A stretch of 63,860 bases of DNA, the filler included, from Vezdaea acicularis (taxonomy: Eukaryota), in NCBI GenBank assembly GCA_026025075.1. It is 3 parts of 3 records of this genome, joined end to end, with 100 filler letters (N's around TTAATTAATTAA, not from the genome) between each part and the next. Parts side by side here need not be neighbours in the genome. Positions count along the whole stretch, not along the records: positions 29,635 to 58,508 come from JAPEUI010000167.1; 2 more parts are not named here. One strand, given 5' to 3'. Under the pieces are notes generated by a model that ran no database searches, had not been told where the DNA came from, and saw only the letters and a program-made list of their open reading frames with translations. The translations under genes and the position numbers were made by a program. The stretch's first letter is position 1; each line of letters starts with the position of its first letter. This document shows, in pieces, positions 1 through 63,860 of this stretch.

Positions 1-525
1 TAGATCTTGCTAATTTGAGATGGACCCATAATTCGAAAGCTTCCCCGCATTTTTCGTCCTTTGAATGTCTTGCTCCGAACGGCCAACAGTCTTTGCCATA
101 CTGATCTAGTGTCTCGGCCCGTTCCTGGTATCACAAACGCGGTGCTTGTTTTCGAAACGCGAGCTTCGAGCTAATTCCTTCGCGCCGCTTAAGGCTCCCC
201 TTCCTATTTCGATACGTACTGCCGCAATTCATTCGTAGAGCGATTTAATTGCGGCTGGTGGCAATGACGTTATTTCCTTATATTTGGGGACTCTTAGATA
301 CCGCACTTGTCTGCAAGATGGACTGTGCTTGTATCTTGTCTAGCGCCGAGTCCTGCATATATGAGAAGATCATCTCCAGGTTTCTAGTTCTATAACTTCT
401 TCCTCTCCGTCTTCAAAAGTTCTTTTTGCGGGATAGTAAGGTTTCGAGGAGTTTTTTCGATTTCATTCCAACGAAGAGCGTCTTGGTATCCTTATTTCCT
501 GCCCGCCTTTATTCTGTCTATTGCA

Positions 526-1858
526 ATGCGAGTCCTACAATTGCTAGCGTGTGCCACCCTCCTGGGCCTAGCAAACGCACAAAATGGAACAAATTCTACA
601 ACTACCTACAAAGGCCGGGAGGCCGCTCACTACCGCGAGTACTACTACATTGGTGGCCAATTTATCTCTGATGGCATGGGCGGGCAAACTGTTACGCATC
701 AGATGTACGTTGAAGAGCTTACGCCGGTGGATGGCGTTACACAGCAGTATCCATTGATACTTGTCCATGGAGAGCCATTCTGTGGCGCAGTGAGTCTCAA
801 AATATACCGAGTATTCTTACATTGATGCTGAACGGATTTTAGGTCTGGCTCAACACGCCCGACGGCCGCGAGGGCTGGGCAAGCTATTTCTTGAAACTCG
901 GATACAAAGTCATTCTAGTGGACAGCCCTGGCTCGGCAAGGTCATCGAAACTGAAGTATGAAGGCTCTTTAGATCCATACTCAGTGTCAACAGTTGAAAG
1001 CTATTTCACTCTCAACCGGCATCCAAATTATTGGAGCCAATCGATCAATCACACTCAGTTCCCTGGTGTAAGCTTGATTGCAATTCTACCCTTAAGATTG
1101 TTTCGAAGGCACTCTCTGACATCTGATAACCCAGAATGGAAGCTTCGGTGATCCAGCATTTGATATTGTCTACAAATCGTACCTACAGATCCCTAATCCC
1201 GCGTTATTTAACGTTACGGCTACTGCGGTTGCAAATGCAGGTGCTGCCCTCCTCGAGAAAGTTGGTACCTCGATCATCATTGGCGCTGGCAATGAGAACT
1301 TCGCCTTGGTGATTGCCGAAGCTACCCCAGATAAAGTCAAAGCTGTTGTGCAAGTTGAGCCGGAGGGGCCGCCGTTTGAGCTGTGGACTTCAAACGGTAC
1401 AAATATCACTGGAACGGCTCACATATATGGTTAGTCTGCGTTAACTAGACCGTCGAGCAATTTCCTCAGATCAAGTTTAACAAATCACAGGCATCACTGA
1501 GAAGCCTTTGACTTTCTCCCCGCCGGTCAACAGCCCGCAAGATCTAGTTTACGAGCGAGTTGGTGTAAATTCGGTAGACTTTCGACCGTGTATGCTTCAA
1601 AAGGCGCCAGCAAAGCAGCTCGTCAACCTAGGGAAAGTGCCGGTACTTGTGGTGGCTGGTGCCGCTTCTATCGCGGTCCCATATATCCATTGTACGGTAT
1701 CCTTCCTTGAACAAGCTGGGGTGAATGTCACTTATTACCGTCTCGATCAATTGGGCATATATGGCAACGGGCACTTCCTCTTCGTTGAGCTCAACAATTT
1801 AGTAATTGCGGACAAAGTTCAAGCCTGGTTATCTCAGTTTACTGTTGGGTCAGGATAG
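526..1858 (+). CDS. Secreted alpha/beta-hydrolase-fold protein (4 exons), probably lacking the nucleophile serine
   Basis: Signal-peptide-like N-terminus MRVLQLLACATLLGLANA. Introns 790-842, 1068-1134 and 1430-1490 join the frames. Family motifs QMYVE, VHG, WLNTPDGREGWASYF, EPxGPPF and GNGHF. Confidence 0.8.
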
Positions 1859-2514
1859 CAATCACCGCTGTTGACTTGGAGCCAAAGGGTTTTCGCTTCA
1901 TTGTCTGAGAGTATCGCGGTGGCATTCGCATAGATTTGGAGTTGGAGGAGGCTATCAATCTGGAATTAATCGAAGAAGCAATAATTCACATTGTATAGCA
2001 TCCTACATTTGCAGTCGCAATGAAGCATACTAAATTGTTTTGAGTTTGAGGGCCTCGCGAACTCATTTTCTAGATTCGTTGGAGTGACCCTTTGCGGGAA
2101 CGACCGGCTTGGCAATCGCACTACTCTAGCTTACTCGGCGTTAGTGCCCCTGCCTACGCTTGGCAAGGCTGAAGCGGAACCGCCGAGCCTTGGGCGCGTT
2201 CGAGGCGTAAGGGGACAAACCTCCGCGCACTGCCCTCTTGAGGCAACGGTTTGGATATACTGAACCTCAACTTCTTCATTTGACCTGTAAACTCTTCTCT
2301 TCGTCTGCTTTGAATCCAGTCTTTTGTATCCTACCCTTTTAAAAAGTCCCTCGTTTCCCTGCAGGTTCCCCATTCACCAACCTAGCTTCTGCTTCCTTTG
2401 TCACTCACCTTTCACGTCCACTACACACGTCAACTACATCTGCATTACCCAGACTCCGCGCATGGGACACATCGGCATACCTGGTAGGAATAAATTCGCT
2501 ACGAGTCAGTCGGA

Positions 2515-3613
2515 ATGGTCTCCATGAAGAACCCTTTAGGGTTTCTAAAGAATCGGGAGAGCACCTCAATATCGGGGGATCAGCGACTCAAACTTAGCTA
2601 TTTCCAGAAAGCAAAGACTGTGTTTCATATAATTCAGGGTGTACTGATCTTCGTTGTATGGTGCATGACAATCGCGGTGATTCGCGGTGCAGATACAGAT
2701 GGGCGGACTTCATTTCTCTTTGCTGTGGTAAGGCCTTTCATCACAGTGCATGGGCATTCGAGCTGAAGAAAGTACACAGACCTGGCTGAGCGCACCAGCC
2801 CTTATATATCTTACAATGGTGCCAAGATGGGCACGCGTGCAGAAATTCTCCAATGCGTACGCTTATGCTGCTGTTGATGCACTGTTCACCGTATGATCCA
2901 ACTACGACGTATTAGCTCGACGATGCCGCTGACATCCTCATAGATACTATGGTTCTGTGCTTTCATTGCGGTTGCGACCTGGAATAGTCACGCTAAGCAT
3001 CAAGGAGCGAAGGACAAGCACAAGGACCCAGACAGCGCAGACTGCTCGACTTTTGCATTTGGATCCGAATCAACATGTAACGTCAGTATGGCATCTGTGG
3101 ACGTTGCAATATTTGTATTGTAAGCTCCCCCCTCGGTTGACCGAAGGCTCCATTTTGTGTCTGCTAATCTTTACCGTCAGCATATTTTTTGGCTTGACCA
3201 CCGCCATGTCAGTCTACGGTGTCATCTACTATCGTAAGAACGGTTTGCTACCGGGTGCTAGACCTGCTGTTTCCGCCCCCTCCTCGATAGAAGCGCAAAC
3301 CCAAGATGCTTTCGATGCGGGGCCAACCGACGACTATGCGCCTTTACATTCGACAGAAGGTGAATATGGTCACCCTGGCCGGAAAGTTAGTTGGGGTAGA
3401 GATGATCCCGAGGCTCAAGATGACGAAGAGACCAGCTATAATACGAACTATAATGGTCGGCGCTATAACAACCATGAAGGTGATGGCGGCGATCCTTTTC
3501 GGGACGAGATGGGAAGACATAGCCCGTACGGAGAGGGTGGGATTGGTGGCCATATTGATCATGATGCGGACTATTCATATGCGGGCGCGGAAGGGAGGCG
3601 TACATATGGTTGA
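2515..3613 (+). CDS. MARVEL-like multi-pass membrane protein with disordered C-terminal tail (4 exons)
   Basis: About four hydrophobic segments spread over exons separated by three GT-AG introns, then a charged Gly/Asp/Tyr-rich tail ending at TGA 3611-3613. Start is ATG 2515 or 2524. Confidence 0.65.
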
Positions 3614-4057
3614 GAGTAGGGCTTATTGGTATTGACAGGCATTGTGTTTATAGACATGGCGAAAAGGTCTCCTTCATGTTTGCATCATAGCGTCTCCTGA
3701 GCATTTGCGATATCTTTTACAGTAGGTCTGTAGGGATAAACTTGGGGAGTTTGCTTCACCGCACCATCTTGAAGTAATTCGAACAATATATGAGGGTTCT
3801 TGGGTGTAGGATGCAATCACCGTTGGCCTTCTAAAGCCAAGCCGGCGCGCCTCGGCACAAGTAGTGCGGAACCCAACCCCGCAATGTACCCCACATTCTA
3901 ATATGCTTCTGCGCTACTTACAGGAGCCACACTCCGTAACGTCATACTAGACGCCATGAGGTTGGAACGCTAGAAGGGTATCTTGCGAGCACTTCTAAGC
4001 AGAAGTGGATTCTCATTGCGGTCCTGTGTTATATGCCATTTGTTTCTTGAGCCAGCC

Positions 4058-5353
4058 ATGTCATCCAAGCCTACCAACGTAGCCGTCATTGGGTATGGGC
4101 TCTCCGCTAAAGTCTTTCATATTCCCCTCATATTATCAATCCCTTCATATAAACTCCATGGGATCGTCCAACGGCATCCCAAACCGGAGGATGATGCCGA
4201 GAAGGATCATTCAGGTGTGATAGGGTACAGATCGGTTGAAGAGATGGTAAAAGATGCGAGTGTAGATTTGGTGATTGTTACGACAATCCCCGAGACTCAT
4301 GTAGAGTTGACAAAATTGGCACTGAATGCTGGAAAGCATGGTAACCTGGATCTATGCTATCTGCCCGACCGAGCCGTAATAATTAGAGCGTAGTCGTTGT
4401 CGAGAAGCCCTTTACCCCGACCGCATTAGAAGCCGATGAGCTCATCTCCCTGGCGAAGGAGAAGGGGCGTCTCATAACAGTCTATCAAAGTTAGACAGCG
4501 AGCATGATGGTCTATACATCGCTGATAAGTTTTGTCTAGATCGTCGCTGGGACTCAGACTTCCTGACCCTATCTGCCTTGATCAAGCAGGGCACTCTCGG
4601 TCGGATCGTTGAGTTTGAGACCCACTTTGACCGACACCGCCCAGGTCAACCTCCCGCAACATGGAAGGCAAAACCCGTCCCTTCCAGCGGTGCAATCTAT
4701 GATCTTGGAACGCATTTGATAGACCAAGTCATTCACACCTTTGGAATACCCAAGCGGGTAACTGGTTTCGTAGGATCGCAGCGAGCCAATGCTCCAGAAG
4801 GCACAGAAGACTCCTGTACGGTTCTACTTCACTATAAGGATGGCATGATGGCAACCGTCAAGGCTGGGGTAGTGAGTTGCGAGGTGGAGCAGCTTAGGTA
4901 CTGGATTCGGGGCGAGAAGGGGAGCTTTAAGAAGGTTTGCGCTCGCACCAACCCTTTTTGGTCTGTAATGGTATTGATGTGAGCTTAGTTTCACCTAGAT
5001 TGCCAAGAAGACCAGTTGAGGTCGGGTATGAAGCCCACAGATTCAGGGTTTGCCGTGGAACCAGAATCCAATTATGGTATGAAGGTGGCCCTGCAACCCG
5101 AACGTGCTCCTGATCATTAACTTCTTTAGGAAATTTGACCACTATGCACGGGGATACACCGAGAAGGGATATATTACCCACCGTGAAACCAGCGACCTAT
5201 CTTGAGTACTATCATATCCTCTCAAGAGCATTGGCCGGTGAAGGTGATGTACCTGTCAAAGCTGAGGACGCTAGGGATCTGATCCAACTGATCGAGCTGG
5301 CGAGGGAAAGCTCGAGATTAGGAAAGACTTTGGATGTTAGCAACCACGCGTGA
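4058..5353 (+). CDS. Gfo/Idh/MocA family NAD(P)-dependent oxidoreductase (5 exons)
   Basis: Rossmann-type NVAVIGYGLSAKVFH, spliced GKHVVVEKPF, YQNRRWDSDF and GAIYDLGTHLIDQ. Four GT-AG introns. Confidence 0.9.
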
Positions 5354-7517
5354 TACATCGTCTCCTATCAAAGTAGATAAGAACGTGAAAGGCCCAACTT
5401 AGGATCTTGTTTCTCGTCGAGCTACAAAATGAAAGCAAGTACAATCAATCTCTCAAAGGCCCGACTGAAACCACCTGTAAAGTAGAAGTCTCGGAAGTGA
5501 ACAAGAAGCTTACCTCTCGCTGGAGGTCCTAGAGATATTAGCTCTATCGTGACATAATGCGATGCATCAGGGTAGCGGGGCCGTCGTGGGGGGTGCCTTT
5601 CGACTCAGATATTGGCATCCCAATGCCTGACTTGCAAATTCTATCCCCATTTTAAATTTCAGCAACTATATTGTTGTCCTTAATCGCCAGATAAGTCGTT
5701 CAATCCAGTGAGTGTGCATTTCACGGTGGTCCAGACGCGTCAACCTCTGTCGATACTCGCACTTTGCATTCGGCGAACGATGTTTATTTAAGCCATAGCC
5801 TGACAGGAGGCGTCGAATTTTGCTGCAAAACCCCTTAACGCTTTCACAAGCAGGTTCGAACTTCTCTTTAGTAAATGCGAGTTTTCACTTGAGAGGATCT
5901 AGCAGCTTTGGGGCACATTGATGTGCCCACACGATCTACGGTTCATTCCGCTGCCCAGTATCAAATCAATCCGATATTTTCAGAACAACATTGAGTCTTG
6001 ACGTGATGGCAGGCTACCAGCCTTTGTAAAGCGATAAGGCGATGCGCTTTCACTCGACATAATAAGAACGTCGTTCGATTGCTACGATTGTGCAACTGCA
6101 AGCCAAAAGAGGTAGACGATCACCACCAGCTCGCGGGATTTTTAATTTCGTAACCAACCGAATATTGCGTCATCAAAAATCGGAAAAATACAGAGAGGTG
6201 TATGTTCACCCGAAACAAATTGCCCGAAAATTACCGGTGACATTTACGCAATTTCTTTGTTAAAAGCGACGGCGCATTTCCTGCATGAGGAGGTGCATGC
6301 ACCAAACATGACCAGACAAAGGGTGGAGCGAGGCGAAGAAAAGTAGGGGGCTCCGACGAGACAACAAACCAAAAGGTTTCTGCGCCAATGTCACCTGGCA
6401 GACTGTAGAAACAACGCCTTGTAAATTATTTCACAGGAAAACATTGTGAGCAATCCGTCTCCTCAGGTTTCTGCTGGAAAGGGGAGGCTCTGCTTCGAAA
6501 GGGGATGTGGTTGAAAGACCTGACGTTGGTCGTGACTATCGCTCTATCGGAGTTGAGCAATCATTAGCCATGGTAAGCTCAACACTTTTCGCATAGCGAA
6601 TAACGTGGCCGCGGTCTAAATCTCTCATGTCCACGGCGTCAGGACAGGAGGTCAACGCCAACATCAACTACTTTCCTTGCTTGGGACCAGATAGTGGACG
6701 AATGGGGGGCGGTCGAGGTCATGCCAGTGGCGTGCTAAGCATTTTTAAGCGACGCCACAGGTGTGGTGTGAAGGCATCGAGGACCGCAGTTCCCCTGGCA
6801 GAAAGGGGCGCTAGCCGTGGGCGCTAGCAGTGGCAGACGCCAAAGCGGCATAGCCGACGTGCGCACCAGCGATGACCTTGATCTTGATGCTGTGGCAAGG
6901 CCCAGCAACGGAGCGCACGGTCCGCGCGCTGCCCTGTTCCGGACAAAGTACACATACACGCATGAGGGGCCATGGCTACGGCTGCTCCGCTAAGAGGTCG
7001 CGTCCGATTCCCGCACACTTCCATCGTCTGCATTTCAGCCTCAAACATACAATGCCAAGATACCTCGATAAGTTTTCAAATCACAACTACATGTCAAATC
7101 GTGGTGCTGAAAGGGCGGAAAGCTCGAGTTCGAATTCTTGGCTGGACAGCATGAGCCCGGATCCCTTGTACACGTACCAGCTACTGGTGCGCATTCCCTT
7201 CCTGGCGCTGCGTGGCGCCACAGTGCGCCGCCCCTTCCCTTGCCTCCCCTGTCGGTGTGAAGGGCCCCACATTGCCCGTGGCAGCAATCTAACCTGGGCA
7301 GGTGCGACAGGGGAGGTGTGACGGGAGGAAGGCGTGCAAGGGACAGGCCAAGACGTGACGGGAAAGGGCCAGGGGAGAAGAAGGCGATAGCGAGATGACA
7401 ACTGGAACGGCATTTCCTCAACGGGCGTGGCCGATCCGTTTAGCGCGCGACGCCAGACCAACTTTTTGGGCTGGCCCACCCGTTCCACGGGCTATCGACA
7501 ATCTGTCACCCACACAA

Positions 7518-7635
7518 CCGTCATCGTCCGCCATCGTCGTCCACCATCGTCGTCCACCATCGTCCGCCCTTGTCCGCCATGGCCAGCCATCGTCTGCCAT
7601 CGTTGGCCTCCGTCTCCTATCGTCTGCCGTCGTCG
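7518..7635. repeat. Degenerate ~10-13 nt tandem repeat (CCATCGTC-based)
   Basis: Repeated ccatcgtccg / ccatcgtcgtcca / ccatcgtctg units. Confidence 0.6.
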
Positions 7636-8438
7636 GTGAGGAAGAGGCGCCCTCGTGCTTGGAGCTTGCCTCGCTTGCCGCTCTCGATGACGTAGATCGA
7701 TATTGCAGATATCCCTTGTTGGGAATGAAGCTGCGTTCCACTGGCCCGCATGGCGAACAGCCTCAACCGTTACCAGGTGATCCCAAGGACATCGTCGGGA
7801 TTCTCCTCGGCTCCCCCATTTCCAGAGGCTCTCGACAAGCTGCGACCACATCACGACATTGCCACGGTCTCCGTCCTTGCTGGACGATCACTTCCCGGCT
7901 CTCTCTTAGTTGGGCCCAGATGTGTCGATGGGCTGAGCAGCTTTTCCCAACTGAGCGACCCAGTCCGGCTGGAGTAGTCCCTTCACCATCCCAGTTGCGC
8001 GGGAAATATAATTTGGCAACGTCTGGAGGGGCGCTTGCTGCTTCCGGCTATGGGGCAAAGGGGTGGCCCGTTGGCTTGATGGGTCGTTGTCGAAGCTATG
8101 GGCCAATCGCACACCAAGAAAGAAGCCATGCTCTTTCGCGCTTTTCTTTATTGTCTTTTCCAGAACCCCATCTTCTGGATTTTGACTAGCTCTGATTTCT
8201 GGCTAGCCTCATAGCCCTTGACTATGAATAGGATGGGGACTTCAGAGGGGAGGAAGGGGAAAGGTGTAAGACGTACGGTCTAGCCCGGAGTTCCCTCCCT
8301 TGATCTTGCTACCGCGCCCTTGGAGGAAGGAAGTGGAAAGCTGTGCGACATCGACTCGATGTCAATATATTTTCTTGCGTTTTCCTCCTCATCCACTGTC
8401 AACCGGCTTAAGGCTTTCGGAGTTGTCGCTTGCCCATC

Positions 8439-11400
8439 ATGAGCCGCAAGTCGTGGTTTGCCCTGAAGACGGGCAAGCACAATGAGCCAAACAGGATGTC
8501 GATGCCGGTGAGAATAGAGATGTCCCAAGCACCCTCAACGCTTGTGAGCACCAAGGCGAGTAGCATCAACTCATCGCGTGTGTCATTGTATCCGGACGGG
8601 GATTTCCGAAACTACGAAGACGATCACATCCTGGAGATTAGAGTGAATATGATGGCGACATATATTTACCAAGACATGATCGAGAAGATGTGGGCACATA
8701 AGCTTCCTGGCGAGGGTGTCGTGATCAAGAAGCGACGAGGGGAGTTTGTGTGCTGTCCAAAGGACTTGCAATCTGAGAAGGACGGGCTCTTTGCGGCCGT
8801 GAAAGCCTTGAACGTTCGGGTAAGATGCACCAGGCGCCGTCATCAAGTCCCATACGTCTTGGATGAGCTAACGAAGGCTTTGTAGTGCGCTATGACAGTC
8901 AACACCCATATGATTAATATATTTACGAGTCGACTCGATGTGGATTCCATCCCTTTATCAAAGAACCTGCGGATACAAGTCTTACCGACAATCCAAGACT
9001 TGGCATGCGCTCAGAAACATCACTATGCGGCCTTTATAACTGACCCGGGCTTTCTCGTTGTTTGGGATGACTCTCCAGATGCTATCCTTAAAAGGGCAGC
9101 AGACCTCGAACAGAAGCTATTACTGACGGTTTGGAACGAAGACCACGGGGAGAGTACAGAGAAGTCTAAAGAAGCCGTCTCCTCTACGGTCACTGAGATA
9201 AAAAACTACGACGACGAAAAGGCGAAAGAGTTGCCACGATCTACGAGGCTCAATGATGCTGTTATGGTTGGGCTTTCGCTCTGCTTACTTCTCGCCGCAA
9301 TTGCAGCTGGCTACTCCAGGATAGCCAAGGAGATTGCTGTTGACAAAAGCTTTATTCGAGTAGCGCTAGTGCTATATGCACCTATTACTGCTTTCCTTGC
9401 CTTGGTGAGTCCTCGATCTTATTCTGCTGGTAACGTCCACTGCTTGTGGAAAAACTGACGTCTTGGGTAAAGTTCTTCATGCAAGTGATTGTCGTACACG
9501 TTGCCGAGATATTCGGCCCCATCGGTCATCTCTATACCAATTCTAAGACTTATTCGGCGGTGCGAAGCCCACGTCTTCAGCGGAATCATGGCTGTCTGCC
9601 ACACATGACTATCCAATGTCCTGTGTATCTAGAAGACCTCGAATCGGTCATCAAACCAACCGTTTTCTCTCTTAAGGCTGCCATTTCCACTTACGAGATG
9701 CAAGGCGGGACAGCAAACATCTTTATGAATGACGATGGAATGCAGCTTCTCACCGATGAGCAGGCGCAAGCTCGCCAAGACTTCTATGCTGAACATAATA
9801 TTGGATGGGTAGCTCGTCCACGGCATAACCCCAATCCTGCAGAAGGCGAAGCGGTCTTCGTTAGAAGAGGAAAATTCAAGAAGGTCAGTTATTTTCTTTG
9901 AGTATGCTACTATTTATTGGTGATGGTGCGGAGCGTGTGGAGAGGAGCTTGGAAGAGCGGTATATCTTGGGATATTCGCATCGCACTTTTAGAAGACCTG
10001 TCCCACCAACACGCCCCGGGGAAATGGAGAGCTCCAGATAGGAAGAAATGACGCACTAACGTGTCTATCAGGCTTCGAATATGAACTATGCTTTGATGAT
10101 TAGTCTCAAGGTGGAGGAGAAGCTCGAGAGAATTCATAGGCCTGCCAACTGGTCCAATGATCAAGAATCTCTGGCGTATGAACAGTGCTTACAAGCAGTC
10201 CTCATAGCTGAAGGTGGGCGAGCTTGGGCTGACGGGAATATTCGTATCGGCGACTACATCTTGTTGGTAGACAGCGACACACGGGTCCCCCTCGATTGCT
10301 TTCTTGATGCAGCCAGTGAAATGGAGGCATCCCCGGACGTGGCAATCCTTCAGTATACGTCGGGCGTGATGCAAGTTGCGAATGACTTTTTTGAGAACGG
10401 CATCACATTCTTCACTAACCTTGTCTACACGGCCATCAAATTTGGCGTCGCCAATGGAGGTCCATGCCCCTTTGTTGGACATAATGCCGTCCTTCGCTGG
10501 TCGGCATTGCAAGAGATTGTGTATCAAGACGAAGATGGATATGATAAATTCTGGTCAGAGAGTCATGTGTCCGAAGATTTCGAGATCGCCTTGAAATTGC
10601 AATGTCTTGGGTACACTATTCGTCTCGGCACATACCATGGCGATGGCTTCAAGGAGGGTGTCTCCCTCACCGTATATGACGAAGTCGCACGATGGGAGAA
10701 ATATGCCTATGGATGCAACGAACTTCTGTTTCATCCCTTACGATATTGGTTAACCCGGGGCCCTTTCACTCCGTTGTTTAGGAAATTCATAGGATCCAAC
10801 ATCCACTATACTGCCAAAATCACAATTATGGGATACATTGGCACGTACTACGCCATTGGAACGTCCTGGGTACTCACTTTCATGAATTATTTCCTAATCG
10901 GGTGGTTTGCGCCAAGTCTAGACCATTTCTACTTGGACTCCTTCAAGATCTATGTCTCTCTCGTGGTCGTATTCAATCTATTGGGCAATATTGCCCTTGC
11001 GGTCTTGCGGTATCGCCTCAAAGAGCAATCTCTCTTTCATGGTCGTGAGTACTTCATTCCATAACTCTTTTCGATCACTTCGACAAGTTTGCTAATTCCT
11101 TTGACTAGTGATTGAAAACTTCAAATGGGTACCTATGATGACCATCTTCTTCGGCGGCATCTCCATCCATGTTTCGAGCGCACTGCTGTCACACATGTTC
11201 AGTGTCCCCATATCCTGGAGCGCCACCGCGAAAGAAGTCAAGGAATCTTCCTTCTTTGAAGAAATCCCGAAGATTTTTACCAAATTCAAATTCACCTTTG
11301 TATATTGCGCCATTTGTATCGCAGCTATGCTGGTCTGCGCTGTTGGGCCATTGCCGTACGCCTGGCACATTTCCGACCTTGTCAGCTGTTACCCGCTCTC

Positions 11401-11470
11401 AGTAATTGTCGTCTGTCACTTCCTGCTACCTACGGCGTTAAATCCGGCTCTAATGAAATTTTCTTGGTAA
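8439..11470 (+). CDS. Membrane-bound glycosyltransferase family 2 protein (5 exons)
   Basis: Motifs IQCPVYLE, NDDG, KFKKASNMN (spliced), LVDSD (DxD), SEDF and EVARW (QxxRW-like), with several C-terminal TM helices. Four introns. Start codon tentative. Confidence 0.88.
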
Positions 11471-12810
11471 TGGATACATCTCATCCATCAGCTGTGAAAT
11501 CTGCATCCCCACCATCACTCACCCGTAATGCGATCGCACCATCACTCGACGGACATCTCCTTCGGTAAATCTCAGCATCAACATTGCTAGTTATTTTTTG
11601 TGTATCAGCATATAGACGTCTCTCTCGTCGCATATATTCCATTCGCGGTGACAGAATTTTCTGGCGTTTTTCAGACTGGGGGTCAGTCTGTACGACTAGT
11701 CCAAGGCAATTTCATATGCCTCTACTTTGTCTCATAGAAAGCGATCTCGTTTAAGGAGAGATTGTTACGTCCGATGGACTGCGACGCTCCCGCGCCCCTT
11801 GAGGCTGCAGCATTAATTGCTCTCGATCGGTCGACACTGCCACATCAGAATTTGGGCAGGCGGTCATTAAGCGCCAAATAAAGGTCGGCATTGCTCGACC
11901 TGTGAATAATGATAGCGCAACACTAGCACTGGAGTCGAGGGAGTTAGGGGTAATTAATGAGCTCTTGAATATTCGATTGGACGATTTTAGGTCAAATTGG
12001 AGTAGTTAATTGTGACAGACTCAACGAGTCTGGAAGATCCTCGATGCTCAGCCGTAATAGCTTTCGTAGCTTTAATAGAATAGAATTAAGTGGAGGCCTA
12101 GAGGACCAAACTCGGCCCTGCTCATAAAGAACATCAAGGTACCAACTTATTCCATGTAATCTTCCGTTTCCTGCCTGCGAACCCTTAGTTGAAGAACCCC
12201 CCCCCTTTTGGTCCATCTACGTCTCTTGATCATTATCACGGTCAAAGTCAATAAAGATCTGAATTGACTATCCCAGCTCTTTTTTGACATCAAGCCTCAC
12301 AGTACCGTGGTCCCACGCAACTCATTGATAGCCGACGTTGCCCCAGGTAAGCAATGGCCAAGGAGCTAGAACAACGAGAAGCGCAGAGAAAAACTTCCTT
12401 CCTTACGGGGGGAACGATTTTAGGGAAAGAGCGATGGAAAAGATGATGAGGCGCATTCTGCTTTCCCTGAAGCGAGGGGCTTTGCTCGTGCAATTCGCAC
12501 AAGGTGCTGGCCGAAGCGAGAACGAAAAAGGCTGAACACAAATTTTCTGTGGCCTTGGAAAAGGCACACAAATAGTGCTTGGGAGATACGACTCAGCGTA
12601 GACTCCTCCACTCTTTCAAGTAATTGCGGGCAGTTCTTTGTCTGGCCCCTAGGACTCCACTGATTATCCGATTCTTCGGGCAACCGCAAATCTTTTGGTA
12701 AAGCGCTTTCATTATCGATAAGCCCTCGGCTGCCCCGCCACTCGATTCGTGATTCTCTGCATTATCTCAACGCCTCACCTCATTACTTACCCTAAACTAC
12801 GTCAGGCAAG

Positions 12811-14881
12811 ATGGTCTCCGCATCGAAGGCCGCCCGGCAAGCTAAACGAGCGGCTGATGGCAGCGACAAGAAGAAAACAGTTGCTTCGCGGGTTTCCTCA
12901 AAGGCAGGGTCAAAGGCAAACTCGAAGGCTTCCTCAGTTGCCGGAGATGAAACACCACCTCGACTAGATGAGGAGGGGAACCCGCTGCCCGAGGATGAGG
13001 CGCCTGCTACAACTAACGACAAGCTTCCTGATGTCCAGAAACTCGCGCTTCAAGAGGACAAGCACGGGCTATCAGATCGGGTTACCACTGGTGTCCTTGC
13101 GTCTATCGCTTCGAGTAGAGATGTAAAGATCAACTCGGCATCACTCGTCTTTCATGGCAAGGTGCTGATCACGGACACAACACTTGAATTGAATTATGGC
13201 CGACGATATGGCCTTTTGGGGGAAAATGGATGCGGTAAATCGACTTTTCTAAAGGCAGTTGCCAAACGCGAGTATCCTATACCCGAACACGTGGATATAT
13301 ACCTTCTCAACGAAGGCGCCGCTCCGAGCGATCTCGGAGCCTTGGAATGGGTTGTCAAAGAGGCAGAGAATGAGATGGATAGGCTTGATAAATTGGCCGA
13401 GGAGATACTGGAAAAAGACGGACCTCAAAGTCCGCTCCTGGAGGACCTGTATGAGGTAAGGAGATAAACCCGACATACTGAGGGCAACAATCTAACACTC
13501 TTGAAGCGCATGGAAACTATGGATCCTTCAACATTTGCGACCCGCGCCTCGCTCATCCTTACTGGTCTTGGCTTCAACAAGACTACAATTCATAAAAGAA
13601 CAAAAGATATGTCAGGAGGCTGGCGGATGAGAGTGGCCCTAGCGAAAGCACTTTTCGTGAAGCCTTCTCTCCTTCTCCTGGATGATCCCACTGCCCACTT
13701 GGATCTTGAAGCATGCGTGTGGCTGGAAGAGTACCTAATGAAATGGGACCGAACGCTTGTGCTTGTTTCACATAGCATGGACTTCATCAACGGCGTATGC
13801 ACAAATATGATAGATATGCGTATGAAGCAACTAATATACTACGGAGGAAATTACGACTCGTATGTTTGAAAGCGAAAAACTCCGCCGCGATGTACTCCAC
13901 TAACATCTTTCCAGCTACATCAAGACTCGCACAGAGCAGGAGACCAATCAAATGAAAGCTTATCAAAAGCAGCAAGACGAAATTGTTCACATCAAGAAGT
14001 TCATCGCCTCAGCAGGTACCTACGCTAATTTGGTTCGACAAGCAAAATCTCGTCAAAAGATTCTTGATAAAATGGAAGCAGATGGGTTGATCCAACCCGT
14101 TGCACAAGATCGTGTTTTCACCTTCCGCTTCGCTGACGTAGAGAAGTTGCCTCCTCCAGTTTTGTCTTTCGACGACGTGACCTTCTCATATTCCGGTAAC
14201 AGTAAGGACAATTTATATGAGAACCTTGACCTCGGCGTGGATATGGACTCTAGAGTTGCACTGGTTGGGCCAAATGGTGTTGGCAAGTCAACCCTGCTTC
14301 GCATCATGACGGGCAAGCTTTCAACGACAGGTGGTGTTGTTTCAAGGCATACCCATCTGAAGCTAGGTGTCTACTCGCAACACTCCGCGGAACAACTGGA
14401 TCTCACCAAGTCGGCTCTTGACTTTGTACGAGATAAATATAGCGACAAAAGCCAAGACTACCAGTATTGGCGACAGCAACTAGGGAGATATGGGCTGAGC
14501 GGTGAAGCTCAGACCGCTTTGATGGGCACACTCTCCGAAGGCCAGAAAAGCAGGATCGTTTTTGCTTTGCTGGCGATTGAGGGCCCGAATATGCTGTTGC
14601 TGGACGAGCCGACCAATGGTCTTGATATACCCACGATCGACTCATTGGCTGATGCCATCAATGCTTTTAGTGGGGGCGTAGTCGTTGTCTCACATGACTT
14701 CCGGTGAGTTACCCTCACAATTCTGCTTCCGACTGATCACTAACGAATGAGCAGGCTTCTCGACAAGATCGCCAAAGACATTATGGTCTGCGAGAACAAG
14801 ACTGTCAGAAAATGGGATGGAAGTATTGGGGAATATAAGAACCACCTTCGCAAAAAGATGAGGGCACAAGGAGCTGTATAA
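12811..14881 (+). CDS. ARB1: ABC-F family ATPase Arb1 (ABCF2 orthologue), 4 exons
   Basis: Two ABC domains ([25 protein letters not shown] and [22 protein letters not shown]), no TM segments, conserved [19 protein letters not shown] linker. Stop TAA 14879-14881. Confidence 0.93.
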
Positions 14882-15227
14882 GAACCACCCTTGGCAAAAC
14901 GTGTGAGGCACAAGGAAATGACTATATCATCTGCCTCCCTAATCCTCTGTTTTCTGTTTCTTGGTCTGCACTTCTAGACGGTTAGAATATTGGCATCTGG
15001 GTGGATGATGAAAAACTGTTTTTGTTGGCGCTGGACACGGACCTAGCCGCAATACTTCTGGCTGCAAGTACCAGGCCAACCTTTTCGACATTCAATACAT
15101 GACTCTTGTGAGGAATTCTGAGTGATGCATTACCTGATGACATCTTCCTTGTGGTAGAGAAAAGACATCAATCCTTAACGTCCTCGCACTGGGTTCGAGC
15201 TTCAGCAAATGCTGTTTCATGCTCATT

Positions 15228-16514
15228 TTATGCACCTTTAACGAGATCTCCTCCAAAGACATCACCTTCACGCTCAAGTTTTTCCCTTTCAAGCCGCCTT
15301 TTCTTGATTATCTTCTCATCTATGTCGTCATCCTTTCCAACCCCAGCGCTCGCTCCTTCCCGTTTTTGCGCTCTGTTCAATGCGACCAAATCCTTCTTTT
15401 CGGGGTTCATACAGTGGTATAGCTTCTTACCTATCCGTGTCAGCTCGGCCATCTCTACTTCGGAAGGCTGAGGTGGCGTGGTTGGAGAGGACAAGAGCTT
15501 TGCGCAGCTCTCTAGTGTGGCTGTTAATTTTGCGTGTAGTGGAGAAAGGTCACGTTCCTTGCCATTAACAACGACAGAAGATGAAAGCTTGACTTCGAGA
15601 TAGAAAGTTGTAAGAGGCTTGTCGATAGTGAAGAGAGCTGCGAGCCAGATTTGCGATGGCGTGTAATGGAAATATACATCTGTTAAAAGAGCGGAGGTCT
15701 TCAATATGTCTTTCGCCTTTCCATGGACAGTTCGGATACGATTCTTGATGTCTTCTGTAGTCTGGCGCGCCGAGATCCCTCCGTCCGGAAGGGCAATAAG
15801 TGTCAAGCGCCGCTGCAACGTTTGTGGATCATGTTCCCGCAACGCTGGCGTGATGGGTTGGCCACTAGCGATAGCAAGAAGTTCCATGAACCCCCCCTCA
15901 AGGCCTCTTTGTGGATGTCGTACATCAAAGGTAAAGAGCAGCCCTTGAGTTACTATAAACTCCGTGGCTATGACAAGTTCTGGGGTCGTTTTCGGGATTT
16001 GTGCCGCAAACTTCTTCAACGGTATGTAGTGGTTATCCGTCTTCGTGGCTAGGTATAGAGCTGAAAGTAGGACTGCTTTTGGATGGAACGTCATTGGAGA
16101 ATTTCGCAAGTAAAATCTTTTAAGATATTGAACGGCTGTAGCCTTTCATGGTCAGCTTGATACCTTCTGTCGGGGGAACAAGCTTACCTTGACGTTCGTC
16201 GGGACGTTCATGACCTCGGACAGCTCCATGATCTTAACGCAGTAGTAGCCTACAAGCTTTAACTCTTCTTCCGCGGTGAGGCAGTTGATATCTTTATCCG
16301 CTGATCCATTCTTCTGCGGAGTCCCAAATTCAACGTCAGTAGTATCATCATTCAAGGTTGTGCCAGTCTTTGTCGTGTGAACACGAGCAATAGCCTCTTT
16401 GACTCGTTTGGCAGCACGAATATTGGTCTTTGCTCGAAGTGCTGCGAGTGAGCTTGGCGTGAAGGACCAGTACTTATACTGCGTTGAAGTCCGGTATATC
16501 GCGTCTTCATTCAT
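15228..16514 (-). CDS. CCL1: Cyclin H (TFIIK/CAK cyclin), 2 exons
   Basis: YRTSTQYKYWSF N-terminus, then spliced VKATAVQYLKRFYLRNSPMTFHPK, and LLTDVYFHYTPSQIWLAA. Intron 16143-16187. Confidence 0.9.
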
Positions 16515-16699
16515 TTCTGTAGTGGACTTTTCTCTGCTAGCAATCCTTTTGAAGCTAAGAAAGATGTGCAAGGTCTCACCTTGTGGTTAAAGCGTCTAAA
16601 GAAGTCTTGAAGTCTTCTGGACATGAGAGGTAGTAAACGGTTTCGAGGACATCCCAAAACTAATAAGATATATATTTGTATAGCGGGAATGTCGAGTAT

Positions 16700-16805
16700 G
16701 TCTGGATGGCTTAGTTGGTTAAAGCGTCGGTCTCATATATAATGAGTGATCTGCCATACAGATTACGTGATCCGAAGGTCGTGAGTTCGACCCTCACTCC
16801 GGACA
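16700..16805 (+). tRNA. tRNA-Met(CAT), elongator type, with 32-nt intron
   Basis: Acceptor stem GTCTGGA/TCCGGAC, D arm GCTTAGTTGGTTAAAGC, anticodon CAT 16734-16736, intron 16738-16769, T arm GTGAG-TTCGACC-CTCAC, then TTTTT Pol III terminator. U31-U39 pair as in fungal elongator Met tRNA. Confidence 0.93.
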
Positions 16806-17035
16806 TTTTTATTCTGCATTTGGTTCGGTTTAAACAAATCTCTGGTAATTCTAGAAGATTAATTCCAATTTCAATTTTTGGCCGTGAAGATTGATTGGTC
16901 TGTGAATAGATAGTCGTCTCTTGCGCTAACTGACCCGTTCGTTGCCAAGCATTCGCTTATCTTCATGGGCTTTAAACGGAAATATGTTTATGCGGGGAGC
17001 TTCTAGAGAACGTAGAACGCTCTGCTCGATACAGC

Positions 17036-18788
17036 ATGGATTTCCCTAAAGCATTTGGAAAGCAATCAAGTCACACCAATGTGAAAGCGCAGATTGAAAG
17101 AACAAAACGACACGACAATGCACCAAAGACTTCTGATCATGATCCAGACCGTGGACACTCGGATAACGATCATGGCGCTGAAGACGAGGAAGAGGAAGAT
17201 GAGAACGACGAGGATGACGAAGATGACGAATTTCCCACCTCCCATGACCTGGCCCTGCTAACGCAATCACGACCTGTTATTTCTATGACTCTGGATCCGT
17301 CGGGGTCTCGACTCATTACTGCAACAACTGAAACAACGAAGCTACATGACTTCGCCTCCATGACCCCAACAACGATTAGAGCATTCAAATCTATCGAAGC
17401 TACAGCTCTGCACCATGTAGAGTTTGGGAGCGCATCATCATTTTTACAAATTGAAACAACGGCAAAGGTGCTTTCCCGTGATGGAGAGGTCCTCACAGAT
17501 TTCGCCAAAGGAGATATGTACCTTAGAGACATGCATAATACGAAGGGTCATATATCAGAAATCACCACAGGTACATGGCATCCTACCGATAAACTACTCT
17601 GCGTAACTGCAGGAACGGATAGTACACTTCGTATCTGGGACGTTAATAACAAAAGGTCGCAGAAGGAGGTCATCGTCCACAAATCCCGTGCGCCAGGAGG
17701 ACGAACCCGGATGACAGCAGTCGCATGGGGGTCTTTTCTAGTAGGAGCCGCTCTAGATGGGGGAATAGCCATGTGGGGAGGAGATGGGCCTTATACCAGA
17801 CCCGCAGCCGAAGTTCGTGATGCTCATATAAGGGGAACTTGGACAGGTGGCCTTGATATCAGCTCTGACGGTCGCTTAGTGGTCTCGCGGGGAGGTGACG
17901 ATACAATAAAGCGTATGTAATGCTCGTAAAGCTTTGCTGCAAATTGCTGATTGAAAATCTATAGTGTGGGATACTCGGAAATTTAAAACCCCCATCGCAA
18001 CAACAACTCATTTGTCCACTTCTGAACAATATCCAAGCACTAACATCCGCTTCTCGCCTTCCTCCTCAAACATAATAACCGGTTCCCCTACTGGACACCT
18101 CCATATTCTCAGTTTGTCGCTTAGACCCGAACTCGTAACACCAGTCACTCCTGGATCGCCACTGATCTCAGTTCAGTGGCACGACAAGCTGAACCAGATC
18201 ATAACGGGATCTGCGAATGCAGAGACTCATGTTCTATATAACCCAGCTTTATCTTCAAAGGGTGCGACAATGGTAGTCTCCAAGGCTCCCAAAAGACGGC
18301 ACATTGATGATGATCCCAATCTTACGACAGACTTATCGCAGGGCCTTTCTGGTGACTCGATTGTCAATCCAAATGGCCTGCTCGCTAACACTAATCAAGC
18401 CTCAGTGAGCTATGCTGCGAGGCATCCTACGATTGGATTGACGTATTCGGGGAAGTCTCGCGACCCAAGGAGGCCAAATCAACCTGCCCAAACACCATTT
18501 GCTAAAAGCCAGCCGGATGAGAAACATATCAAGGAGCATATTCCTTTGAGTTCGATGCGAGATGAGGATCCTCGAGAGGCCCTTTTGAAATATGCAGACG
18601 TAGCAGAGAAGGATCCAATGTTCACCAATGCTTGGAAAGAAACACAACCAAAAACGTGAGTGACTGAGAATCAGAGGTCAGAGGGTGTTCAGATGCTGAC
18701 AGATTTCCTTTGTCTGCGCAGCCTATATGCCGATCTTAGTGATGATGAGGGAGAAGAGGCCCCTAATAAGAAAAGGCTAAAAAGATAA
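17036..18788 (+). CDS. WD40-repeat protein, WDR70-like (3 exons)
   Basis: Acidic N-terminal region, KGDMYLRDMHNTKGH, WD repeats (DSTLRIWD, DDTIKLWD spliced) and C-terminal DEDPREALLKYA. Confidence 0.85.
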
Positions 18789-19249
18789 TCTGGATGGGAG
18801 GCTGATTTCCGAGCTCTTGAAGAACAATTAAGCATAGTTCTGTGGAAGCAACAGAACAGGGCTGTGTGGTTGTAGCTTCTCTTCTATAATCAAGCGGAAG
18901 CGCAGTGTTAGTACTTTGAAGCGTTCATAGACATTTCGCCAGCACGCGGTAGAAGCGGGAGCCGGAAAATTGACAGGCCGACGCCGAGGAACGGCAAAGT
19001 TGCCCATGTCATCCAACATTTTGTATAGAATGCAAGCGGTGTCCTAACATTTGAATCGCTCCCATATGTTTCGAACTACTGACAAGTATGGATATCTCCA
19101 AATTAAGATGCTGCCGTCGCTCCATCGCAAGCGTCTTATAGTATCCCTTCAGGAAACCATCGTTCAACCATCTCTAGCCATCGACATCAAGACAGAGAGT
19201 GCGTGTCAATCTTAAAGATCGGACCAAATAGGTCCTAAGCCTTCTGCGT

Positions 19250-21468
19250 ATGCCTGTCGCAGGGTTGTCGGCTTCGGTCGATTTTTCCTCGGCGTACGAT
19301 CATGGAGGTGAAGGTATTCCAATTCAGAGGTGGTCCTCTCTTATTGGAATCGTCACGGCAATCGTTGGAAACATTCTTATATCTTTCGCATTAAACATTC
19401 AGAGATACGCTCATATCCGGATGAGTCGAGACCATGAAATGCGACGAAAGATAGTGGAGGATCGGAAGTTCCAGAGTAACGGATCAAAGTATGACTTGCG
19501 ACAATTTGCTAAGCCGCGGACAATTGTCACAATACCTGAGGAGCAACATGCAGGACAAGATGCTTCGGAAAACGATCCATTAATGCCATCTCGTAGCTCT
19601 AGGCCCTCGTCTGACTCTAGCAGGACTGTTAACTCCTTCGAAAAGCGCCAGCTTGACACCTCGAATCAGAATTATCTCCGATCTCCGTACTGGTGGGCTG
19701 GCATACTACTTATGACGGTCGGAGAGATAGGAAACTTCCTAGCATACGGCTTCGCACCAGCTTCTATCGTGTCCCCGTTGGGAGTGGTAGCATTGATCTC
19801 CAATTGTATGATAGCCCCTATCATGCTGAAGGAGCATTTCCGGGCCCGGGATTTCTGGGGTGTCATGACTGCTGTTGCGGGAGCCGTCATAGTTGTCTTG
19901 AGCGCAAAGACATCAGAGAAAAAACTTGGCCCGCACGAGATATGGGACGCGATAAATCGATGGGAATTCGAACTATACCTGGGCATTACCATCTGCCTCA
20001 TCATATTAGGGATGTGGGCGAGCGGTAAGTACGGGGCACGTACCATTCTCATTGACTTGGGACTTGTTGGGTTGTTTGGTATGTACAACAATCCAATATC
20101 AACCCACTTCGCTAATAAACGTAATCGCAAGGCGCTTATACGGCATTATCTACCAAAGGCGTCGCATCCCTCCTCTCGTATACGTTTTGGCGTATTTTCA
20201 CTTTCCCGGTGACCTACCTTCTGCTTGCCATCTTAATATCCACTGCTATGCTCCAAATCAGATATGTCAACCGTGCCTTGCAGAGATTTGACTCGACGCA
20301 AGTCATACCGACTCAATTTGTCATGTTCACGCTCTCTGTGATTATTGGCAGCGCTGTACTATATAGAGACTTTGAGCAAGCTACGCCAGGCAGAGTCTGG
20401 AAATTCATTGCTGGCTGCGCTTGTACCTTTCTAGGAGTCTATCTGATTACTAGCGGAAGAGATAGAATGCAGGATAATGAAGATCTAGAGGAGGGAGATG
20501 ACGAGGAGGACAACATTAACCTCCCTGAGGATTATCGTTACGAAACACCGGCCAGGGACGGAGTCAAGCGACCAAAAATGCAGAACGCGCACAGAATTAT
20601 CTCGCTGTCAGATATAGATGACGCAGAAGGAAGCCCCTTAGGTGAAAGCCCGTTGCCTCTATCAACGGTAATCTCGGAAGAGAGAGAGGTTTCTCCGTCT
20701 CGTGGAGACGTAACACCTCGGCGCCTCTCTCGAGATGCTCCCTATGTACCACAGCTTATGTTGACCCCGGGACCAGAATCACACCGAGAATCTCAGACCT
20801 CCAAAGTTGGTGACTCTATCAACCTTCTCGAGAACCCATGGCATGCTTCAGACGAAAGTCTCACTCCGGTGCGTGGCAAGCTAAAGTCCACCACTTCGTC
20901 TCCGGTTCTTCCCTCGGAACCTCAAGATGTTGAAGATCGACCGCTGGCAACTCGTTCTACGTCTAATGTTGTTGAATCTGAGCCACGCATCGATCCCTCC
21001 CATACGCCCTCCCGCAGGTCTTTGTCTCAATTCGTTTCTGGACCGCTCTCATCACCGCTCTCGTCACTGAGTGCACTCGTAGCGGATTCGCGCCGGCGAG
21101 GTCTCAATACAGCGCCCAAACGTAGACGACGTGGTGGAAGCGTAAGAGAATCGCCCACATTATACCGAACAGAGACACCACTGAGATCCGAGTCAATGCG
21201 TATTCGAGACCGGGAACCCTCAAGCTCTGAACTTGGACACTCCGAGCCAGGCTCGCCATTCCCTAAACTCGGCCTGAGGCGCACGGAACAGGAGCTGTCT
21301 CCACCGTCAGACCACAGGACTAATCAACGTCGCCGACAGAGTTTAGGCACCACCATTTCCGATCTGTTTCGTACTAAAAAGGTGAGGGGAGAAAACCAAG
21401 ACGAGTGGGATGTAGGTCGAAGTGGCGTGGCAAGCTCTGGCGCTGGTCGAATTGACGATCAAGCTTGA
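19250..21468 (+). CDS. NIPA-family (DUF803) Mg2+ transporter-like membrane protein (2 exons)
   Basis: YLRSPYWWAG, GEIGNFLAYGFAPASIVSPLG, spliced GAYTALSTKGVAS and YVNRALQRFDSTQVIP, with a long Ser/Pro-rich C-terminal tail. Confidence 0.9.
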
Positions 21469-21966
21469 TGTCGACGCATATTTTCCCACTAGTGGATGGA
21501 GTTTTTCGGGTCCAGGTCATGAGTTCAACGCACAGAAAGCTACTAATGAATCGACGCAGTATACTTTAACTCGAAGAGCGCGAGCGTTCTTTTCGAACCG
21601 AGATGGGATAGCTGATGCAGAAAGCATTGTGGATCATGTCATCAATTCTCTCTGTGATTTAGCCTTAGCGTGTACATTCATCCTATAACATGTATATAAT
21701 TGATTACTTATCACAACCGTACATATCAACGTCTACAAAGGCTTAAACGCTTCTACATCATTCTAGCCCAGATGCAGCGTTTGAAATTCATCGTACGACG
21801 CATGAGGCGAGGACATTCAAGAAGACCCGCTGGCTCAACATTGTAGATGTATCCTTGAGTGCAGCTTTTAGTAGTGACCCGCAATAAATTTATATATGCG
21901 CTCGTTCTATGAGGACCTAGGTTGCATGAATAACATTCACTCCCGTTTCATGCCATGTATTTACAC

Positions 21967-22299
21967 TCAGTGCTCTTGCTTGGACCCCGCGGCGGTATCT
22001 AGTTGGTGATGCTCGTCCTTCACGAACGCATATTCATATCCACAGTATATTGCGAAGGCCACTGTTGCGATTCCGAGACCCGGAAAACTACCCTTGAAGC
22101 GATTGAATCTTGTAAAAGGACCTGTATACCTCCATCGCTCACTGTACTCCAGTTAGTCAGCCACAGAATATTGAGGTAATTGTTATGTCCTCATGCGTCT
22201 TGCCACATACTGTCTAGCCCACGGGTCGTTCGCAGGAGTACCCGCCGATGCTGCGAGCTTTCGAATATCGAAACCTGTGTGGTTGCGCGATGGCGCCAT
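21967..22299 (-). CDS. NADH:ubiquinone oxidoreductase B12 subunit (NDUFB3/NB2M family), 87 aa, 2 exons; absent from the ORF track
   Basis: Exon 1 22299-22211, intron 22210-22142 (GTATGT...CTAAC...CAG), exon 2 22141-21967. Translation MAPSRNHTGFDIRKLAASAGTPANDPWARHERWRYTGPFTRFNRFKGSFPGLGIATVAFAIYCGYEYAFVKDEHHQLDTAAGSKQEH contains the DPWARxExWRY signature and one TM helix. Confidence 0.9.
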
Positions 22300-22727
22300 G
22301 CCAGCTTAGTCCTACACCGCCTATGCATCAGTTGAGACTCTTTACCAATTTAAAGTAGGTCATAAATACGTGATTGTAGATTGGTCTTAACATGAGAAGA
22401 CAAATCCGTAGTACATTCGTAGAAAGAACTATGTGATGATGGCAGCTACCTGTTGATCATTAAGGTTAATAATCTAAGCGAGCCTTGCGGCTTCATCAAA
22501 GGATCCACGCAGCCAAGAATCACTTCAAACTCCACCCCCATCCCGTAGCTCGATACTTACATAGATTTTTTTGAAGAGTGATAAGTAAACCCAACTTCGA
22601 TTTCACATAATACCCAACCTTCACTTGATGTTACATGGATTATCCTCTCGACCGTGGTAGACTTCTGCCCATGGTTGACCATACGTTGTGACTATCACGC
22701 ATAAACCATCACCTCGACCCAAGAAAA

Positions 22728-24339
22728 ATGCCTCCAATCGTTAATAGGTTCGGCGGGCCACATAATATAAATGCGTTCTCACACCTTCACCAGCAACATC
22801 AGCAGCAGCAATTTCATAACCCTACAACGCAAGGCCAACCGTCTGGCTCTTCCGGCCTTCCCCCGCCGTCCGTAGGTGCGCCCTCGACATTCGCGCCTGC
22901 CCACGGAGCTAATAACTTTAATCCTTTCGCCGTACCCGGTGGTATCAACGCTGGCCTTGGGGGTGGATTTGATCCGAGCCAAGGCCTTGGAGGTGGAAGT
23001 GGAACAGGCTTGGGGAGCCGTGAGGCAAAGCTAGGGTTTGCGCATGGAGCTGCATTACAACAACAGCAGCAACAACAGCAGCAACAGGCCCACAATGACG
23101 CTGGAATGGGTATATCAGAGAATAAGGGGCTGGCAAAATTGCGAATCCGTGAAGTGTGGCGCACCAACCTTGCTCAAGAAATGGCTGTGATATCGGATCT
23201 TGCAGAGGAGTATCCCTACATCGCTGTTGTACGTTTAGTCCTTCCTTGTTGATTTTACCCTCAATTTAGCTATTTACTGTCCACTTCTGACACCCATAAA
23301 GCGCCTGGAGTTTGGCGGCCTAGTTGCAAGGCCACTTGGAAGCTTTGCTGGAAAAACGGACTACCATTACCAGGTTTTAAGAACAAACACCGATCTCTCT
23401 ACCATCGTTCAACTTGGTCTTACGCTCTTCAATGCCGATGGCGAATTGCCCCCTGCACATCCTCAAGATCGACCACGTGCGCATGGACAATCATACCAAC
23501 AAGCGGCTATGCCTAATCCTTGTACCTGGCAATTCAACTTCAAATTCTCTCTTCAGAACGATATGTATGTTCAGGACAACATCGAAGTCCTACAAAAGAC
23601 TGGAGTGGATTTTGCAATGCTCGAGAAGAATGGGATTGACCCTTTTGACTTTGGAGCACAGCTGATACCTTCTGGGCTTGTACTTTCGAGAGATGTTACA
23701 TGGTTAACGTTCGGTGGAGGCTATGATTTCAGCTACCTGATGAAAATTATGCTTTCTAAACCTTTCCCGGATAACGAGGACCATTGGACACGGCTTTTGC
23801 AGTTGTATTTCCCGAGCTTTTATGATTCTAAATATATCATAAAAAACTTTGGTCGTCTCCATGAAAACCAACTAAACCCACAAGCATCGACGATGTTGGC
23901 GAATATGAGACCGACCGGACTTCACCCCCAAGAAGCAGCAGATTTACTCCAGATCAAGAGGTCTCCAGCGCACCAATCAGTTGGCTCGGATTCTCTGATG
24001 ACAGGGAAAATACATTTCGAAATGCGTCGTGTGCTTTTCGACGGAGCCATTGACGATGAGCTCTTTCGAAATCAAGTCTTTGGTATAAGAGACACCGAGC
24101 CGCCGGCGACCAACTCCGCATATGCCTCTACAAGCTTTCAGACCCAAGAGGAGGGCCTTGAAGCGAGTACCCAGACAATGCATCCCAACGGAAACACCCC
24201 GGGCACTCCTCTTACTGGACAAGCGGGGATATCAGCCATACCCGCCCCTAATCCTCAAAACGTTGGCAATGGAATGGGAGCTTTGACCCCAGGAGGCGGC
24301 GGTGGCGTTTTTGGAGGCTTTGAATTTTCGAGGCCCTAA
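22728..24339 (+). CDS. CAF1: CCR4-NOT subunit Caf1/Pop2 (DEDD fold) with Q/G-rich N-terminal extension and a divergent active site (2 exons)
   Basis: IREVWRTNL, VARP, DYHYQ, IVQLGLTL, CTWQFNFKF and YDFSYL. Intron 23229-23301. Confidence 0.88.
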
Positions 24340-24609
24340 GTGTCGTCGAAGGGGGCAAGTTGTTCGACGGATCAGTCAGGATCCATCCCACAATGCTGTA
24401 AATTAGATGGGCTCGGGGGGTTTCCACCGCATTCAGGTTTAGAGTAGGCTTTTCGAGGCGTTCATTTGATGCGTTTGTCTAGGATTACCTAAGACATGCT
24501 CAACATGAAGCAATGTACTGGATCGCATTTCCTTCCACAAAAAATTGCATGCTTCATCTCATGAGAGTCTTTCATTGTGTAAAATCTCATGAACGTTGAG
24601 AAGTCTTAT

Positions 24610-25072
24610 TTATCAGGTGATCACGGTTGTTCCAAATGAACCGCCTCTCCCTCCTACCCATTACAATGTCAACCACAAGGTCACTTCATAACCGATCAAA
24701 GCAAACTGCCGTCGAATACTCTTCGGATATTATGTGAATTAAATCGAGTCACTTATGATATTTCCGTCGCATATGGGACTGCAATGCCCTTTTGGGGATG
24801 ACCTAACCGCGTTAAGGAAAAGGATCCGAAGAACCCCCCGACCTCTGCCTGCAAAGTTTGGAGCCGATATACCCCACCTGCAACAATGGTGAACAGCTCT
24901 TATCTCTGGGATTTAGGTCCGTCGAATGGAGATAATGGGATCACTATCGCTTTAAAAGCTCGGGAAGGCTCCTTTTTATCAACAGTCGCCCCATACCATG
25001 TACTGTCCACCAATTACAAGATGGCATCCTTTATCTGCCGATGATCTGGCTCCTGCCCTTGGTCATTATATA
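24610..25072 (+). promoter_or_regulatory. GATA-site cluster and TATA-like element upstream of the amine oxidase
   Basis: TTATCA 24610, TTATCT 24900, AGATAA 24930, CTATCG 24944, TTATCA 24976, TTATCT 25031 and TATATA 25067. Confidence 0.55.
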
Positions 25073-25201
25073 GATGCCCCTCGTCGTCATCACACTTGAA
25101 AGATCAATATTAAAATCAATACTACTAATACTTGTACAATCTATATACTCCAGTTTGTATAAGTGTCCTTGGTATTGTGACCAGGAATCATTCAAGGGAC
25201 A

Positions 25202-27502
25202 ATGGTGCTCCAGCGTCTGAAGCAGCTAGCTCAACATGTAACCGGTAATAGCTCACCACCGCATCCTTTTGATCCGCTGTCCGAGTCGGAGATTGAATCA
25301 GCAGTGCAACTGATCCGCCAGGAACATGGTTCCCTCTTCTATAATGCTGTTACACTTTGGGAACCGCGGAAGGCAGAAATGCTTGCTTGGCTGGCCGACT
25401 CCCAGCACGCGCCTTTACCCCATAGGATTGCAGATGTAGTTGCTATAGCAAAGGGAAGTAAAGTGTACGATGGATTGGTGGATCTTTCAGAAGGCAAAAT
25501 TGTCAAGTGGGAGTTATTGGACGGTGTACAGCCATTGGTATGAGGCTCTATCGTGCTGGGATAGCTTTGGGGCTTGAACTGACAAGTTGAAGATTACTAT
25601 GGAAGATCTCCAGGTTGTTGAGCATATCTGTCGTACGGACCCTAAAGTGATTGAACAATGTGAAATTGTTGGTATTCCAAGATCGGATATGCACAAGGTT
25701 TACTGTGACCGTGAGTCTAGACCTATCTCTTTGGCAGCTTCATACTTATCTCAAGTCTATAGCATGGACAATCGGTTATGATGAAAGGTTTGGGAATAAA
25801 ATTAGACTTCAGCAGGCACTTATGTACTATCGACCACATATCGATGACCTCCAGTATACCTTCCCTCTTGACTTCTGTCCCATTTTCAATGCCGATACGT
25901 CAGAGATCATCCACATTGACGTTCCAAGTGTCCGGCGACCAATAAACAAGGCGCCAGCGAACAACTATCATCCAGATGCTATTGAGGCAGAGGGTGGTTA
26001 TCGTCAGGATATAAAACCAATCAACATCACACAGCCAGACGGCGTTTCTTTCAAAGTGGATGGTAGAGTCATAGATTGGCAGAACTGGAAAGTCCATGTG
26101 GGATTTAATTACCGAGAGGGGATTGTGCTCAACAATATAACGTACAATGACAAAGGGAAGGAGAGGCCCATATTCTACAGGTTGTCGCTGGCTGAGATGG
26201 TGGTACCATATGGCAATCCGGAGCACCCTCATCAGAGGAAACATGCCTTTGACCTTGGAGAATATGGTGGTGGCTATATGACCAACAGTCTAAGCCTGGG
26301 GTGTGACTGCAAGGGTGCAATACACTATATGGACGCTGCATTTGTCAACAAAGCCGGAGCAAGTCAAACGATCAGGAACGCTATCTGTATTCACGAGGAG
26401 GATGCCGGAATCCTGTTCAAACATGTGAGAGCTCGACCCTATGGCAGTAGCCGAGAAAGACTAACTTCGCCATAGACCGATTTTCGTGACAATTCCGTGA
26501 TCGTCACCCGGGGGCGGAAGCTCATTATCTCTCACGTGTTTACAGCTGCGAACTATGAGTACTGCGTGTACTGGATATTCCATCAAGATGGGACAGTCCA
26601 GCTTGAGATCAAATTGACCGGTATACTAAACACCTATGCCATGAATCCTGGAGAAGATACTCATGGGTGGGGCACCGAAGTCTACCCTGGTGTCAACGCC
26701 CACAATCATCAGCACCTATTTTGCCTACGAATCGACCCGAACATTGATGGTCCCAAAAATACAATCTTCCAGGTCGATGCTACTAGGGGGCCGGGCGAAG
26801 TTGGAAGTGTTGAAAACAAGCATGGAAACGCCTTTTATGCCAAGAAGACGATATATTCTACTGTGAAGGAGGCTGTTGTAGATTACGATGGCGCCTCAAG
26901 TCGTACCTGGGACATCGCAAACACCAATAAGATCAACCCTTATAGCCATAAGCCTGTAAGCTATAAGCTGGTCAGCCGCGAAGTTCCCACGCTCTTGCCA
27001 CGAGAGGGCGGCCTTGTGTGGAAGCGGGCAGGTTTTGCGCGCCATGCCATTCATGTCACAAAATGTGAGTTACAGGAAATGATGAGGTAACTATAACGAT
27101 CTAACGCCTGGGGATCCAGATGACGATGAACAGATTCATCCCGCAGGCCGCCACGTCCCCCAAACTTCGGGCGAGCCATCAAAAGGCTTACCGGAATGGA
27201 TCGCTAACGGCGATGCGAGTATTGAGAATACAGATGTGGTTTTATGGCATACTTTCGGCATCACGCACTTCCCTGCGCCAGAAGATTATCCTGTCATGCC
27301 CGCCGAGCCAATGACTCTTCTCCTTCGACCCCGGAATTTCTTCCTTAAAAACCCTGCACTTGATGTTCCACCAAGCTACTGTTCAATCCCTAGCCAACTC
27401 GCCAGAGGAGGAGCCGCGTGGGGTGCTGTTAGGGATGCGTCAGACAAGATGAGTAGATTAGCGTTTGCTCCAGTAGGGTCTGATTGCTGTGAGAAGAGTT
27501 GA
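25202..27502 (+). CDS. Copper amine oxidase, probably peroxisomal (5 exons)
   Basis: HPFDPLS, AFDLGEYG, TPQ consensus ANYEY, Cu ligands HNHQH and HFPAPEDYPVMP. N-terminal PTS2-like RLKQLAQHV. Confidence 0.95.
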
Positions 27503-27926
27503 ATGTATATCTAGCTTCTAAATCTAAGCTTGGGACCCAAAGTTTATATGTAGTTTGGGCGATGCGGTATAATAGATCGCCTTCACATGTATCAAGCACA
27601 TCGTGACACCTCGAGTGTAGCTCATGAGTAGGCTTGAAAACAGGCAAATCAATTACTAATGCACCGGATACATGCGAACGTATATTAGCTGTGACTTAAA
27701 CTTCCGGCTTTGCAGTGGAGAATACTTGATGAAAGTTGAACATAGCTATTCGAGATCAAATTTTCATTGATGGATAGGCTTCAAAATCCCTAATCCGGAC
27801 TTGTGAGGTTGGCGAAGTCACTTTCTCGGACCTCCACCGTAACACTGTCCCCACGAAAGTAACAAACAACGTGAGTTGAGCGTAATATGCAGATCAAAGA
27901 TTGGTACTCACAGTGATAGGTGGAAA

Positions 27927-28514
27927 ATGGAAGATACGTTCTTGCAGCTGCCTTTGCAGCTCAATCCCGCATACAAAGAAGTATATACCACAACCTCCGA
28001 CAAAGCTCTCAAAGACGAACTACAGCAACTCAACGCCTTACATAAGTCGCTACGCACCCTCGAGACCCCAATACCTCCACCCCCTACCTCCGTCAACCCT
28101 AAGCGCAGCGCTCAAATCAATAAGATGCGGGAAAGTGGTAATACTAGCTATAAGAAGGGCTCTTACGCCGAGGCGATTCGTATGTACTCCTTTGGGATTG
28201 AAATGGCACTTGGGAGACCAGTATGGGAGCCATCAAACCTCTTTCGTGATGAGGTAGCTGGACTATATGCAAACCGAGCGCAGGCACATATGGCCATGCA
28301 GAATTGGCCCGAGGGTATGGTGGACGCGGAAGCCAGCGTGGAAATGAAAAAAGTGGGAAATGCGAAGGGTTGGTGGAGAAAAGGGAAGTGCTTGGTTGAG
28401 ATGGGTAGATTTGAGGAGGCTAAAGAGTGGATTTCCAAGGCTCTTGAGATTGAGGGCAGTGATGCTGATTTGCTTGGGCTGATGAAAGACGTCAAGTCTA
28501 CGCTCGATCGATAG
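27927..28514 (+). CDS. SEC72: Translocation protein Sec72 (TPR)
   Basis: Single exon. PPPPTSVNPKRSAQINKMRESGN, RPVWEP and TPR helices (LYANRAQAHM, KGWWRKGKCL). Confidence 0.88.
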   Translation: MEDTFLQLPLQLNPAYKEVYTTTSDKALKDELQQLNALHKSLRTLETPIPPPPTSVNPKRSAQINKMRESGNTSYKKGSYAEAIRMYSFGIEMALGRPVWEPSNLFRDEVAGLYANRAQAHMAMQNWPEGMVDAEASVEMKKVGNAKGWWRKGKCLVEMGRFEEAKEWISKALEIEGSDADLLGLMKDVKSTLDR

Positions 28515-29412
28515 AAAAGAGAGAAATCCAACTCTGTATCATATCTACAGCCAATGGAGTCTACTCAAATACATAGTAGAAGTTCAGCTTCAGAGGGAGA
28601 ATTATCACTCTCTGTGATCGAACAGCTCGCTGAAAGGCTACGTTAGAGAAAGTTTAATGACCGTCGGGAGGCTTAGGAAACACGCGAAAAGTGAAAATGA
28701 TAAGCAGACCTCCCAGGTCATCACATAAATAAAGTCGTGGAGAATGTTCATGAAGAGATTCTTAAAGTCCTACCGTCATTCCCAGTCCACGGAGGATGTA
28801 GGATTAGCTCGTGGGTGGAGAACACAAGATATTGAATGAGAAAATATGAGGTACTCGTCCAGAACGTTGAGGCCAAGAAGGCCATATCGGTAGATCTACT
28901 GGGGTTCGCAGAAACGGATATGGAACGTAATAGGTCCCGATGCAGATTAAGAAACATACTCAAGGAAATAGGGGCGGAAGTGCCGCCAAGAGATGACAGA
29001 TATCCTGGACATTGATCAGGCGATCGCGACCCTGATCCGTGCAAATACAATGAGATATGATAACGAAAAGCCCCAAAAGGCTTTATGAATTAGTTACAGT
29101 GGATTAGGAATTTAATTTTGGTTTCGATGGCCACCTGGGAGGTATGACAAGAGCAAGAAAACGGTTTTCCCGGAAGTGGAATCTTTAACTGAGATCAGAA
29201 AGATTGATGTTAATAACTTTGTCAATCTAGCGTTGATAGAAGTGGATATTAAGCGAAGTTGCTAGTTTCACTTTCGTTACTTGCTGCGTATAACTGGCAA
29301 TAAGATAGAAAGTTAAGCTTAAACTCTTGAGAAAGCGCGTTTATACGTAAATAAGGCTGTGTTCACTGCGCCAGTGCCCGCGCTGCTGTTGAAATTGGCG
29401 ACTGAAGCATCG

Positions 29413-29534
29413 TTAGGGTTAGGGTTAGGGTTAGGGTTAGGGTTAGGGTTAGGGTTAGGGTTAGGGTTAGGGTTAGGGTTAGGGTTAGGGTTAGGGTTAG
29501 GGTTAGGGTTAGGGTTAGGGTTAGGGTTAGGGTT
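29413..29534 (+). repeat. Telomeric repeat (TTAGGG)20 at contig end; chromosome terminus
   Basis: Perfect TTAGGG array with the G-rich strand running 5'->3' towards the contig end, truncated by the N spacer. Confidence 0.95.
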
Positions 29535-29634
29535 NNNNNNNNNNNNNNNNNNNNNNNNNNNNNNNNNNNNNNNNNNNNTTAATTAATTAANNNNNNNNNN
29601 NNNNNNNNNNNNNNNNNNNNNNNNNNNNNNNNNN
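29535..29634. other. Artificial contig spacer (N44-TTAATTAATTAA-N44)
   Basis: All-frame stop linker flanked by N runs; an identical structure occurs at 58509-58608. Confidence 0.97.
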
Positions 29635-30117
29635 ACGCTAGCACCCGTTCGGCGAGCACGATGACTCGCTGGGACTCGGGACTTTTTCTTGCGCGCAGAA
29701 ACGCAGATCGACGACCGCTCTCGACAGGCCAACAGGCGAGTGGCCGACTGCGGGCGACCCAGAGCAACCGGCACGGCGGGCGTTTGGCCCCATCGGCAAG
29801 CACTGAGGGTATGCGCGGACACGACGTTGCAGATCGCCCGCGGGTCCGATCGGTGCGCGCTGATCCCCATCCGGCTGCCTCTTTCGATGGTGCGGTGCCG
29901 CATCCGCGTCCGTCTGGATGGATCGAGGTCCGCGATGGATGGACGTTGCACGCCCATACGCTGGGGACGCAGAGCTGTGTGGACCCGGAGTGGGCAAGCC
30001 TGACGTCGCTTGAGCTTGGGCCCGTGAGCGTGAGCGCGCTGGGAACAGACTGATGCCAGCCAGCCCTTGGCCGTGGTTCCTGCTGCTGCGACCCTATGGA
30101 TCACCTCGGCAGCCGCT

Positions 30118-30159
30118 GCCTCTGCCTTTGCCTTTGCCTCTGCTTCTGCCTTGGCCTTG
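30118..30159. repeat. Imperfect hexanucleotide microsatellite (GCCTYT-like)
   Basis: gcctct gccttt gccttt gcctct gcttct gccttg gccttg. Confidence 0.7.
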
Positions 30160-31188
30160 TCCCCCGTGCGCCGGTACCGACATATGGAATCCGAAGCTGG
30201 AGTTCCCCCGATGCCGTCCCGCGCACGACCTCATCGTGGGACTCCGTCCGCTGGCTCTCTCCTCTCTCGGCGCGCCGCCTGCCTTGCCCCTTCCCGATCG
30301 GACCTGGCTTGCCCTGGGTGAGCAGCAGTCCAGATCCCCCTCCCACCCCCCCCGGTTGAAACCTTGCGGCACCCTTGCCCTCTTTGACCCCCCCCATGGC
30401 GCGCCACTGCAGCCGCCGTCCTTCTGCCCTCCCCACGACTATCGCTCGCTCGCAACGACGTAACAATCACTCCCGTCGCCGCGCCAGGCCCAAGTCAGTC
30501 CACACTCCCAGGCCGGCCTATAACCAGGCAGGGTTGCCCATCACAAGGGTTACCGCCATCCTGGGTGCGTCTCGCCGAACCTGCCTCCTTCTGCTCTCGT
30601 CCTCCGTCGCTCTTGCTTCTTTCTGGTGCCTTCCTCGTCCATTCGCACCTCCGCAACCGAAGTGGAAAAGGAAAGAGCACATCGTCCGCGCATCTCTGGT
30701 CGGAGCCTTCCCCTTCTCGTGTGATTGGGGCCCTTGACCTTGACCTTGCCCTTGCTGCACCGCAAGCCGACCTTCCCTACCCAATCTCGCACACCTCGAC
30801 GGCATCTTCTCTCCCCAACAGCATTCGATAGCCGAACTCGACGAACACACGCAGTCTGCGAGCTGACGATTTTCTGGCCACATCAATCTCCTCTGAGGAT
30901 TTCGTTGCGTCCTCCTCATACGCAGAGACAAGGAGCAGATACGCCTCTTTCATTCCTCCGGGGAAGAACTGCTCGCCCTCGGGAGATCGCCCAACCGTGT
31001 GTTTCGAGTCCGTCTTCACACCCGGATTACACCCTCTTGAGAAACAGGTATTCGGAACGCGGGGCTATATCAACGTCCACATCCATCTTCTGGCCGCCTC
31101 GGGTTGCATATACAAAGACATTCGCCTTCTGTGAAAACCTACCATATCGTGTCTAACACCCTTTGCGGTGCACGCCCATATCAGGAAG

Positions 31189-32250
31189 ATGGATCTTGCT
31201 ACCCTCGTTCACAGCGATCGATCGCTCATGACCCGGCAATACAGCTCGCCTGCTCATTACAGTCCGCCTCTAAGCTCTCAGGATCATGACCGGAAGAGCG
31301 GGCCTCGGCCAGCCCTGGCTGAAAACCCATACGCTCGTGCGAGCTATCCACACAATCGTGCCCCTCAGTCACCTCCAACCCCTCCGACGGATGAGCAGCC
31401 CAAATGCTCTCTTCCCCGGATATCGAACTTGCTCATGTACGCTGATGGCGCTTCTTCAAATGTTCAACAGACAGGTGAGCTAGCACAGTTCCGCTATATG
31501 CAACATGTTACTGATACATCAACAGTCCCAACTGCCACCAAACAGATGAGCCCAACAGCTGCACAACCCGGACCCCTCTATTACAGGTCTGCGCCGTCAC
31601 AAGTACGGCCTGGCGAGACGATTACCACCCAGCATCCATCAAACCTTCCCCCAAGCCCTCCGGGACGACTTGATGGTGCTCTGGACGGTCGTCAAAGCCC
31701 CTCGACAGCATCACAGCAGTCGGCGAGCACATCATACTACTTCGGCTCCGCCATCAATAACGTAGACGCAAGTACCCAGCGTCAGGCCCTTTCGCCAAGG
31801 TCTCATGCTCATCACTCTTTACCTCCGTCGTATAACTCCTCTCCCGCTGGGTCTCTGCCGTCATATTTTAACTCTCCGGCGAGCGTATCTGGCCAATCCG
31901 TTTATTCGCAGCGATCACTACCTCAATTCTCGCCGGGGGCAACCCCACTCACGATGACACCCGCGACATCCGTCAGCAGCTCAAGCAATGGTCAGAATCC
32001 CTGGCAGCATCATCATTATATTTCAGCCTCGGCGCAAGCTCAGTTCCCTCCCTCACAAGATCGCTATATCTGCCAGACGTGCAACAAAGCGTTCTCGCGC
32101 CCCAGCAGTTTACGGATCCACGGCCACAGCCACTCGGGCGAGAAGCCATTCAAGTGTCCTCACCAGGGCTGCGGCAAAGCCTTTAGCGTGCGAAGTAACA
32201 TGAAGCGACACGAGCGTGGGTGCCACTCTTCGTCACCCTCGTCCATGTGA
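31189..32250 (+). CDS. mtfA: C2H2 zinc-finger transcription factor, MtfA-like
   Basis: N-terminal MDLATL, CSLPRISNLL motif, NPWQHHHYI and two C-terminal fingers QDRYICQTCNKAFSRPSSLRIH...GEKPFKCPHQGCGKAFSVRSNMKRHERGCH. Probable in-frame intron 31475-31525. Confidence 0.8.
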   Translation: MDLATLVHSDRSLMTRQYSSPAHYSPPLSSQDHDRKSGPRPALAENPYARASYPHNRAPQSPPTPPTDEQPKCSLPRISNLLMYADGASSNVQQTGELAQFRYMQHVTDTSTVPTATKQMSPTAAQPGPLYYRSAPSQVRPGETITTQHPSNLPPSPPGRLDGALDGRQSPSTASQQSASTSYYFGSAINNVDASTQRQALSPRSHAHHSLPPSYNSSPAGSLPSYFNSPASVSGQSVYSQRSLPQFSPGATPLTMTPATSVSSSSNGQNPWQHHHYISASAQAQFPPSQDRYICQTCNKAFSRPSSLRIHGHSHSGEKPFKCPHQGCGKAFSVRSNMKRHERGCHSSSPSSM

Positions 32251-32858
32251 TATTCCTTGACCTTCACTATTTGATTTTCAGTCTTAACTCTCGGCCATTT
32301 CAGTCCATGTACAGACTTCGCCCCTTTCATTGAGTTCGGCGTATTGGTTGGCAACATGTCGGGTGGCTATTGCTAGGGCGCTGCTGCTCCTTCTGCGACT
32401 CGGAAAGTTTCAGGGGCTCCACCGAGGGCGTCTAACGGATCAATATGGATTTTTTCCTGGAGCTTTTTTTGGCTTTGCTAAAACTTTTCATAACTTCCCA
32501 ATTTTGCACATACTTCTTTCCTGCGACGGAGCATGTCGAATGTTATACCATGATGGGATGCGTTCTTGCATTGGATGGAACTATGAGGGTAGAATTAGGT
32601 CTTTATCGGTTCGCTAGACGCTTAGGAATAAATTGCATGTCTCCCCACACGCTCCAAATGCGTTTCGATGTCTTTCTCCCTTTCTGTCTCTACGGTGTTT
32701 CAATATGTCAACACTGTGTTGTAATTGAAAGTCGAAGATTCAGGGCGCCCACTACCACACAGGATGACGTGGCGATTACATCTGCCCAAGAAACCCTTGA
32801 GTCACGCTCATTCCAGGCGAGGCTCTGTTTGATGCACGGACATCTCCCACAAGCCTCC

Positions 32859-33311
32859 TCACTTTCGGAGAACGCCAGAAGCATATAACGCCGGGATCAC
32901 CTGATACTCCGTCCACTCCGTGCACTTGACCAGCGGTGGCTGCGGCTCGCCAGGAGCGTAGAACCTGCCGTCCGGCTTCTGCTGTTCCATCCGATTGGTC
33001 TGTGTATTGTAGCTCATCTGCTTTGGGGGTGGTGGTTGTTCTCGGCAGATCCGCTCGACTTCAGCTGGATACATCGATGCGGGGACGGTTCCTAATAGTT
33101 CTTTCGAGTGGAAGGTGGAGACTTGCTCGGGGTCGCTTTCGGGTTTGGTCTCGTAGCGCATGCCGCTGACGAGGTCGCCGGTTACGTGGTGGGTGATCCC
33201 GCTACCGTCGGCATTGGTGAGGGCGAAGATGGCGGTATGGTAGTGTTTTTGGGACATTGCGGGACCTGGGAGAGTGAGGGTATATTTGACTTTGTAAAAG
33301 GGGATGGACAT
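32859..33311 (-). CDS. Hypothetical fungal protein, 150 aa
   Basis: Single ATG-to-stop ORF with globular composition; HTAIF, HHVTGDL and KCTEWT motifs. Confidence 0.7.
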   Translation of the reverse strand: MSIPFYKVKYTLTLPGPAMSQKHYHTAIFALTNADGSGITHHVTGDLVSGMRYETKPESDPEQVSTFHSKELLGTVPASMYPAEVERICREQPPPPKQMSYNTQTNRMEQQKPDGRFYAPGEPQPPLVKCTEWTEYQVIPALYASGVLRK

Positions 33312-34357
33312 TGTGCTTTAGTTCGGTCTGGATGTAGAAGGAAGATGAATGTTAAGGGAATTTTGCAGACCTCGACTCGGGTCAGGAAAGAAAAGGAATG
33401 GCTTGTTTTTTTGCGTCGTGAGGGACACAGATAGAATGCAGAGATGCTAAGCGCTCGATTTTGCTTGCTCTTTTAGATATACGTCTCAAAGCATACCACT
33501 TCAATTGCCTGTGTCGCGTACTAGGCCTCGACTGTGCAGCAGGCTTTATATGCCCATCAACGCGCCCTTGCCCTTGACACCCTGCTAGCGCTATGAATAG
33601 CTTCACCTTGCTCAGGCTCACCTTAGTCTAACTTAAATCAACTGTGAAGAGGGTCAACTGCGACTTGTACTTCTGGCGTCTTTTGCCCGTCGAAATGATC
33701 TATAAAGCGGCGTGGCGCTATTTCCTTAGTTTTTCTGGATCCTATCCGGGTCCGTCGTAAGCTACAGAGTGTGATGGTGATGATGATGGACAGATGAAAC
33801 AGAACGTATGGTCATTCTTTTTGTAAAGAACGGGCATCGCAGAGATTCGGAAGTCAATCACTTTTGACTATTTCCCCAACGGCATGCCGTTCTTCGAGAA
33901 CATAGGTTTTCAACCCTCGACATATGAATACTCTAGGCGCATGTTTTAAGGGTGGTAATAGCGCTTATAGTCCCATCGCGGATTTAGTCTCTGCTTTTCG
34001 ACTTAGCCGCGAGGTTAGTAAATCACACAAGTGTAAGGTCCAAGCATTGGAACTGCTCAGCGTCTGCAAAAACATGCACGAGCGCATTGAATTTACAAGT
34101 AGGGAGCAATGGTTGAGATCACTCTCATGCGGAAGCGGATAGCAGATATCTGGTAGTCAAGACTAGATTGACACTTGACACAGACCAGTAATGCTTCTTT
34201 GACCCCGGAAAGGTTTTTCGACCACGTCGTCACCAACCACACTCCGGGTCAAGCAGCTATCAACAGATAAAAGTTTGGCCAGAATTTGGAATACGTCTAT
34301 GTAGCCAAATATACTGTGTCGACTATTCTCATAATTATACGACTGCTAAGTTTCCAA

Positions 34358-35333
34358 ATGCGGGACACCTCACCTATCGTATGCTACCGGAAGTGTCCCT
34401 TTCCATAGATTGTTATCTGACTTTCAACGTCGAAGCTGGAAGAGCTACAGCTCCCATACTTCAGGGATGTAAGCGAATTGCCAGCTCCTCTCCCGACAAA
34501 GGAAGAGATCCATGCATCATCAAATGTTGTCAAAGGAGGGGAGATCCACGACTTTCGAAGAGTCGTCATTGTTGGTCAACATTTCCTGGTCAAATATGGC
34601 CGCTACGCAGGACGAATTGAAGGAGAAAACCTTGCCTTCATTGAACAACATCTACAAATACAAGCGCCGCGGCTCTATGCGATGTGGCGGGAACCGACCG
34701 GTGAGCTATATATCATCATGGAGCTGATCCACGGAGAGCCACTCAATACGAAATGGCCCACGCTTGCGGAGGAAGAGCGAACGCTAATCTTAGGTAAAAT
34801 GCGGAGCACTTTCGATAAAATGCGTGCGCTTCCGTCTCCGGGATTTTTTGGAAGTGTTACTGGAGGCAAGGTGCCACACGCTCTTTTTTGGACGCCTCAC
34901 GACGACCCTAAGGTGAATGGGCCTTTTGAAAACCATCGTGAACTTATCCTAGGCCTCGCAGAGAAATCGTGGCTGAATGGGGCGCTCAATAAGTGCCGCT
35001 CATACCGAGCGGACTTTTTTGAGAAACATCTTTCGCGAACCCTTGAAGATCACACACCAACCTTTACACACACGGATTTGCTGCGGCAGAATGTGATGAT
35101 GCAACAAATCTCACCCTAAGAAGAGTCTGGAGTGAAGGATTTTCAAGTGACTGTGATCGACTGGGAGGATGCTGGGTGGTACCCCCGCTTACTGGGAATA
35201 TGCTATAGCCTTCACTGCGTTCAGCTGGTATGAAGATGACTGGCCAGACGTGATCGACAGCATTATTCACCCTTGGTGCGCAGAAGCTGCGATGCTAAAG
35301 CTGATAGTAGATGACCTATGGATAACAACATAG
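34358..35333 (+). pseudogene. APH/choline-kinase-like phosphotransferase pseudogene
   Basis: Exon 1 34358-34378, intron 34379-34435, then LPYF...LPAPLPT, VKYG, YIIMELI, HTDLLRQN. In-frame TAA at 35117-35119 precedes IDWEDAGWYP, followed by two apparent +1 frameshifts before AYWEY and WYEDDW. Confidence 0.8.
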
Positions 35334-36172
35334 ATACATTTTCATCGCATTGTTGTGCAAATACGATAGCCAAATGCTTGTACAATCTCTCAAGACTACA
35401 CAAGCCGGTCTCACAATAGGCCACATCTACGGCCGTTTCCTTGCTCTTCCAGCGGACATGCTCGGCATCACTCTAAGATCTAGACAGTTCTCTCCTGCTT
35501 GGTGATGTTGTGAATCTTTTAGGGCAGTCCTGTTGGGGAAGATTAACCATGCAAAAGAGAGATTCGTGTCGCGCCAACGACTTCTTCAAGATACTGTTTT
35601 CTTTCTTGTTCGCCCCAAAGCTTCCGGATATCCTCGTCATGGTTCATCCCATAGCAACCGGTGAATGGCATCACGTCCGCATGAGCATGGGTGCGACTTA
35701 AATGCAAGCAAGCTGCTGCAATTCTAGGGGACGTTTCTCCTTGCCAACTTTTGGCACCTGCGGAGACCACCTGGAACTTGTGTTGACCCGGCTAACATGT
35801 GTGCCATGCAAGAGCTGTGTAGACTCAGGAGGCTCGCCAGAGTGCTGCTTAATCATGGGGCGGTGGCAATGGCAGGACGTGTCACGGGATATGGAGGGAA
35901 TCGTGGATTGGAGCGGCGAGGAGAGATTTTTGGGAGCCGTTTGAGGGAGGGTGGTACCTCTGAGGAAGTGATTAAGATGGAGGAGATGGACAGGATTGAA
36001 GGGTAAATGCGGGCTTTGCATCAACTTAGTCAGAGCAAGCATATATCACCCATCCAATCCTCTGACCAAGCATCACGGACGAAGTCGCACGTCACCCCAT
36101 CCTCTTCTTTCCCCTCCCCTCCAAGACCAAGTTTAAATGTGCAACATAACCCCTTTTACCCCATCACCAACC

Positions 36173-36292
36173 ACATTCGACCACAGACAGTGGAAAACTG
36201 GGCATCCCGTCTGCTCTGCCACCCATAAGCCGCTGATCGGCTGGATAGTAGTGTCGTCGGTGACAAGACGCGAAACCCCGGCTGTTGAATGT
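36173..36292 (+). rRNA. 5S rRNA gene, copy 1
   Basis: ACATTCGACC...GGAAAACTGGGCATCCCGTC...TAGTAGT...GGTGAC...GCGAA...GCTGTTGAATGT matches the Pezizomycotina 5S layout. Termini pair (helix I) and a T-run terminator follows. Confidence 0.92.
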
Positions 36293-36646
36293 CTTTTTCT
36301 TTTTGCTGGGTCTTTTTTGCGAGGGAGATGGAACGGGTTTTGCCGGTAAGGAAGAGGAGAGAGGGGAAGCTTGTTGGGAGGAGGGTGGGGGGGGGGGGAG
36401 AAAAAGCACAGCTAGGGAGACGTGGAGGATGAGGGGGGAATACAGTTGAAGAGGGGAAATACAGATTTTGCAACGAAGCCAAAACAAGCGTAATCATACA
36501 CATCACCCATCTCATTGTCTACCCAAACATCATATCAGAAGTCCTACGCCACCTTTTCCCGCTCCCTCCTTTCCTACTCTTCGCGGCCCCTCACCCTTAA
36601 ATCATAGCAAACACGCGATATATCCCCATACAAGCTCCGAATAAGC

Positions 36647-36765
36647 ACATTCGACCATAGACAGTGGAAAACTGGGCATCCCGTCCGCTCTGCCACTCAT
36701 AAGCCGCTGATCGGCTGGATAGTAGTGTCATCGGTGACGAGACGCGAAGTCCGGCTGTTGAATGT
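36647..36765 (+). rRNA. 5S rRNA gene, copy 2
   Basis: Same layout as copy 1, TATA-like GATATAT about 30 nt upstream and TTTTTT downstream. Confidence 0.93.
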
Positions 36766-37668
36766 CTTTTTTGTTCTTGGCTATGCTGGGGTTTTTCTTT
36801 TTTGGATGGGAGGAAGGGGATGCGTGTGGCAAAGGTTTGAGTTTGGTAGCGGGAGAGTGAGGCCTGTTGGGGTAGGGGCGACGGGGGAAGAGCGGGTGGG
36901 GTAAGGGCCTCGACTATGTAAGGCCGGTTGAGGCAAGGACGGTTTAGGGAGGGAGGCTCGAATAGGGATGAACGCGGGAACCACAGTTGTACTCGCTACA
37001 ACCGTGACAAAGAACAAAGAGCGGCAGTCAAGTCTCACAGGGAAGCAAAAGAAGCAAGTTGAAAGGCGCCGTGTGAGCGAGTGAATGAATTGATCCATCG
37101 ACAATTCCCCCCATTCCTTCCGCCATGCGCCCCTCGCGAACACCTAGTGCGGTCATAAAAGACAGCAGGCACCGTTTTTCCCCACCGAAGTCAAACGCCA
37201 GAGAAATGTGAAGGAGGCGTTCCATCAGCCAGCCGATCATCCGAGAAGGAAAGAAAAGGGTTCATCAACGCCGTGTTTGCTCCACCATCCGCATTAAAGC
37301 TTGTCGTGTGAATCGTTGCAAAGTGTATTGAAGAAGAAATGTGGTGCAAATTTTCCGATCGAGGCTGCTAGGGGACATGACACGGCTCGGTAGAGGCCAC
37401 ACATAGCTGTCACTAGCTGATGCCATGTAATGTCATTTTTTCGTGAAGATGGCCAAACATTTTTTGTAGAGGGGAAGCGAAGCAGCGCCAACGCTACCGT
37501 GAATTGCTAAGAGGGCAGGGCAGAGAGTTTCAGTGCGTATATCCGTTTGTACAAAAGGCGTGCCTCCAAGTCGAGGACCAGCCACGGCTTGGAGTTCGGC
37601 CGAGTCGTTAAGCTGGAGTTGATGTGTGTGAGCCACAAATATGTGCATTGCGTTGCGTTGCATTCATT

Positions 37669-39130
37669 CTAGCCGTGGCTTTGCGTCGCGGCGGGAAAGT
37701 ACATCGCTTGGCCTTCGGTGTAGTGGGGAGGGACAGATTCTTCTTCAACCTGGGCCAAGTGGCCGAAATCTCCCTGCCAATTGGCGAAGCCTTGGGAGGG
37801 TTTTCGAGCAATCTCGCCGATGCGGTTGCCATTGTAGCCGGTGTTCCACAAAGGTGGCGCCCCATAAGCGCTGCCCACTGGTTTGCTCTCCACAATTGCA
37901 GAGTTTGGCTCCGACATAGAGGCTAGCGTTGAGGGTGTGTGGGTCATTATGGGGTGAGGGTACGAGTCTGCTCGAATGGGCTGTTTGAAGTCTGCACGTA
38001 CGGGGTATTGGGGAGGGTATTGCTGGTGGAGGTTTTCAAAGTGCCCGACCGACATCGATCTCGAGGGTAGCGGCCATCCAACATCTTCTCGTGACCCTTC
38101 AAGAGGGTGATAATTGTTGGGGCCGTCTTGACCGTGCGTGGCGACAATTGCTGGAGCCACTGCGAAGGAAGAAGTGAAAGCTGGAGTCATGGGAGAATCT
38201 GCCAAACGCCAGAAGCTCGCAGATGGATCTTCAAAGCCAGGCTTGCCCGAGAGGGGAGACTGGTCAATGAAGGGGCTGTTCCAAGCAGAGGAGCTTCCGG
38301 CACTGTTCGGGAGTTCGTAAGTCCTTGGGACGCCGTTGGTGTGCATCTGTGCCAAGTCTGGTCGGCGAGATCCATTCGTCGAATTAAGACGAGACTGCCT
38401 GCCTAGAGAGGACACACTCTCCGTACGATTGCGGACTCCATTGGGAACAACAAACTCATGGTGACTGATGGAAGTAGCTGGAGAGTAGTTGTTGAAATCC
38501 TCGACCTGTTCAATTGACTGGCCTTGAGAGAGTCCGGGGGACGGAGACCCCGAGCTTGAGCTGCCACCCGTGGTGGCTTTAGAACCGGTACGGCCTCGAC
38601 GTTCTGGCTGCGTCTGCTGGTCCACCGGGAAAAAATTGCATTCTTTCTTGAGTCTGATACAGTTCGAGCATCGTCTTTGAGGATCATCTGTAGCTTGCAA
38701 ACATCTTATCTTGCGTCTTCGGCAATGGCCTGAGCAGGACAGTGTTAGATGCTGAGCTTAGTAAAGCTCCGAGAGGGCAATGCTCACCACATGCAACGGA
38801 GGTCCGATGATATCCTAGCTTGTTTCTTCTCTTCTCTGCTAGAGCGGCCGCGTCCGCAGCCGCTTGACCGCGAATATTTGGCGTGGAAGCCGAGCGCTTG
38901 ATAATGGAAGGCATACCGAACTTGGACGGGCGACGCCGCTTCTGAGAACCAGGTAATGGAGGTGGTGGGTGCGTGAAGACGTTGCCAATGCCGTGCAGTT
39001 CTTGTGAATAGTTCGAGGGAAGATGCTCGGTGGAAGCACTCGCAGATGATATTTGTCCTTCAGACATAACAGGTTCTGCAAGAAGGTATGGGTGGTGATC
39101 GGACGGGTGTCCCGTTGCTTCCACAAGCAT
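37669..39130 (-). CDS. Zn(II)2Cys6 transcription factor (2 coding exons)
   Basis: Spliced KRRNKLGYHRTSVACGHCRRRKIRCLQATDDPQRRCSNCIRLKKEC across intron 38730-38787. Start is ATG 39130 or 39067. Confidence 0.88.
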
Positions 39131-42100
39131 AGCCTTTCTTATCCCAAGCTCAAGCTTGCTCCTCAAGGCCAAGAAAGTCTCTTATGGTTGGGGCTTTCTA
39201 TCGCTCGGACCAAATTGAAACGGTCATACGTCTCAAGGAGCTAAGATGGCACGAATGAAGCCGCGCGGTGAACTCCAGTGCTACAGACCGTGTCAGTCAG
39301 GTAGGGCCCTTAGGTGGGGTCGGCCGACGATTGACAGGTGACCGAGGCGGTGCAGATGCTTACGAGGTTGAAGTGGGCTGGAGGCTCATATATGTAGGAT
39401 CGAAATGGTACTCGCCGTGGGTGGAGGGAGATGGATCCAAATCTGCTAAGCTCGAGCTGGCGAGAGACGCATTATTAGGCGGGTGCTAAGCAACAACGTG
39501 CTTCCAGGGTTGGGGCCTCCGGGGAGAGGGGGGGAGGATGTGTTTGCAAGAGTCGGTCCGGCGGCGTGTCAGGGCGATCAATCACCCAGACCTATCGAAG
39601 TTTGGCGTCCATGCAAAAGTCAGGAAAAATGCGCCTTAGACTAGGGGAGGGCGCAAGAAAGCCACGCGAGTGGTTTCGAGGGCCAGGGAAATTGATAGGG
39701 ACAGCCCGGGTGTTCTTGGTGTGCAGTCAGAGGCGTAAAAGCAGCAGCCATCAACGGGTATAAGGTCGAAGGATGCAGCGATCAGCCAGGGACGAGAGGG
39801 GCGAGAGGGATGCCGAGTCGCGGCCGGCCCTTTTTCGCCCTTGGACTTTGACTTTTGAGTTTTATTTTTTTAATTCAATGAAATGCGAGAGGAAGAAGCA
39901 AGCTGCATGCAGCAGGCCAGATGGTGCAAAGGTTCCACCAGCGGCCAGTGATCGGGGTGGGCAGATAGGCGCAGGGAGGGGGGGGGGAGAGGGTTGCACC
40001 GCGCGTTTGGCCTGGTGGGTAGCAAGCTATCAAGCGCACCCAATGTCAGAGATATGTTCGACGGGGTCAGGGGGGGGGAAAGAGGGAAGAGGACGTCGCT
40101 GCTGGGACGGGGAGATCACCAACGTCGGCTCTCCCTATCGCGCTTGGCGTGGATTGGTCCGTCGTCGACCAGGACATGGCCAGGAAAAGGCCAGGACATG
40201 GTTTTTCGCGATGGCGCTCTGGATCACCGGTTCTTCGGAGCTACGACCTGCGAAGCTACTAGCTGGATTGGCGCTTGCAACGACGCCCGCGAGCGACTCT
40301 GCTCTGCTCTCACTTGTCCTGCTCCCTTCGCCGTCGCTGCTCCTGCCCCGGTCTGAGGTGAAGCTCTATCGGGACGCTAAGGCCGACAGGGGAAAGAGCT
40401 ACGGAGGGTGGGGACTTCGCAAGCGAGAGCCGGACAGACGTCAACAGCAGGAGCAGCGCAGACCAGATGGAGGCCAGGGATCCGGTGAAGTCATCTGGCT
40501 CGGCCACCGTGCTCGTCATATACACGAGGAGCAGAGATCTTCGAGTTGCGCTCGGGGCGTATTCAAGCTCACTTGCGTCTACAGCACATAGCGCAGCGGG
40601 CAGCCAAGCGTGCGGAGAGGGCTTGCGGCGGAAGGTTGTCAGCGAGAGGGAGACGGAGGGAGAGGAATTGTGGGTGAGGGAGAGTTGGGTGCAGGTTGGA
40701 AGGGGCCAGGGGGGGCTGCTGACAGGGACCGGGATGGTGCGAGTCCATCGTTTGGACCGCGACGCTGCCTGTTCATCCTCGGATCTAGCGCGAGACCCGA
40801 CCAATGGGCCCGCGCCAATAATGCGGTCACTACACCTGCAATTTGCAATTTGCAATACTGTAACCGCGGTCACGGTCGCATTCATCACTGCGGGCCCCCT
40901 CGCGGTCTCAAGAGGCGTCGGGACGATTAGGAACGACCTTGTGGCGCGGAGCGGCGGAGGGAGGGTCGAGAGGGTCGAGAGGGGCGACAGCAGCGAAAGT
41001 GGAAGGCACGAGGGAGCGAGTCGAGCCTGCCTGCGTCGGCTACATCGGTTCGTGACAATCGCGCGGGTCTACCGATCGTGTCGACCGCGCCGTTGCTCGC
41101 TGGCCGCGGGCGCTCGCTCGCTTCTCCCGGCCGCCGCGCAATGCACGTCCGCGACCGAGCTCCGAGGTCACGGATCGTTACCCCAAAGTCGGAGCATCCG
41201 ATCCCAAGCCACACCCACGGCGCGGCCAACCATGCGCCTGCCCTTTTTCCACCGCCTTGCTTTCGGCCCTAGCGCGTCGTTGCGTGCTGACAGCTGGGCC
41301 TTGGCGAGTGACCAAGCGGGCGCGACGGTGACCTCGCTCGGCCACCCCTCGAGCGCCCTCTCGCATGTCGTTCCCCCGGTCCGTCCCCGTCTCCACTCCC
41401 CTCCGACTCCTAAAATAAATCTCTGCACGTTCATTCGCCGTCTTTTCCACCGAAATGCAGCCAACACCAGCCATCCTTCGGCGGAGAGGAGATCGCCGCG
41501 CTGGGCCAGTGGCCGATACGACTATCGACGCCTTGCCGAATGAAGTTTGCATCAATAGCCACCTCGCTTCGACGAGGGCTATCACGCCCCGCCGCCCTTC
41601 ATTGGCCGTCGCCCTCTCGTGCACGACCCAGTTGCAAAAATCATCCATGCGCACGGCGACATCGAAATGTCGCCGCCGTTGATCGTCCACCATGCCCAAT
41701 CTCCCCCGTCTTTGCTTTTTGGCGTTGGGGTGAGCCTTGGTCGAGGCCGATTGGGCGGTCAACAGACGGAGCAGCACTGGGAAGTGAGAAAGCCCGAGCA
41801 TCACGGGCAGGTCGATTGCTCAACTGCCTTTTCGCTTTCTCGCTCGAGCTCACCATGGCACTCTCAATCCTCCTCGAGCAACGGAAAAGAAGAAAGCCTG
41901 ATGGGGCCAAGCGCAGATGCATCCTACGAGGCTTCCGCCGAATGCAGCTGGTCAGAATGACCGCCCGGGCTCGTTGATCCACATGACGTGGATGGTCAAG
42001 AACGGCGACTATTATTTCCAATTTTCCATTTTTTCCTCCGCGCGCAGCAAACTCCTCGTCGTCCTCGTGAAAGCTGCGTAATAGACGGAGCATGGAAGGT

Positions 42101-45100
42101 GCGCTAGTCGAGTGCCTACCCCTGCTCTACACCCGCCATGGTGGGTTTTCCTTCCATGTGGACGGTCGAAAATCGTACCGATTATCATATCCAGCCCGAG
42201 GACCGACGCGATCGCCGCTGAGGATGGACCGACCTGACTAGTAACCGTCCCAAGCTCGAGTCCGAACCGAATGATCGTCCGAGAAGATTCCACGGCCAGT
42301 TTCGCCCAGATCTACTGCTAATCTAACTAATTCAACCATCCAGTGTTTCAGACCCCAAAGCCTCGAAATTCTGTCTCTTCACCTCGATCTATGCACGTAT
42401 GGTCATTTCGAAGGACAAGCAGAATTTGGACAGAAGATGCGACGAAAGCGATAGGATGGCTGCCGGCCTCTCCCATAAGAAGACGTCCATAAGAATTCAA
42501 ATGATGACGCACTCCCATACAACCGAGCAAGCAGTCTTTACCTCATGGAGACAAAGAGACAACTTTGTTTCATCTGCATATGCTTATTGGGCCATTAGCG
42601 TTTTGGGTTTGGTTTGCAATCGAAGGATATTGCATCGCATGCTTTTACGTCGCTCTTTCACTAGTACATGATATAATTGGAGCGCTTGCTTAATCGAGTC
42701 TTGAATGGGCCCGATTGGTTCCATCTGCGGCTGACATACGAATTCTTGATTGGCTAAGAGGCAAGGCTGTTTGCAGTGTCGTCAGGATGGCCAGTTTGGA
42801 GCGACGTCGCATGATGCTGCAGGCGATGTCGAAGGCAGACTTCGTCTGCTCTCACCCTCTCCGTGGGGATCAAAGCGATGCATGACCGAGGGCACTTCCC
42901 CGTCTGCACATGTTCCTGAATCCTTACCACCACGCGACCGGCTAAGCAGCTCTTTTGATGGCCGATGGTGGGGATGGCCCGAGCTCTCACGCGATGGGTG
43001 CGGACCACAGATCAATGCAAGCACTTGACGCCGCTGCAACGAAGCTGTTTTAGCGCTAGAGATCGCCTGCACATGGACGAAGCGAAGAGTACATGTCCAC
43101 CAGTCAGACCATCATTCATGTTGCAAGAATTCAGAAGAATTTTTTTCCCTGTTCTCTCTATCTGCTAACCAAGATCAGAGTGGAATCTGGAGATTTCACC
43201 ACCCATAGTGCCTAGCTTGGGGCCCTATGCATGCAACGTGACCTCGCCCGCGCTGTCCCGTCCCGCACAAGAAGGCTGAAGATAAGATCTTGAAGCTATA
43301 GTAGCTCCAAGCATAGATTGAGTGTAGGACTCCCTGCTGCTTCGAATCTGACTTGCCCCTAGTTTAAGGCTATCTATGCCATAATGGTAGTGGACTACGG
43401 CACGACATCAAGATGGGGGGTGGCTTGAAGGATTTCTACGGCAGGCCCTAAGTGGAATCGTTCATTCAGGGACCAAGCCAAAGACGACGGTGTTCTGACC
43501 CCAGAAAACGGGATTTTCTCCGCTTTTGTCTGTTCGGACCAAAGAGTGTTTGGTTGTCCGTTTCTTTGCGGGAAGGCAGAATCTCTCGTTCGTTCAAGAC
43601 ACGCATAGATGTAATGCTCCTACGGACACAGCAGCCAGGCTGGACGGCCCCTACGTCAGCTCGCTCTCATCATCACCATCATTAACAGGCCAGATCTTCA
43701 GGAAGCTTGTCAGAGTATCCATCTTACGATCTCATGTTCTCTAGCTGGCCTGGCTTGCTCCGGTGGCTTTTTCTCGGTGGCTTTTTTTCTTCAGAGATCT
43801 AGCGAGATGGGGAGACTTGTGCGCAAGTGGCACAGGAGATTGACAGCCTTGGGCCAAGAACGAGGGGTTTGCCACATGGCTACACAGATGTCATCATGGC
43901 AGCTCAGGGATCGAGCAGAACCGGCGATGGCCCCCGCCATCCCCTTAAGCGACGTCTTTAGACTGTCGAAAAGGAATTCTGACTGGCCTCCACATGGCCT
44001 GTGGCCTCGACATCGACAATCGATCTGCGTTGCGGAGACGGACTAAGGAGGGCGCCAGCGGAGATCGCGGCCTTGACGGACACTGCCACCAATTGGAATT
44101 TTTCGGTGGCTTCATTCAAGCATCGCTAGCGCTGCTCCGGTGAGAAAAACATTTCCTTCCCACGCTGCATCGTTTAGTCCAAGTCCCCGGCGCCTATGGA
44201 AATTAATTGTTGATCCTGGCGCCATGAAGGCAGTCTGGATGAGGTGGTGGACCAGCAATCGGTCCGCTGTGCAGGGTCCACATGCAGGTGCCACGATCGG
44301 GGTGTTACTTGAGCAAGGCGCAGAGAGCAGGACGATGGGGCCATCACGCTCGAGCGTTCCTGACCGCGCATGGAAATTGGCCTCGGGACCCCTGCCGCAC
44401 TAAGCAAGCGCACGTGGCTGCACTGGCCCCCTCGTCTCTAGCGATTCGTGCAGCGCCGGACACCTCCGCCGCGCACGCCCTAGTCCCCTATCGCAGTCCT
44501 CCTGCAGCAATCGTGAAACACTTCGAGAGCCGGGTAAATCTGGACATCATTCGAGCCTGGAGCAATGCTTTCTCGGAACCAGCATCACGCGTCCGCGCTA
44601 CGATCGCCTAGCGTGTCGAAAGTCAAATTCGAGAGAGATGAACGAAAAGATTTTTTCTTTTCTCCACCTCGCTTGAACGAAAAAAGGCGGGAGCTTAGAC
44701 AAGCGTCGTTGTCGAATGGCTCAACCGCATCTTCAAGATCGTGAAGCCGGCCTCCAAACTAACTCCGCTCGACTGACGCAATTTTGCGGGGAGAATTTCC
44801 CCTCTAGACTCGTAGTCTAGCAGCCCGCGAAAGAAAGCAGGCAATCGAGCAACCAAGTAACAGCGGCACGAGGCTTTCTCCGCGAAAGCCCACCCGGGGA
44901 AGAGCAGCCATCCAGGTTCCGCATCCTTCGTCCACGCCACACCATTCCATTTTTTCCCTTTCCCTTTCTTCATTCCAGACTTATTCCCCCCCTTATCGAA
45001 TCAGCCCCTCCACAACAAAATCCAGTAGTCCAGGTACCGGCCGTCCACACGGCTTCATCCACCCATCTCATACTCTGCATCTGACGCGTGCCCAAAACGT

Positions 45101-47324
45101 GCTCCGTCTCATGGGCGGGAACTGTGACTCGGTAAGGTAGGTGATGCAAAGGCCGCGATGGCGTCAAGGAAAAAACCGTTTATCGATCGAGTTGCCACGC
45201 TGTTTCGCCCGATCTCTTTTTTTCTTTCCTGCCGATCTCTTTGCTGTTCCTGGCTGTTCTGGCCCCTGGCGGGCAAACCGTCCCTTGCGGGGTTTTTTTG
45301 TTTTTTTCTTTTGGTTGACTTCGTACCATTTGGTTGGCGGCTGAGTTTCGCCGTGGAGAACCGATGGGGAAGGCTCGTTTTCGGGGCCTTCTGGATCGAG
45401 TGCCGGTTGAGCCTTCCCTTACTCCTCCTTTCTTCTTGGAGATTGAGACTGGCCCAAGAGCACCGCCATTACGCGGCCACCGTCAGAAAGGAGAGACTTC
45501 GTAATTACATTACGATAAAGAGCTGCAAAAGTTAGATGGTATTTCGTAATGATAAGGTCCCAGACTGAGTATTCTCTTCGCGTCCGATATAAATCCGAAA
45601 AACAAATTATTTCGGAGACATTTCCTACTTTCTCCGTTCTGCTCCCGGAAAATGTCGCACGTGGCTTTTGACAACGGCCACGTGTGCGTAAGACAGGGGG
45701 TTTTCCTCTCAGAGCAGTTTGTATATCTCGACGATTGGTGCATGACTCCATGGAACCCCTTGGGATGCTGATAAGGCCGGGACTACGTCGAAGTATGAGA
45801 AAAGGCAATTACGTGAAATTTTAAGCTGCCCTGCGGTGTATCCAAAGGGATAAGGGGTATTCATCCACCTGCCTCTACGGCGTGAAACTAGAGTAGTGAT
45901 AGTGCTTAATATGAGAATATGAATAGGACCCCTATCGTTCACATCCCCTTTTGTAGCAGGGAGCACGCCCTCCTCAACCCTTACTGCCGTTAGGGTTGTG
46001 GTACGGGATACTACTATAGACCTGCGAGTAGGGAGCACCCAAACAGATTGTTAGTTTATGAATTAAAAAATCACCAACCGTCGCATGTACCGCAGCATAC
46101 GCATAAGCCCCGCGCCCCTTTCCACTTCTCCAGGAGGTGGTGATAACCAGACGGATAGACGGGCCCACCCCTTTTCCCCCTTCTAGGCGGGACTTGTTTG
46201 TACCGTGCCATTAAGGAGTGCCTGTATTATTGGGGTTCGTGGCAAGATGATAGTTACGCTGCGGTGTGGTTTTGTAAGGATTTGTTCTTAAAGGCAGCTC
46301 CGTGGACCTAGATCCTAGCTCTGGGACTGAACAGCCCGATCTAACCTGTCCAACCTGTCCAGATCACGCTCTCTTTTTCCCTTATTGCCGAGACAAGTCG
46401 TTGCAGCCGCTCTCCTCATCACCTCGCCACCTCATCAGGGCCAACTGATCAGGCAACTAACTATCCCGTTACTCCTAGTAGAGTTCCCTCTCCTGAACCA
46501 ACTCCTACCCCTCTCCTCTGCAATCCACCGCTCTCCACGCCACTCCGACCCCTCTCAAATATCCCCTCCCTCTCCCCCTCCCCTTTTAAAAGGGCTAGAT
46601 TTGTCTCTAAACGCGCACAGTGTTTGGCTTCTCTGGTAGATGGGGTGGATGGACAAGACGAGCTTGTACCTCTTCCTTCTTTCGCCTCTAAGGGGTGTGT
46701 ACGCGTTATAGCATTGCCAGCGCTCTGTTAGTAAGGGATGTCCTACACCAGCCCCTAATCCCTCTCCGATTCGATTAGAGTATGTTCCTTATCCCACCAA
46801 GAACCCAACAGGGAATGGTGCGGCTTTATCGCATGTGGAGGGTAGTAAGTACCAGATCATGCGTTTACTTGGATAGAACACGACGAGATAGGAAAACAGC
46901 GAGTCCTCTACTATGACGCATACGCTAAACAGATTAAGAAGAGGATTGAAGGATCAGTCCTTGATGCGTAGAAGGTTCAAGACCAGCGTGAGGGCTTCGT
47001 GTCAGAGTGCAGTGCGATAGTGCGCTGCCATTCACACAAAAGGAATCTAGTAAAGGAATTCTGTTGAATTTCCTATCCATAATCACATTGCAGATATTCA
47101 TTGCATTTATTCTACCGTTGTCCAGATGGGCGTCTTCGAACGTAGTAGATCAGGAAAGTTTGACTAAAGGCAAGCAGACCAGTTTTTTCGTATCCGTTTC
47201 CTGCATTACATCGCATCTCTCAAGAGAAGGGAAGAAAAGACTGAGTCGTCAAAGCATTCCCCCCGTTTTGAAATAAGTCACTCGCACCACCTTTGACGTC
47301 TCGACAACCTCGGAGTCGAGATTT

Positions 47325-49316
47325 CTAGGCGTTGAGGTAGAGGCTTGCATCGATACCCTCGGCCGGAGCTTCACTGCGGGATTGTCAGCTTTCTTTGTGG
47401 ATAGACACGTAGAATTTTGACTTACGGCAGCGCAACTTCGAATCTCTTCTCAATCTCCTGCAGGATCGCTTGATCAGCCTCAGAGCTGACGAATGAAACA
47501 CTCAGCCCCTTGGTACCGAAACGACCGGCCCGGCCGACACGATGTAGGTACTGATCCGCAGACTCAGGCATGTCATAATTGATGGCAAGATTGATACGCT
47601 CGATATCGATGCCTCGCCCGAACACGTCAGTGGCCACGCATATCCGCTTATTGAATTCTTTGAACTCCTTGTATCGCTTGATACTGTACAGCCTATTAGA
47701 GGAAGGTTATTCTGATGTGGAGGACATGTAATCTTACCGCTCCTCCTGAGAAACGCCCGAGTGCACCGCAATAGACGGGAAGTTACATTCGCGGAGTAGC
47801 TTGTCGAGTTCGGTGGCACGCACAGTGCTCTTCACGAAAATGATGACCTGGTTAAACTCAAGAGTGTCGAGAAGATCATTGAGCTTGCGATTCTTTTCGT
47901 TCTCGCTAAGTTTGATGCAATACTGCTTGAGACCATGTAGGGTGAGCTTTGTATCATCATCAACATAGATCTCAAGGGGGTTCCGCATAAACTTCTTGCA
48001 AATAGGACGAATCTCCTGTGAGAGTGTGGCGCTATACATCATAACCTGCTTCTGCGTTGGGGTTGCTCGGAAGATCTCTTGCACATCACGACGCATATCT
48101 GTGTTGATTCATATCAGAGGCCGCTCATTGTCATGTTTCTATATGATCCTCACTCACCGATCTGGTCGAGCATCTTGTCGCATTCATCAAGAACAAAGAT
48201 CTTTACAGAGCCAAGTCGGATATGTTTGTCTCGCACGAGGGCATTCATACGTCCCGGTGTGGCGACGATAATATTCGGGTGCGTCTCCTTGTTCTTCAAG
48301 ACGGCGATATCTTGATCGATCTTGACACCGCCATAGAACACAGCAGTCTTGATGTCGGGCATATATTTCGAAAAGCGGTTATATTCATTCTTGATCTGGT
48401 ATGCCAACTCACGGGTATGGCACATCACAAGGATAGAGGTCTCCCCCGCAATAGGTTCAGCTTGTTGAAGAGTCGTGAGAACGAATACGGCTGTTTTTCC
48501 CATACCAGATCTAGCCTGGCAGAGGACGTCGGTACCGAGGATAGCTTGTGGGATGCAGGCTTGCTGTACTGTAATGTGAATCGAGCCGCAAGTTAGACTT
48601 CGTTCGACCTCTAAAATGTTTGAAATGACGCATTTAATCCACCGAAACGTCCGTCCATCTTGCATCATGGCCTTAAGCAGAGGTTTCACAAGCTTTACAG
48701 CCCCCCAAGCTACACACACCGATAATGGTGACGGTAATTGCAGGGAGGAGGGAAGCTAGCCGTACTAAAACGCAGTTTTTCTCATGTAATGGTGGGCAGG
48801 CGGAGCCAGAAAGTCATTCTCTTCTGCCTTGGACTACCTTGTAACCCATACTACGTTCCCTGGGACAGTAGCATTTTGCCGCCTCTTCCTCATATATGAA
48901 GGTGATGAGTTCTTTCTGTCATAGCAGAAATCTGGCCAGAGATGACTTTCCGGTCCCGCCCGATAGAGACAAAAATTGCTGAACCATCCTTCGACTGCAG
49001 AGATGGACGGACGTTTGGAGAAGAATGGAGAGACTGGAGGGAGCTTTGGGGGGAAGTTTTATGACTGACCATCCGACGGATGTTCGAAACCGCAGTCGGT
49101 AATCGCACGTAGGAGCTCAGGCTTGAGCAGGAAATCTCGGAATCCAGCTAAATTCATGCCCGAATAACTACCCTTTTGCGCAGCGCCACCGGATGCTGTC
49201 AGATCGCCGTCTTTCTTGGCAGAAGCAGCGCCATTTGCAGCTCCACTCGGGCCGGCCGAATCTGTGATCTGGAGCTCCTCGTCGTCATAATCAATGAGGT
49301 CTTCTTCGTGAGACAT
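47325..49316 (-). CDS. SUB2: DECD-box RNA helicase Sub2/UAP56 (5 exons)
   Basis: [44 protein letters not shown] and HRVGRAGR. The first intron (48569-49069) is 501 nt. Confidence 0.96.
48645..49016 (-). ncRNA. Candidate structured intronic RNA element in SUB2 intron 1
   Basis: Perfect 16-bp inverted repeat 48645-48660/49001-49016 enclosing further nested helices, e.g. 48799-48817 with 48942-48960. Confidence 0.55.
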
Positions 49317-49764
49317 CCTGATAGACTTTGGGATCGATGAGGATGATAGAAGTAGGAGCGAAGGAATACGTTTGGCGAGAGAAGGCTGGTTGTTGTTGAA
49401 CTTGTACGCCTAAAATGGGCGTAGGTCGCTTCTTCTACAATGGAGGAGGGCCAGGAAATTAACAAGGCCGAATCCGGTAGGTTAGGGCAGCTCAGAGAGT
49501 TGAGAAAGATTCTTTGATAGATATCACCGCTTCTGTTATTGTTGATGGCGTGGGAACAGAGTGAATGTTGGCGGTGGAGGAATGAAAGGCGAGAGATTTC
49601 TCTCGACTGCGGCTCGGACGGTATACGCTAACCCAAAAGGGCAAAGCGTCAAAACTCCAGTGTCAAACCATCCACCATCCATCATCCTTTACAGTCGTTG
49701 GCCTCTGGCTCATAAATCGGAGCAAAATTGGATTTTCCATTCATTCCTGGGGTCCTAGAGGAAG

Positions 49765-50325
49765 ATGGGGAAATCTCGAGGCCATGCTTCCGTCCCGAAT
49801 AGACATGCATATTCTCGAGTTTCTTTTTTATACCAAGCTGCTTCTCTTCTTGCCTCAAAGGATCGTGTACCTCCGAAGCCTGTGGCCCGCAAGGCTTCTG
49901 GAGCAGAATTCGACCACAGTGCACATTCTGAGCGACAGGCGTCAGTAGCAGCACCAGTAGCAGCACCTGCGCCAGCATCACAGAATCCGGTTCACTCGCA
50001 ACAAGAGATCCTCTCATCTTCTAACGCTGTACCCAGAAGACTAGTCGCCCACATGTTGGACGTCGCTCGCAAATCTCAAATTCGGCTGGCTCCGTCGATA
50101 AAGCAATCAGTTTGTATGCGCTGTAACGTGCTACTTGTACCAGGGACCAGCTCCAGCTCAAGAATGGAAAACAACAGTAAAGGAAGCAAGAAGCCTTGGG
50201 CTGATATCCTCGTCATCGAATGTACCTCCTGCGGAGCGGAAAAGCGTTTCCCAGTTGGCGCCAAACGTCAACGCAGGCGAGGGCCCCCACGGGCTTGCCG
50301 GGATGGAGCCGGTGGTGCTGTCTAA
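49765..50325 (+). CDS. RPR2: RNase P subunit Rpr2/RPP21-family protein
   Basis: YSRVSFLYQAA, VARKSQIRL and zinc-binding CMRC...CTSC followed by KRFP. Divergent from SUB2. Confidence 0.85.
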   Translation: MGKSRGHASVPNRHAYSRVSFLYQAASLLASKDRVPPKPVARKASGAEFDHSAHSERQASVAAPVAAPAPASQNPVHSQQEILSSSNAVPRRLVAHMLDVARKSQIRLAPSIKQSVCMRCNVLLVPGTSSSSRMENNSKGSKKPWADILVIECTSCGAEKRFPVGAKRQRRRGPPRACRDGAGGAV

Positions 50326-53300
50326 CGCACGGCCCTTTTTGTATTTCAATGAATTGCTCGACCAGAAACACAAACACCGTGCACTCTTTACGGCTTTTCG
50401 GATGAGCGCATGGGCTTGAGCACGAGAGCCACCGAAAGAGGCCGAGCTTTTTGCGCCCTTTTCCACCCGATACTATCCGACATCAATGAGAAGCGCAACA
50501 CGCTCTTGTGACCATGCGCTAATGTCGAATCTTCCTCTCTAGGCAATGCCGCGAGCTTCATGTTTCGACAAGAGAGAAGTCGTAAAGTTGCCATGAGATG
50601 CTGACATATACCAGCGCCAACACTGTCCCGTCCGTGGTCCACGCTCGCGGCCCGAGCGTCATTCCGCGCTGGATGACCCCGTATTATTTCCGCGCCTGGC
50701 CGCCGACGGCCTTTCTCGGGGTGCCAGATGAAGCTTGCTTTTCTTTTTCTTGCCGCTCATCAATGTGGGGGCGACTGGTTTCCCTTTCGTCGTGTTTTTT
50801 GATCTACGATCGCGGGTAATAGCAAGCTAGGCGCTGGAATGCGACCGATGGGGTGCTGAAGCACGCGACCTGCAATATTGAACCAAAACTTCCTCTACTT
50901 TCTCAGCATGGTGGTTTGCTCCTTCGCGACCAGTAAAGTACCAGAAGGGATACAGTCCTCTTGGGAGCGATCGGTTTTTGAGTTACCGTTCGGGTCATCT
51001 CCACCATTATGCCAGAGTCGCGCCACGATATTCGGGTCGAATAGGGATATGAGAGTGCCCAATTTGGACTACAGCCCGACGGAGAGGGACACCACACCCA
51101 ACAAGACCTTGACCTCGTTCGTGGAAGTGGTCAGGGTTGTTTGACCCGCTCAAAAGAGATTAAGTCATGCGCCCATTGGTCCATCCACAAAGTTGGGTTT
51201 GATGTGCGTCGAGAACCTCGGGTCAACAGATGCCAGGTGCGCGGATAAGTCTAGGTTCGCGGCAGTGGCTAGAACTTCACAAGAGACAGACGTCGAGACA
51301 GACGGCAAGACATGCTGGGGAATCAAAATATCCGGACGTGATGCTCTGCGCCAATCAATTCGATTCAAAAACGTCAGAATTCGAAAAGTGGGGGAATGAC
51401 TGGATCTGCCGTGGGGTGTGGGTGCGGAGCAGAGATCGACCACGCAAGCGCTGCACATCATCTCAGCGATTTTGCCGCTCACCGACAAACTGCCCTCGAT
51501 ACTAGCCCTAAACCTCTTCATAATTTCTCGACCTTGAGTGGTGGTATTCTCTCTATATCTTGATCACATGCAAACGGAAAACGACGTGGGATGGTGTGGC
51601 ATGTGGCACTAACAATGGTCGCGGCTATGCTGGCAATTTGCCCCGGAAAATCCTCGTACCCGCGACCGGCTCCAGTCTTGTTAAATCTTGTTCGGCTTCA
51701 GACATCCGGAGTACAGTATTGCACCTTGCAGCATAACATCCACAGCAGATGGCCCTTTCGAAGAGCATGGCATGCGATGAAACTGCATGCAGGTGGTCCC
51801 TTGATAGCTACATGATGCATCTTCGTCAGAGATTTACATCGGGTTGTGCTTTTCTCTCTATGTACAATTGCTCAAACTCACACTGGCAAGAGAGGCACAG
51901 GAAAATCGGTCAGGTTGCCAAGCTTCCCCACATGCCGCGAACAGGCGGTTCAGCTCCGAGAAGTGGTGGTTGAAGGGACGGTAACAAGGTTGAAAGTCCT
52001 CTTTTATTTGTCCTTACTCCCGCAGAGGTCAATCATGCCATGAAGATGCATAGGGAGGGGTGGCCGTTTCATCTGATGTGCCGTAAATGACAAGCGAAGG
52101 CGGGCAAAGCACTGTCATCGCTCCCGGTCATGCTGTGCACGCCCACGAAACACATTGTACACGAACGGGGAAAGTCGGAAGCAGGTGAACGCCATGACGC
52201 ATCTCATAGGGACGCCCGTCTGCCACCGCCATTGACGAGTCAATAGGGGGGGGGTCTTCTTCGAACCATCTGTTTTTCTGTATCACTGTCTTCACTCGGC
52301 GAGATTTTCAAACCCGGTTCATGCAGTGTGCAGATGGTACGGATCGAAGGAAGCATCGGTATTGCGACTGAGCGACGTGACGGCATTGGTGCTCGCTTGC
52401 TGGCACCAGCATTGAGTAGTCATGCCTTACAGTTTTGATATGCGAGGCTCGTGTCCACCTCAACCTCAAGGTACCAAGGACTTTAAAACTGCAGCGACCC
52501 CCAACGCCGCGTCTACAAAGCTTCGCACAAGATCTACGTGCAATACCACCACGGAACACTTCAATGAGTCGCATCTGCTCGGCAGAAAGGAGCCCGTCTG
52601 CCATCGGGACGCAGGACATCCAACGATCTGGACTCGCCATATCCGTCCGTCTATACAGCGCCATCTACTAAAATCAGTCCGCGCACGCGTAGGCTACGGC
52701 CATAGTTCAACATCGCCTGTAACAGCTCCAAGCTGCGTGGAGGATATTGTAACTAAGATTCCCAATGAACATGAATGGACCGAGGCATCATCGTTCCCCT
52801 CGACCTCACCTTTAGCTTCTCCATATCCCCCTCCTGACCATTCTCGCATGAAGTCAAATTGTCGATGGACGATTTCAGGGCAGGTGCGTATCGGCGATAC
52901 CGACAAAGGGGTAGGGCACGCCCCACCAGGACCAAGCGTCAACCGTCCAAACCTCGTTTCATGATGTCCGCTTTGCACCGGCTTAATTACCATGTCGTCG
53001 TGCTGAGTCGGCAAGTCAACGCGGAGGCGTTAGGGACGGCGACCAGCGACGCGCATGTGGCTGGGAGCACCTTCACATCCACCGATCTGCTGTGGTCCCA
53101 CCATGGCGAAGGGCGCCCAATGTGCCAGATGCCATTCTGATGGGCGAGCACAAAGGAGAGGCGGTCGTGGTGCATGGGTGACGTCCGGGAAGCGCGCGTG
53201 TTCCAATGGCGGCGCGCAGGAGCGGCGGAGGGGTCGCACGGTAGTGGGATCGTCGCGGCCAGGGTCCCGCCCCCGCTACCGTAGGACCTGCACTCCGCTC

Positions 53301-54424
53301 AAGGGATCTGAGCGGGGGCTCGCTTGCCTTGGCCATCCGAACAGGCATGGGCCGCGGGCATTCACGCCCAGCGCGCCTTCTTTCCCCGGCCTCCAGCAGG
53401 CATTGCCCAATGGCCGCCGCGCCGAGCTAATTTGGCGAGGCCGCCGGCCATTCGAGATATGCGCCCGCCACTGGCGAAGCATGCAGCTTGCCCTTGCCCT
53501 CGGCCAGTCCACCCACCACCCCCCCCCTTTCCCACCCCCCTTCCCTCTCGTGCCTTCCTTTCCCCGGCGTGCCTTCCCTCTCCTCGCTCGCTCCTGCCCT
53601 CTTCCCCCCCTACCCCGACGCGCCCCACCCCCTCGCCTTCCCGATGGAGCGGATGGCCTTTCTCGACTCGCGTCTACGGTCGCTGCGGCCGTCCGATGTC
53701 GTCGCCGCAACCTCGTACTCTCCCTCGCTCCTCCCCCCCCTTCCCTCTCATTACCGATCACTTGCTCCCCTCTCGCGCGTCGTCTGACTGGTGCGTTGGA
53801 GGCGGCGATGGCTTGCGCCTGTCGCCCCACCCCCATGATCGTGGAGCTAGCGGGTCGTGTCGTTGCATCAGAGCTCGTCGACCGCGGTGCGTTCTCCCCC
53901 CATTCCCGCCCTCCCCCACCCCACCAGAAGATGACATCCCCATCTCCCCATCTTCCCATCTGCCCCCATCTGAACCCACATCCCGCCACAACCCCCAAGC
54001 CCGCCGGCCAATCACGGGTGCATCCATGCAACGCCGACGGTGGGATGCCTGTTGGTCGAGGCATCGAAAGGGGACCGTCCCCAAACTCACGCCGGCGCTC
54101 GGATATGGGGCGCCTCGGCCAGCGCCGCGGGCCAAATGAGCGGGCGGCGCGTGGTGTGCTCATCCATGGCGCGCTGGTCGCTGTTCGAGCGGAAGGAGCG
54201 ACCGTTGCTGGCGGTCGGCGGCGGTCACGGGCAGTCGCAAGAGGCAGTCGCGATGGGGCGCGGCGGGTCTGGCAAGCGGGTGCCGGTGGTGGGCAGCCGC
54301 AAGTAAGTAGCAAGTCTTGACGCTGCACGACTTCCCGCTAACGTCGGCTGGCCGTCTCGCGTAATGTCGCCGGTGTGGGCTGGTGCGGACTAGCGTGGGC
54401 GGGCGTGCGAGAGGCACGGGGGCG

Positions 54425-54479
54425 GCAGCAGCAGCAGCAGCAGCAGCAACAGCAAAAGGTGGTGGTGGTGGTGGTGGTG
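54425..54479. repeat. Compound microsatellite (GCA)8...(GGT)7 upstream of areA
   Basis: Directly visible. Confidence 0.85.
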
Positions 54480-55046
54480 AAGGCCGGTCTGGCATCTGGC
54501 GCCGACCATCGACATCGAGAGCTCCTGGTTCGGCCGAGGAGGGGGGTGGCCGTCTGGACCGAAGGCCGAGCCATGGGGTGTCGCCAGTCGGGCCTACCGC
54601 GAGGACGGATGTCCAAGGCGGGAAAGAGAGCGGCGACGATGACGGGCAGGGCACAGCAGAAGAGACGAAGAAGAAAGAGAAGAGGGTGGCCGGCGAGTCA
54701 GAGGGCGAGGCAGCAGGTGGTGGGGTGAGCGAGGTGAGCGAGGTGAGCGAGTGAGGGCGCGAGCGAGCGCACGACGGAGGTGGGACGGAAGCTCCTCGCT
54801 CGGCCGTGAGAGGTCCCACTCGAGTTCGCCTCGGACCCGCCGACTTGCCCCCCCCGTCGCCATTGCGTTCGTCCCTCCCAGCGAAAAAGTCCCCAATCCT
54901 CGCGACGCTGTCAATTACGACCTTTTGGTCAGTCTCGGACGTCGCGCGGCGCTCTTCGACCTCCAGACGCACGCACGCACGTCCGCCCAACCTCTGCCAC
55001 TCGCGGCGGGCCCCGGCGACCAACCCGCTCGTGCCGCCTCGAACGA

Positions 55047-58000
55047 ATGGACGAGCCTGCGTCCGTCTTGGGACGCTGGTGGTCTCCTCCTCCTCCTCCC
55101 GCCGGGCCCCACGATTTGGCGCGAGAGCGACGGTCGGCAATGTCTGCGGCGCAATATGGGGAGCGTGGGGGTCTCATGCGCTCCGACAAACCCAGTCCGG
55201 CCAGAGCCAGTCCGGCCGCGAGAAAGGCGACTCGTCCGGACCCTCACCACCTGGATGCATCATCGACGACTTCTCCGCATTTTCCATCGTCCAAAGGATC
55301 CTTCGACCTTACCGGAGACGACGAGCCCATGCCTTCGAACTTCCTCGGGCCTCGAATCTTTGCACCTGAGAGCGCCCTCGACACATTGCCCGTCCGTGGC
55401 TCTGCTCACGCCGAGCTGCTGCGAGACGCCGTCTTCCCCGACTGGAAGGACGACGCGGCCGGTGCGGACCTCGAGAGCGCTGACGACCCGCGCAAGAAAG
55501 ATCCCCTCGGCCTCCAGGTATGGAAATACTACGTCAAGACCAGATCCGGCCTGCCCAACCATGAGCGCATGGAAAATCTGTCGTGGCGAATGATGCACAT
55601 GAACCTGAAGAAGCAAGAAAGAGAACAAGCAGAACTGTATGTCCCCAGCGTCCTCTCCCTTTCATGTCGGCCTCGGGGAGGCCCTCCTGGTCGTGCCGCA
55701 AGAAGGCAGAGAGACTGATGGGGGAAATACCCACAGACTATCCAGCCAACAACCCTCTCTCACCAGCGCGCCGAGTGGCATCGCACAGCTCCGCAAGTCC
55801 TTCGACGCCAGTGCACCTCCGCACGATCTGATGAATCTGGACGACCTCATATACCCATCCTCTACTGCTTCGCCTGCCGTAATTCCTTCTCCCGACGTCG
55901 ACCAAGCAGCAACATCGGCGAACGCCGTCGCCTCCGCAATCCCGATAAAGCAAAGAAAAGACACTTCAACCCCCACCCAGTCGGAATTACCACCCAATTC
56001 CGCTCCCGTTCCTCCCCATATCCGCCAGAAGAATAACGAGTTCTCATACGTGCAGAGACATGTGAGGAAGACAAGCATTGACGAAAGACGGGTACGGCTC
56101 TATCTTCCTGATCGGCAGCCAGGCGGCGCTGGCGCCCCCCCCCCCCAATCCCCAAAATCATTGCCATGGATGCTGACGAAAAAAATAATAGCCTCGTAAA
56201 AGACCCGCCGACTTCTCTCCTCATATACCTCCTGTCGCTAGCATCATGATCCCTACCGATCCCGAGAGCGATAGAGGGTTGAACGGCTACTCCCTAGACC
56301 CGCCTAGTCATTCGTACCAGAACTCGAGCACGACCAACAGCCATCATCATCATCCTCCCCACGTTCCCTTCCCCCTTGATACGTTCAGCATGGACCATGA
56401 TCCAATCATCACATCGGCTGGACCTTTCCAGCAAAACTTCAACTTCTCCCCTATGACCTCTCCCCTCGCCACACATGGACCCTTCTCCTCCGTCTACCAC
56501 AACACCCCCATGGGTTCATCTTTGAACTCGACCGAGTTCTATTCGCCACCTGGATCTGCTCACCCCTCGAGCGCGTCAACACCACAGCCCATGGCCGAAG
56601 GAGATCAAGTCTACTTTGATAATAGAATGGACATGTCCCGACCACGTAACATGCACTATACCTCTACCCATCCCTCTCACCTGTCGAATACCATGGCACC
56701 TCAATTTATCTTCAATCCGACAAATGACTCCATCTTTACATCGGTCAGCAGTGCCGGGAACTCCGCATTTACACCACCGGGCTATACGATGCAGCACGTG
56801 AATCCATCTCAAGTTCTCCATCCGGAGTTCCCCCACAATCGGTCGCCGGGAGCGCAAGGGCACCGAAACGAGAATATATTCAGTTTTGGGGGCGATTCCG
56901 ATAACGAAGACGACGAAGGCGCTGCCTTTGCGGACAGGAACATGATGATGCACCCCGAGTATTCGCCAATGGAGGATGCGGCACTAGATGTGCACGGTGG
57001 CTTGCAATGGGACGCGAATCTCCCCGGTCAGTTTAACACGATGGCCGCGCGGTACCCCGGTGGGCCACCACGGAAGCAGGTCACGATAGGTGGGGCGGAG
57101 ACCGTGTCATCACCGCAGGAGTGGAATAATGGAAACACTCTCAGTCGAGCTCGTGGGAATGCACAGTCCGTCAGCGACTTGAGGAACCGAGCGCAAGACC
57201 CGAGGAGACAGAAGATACCCCGAACGAGCTCTACCCCCAACGCCACGCAACTGACGCAGAGCAACATGCTCCAACATGCGCAGTCCACACCCAACTCTCC
57301 ACCAGAGTCCGGCTTCAGCTCGGCAGCTCCTTCGAGACCGACAAGTCCAGGTGGGATGAAGAACGGCGAGGGTGGTGGAGTGCCCACCACCTGCACCAAT
57401 TGCTTCACCCAGACGACGCCGCTCTGGCGACGCAATCCCGAGGGACACCCGCTCTGCAACGCATGTGGCCTATTCCTCAAGCTCCACGGAGTTGTGCGCC
57501 CACTCTCCTTGAAGACCGATGTGATCAAGAAGCGCAACCGTGGCAGTGGCACCTCTCTCCCCATCGGCACGACCTCCACCCGCTCCGCGAAGAAAGCCTC
57601 CCGCAAGAACTCCATCCACCAGACGCCCTCCACCACCCCCACCTCCGCCAAAGCCCACAGCGTCAACGACTCGGAATCGCCTCCATCCGCTCACGGCTCC
57701 GTCAACGGCGGCTCGACAGCTGGCAGCACGCCCACCAGCTACCCTCCTGGGACCGTCGCCTCCAAAAGCGGCGTCGTGCCCATTGCGGCAGCCCCCCCAA
57801 AACCCGCCACGACGAATGGCGCCACAACAAACGGACGTACCGTGCAAGTTCCGCCGAAGCGGCAGCGGCGCCAGTCGAAGAGCGCTGCTACGGCCGCGCC
57901 CGCAGCAGCCGCAGCGACGGCAGCGGTGGTGGCGGCAGCAGCAGCAGCGCCCAGCCAGATCACGGACATGGAAATGACGGACGCCGAGGACATGGCCGGG

Positions 58001-58141
58001 AAGGCGAACAACAAGCGCAAGGACATGCCCGTCATGACGCCGCATCTCGGCCAGCAGAATCACTCGATGATGCACGGCATGCCGATGACGGCCGGTGGAG
58101 GCGGGCCGCAGGAGTGGGAATGGTTGACGATGTCGCTGTGA
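55047..58141 (+). CDS. areA: Global nitrogen regulator GATA factor AreA/NIT2 (3 exons)
   Basis: [11 protein letters not shown]...[14 protein letters not shown] finger [50 protein letters not shown] and C-terminal EWEWLTMSL. Introns 55637-55736 and 56092-56191. Start codon tentative. Confidence 0.96.
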
Positions 58142-58508
58142 GGGCGTTTGAGCGCGGGACTGGTATGATGGATTTGATACTTTTCAGCGGCTTGACGGTG
58201 TGCTTTCACCTGGCGAACACTTTTGCTTTTTGCACGGTTGGACGGGATGGGTCTACAGAGGCAAGGGGGCGGGGGAATTGGGGGAGGGGAATAGACGGGA
58301 TGACTTGGGAATTGTAAGTAGGGTAGAGGCTCGCTCGGAACGGCTCGGGTCGAATGGGATCGGATCGGGGTAGGACAGTCGTTCGTAATTCATCTGGTGG
58401 TGTAGACCCTTTGGCAGGTTCGTTGAGGTTTTTCCGACTGAATGGTTTTTTTGGTCTGATCCAGCCCGCGTTTGAGCGGGAAAGGGGGGGGGGGGGGGGG
58501 GGGGAGCG

Positions 58509-58608
58509 NNNNNNNNNNNNNNNNNNNNNNNNNNNNNNNNNNNNNNNNNNNNTTAATTAATTAANNNNNNNNNNNNNNNNNNNNNNNNNNNNNNNNNNNN
58601 NNNNNNNN
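58509..58608. other. Artificial contig spacer (N44-TTAATTAATTAA-N44)
   Basis: Same linker as at 29535. Confidence 0.97.
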
Positions 58609-61600
58609 TCGGCGTTGCGTGTGTGCGTGTTTCTATTGTCAGCCGCCAGCGATACGTGGGGTTCGGCGGTGGTGTTGTTTCGAGGCTATGGCGGAAGCCG
58701 GTCGGGGCGCTGAAGCAAGCAACGCTATGCCAGCTAGGTTGCCTAGGGTCGTAATGGTACGGGCGATGAAGTGTCGTGATGACGCGCAGTATTCAATGGG
58801 AGGCTCTCGTGGCCAATTCGTGGTGGATTATCGTGAGTGGAGGAGAGTGATGCGCTGGCAATTGGGCAGGATGCGCTGTCAATGCTCTCACTCGCTCGTC
58901 CAGCAGAGCGTGGGTGTGGCTGGGGGTGCTGCTTTTGCTGATTTTCGCGACTTTTTTTGGGGGGGGGGGGTGGGTGGATGGATGCGGGACCTGTCGACCC
59001 GAAGCAGAGGGCGCCGGATCTTTCGCCAGGGAAAGAAAAGCGAGAAAAATCGAGCAGCGTCCGATTTTCGTGTTGGTCGGGGGGCCCACACACACGCGCG
59101 AGTTCGAGGCTAATCGGGCTGGCGCAAAACTACTCGGGAGGTGGAAGGGGAGTTCGAGGTGGTCCGGTCGGTACGGTGGTGAGGGCGGAGAGGGTGAGAG
59201 CGAGAGGGAGAGCTTGAAATAGCGTGAGTTTGCTGCCGCTGCGTCGTCGCTGCGTCGCTGCGTAAACGGTGCAGGCGATCGGGGTCGACCAAGGCGAAAA
59301 AGGCTATTTGGCGGTCGTCGCCCACGCGCTTGCCAGCCCTTCCGAGCGGACTGCGTGTCTGGTGCCCGCGCGAGCCAGCGAGCGGTGAAGCTGCCACTAA
59401 TGCACCGACAGCAGACGGCGGTCACGTGACGCCGCGGGTGGAGGCCGTGAAAGTCGGTGAGGGCCGCGATGACAGGTACTTTTGCGGCCAGGCGGCGGCG
59501 GTGAGGGACAAACGGAAGGCCGGATCCAGTAAAAGCTGGCCGGCGAGCGATTGATCGATGACGCCGCGGGTGCGTCGACGTGCTCAACCTTTTTTTTGAG
59601 TTTGATTTGGAATGGTCGAGGGGTGTGTGTGTGCGCGATGGGATGGGGAGAACGGACAGGCGCTTTGACGCCCGGCGGCTGTCTGGCCGGTGAGATCGCA
59701 GGACGCGCTGGTGACGTTGGTCCGTGGGCGGGCGTTCGTGACGGGGAGAATCCGCTGGGGTCGAGGCGGAGCGGCCGCGGACGAGGAGAGCAGCAGGAGG
59801 GGATGGCGGAAGCAGGAGGGATCAGGGTTGGCTGCGGAAGCGCGGGCGGCTGCGGGAGACGAGGGAGAGGGCGGATGGAGCGCAATTTGATAGGGGAGTG
59901 TGTGGCGGGCCTCTCAGACCAGGGCGAGCCCTATGTCGCGATCAGTCAGCACGACCGCGAATAGAAGCGTCGTAGCGGCCGCGATCCGGCGGGCGGCGAG
60001 CAGCGATCCTGTGGATGTCGTCGACCTGTGCGATGAACGTGCAGCGGCGCAGGGTGCAGGCCGGAGAGCAGAGCAACGGCGCGCGCGCAGGGAGCATGGA
60101 CGTCTCGTGGCGGCAGGCAGAGGTACCGATTGACCGGAGGAGCAGCTGGCCCCAAGGCACGCGAGGGCTGGGACCCTAAAAAGCAAACAAGGGCCGGCGA
60201 CTGGGTCGGCAACGGTCGAAACGAAAAGCAATCCAATCGAGCGGTGGTCTGGTCGCAGCGTTCGGAGGGGGCGAAAAGGACGAGCTCTCATTTGACGAGG
60301 ACACCGGCGGGGCGGCTGCATTTAAGTAGGCAATTTTCTGATTTGCTAGCCGGCCGAAATTCCCGCAAGCGGCCCCGTCCCGCCCCTCCGACGCCCGCCC
60401 CACTGCCGGCCGACCCACACCAAGCACCAGAACGAAGAGGGAGGTGTGTACGGCGTAGGCGAAACGGGAGGAATTGAAGAGAATGGCGACGTAAACGTCT
60501 CGGCACGTCCAAGGGGGTGAAGGGCAAGAGTCGGGCACAAGAAGGGGGTGGGGGGAGGAGGGGGGGGGGGGTTTGATGGGAAGAGAGAAGGGTGAAATGG
60601 GAATAGCATGGCAGGTATGTAATAGATTGCAGAGGACAAGAGAAAAGGAGCGCCTCGTCGCGGAAAAGCAGTCCCACCGCCCGCTCCCATAGGCTCGGAC
60701 CGGAGTGGGTGTGGAGCATGACGATGGCGTTTCATTCTCTCTCGAGTCTCCTGCTTGCTTTGGGCGACACAGACTTATCAATCGAGCACGCCACGATTCG
60801 CACTCTCGCCGCGGCGCCCTCCCATCAGATAAAGGATGGAGTCGCGTTGATACAAGATCCTGCCAGATTAAATTGAGCACCGTGCGGCGCAGCGTGGTCG
60901 GAGCCAGTCGTAGCCCTGTCCCGGCCAGTCTATTGCTTTATTAGAGCACGTGTTTTGTCGGCGCGCCTCGTCCTCTTTCTCGCGAGGGAAGGGCGTGGAG
61001 GCACAAGGGATGGGCGAATCGGCCGGGATGCGGAGGCTGCTTAGTATCCCGCGGCCGGATGACTCCGCGGGCGTGGCGGGATATCGCGAGCAGAAAAAGA
61101 GGCAGAAGATAGGCAGCAGGGCTTGGGCTTGGGGCCATTTCCGTTGCGCACGCCTGTTTGACCATTTTTCGCTTTTCTTTTTCCGCTCCCCCCTACCCCC
61201 CCGGGGAGCCGGGGAGGACTTCCCACCCTTCCACCCTTCCTCCCTCCCTCCCTCCCTCCTCATCCCCCGTCCCCCATCGGCATGCCCTCCTCCCCGCCTG
61301 CCTCTTGCCCGCATCCAGCGTCATCCCGACGCAGGCCCATTCGCCGACGGCTCTTTGCTGGGGCCTCACTTTCGGGTCGACCTGGACGCGGCGCCGATCG
61401 GATTGGGGATGCTGCCCGCCCCGGCGCCAATAACGGGCTCTGGTACGTCGACCGACGGCGGACGGAGGGTGATGCGCGATCGACCGTCTTCCCGCGCGTC
61501 GTGCGCATCATCTTCGGCTCCCGTCGCTGTCCGACGTCAAACCATCGTGGAGCTTGTCTGCATGCGGCCTGGCTCCCAGATGGCGAAAAGGGCACGAGTG

Positions 61601-63860
61601 GTCGGTACACTTACCCTTCTGTGAACGCTCGTGCATCTCCATCGACTTGTTAAGAGATGAGGAACCCCCCCCTTTCCCGCCATCACCATCACCATCACTC
61701 CTCCGCGTCAACACCAGCCCATCATCTCCACCCCTCCGACACGAGAAGGTCCTTCTGGCCCTTTGGGCATCAACGGGCGCAGAGACATGCCTTCCCGCCC
61801 GGGACGGAGCGCAATCAAAAAGGCGTGATGGGGGGGGGGGAGGGCCCTTTCCTGATCTGCACCCGATAATCTCACGGTTTATCGAAAAAAGCGAGGCGCA
61901 ATCAGGGCTCAACCCCGGCCACCTGACCTGGCCTCGTCGCACCGGGCGTGCTGCTTGTAGAAGTAATGTTCGCCTCTCGACCGCGCGCAACGAGGTTGTG
62001 TGAGATGTTCATCGTGCTCGTGCAGTATTCTCCTCATGTTCTCTCTTCTCATGGAGCTCTGTCCTCGCTGCAATCCCGCCCCCGCCTCCACCAACATCCC
62101 TCCCTTCCCGACCCGTGAGTGACTTTGGGAGCTCCCACCGCAAATGAGTGACCGATTCGGCCCGGTTGGCCTCGGTGCCTCGCCTGTCCTGTCCCCGTGT
62201 GTGTGATCGTCAGCGACATGGAGCGGTCCCCCGTCATCTCACTGGCACTGTATCACCCCCCATCACGCCTCACTCGAAAAGCTCTGGGAGCTGGCCGCAC
62301 GTCTTGTCTCTTGACATCTTGTCCGCTTGGTCGTCGTCTCGAAGCTCCTCGCTCATCCCTGCTAGCCCGGACCAATCCCCTCGTGCGCCCTCGCTTTGCG
62401 CGAGCCTCGTCGTCCGATTCGGCGAACACCGCGCGCGAGTCACCAGCACCCCTCTCCATCCTCCACATCCATCACCTACAAGCTCTGCAACGCTCTGGCC
62501 AACAAAGTCGCCGCATAACCGCCCACCCTCGCGCTCACCTGACTGAAAAGACACCGAGGAGCCGGTTCACTAGGACGACGAGGGCGCGCTCAACTCCCGC
62601 ATTGGCTGGGTGCCCGGCGAATGATGTCGGGCGAATGAACAAGTAGAGCGTTGCCGGTGTCAGATGCGAGGCACAGGCCTATGCAAGGTACACACTGCGC
62701 CGAATCAAGCCCCGTTTCTGTCTGACGTTTTGAAGATTGGGTGAGGGTGGTGGACTGGGTTTTTTGAGTTTCGCCCGCCTCGTCCGAATCGGGATGAGGG
62801 CGGCATCACCAGATATTGCGGGGGAGAGAGAGAGAGATGTCACGTTCCCCCGTCCACGCAACCGCACGGCATGCCATGAAATGACCTCTTCGGAACATCG
62901 TCCGTCCGTGTGCCATCATCAGACCCGGCCCCTAAATCACCCTTCTAAAATAAGCTTCTCCAACCACATTCCCGCACATCCTGGCGTACACACATGTACT
63001 ATACACCCATCACCATCTGCATCGTCAACATATCAAATCACACACCCGTCACTTCCTCCTGTATCCACCATCCACCACCCACCAACCCTCCCTCCCCTTC
63101 CCGCCTCGTTACCACATCTTTCCCCCCATCTCGCATCCTGCACGTTGGAGCACCCTCCCCAGATTTACGGGGCCCTTCCCTGCCTGCCGCCGTCCTCGCA
63201 AGGAAACGGAGTGGTTACATACCCTCCTCATTTCCCTGCTCCTCGTATCGAGACAGGGGGGCTTTCACTTTCCGCATCTTCATTTCCTTGTCCTGTCTGC
63301 ATTCGTCTCTTGTCGTCTGTTGTCTTGCCCGTGTGCGTGCGGCTATGTACTTTAATGTGCTGTAATATAAACTAAACCGTGAACTACACCATATGCAACA
63401 GCGGCCCGTCGCCATGCCATCTCGCTCGCCTACGCCCGCGGGCCTCATGCATGCAATGCATACGTAGAGGTTATTGGTGCTGGTGCTACTCACTCCTCGC
63501 TACTTGCGCGCGTGAACTGTTTTGTCATCCTCATCCTCCTCCCCCCCTTCATCCCTCCTTTTGGGTCTGTTTGTAAAGCTGCACGCGGGCGAGTGTGTAT
63601 GTATGTATGTGATTGGGATTGGCTTTGGGATGGGATGGCTGTCATTATCATCGCCCCCCTCACCAGCTGCCTATCCCCTTAAGCTTCTAGAGACGCCTAA
63701 ATTCATGAAGGGAGGCTAAGAGCGTTGGTTTCTGCTTCAGTCGATTTGAGGAGCTAGGAAGTGGGAGGGTGAGGAGGTTGTGAGGTTGAGTTGTTGGAGA
63801 ATGGATCAGGAACCAATTGGGGAGAGGGGAGGGGGGGGGGGGGGGGGGGGGGGTCAGGGG

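Follow-up and report, generated by a model that had tools for sequence, protein, structure and literature searches.

Sub2/UAP56 is essential, and in yeast either a shortage or an excess of it does harm; to our knowledge, no control of its dosage has been described in fungi. Among the closest described systems is the autoregulatory intron of Saccharomyces cerevisiae YRA1, for which Preker and Guthrie reportedly found in 2006 that negative feedback depends on inefficient splicing, and we know of no conserved long-range helix that is required there. Barta and Iggo are said to have shown in 1995 that a conserved intron of DBP2 mediates autoregulation of that helicase; its cis element is not, as far as we know, a defined invariant helix. 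Both YRA1 and DBP2 are given as autoregulated via splicing inhibition in the accessible part of PMC12311795.

A second kind of system is the “zipper stem”, which has been described as enhancing splicing (Rangan et al. 2025, PMC12350175; Granas et al. 2025, PMC12311795; both as excerpted) and which occurs in long introns of S. cerevisiae, including those of RPS17B, RPL7A/B, RPL28 and others (PMC12350175; PMC12311795). In RPL7B, the stem is a splicing enhancer and its disruption gives autoregulation (PMC12350175; PMC12311795). In the excerpt of PMC12350175, the total linker length of a zipper stem is defined as 42–85 nt on the strength of a modelled S. cerevisiae A complex, and the stems are poorly conserved in sequence, at 20–30%. 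A third kind is represented by the decay-promoting introns of Schizosaccharomyces pombe, which recruit Mmi1 (PMC4695336, as excerpted).

The gene considered here lies on the minus strand of a 63,860-nt stretch of Vezdaea acicularis DNA (the window, by which the whole stretch analysed is meant), and protein matches of its exon 2 identify it as the SUB2/UAP56 (DDX39) orthologue. Exon 2 matched yeast Sub2 chains at an E value of 5.8e-59 and human DDX39B at about 4e-55, against only about 1e-21 for the next helicases, DbpA and DeaD; its Pfam DEAD match stood at 8.6e-30. A preliminary description of this DNA had put the first intron at about ten times normal length, which is right for this gene because introns 2–4 are of 59, 54 and 52 nt, against 501 nt for intron 1 (Table 1). 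The 5′ splice sites of introns 2–4 read GTGAGT, GTAAGA and GTAAGT, beside which that of intron 1 is non-consensus.

Table 1. Features of the SUB2 gene and of its first intron, with positions counted along the window.
Feature	Position	Strand	Remarks
Exon 1	49070..49316	-	ATG at 49316; 82 codons + 1 base; ends ...GFEHPSD, phase 1
Intron 1	48569..49069	-	501 nt, phase 1
5′ splice site GUCAGU	49064..49069	-	pyrimidine at +3
In-frame UAA	49059..49061	-	fourth codon into retained intron 1 (G|GU CAG UCA UAA)
P1 5′ arm	48996..49016	-	AAACGUCCGUCCAUCU (49016..49001), one unpaired base, UGCA; conserved core GUCCGUCCAUC
P2 5′ arm	48935..48962	-	GGGCGGGACCGGAAAGUCAUCUCUGGCC; includes the arm 48942-48960 of the preliminary description
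P2 3′ arm	48797..48829	-	AGGCAGAAGAGAAUGACUUUCUGGCUCCGCCUG; includes the arm 48799-48817 of the preliminary description
P1 3′ arm	48645..48664	-	UGCA, then AGAUGGACGGACGUUU; conserved core GAUGGACGGAC
Branch-point motif UCUAAC	48592..48597	-	branch A at 48593, 25 nt upstream of the 3′ splice site
3′ splice site AG (ACAG)	48569..48570	-	end of intron 1
Exon 2	48158..48568	-	opens with VQQACIPQ; DEAD-box motifs
Rest of gene after exon 2	47325..48157	-	exon 5 runs to a stop near 47325 (end of exon 5 read by eye)
Intron 2	48099-48157	-	59 nt; exon 3 next
Intron 3	47684-47737	-	54 nt; exon 4 next
Intron 4	47374-47425	-	52 nt; then exon 5

The outer helix of the intron, here called P1, had been described as a perfect 16-bp pairing of 48645-48660 with 49001-49016, and all 16 of the 16 positions are indeed complementary, with 340 nt between the arms. 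The TGCA/TGCA extension is present as well, after one unpaired base, and brings the helix to 21 nt at 95% overall. Among 1000 dinucleotide shuffles of the window intron, the best perfect inverted repeat reached a length of 13, against the 16 observed. Counted along the intron, P1 occupies 54-69 and 410-425, and the branch A stands at 477; closure of the helix leaves 129 nt (53 nt on the 5′ side and 76 nt on the 3′ side), in keeping with the earlier estimate of about 130 nt. Taken as a whole, the intron has an unexceptional folding energy against shuffles, with z values of -1.48 for the sense and -1.37 for the antisense strand; the signal in the window intron resides in specific helices and their conservation. 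In X5 and X7, two relatives of about 94% identity, the 3′ arm of P1 is unaltered although the flanks differ; for the 94%-identical relative, the judgement of pairing covers only the left arm of P1 and a single position of P2.

More distant relatives were reached with exon 1 as the query, which returned 80 related loci at 60–71% identity. The 69 metagenomic fungal SUB2 loci that contain both exons are the basis of the intron-site counts, and 57 distinct introns, that of the window included, fall into 40 clusters. The intron occurs at the identical phase-1 site in 68 of the 69 both-exon loci, with a median length of 474 nt, while a cDNA-like contig (L033) joins EHPSE|VQQ precisely at that site. 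In two further relatives, seen in public contigs, the two exon ends are separated by 479 and 481 unlike letters. Intron 2 of the related genes, by comparison, measures about 50–72 nt with a median of 55 (61 loci, including the intronless L033). The preliminary description had raised the prospect that the intron might be short or unstructured in relatives, and neither turned out to be so: it spans 365–576 nt, and the outer helix keeps its place, in 68 of the 69 loci. Thus intron 1 is long for its gene as well as positionally conserved, at 501 nt beside 52–59 nt in the window and 365–576 nt beside about 55 nt in the relatives, which is what an autoregulatory intron of the YRA1, DBP2 and RPL7B type would show. 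Sequencing runs containing the stretch comprised seven of DNA type, with no RNA run among the matches listed.

These loci bear directly on an explanation at the level of DNA, by which the helix would be what remains of a MITE or other foldback transposon, or would be some different palindrome, with no role in RNA. Perfect 16-bp terminal inverted repeats around 340 bp are what such an element would leave, but no second copy of either arm occurs in the 63.9-kb window, and the sequences flanking the arm ends (...CCACCG and GGAGAA...) show no target-site duplication. Across related loci of about 380 kb in total, the core was found 106 times in complete SUB2 introns 1 and eight times in truncated copies of the intron, and elsewhere only three times, each with one mismatch. 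The earlier question of whether the arms belong to a multicopy MITE is therefore answered by three stray one-mismatch matches in some 380 kb and none further in the window. As 68 of the 69 loci have the element at the orthologous site, it is not an insertion polymorphism either, and the covariation and G.U bias set out below indicate selection on RNA. A transposon relic is thus a highly improbable account of the helix.

Conservation of P1 is concentrated in its core. Both 11-nt P1 cores are exact in 26 of the 57 introns and carry no more than one mismatch each in 38, and the k-mers most widely shared among the introns are the two P1 arms, which rank above the splice-site and branch-point words. 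When the window intron was compared with its relatives by blastn, matches were confined to intron positions 1-77 (the 5′ end and 5′ arm) and 404-434 (the 3′ arm). On the 57-row alignment, P1 is 84.1% paired, with both sides changed in 12 of 17 pairs. Scored on that alignment jointly with the inner helix P2, 75.4% of cells are paired, against 36–45% with the partner slid; cells with double changes number 144, against 77.7 ± 8.2 expected from shuffles, and none of five measures was reached by the shuffles (0/500). RNAalifold, applied to the full MAFFT alignment of 57 introns, returned P1 alone, with nine pairs of which six carry compensatory changes. Compensatory changes reach the core itself in L058 and L037 (CCAGCC/GGCUGG), and in L018 and L035 the P1 helix is relocated or variant. 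Wobbles in the core favor sense-strand G.U over A.C by 29 to 13 among the 40 cluster representatives and by 44 to 22 among all 57 introns. The strand bias of these wobbles is only about 2:1.

The helix is also stable, with a median duplex dG of -30.8 kcal/mol. Among the 54 anchored introns, the mean pair probability of the P1 core is at least 0.9 in 42 and below 0.5 in 7, and all 11 core pairs appear in the minimum free energy structure of 38, against none in that of 8. In 54 relatives, 37–70 nt (median 50) separate the 5′ splice site from the core, and 42–74 nt (median 52) separate the core from the branch A, with one mis-anchored outlier at 123. The nested long-range RNA structure proposed in the preliminary description is thus real and under selection, as seen in the 68 of 69 loci, the compensatory flank changes and the G.U-biased wobbles of the core; because the flanks covary, it is the pairing of P1 itself that is selected. 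Considering that this helix is kept nearly letter for letter in dozens of distant relatives, the evidence suggests an undescribed control element of an essential gene.

The degree of invariance in P1 exceeds what pairing needs, and this counts in favor of a different reading, in which the P1 duplex or its single strands would be bound by a sequence-specific factor, comparable with Mmi1, that would direct the pre-mRNA into nuclear decay or export, the approximation of splice sites being secondary. Decay-promoting introns do exist, one of them in a DEAD-box helicase gene (PMC4695336, as excerpted). Selection on the pairing itself, evident from the covariation of the flanks, speaks against this reading, as does the finding of no candidate protein or motif match for P1, and we regard it as quite improbable.

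The inner 19-nt helix (48799-48817/48942-48960) was found as it had been described, with 16 Watson–Crick pairs, two G.U pairs and one mismatch on the transcribed strand (84%), and it is part of a longer helix, P2, that extends to 26 bp across the arms given in Table 1. The P2 duplex of the window has an energy of -40.9 kcal/mol and a z of -6.4, and in relative X5 a G>A change at 48805 converts the sole sense-strand mismatch of P2 to U-A. The smaller nested pairs, GCAGTTTTT-CTC/GAG-AAAAATTGC and TTCTGC/GCAGAA, likewise exist in the sequence, and their pairing is weak. Since RNAalifold gave P1 alone for the 57 introns and found no structure in a 22-row alignment of the P2 domain, P2 was scored with a structure written by hand, both jointly with P1 on the 57-row alignment and on 22 introns picked for strong P2. 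In that subset, P2 is 79.8% paired, against 31–50% with the partner slid, and both sides have changed in 10 of 18 pairs (for example, GC 13/AU 7 and CG 8/UA 6). P2 therefore covaries in a subset of introns; with the search windows used, it is demonstrable in fewer than half of them, a duplex z of -2 or lower being reached in 25 of 56 testable introns.

Small RNAs are encoded in many fungal introns, and a further reading is that the roughly 370-nt domain closed by P1 would be freed from the lariat and persist as a trans-acting non-coding RNA, in which P1 would be a terminal stem that gives protection and P2, together with the inner hairpins, would form the functional body. The fairly constant size of the P2 sub-domain enclosed by P1 (159–203 nt in 22 introns), with its conserved helices, would suit such an RNA. 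Yet the interior has little primary-sequence conservation besides the helix arms, no conserved box C/D or H/ACA pattern was seen by eye, and no Rfam family matched the window intron at E ≤ 10 or any of 20 related loci at gathering score. An intron-derived stable RNA is accordingly improbable.

The splice signals of intron 1 are themselves conserved. The 5′ splice sites of the 57 introns read GTCAGT in 29, GTTAGT in 21, GTTAGC in 4 and GTATGC in 3, so that +3 is occupied by C or U in 54 of the 57; the consensus is GURNGU, and this together with introns 2–4 is the basis for calling a pyrimidine at +3 suboptimal. The branch-point motif is TCTAAC in 36, TCTGAC in 15 and ACTGAC in 4, with none in 2, and the 3′ splice site is ACAG in 49 of 57. 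An in-frame stop lies within four codons of the start of the intron in 47 of the 57, compared with 2 and 6 of 57 in the two control frames. To some extent, any intron can be expected to have an early in-frame stop. Judged from these sequences, intron 1 appears to combine a suboptimal splice signal with an unproductive unspliced RNA, as do autoregulatory introns of the YRA1, DBP2 and RPL7B type.

An appreciable, though not the favored, possibility is that P1 is a constitutive splicing aid and nothing is regulated. The intron would then be long for some other reason, such as an RNA domain or transcriptional or chromatin signals, and P1 would merely keep it spliceable where the spliceosome is adapted to introns of 50–60 nt. 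The other introns of the gene, at 52–59 nt, fit this, and yeast zipper stems are widespread and mostly not known as regulatory (PMC12350175, as excerpted). Constitutive aid leaves unexplained, however, the near-invariant sequence of the P1 core, the similar length of a 330-nt, little-conserved insert in 40 lineages, and the conservation of both the suboptimal +3 and the early stop.

On balance, we lean towards P1 as a zipper-type structural splicing element within a regulated, retention-prone SUB2 intron. Intron 1 would be an ancient, deliberately long (365–576 nt) intron of filamentous-ascomycete-type genes, whose transcript is predicted to fold into a conserved two-tier long-range structure made up of P1 and P2. 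P1, a helix of 13–20 bp with the near-invariant core GUCCGUCCAUC/GAUGGACGGAC, would clamp off an insert of 227–397 nt, and P2, with arms resembling GGGCGGCC..GGAAGUCUC and GAGACUUCC..GGCCGCCC, would stack inside it. By clamping off the insert, P1 would thus work like a yeast zipper stem, that is, as a structural splicing enhancer. As one yeast zipper-stem mutant decreased rather than increased retention (PMC12350175, as excerpted), the direction of the P1 effect cannot be assumed. Because the non-consensus 5′ splice site and the early stop are conserved, we infer that splicing of intron 1 is tuned rather than maximal. Unspliced SUB2 RNA would be unproductive, yielding a truncated product or undergoing NMD, and the open or closed state of P1 would therefore set the amount of Sub2. 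The most economical controller would be the TREX/Sub2 machinery itself, acting by negative feedback on the analogy of YRA1 and DBP2. Simple bridging does not explain the near-invariant core of P1, and that invariance points to some further constraint, such as a binding site for a protein, an alternative base pairing or a tertiary contact.

A bolder and rather doubtful version of this would make the helix a switch operated by the helicase. Sub2, alone or in TREX, would sense its own abundance by opening or by-passing P1 of its own pre-mRNA, whereupon the weak 5′ splice site would fail and the retained intron would end translation after four codons. The 5′ splice site might even be masked by the freed 3′ arm of P1, whose GAC-GAC matches the GUC-N-GUC shared by that splice site and the 5′ arm that resembles it. 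Pairing between the 3′ arm and the 5′ splice site is weak, with a median energy of -7.9 kcal/mol and a rank that at the median falls within the top 5.8% of windows, and it reaches the top 1% in 7 of 54 introns. If the switch were real, it would control the dosage of an essential helicase of splicing and export, would be conserved throughout the filamentous ascomycetes, and would be the first case of DEAD-box unwinding of a defined intronic helix as a regulatory step.

Two other pairings were considered and set aside. An alternative in which the 3′ arm of P1 pairs with the last bases of exon 1 (AACAUCCGUC and AACGUCCGUC in the window) is not conserved among relatives because the third base of a Pro codon varies. 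An outermost helix between the 5′ linker and the linker before the branch point is unsupported, with a median z of -0.04.

The helix of SUB2 intron 1 matches no Rfam family and no description in the literature searched, in so far as the searched sources were accessible. The main text of two surveys of structured RNAs in fungi (PMC5640933, PMC8216456), as excerpted, makes no mention of SUB2, UAP56, helicase or DEAD, while their supplements could list intron hosts. A long intron with a near-invariant helix in at least 40 diverged lineages, in genes whose other introns are of about 55 nt, offers an easily mutated candidate for control of Sub2 dosage. Moreover, with the near-constant core of P1 as the query, any fungal genome can be searched for the element in a simple way.

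How, then, does the locus compare with the systems described? In the Mmi1-dependent introns, as far as the excerpted source goes, retained introns set the mRNA level, including that of a helicase gene, which is the likeness to the retention proposed for SUB2; those introns depend on short single-stranded motifs, whereas the SUB2 feature is a long-range duplex. YRA1 resembles SUB2 in being a gene for a TREX/mRNA-export factor with an atypically long intron after a long first exon and with suboptimal splicing signals. It differs in that SUB2 encodes a helicase rather than an adaptor, and feedback at SUB2 is so far a conjecture by analogy. DBP2 shares with SUB2 a DEAD-box helicase product and an unusually long, positionally conserved intron, whereas the helicase family and the intron position are not the same.

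The closest likeness is to the zipper stems, which, in the text available, pair a segment after the 5′ splice site with one before the branch point, as P1 does, and shorten the effective distance in introns of 400–500 nt. The SUB2 linkers total about 53 + 51 = ~104 nt in the window, with a median of ~100 nt, and so exceed the 85-nt limit, although that limit was set for S. cerevisiae and may not transfer. The host also differs: it is a splicing and export helicase rather than a ribosomal protein gene, in genomes whose introns are otherwise of 50–60 nt. In contrast to the yeast stems as described in the excerpted text, the core of P1 is almost invariant over 40 diverged lineages, and a second conserved helix, P2, is nested within P1. 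Intron 1 of SUB2 thus takes the zipper-stem idea past budding yeast with real covariation and deep sequence conservation, evidence of a kind that is lacking for the yeast zipper stems because their sequences diverge too fast (PMC12350175, as excerpted).

Protein matches define a five-exon SUB2/UAP56 gene on the minus strand, whose exon 2 resembles yeast Sub2 (E 5.8e-59) and human DDX39B (about E 4e-55) and carries a Pfam DEAD match (8.6e-30). Its first intron (intron 1) spans 501 nt versus 59, 54 and 52 nt for introns 2, 3 and 4, and the preliminary description of it as about ten times normal length is correct for this gene. Divergently oriented next to SUB2 is a gene for an Rpr2/Rpp21-family subunit of RNase P/MRP (Pfam PF04032, E 4.9e-23); some 440 bp lie between its start and the start codon of SUB2, so the two genes probably have a common promoter region. 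Rfam snoR28 gives a weak, box C/D snoRNA-like match (23.6 bits, E 0.48; gathering score 45) on the SUB2 strand, about 215 nt past the stop codon of the gene, a place that fits a 3′-flanking snoRNA; it is most likely a chance match. N runs in the window number four of 44 N (176 N in total), at 29535-29634 and 58509-58608.

Coordinates of the SUB2 gene, its intron 1 elements and nearby features
Feature	Position	Strand	Remarks
SUB2/UAP56 gene, five exons	47325-49316	-	protein matches
Exon 1	49316..49070	-	phase 1 end after ...GFEHPSD
Intron 1	49069..48569	-	501 nt; GUCAGU start, UCUAAC 25 nt before end, ACAG end
Extended 5′ splice site	49059-49069	-	GUYAGUCAUAA
5′ splice site segment	49060-49069	-	GUCAGUCAU
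P1 (outer helix), 5′ arm	49001-49016	-	GUCCGUCCAU
P1, 3′ arm	48645-48660	-
P2 (nested helix), duplex	48935-48962 / 48797-48829	-	26 bp
19-nt inner helix	48942-48960 / 48799-48817	-	part of P2
Box C/D-like GTGATGA ... CTGA	48899-48985	+	antisense to intron 1
Rpr2/Rpp21-family gene	49759-50325	+	divergent
snoR28-like match	47044-47111	-

Two nested helices characterize intron 1. An inverted-repeat search found the arms of the outer helix, P1, complementary at 16 of 16 positions, precisely the perfect 16-bp helix first claimed, and dinucleotide shuffling of the intron, repeated 1000 times, gave no perfect inverted repeat longer than 13. P1 occurs in the MFE fold and in the centroid fold alike, and its closure leaves 53 + 76 = 129 nt, in agreement with the earlier figure of about 130 nt. 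Inside it lies P2 (E -40.9 kcal/mol, z -6.4), which includes the 19-nt inner helix already proposed; that helix is complementary at 16 of 19 positions, with two U.G wobbles and one C.A mismatch on the sense strand. As a whole, the intron folds with unremarkable free energy (z -1.48 sense, -1.37 antisense), and the case therefore stands on the specific helices. Box C/D-like motifs about 80 nt apart, without an Rfam match, also occur antisense to the intron.

Relatives came from a metagenome scan queried with the exon-1 protein, and the best 80 of 284 confirmed fungal SUB2 loci (L001-L080; 60-71% identity) were used; their short introns and CTRAC branch sites lead us to take them for filamentous ascomycetes. 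Eleven of the 80 stop short of exon 2, and 68 of the 69 usable loci carry an intron at the identical phase-1 site, 365-576 nt long (median 474), while intron 2 is about 50-72 nt long in these genes (median 55 over 61 loci, the intronless L033 among them). L033, the 69th locus, is a 2258-nt contig whose unbroken open frame of 541 codons holds the complete SUB2 coding sequence and no introns; it probably represents an assembled transcript or else a retro-copy. Its uninterrupted frame joins EHPSE and VQQ at the predicted site and so confirms the exon 1-exon 2 junction. The loci gave 57 distinct intron 1 sequences, window included, in 40 clusters at 85% aligned identity. Short or unstructured introns in relatives, an outcome considered at the outset, are thus not what was found: the intron is long in nearly all loci, and P1 is present in most of the 57. 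Among public contigs of relatives (coded runs X5 and X6), one 12.8-kb contig of X5, about 94% identical, extends from end to end of the region and differs by 71 substitutions and 7 indels. Among the differences listed, positions 48645-48664 are spared with both flanks altered, and G>A at 48805 converts the sole sense-strand mismatch of the inner helix to U-A. Both exon 2 and exon 1 are also matched by two more distant contigs, X5 record 9 and X6 record 12, in which 481 and 479 unlike letters separate the exons.

By sequence comparison, P1 is the intron's most conserved feature. When the window intron was compared with the others by blastn, only positions 1-77 (5′ end and 5′ arm) and 404-434 (3′ arm) aligned, and the k-mers common to most introns were first both P1 arms, then the 5′ splice site as well as the branch region UCUAACAUC. 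An unbiased search for the longest ungapped helix in each intron returned the P1 pair in most of the 57. Both 11-nt cores are exact in 26/57 introns and have at most one mismatch in 38/57. Three introns lack the P1 anchor: L018 and L035 have a 12-14 bp helix of changed sequence at its place, and in L027 the ungapped helix search found no equivalent. In L080, the longest helix joins positions 1-12 (5′ splice site) to 438-449, overlapping the start of the P1 3′-arm core.

The covariation proposed as a check in the preliminary description is present in the flanks of the P1 core (uuugc/gcaaa, ccgc/gcgg, cca/ugg, ucc/gga, cagaac/guucug), and L058 and L037 have compensated changes within the core itself. 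In the 57-intron alignment, made with MAFFT and not structure-aware, P1 is 84.1% paired with both sides changed in 12/17 pairs, and P1 alone was recovered by RNAalifold. Taken jointly, P1 and P2 have 75.4% of their cells paired versus 36-45% with partners slid, and double-change cells number 144 versus 77.7 +/- 8.2 in shuffles, none of 500 shuffles attaining any measure. Non-Watson-Crick cells of the core in cluster representatives comprise 29 sense-strand G.U versus 13 A.C, a strand bias that gives a modest but consistent sign of selection on RNA rather than DNA. The predicted P1 duplex has a median dG of -30.8 kcal/mol; of the 54 anchored introns, 42 reach a mean core pair probability of 0.9 or more, seven stay below 0.5, and eight have an MFE structure that contains no P1 core pair.

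P2, judged from the alignments, is conserved in a subset of introns. Homologues of the window helix are GGGCGGCC..GGAAGUCUC / GAGACUUCC..GGCCGCCC in one set of relatives and CGAUCCUGGAAUGUCUC / GAGACUUCCAGGAUCG in a second. With fixed alignment windows, its duplex reaches z <= -2 in 25/56 introns (z <= -3 in 20) and is not demonstrable in the remainder. Within 22 introns picked for strong P2, a selection that biases the figures, and with a hand-drawn structure, 79.8% of cells are paired versus 31-50% with partners slid. Both sides changed in 10/18 pairs of this set (e.g., GC 13/AU 7, CG 8/UA 6), and the domain is fairly constant at 159-203 nt. By eye, a local hairpin CUGUA...UGCAG follows the P2 5′ arm in the window and relatives.

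An origin of the arms in a multicopy MITE, the alternative first raised against a dedicated structure, is very unlikely: the 63.9-kb window holds no other copy of the P1 arms, the element occupies the orthologous site in 68/69 loci, and copies of the core outside SUB2 intron 1 are scarce. Across about 380 kb of related loci, the core falls 106 times in complete introns 1, eight times in truncated ones and three times elsewhere, each of these strays mismatched. Separately, GATGGACGGAC with one mismatch recurs at window positions 2698, 29934, 32831 and 42223 (+), where roughly 0.5 copies are expected; none has a complementary arm nearby, and they are possibly a frequent coding word (Asp-Gly-Arg).

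The splice signals are also distinctive. The 5′ splice site reads GUCAGU in 29 introns, GUUAGU in 21, GUUAGC in four and GUAUGC in three, such that +3 is a pyrimidine in 54/57, which differs from introns 2-4 of the window gene; the branch site is close to consensus (UCUAAC 36, UCUGAC 15 of 57). Conservation of the extended 5′ splice site across L001-L080 continues far past the usual six bases. A retained intron 1 would meet an in-frame stop within four codons in 47/57 introns, versus 2/57 and 6/57 in the other frames; 25 introns have it at codon 2, as the UAG of GUUAG, and 21 at codon 4, as the UAA of UCA/UCU UAA. The stop is made either by UAG in GUUAG or by UAA after GUCAGUCA, two routes that look like convergent maintenance. 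The 5′ splice site also resembles the P1 5′ arm, a similarity matched by a median 1.6% of other windows of the same intron, and the P1 3′ arm can therefore pair weakly with it, at a median E of -7.9 kcal/mol and a median rank in the top 5.8%. This modelled pairing is a lead, not a finding. The 5′ arm might serve as a decoy or as a cryptic donor that is kept sequestered.

No Rfam family matched the window intron at E <= 10 or 20 of the related loci at gathering score, the main text of two fungal structured-RNA surveys (PMC5640933, PMC8216456) has no mention of SUB2, UAP56 or helicase, and no paper describing such an element was among the full-text literature matches listed. What appears new, on sequence grounds, is that the gene of a splicing/export helicase holds an intronic structure that is long-range, nested and deeply conserved; its kind, zipper-like, is known. 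With P1 closed, linkers of about 50 nt (5′ splice site to helix) and about 52 nt (helix to branch A) remain, so that an intron of about 470 nt would act as one of roughly 100-130 nt. This distance-shortening logic is that of yeast zipper stems (Rangan et al. 2025, PMC12350175) and of the enhancer stem in RPL7B, which Rpl7 disrupts, leading to autoregulation (Granas et al. 2025, PMC12311795). P1 may work like a zipper stem, to which it is likened rather than assigned because it follows the position rules but exceeds the 85-nt linker limit (PMC12350175). It goes beyond a plain zipper in its near-invariant core, compared with 20-30% conservation in yeast zipper stems (PMC12350175), and in the conserved weak +3 position and immediate stop of its intron. 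Taken together, these three features suggest an intron whose splicing is kept only marginally efficient and whose unspliced form would be harmless. Regulation might then be exerted by Sub2 or TREX, with unwinding of P1 as the regulatory step. Such a design would be akin to that of YRA1 and DBP2, whose autoregulation works through splicing inhibition (cited in PMC12311795).
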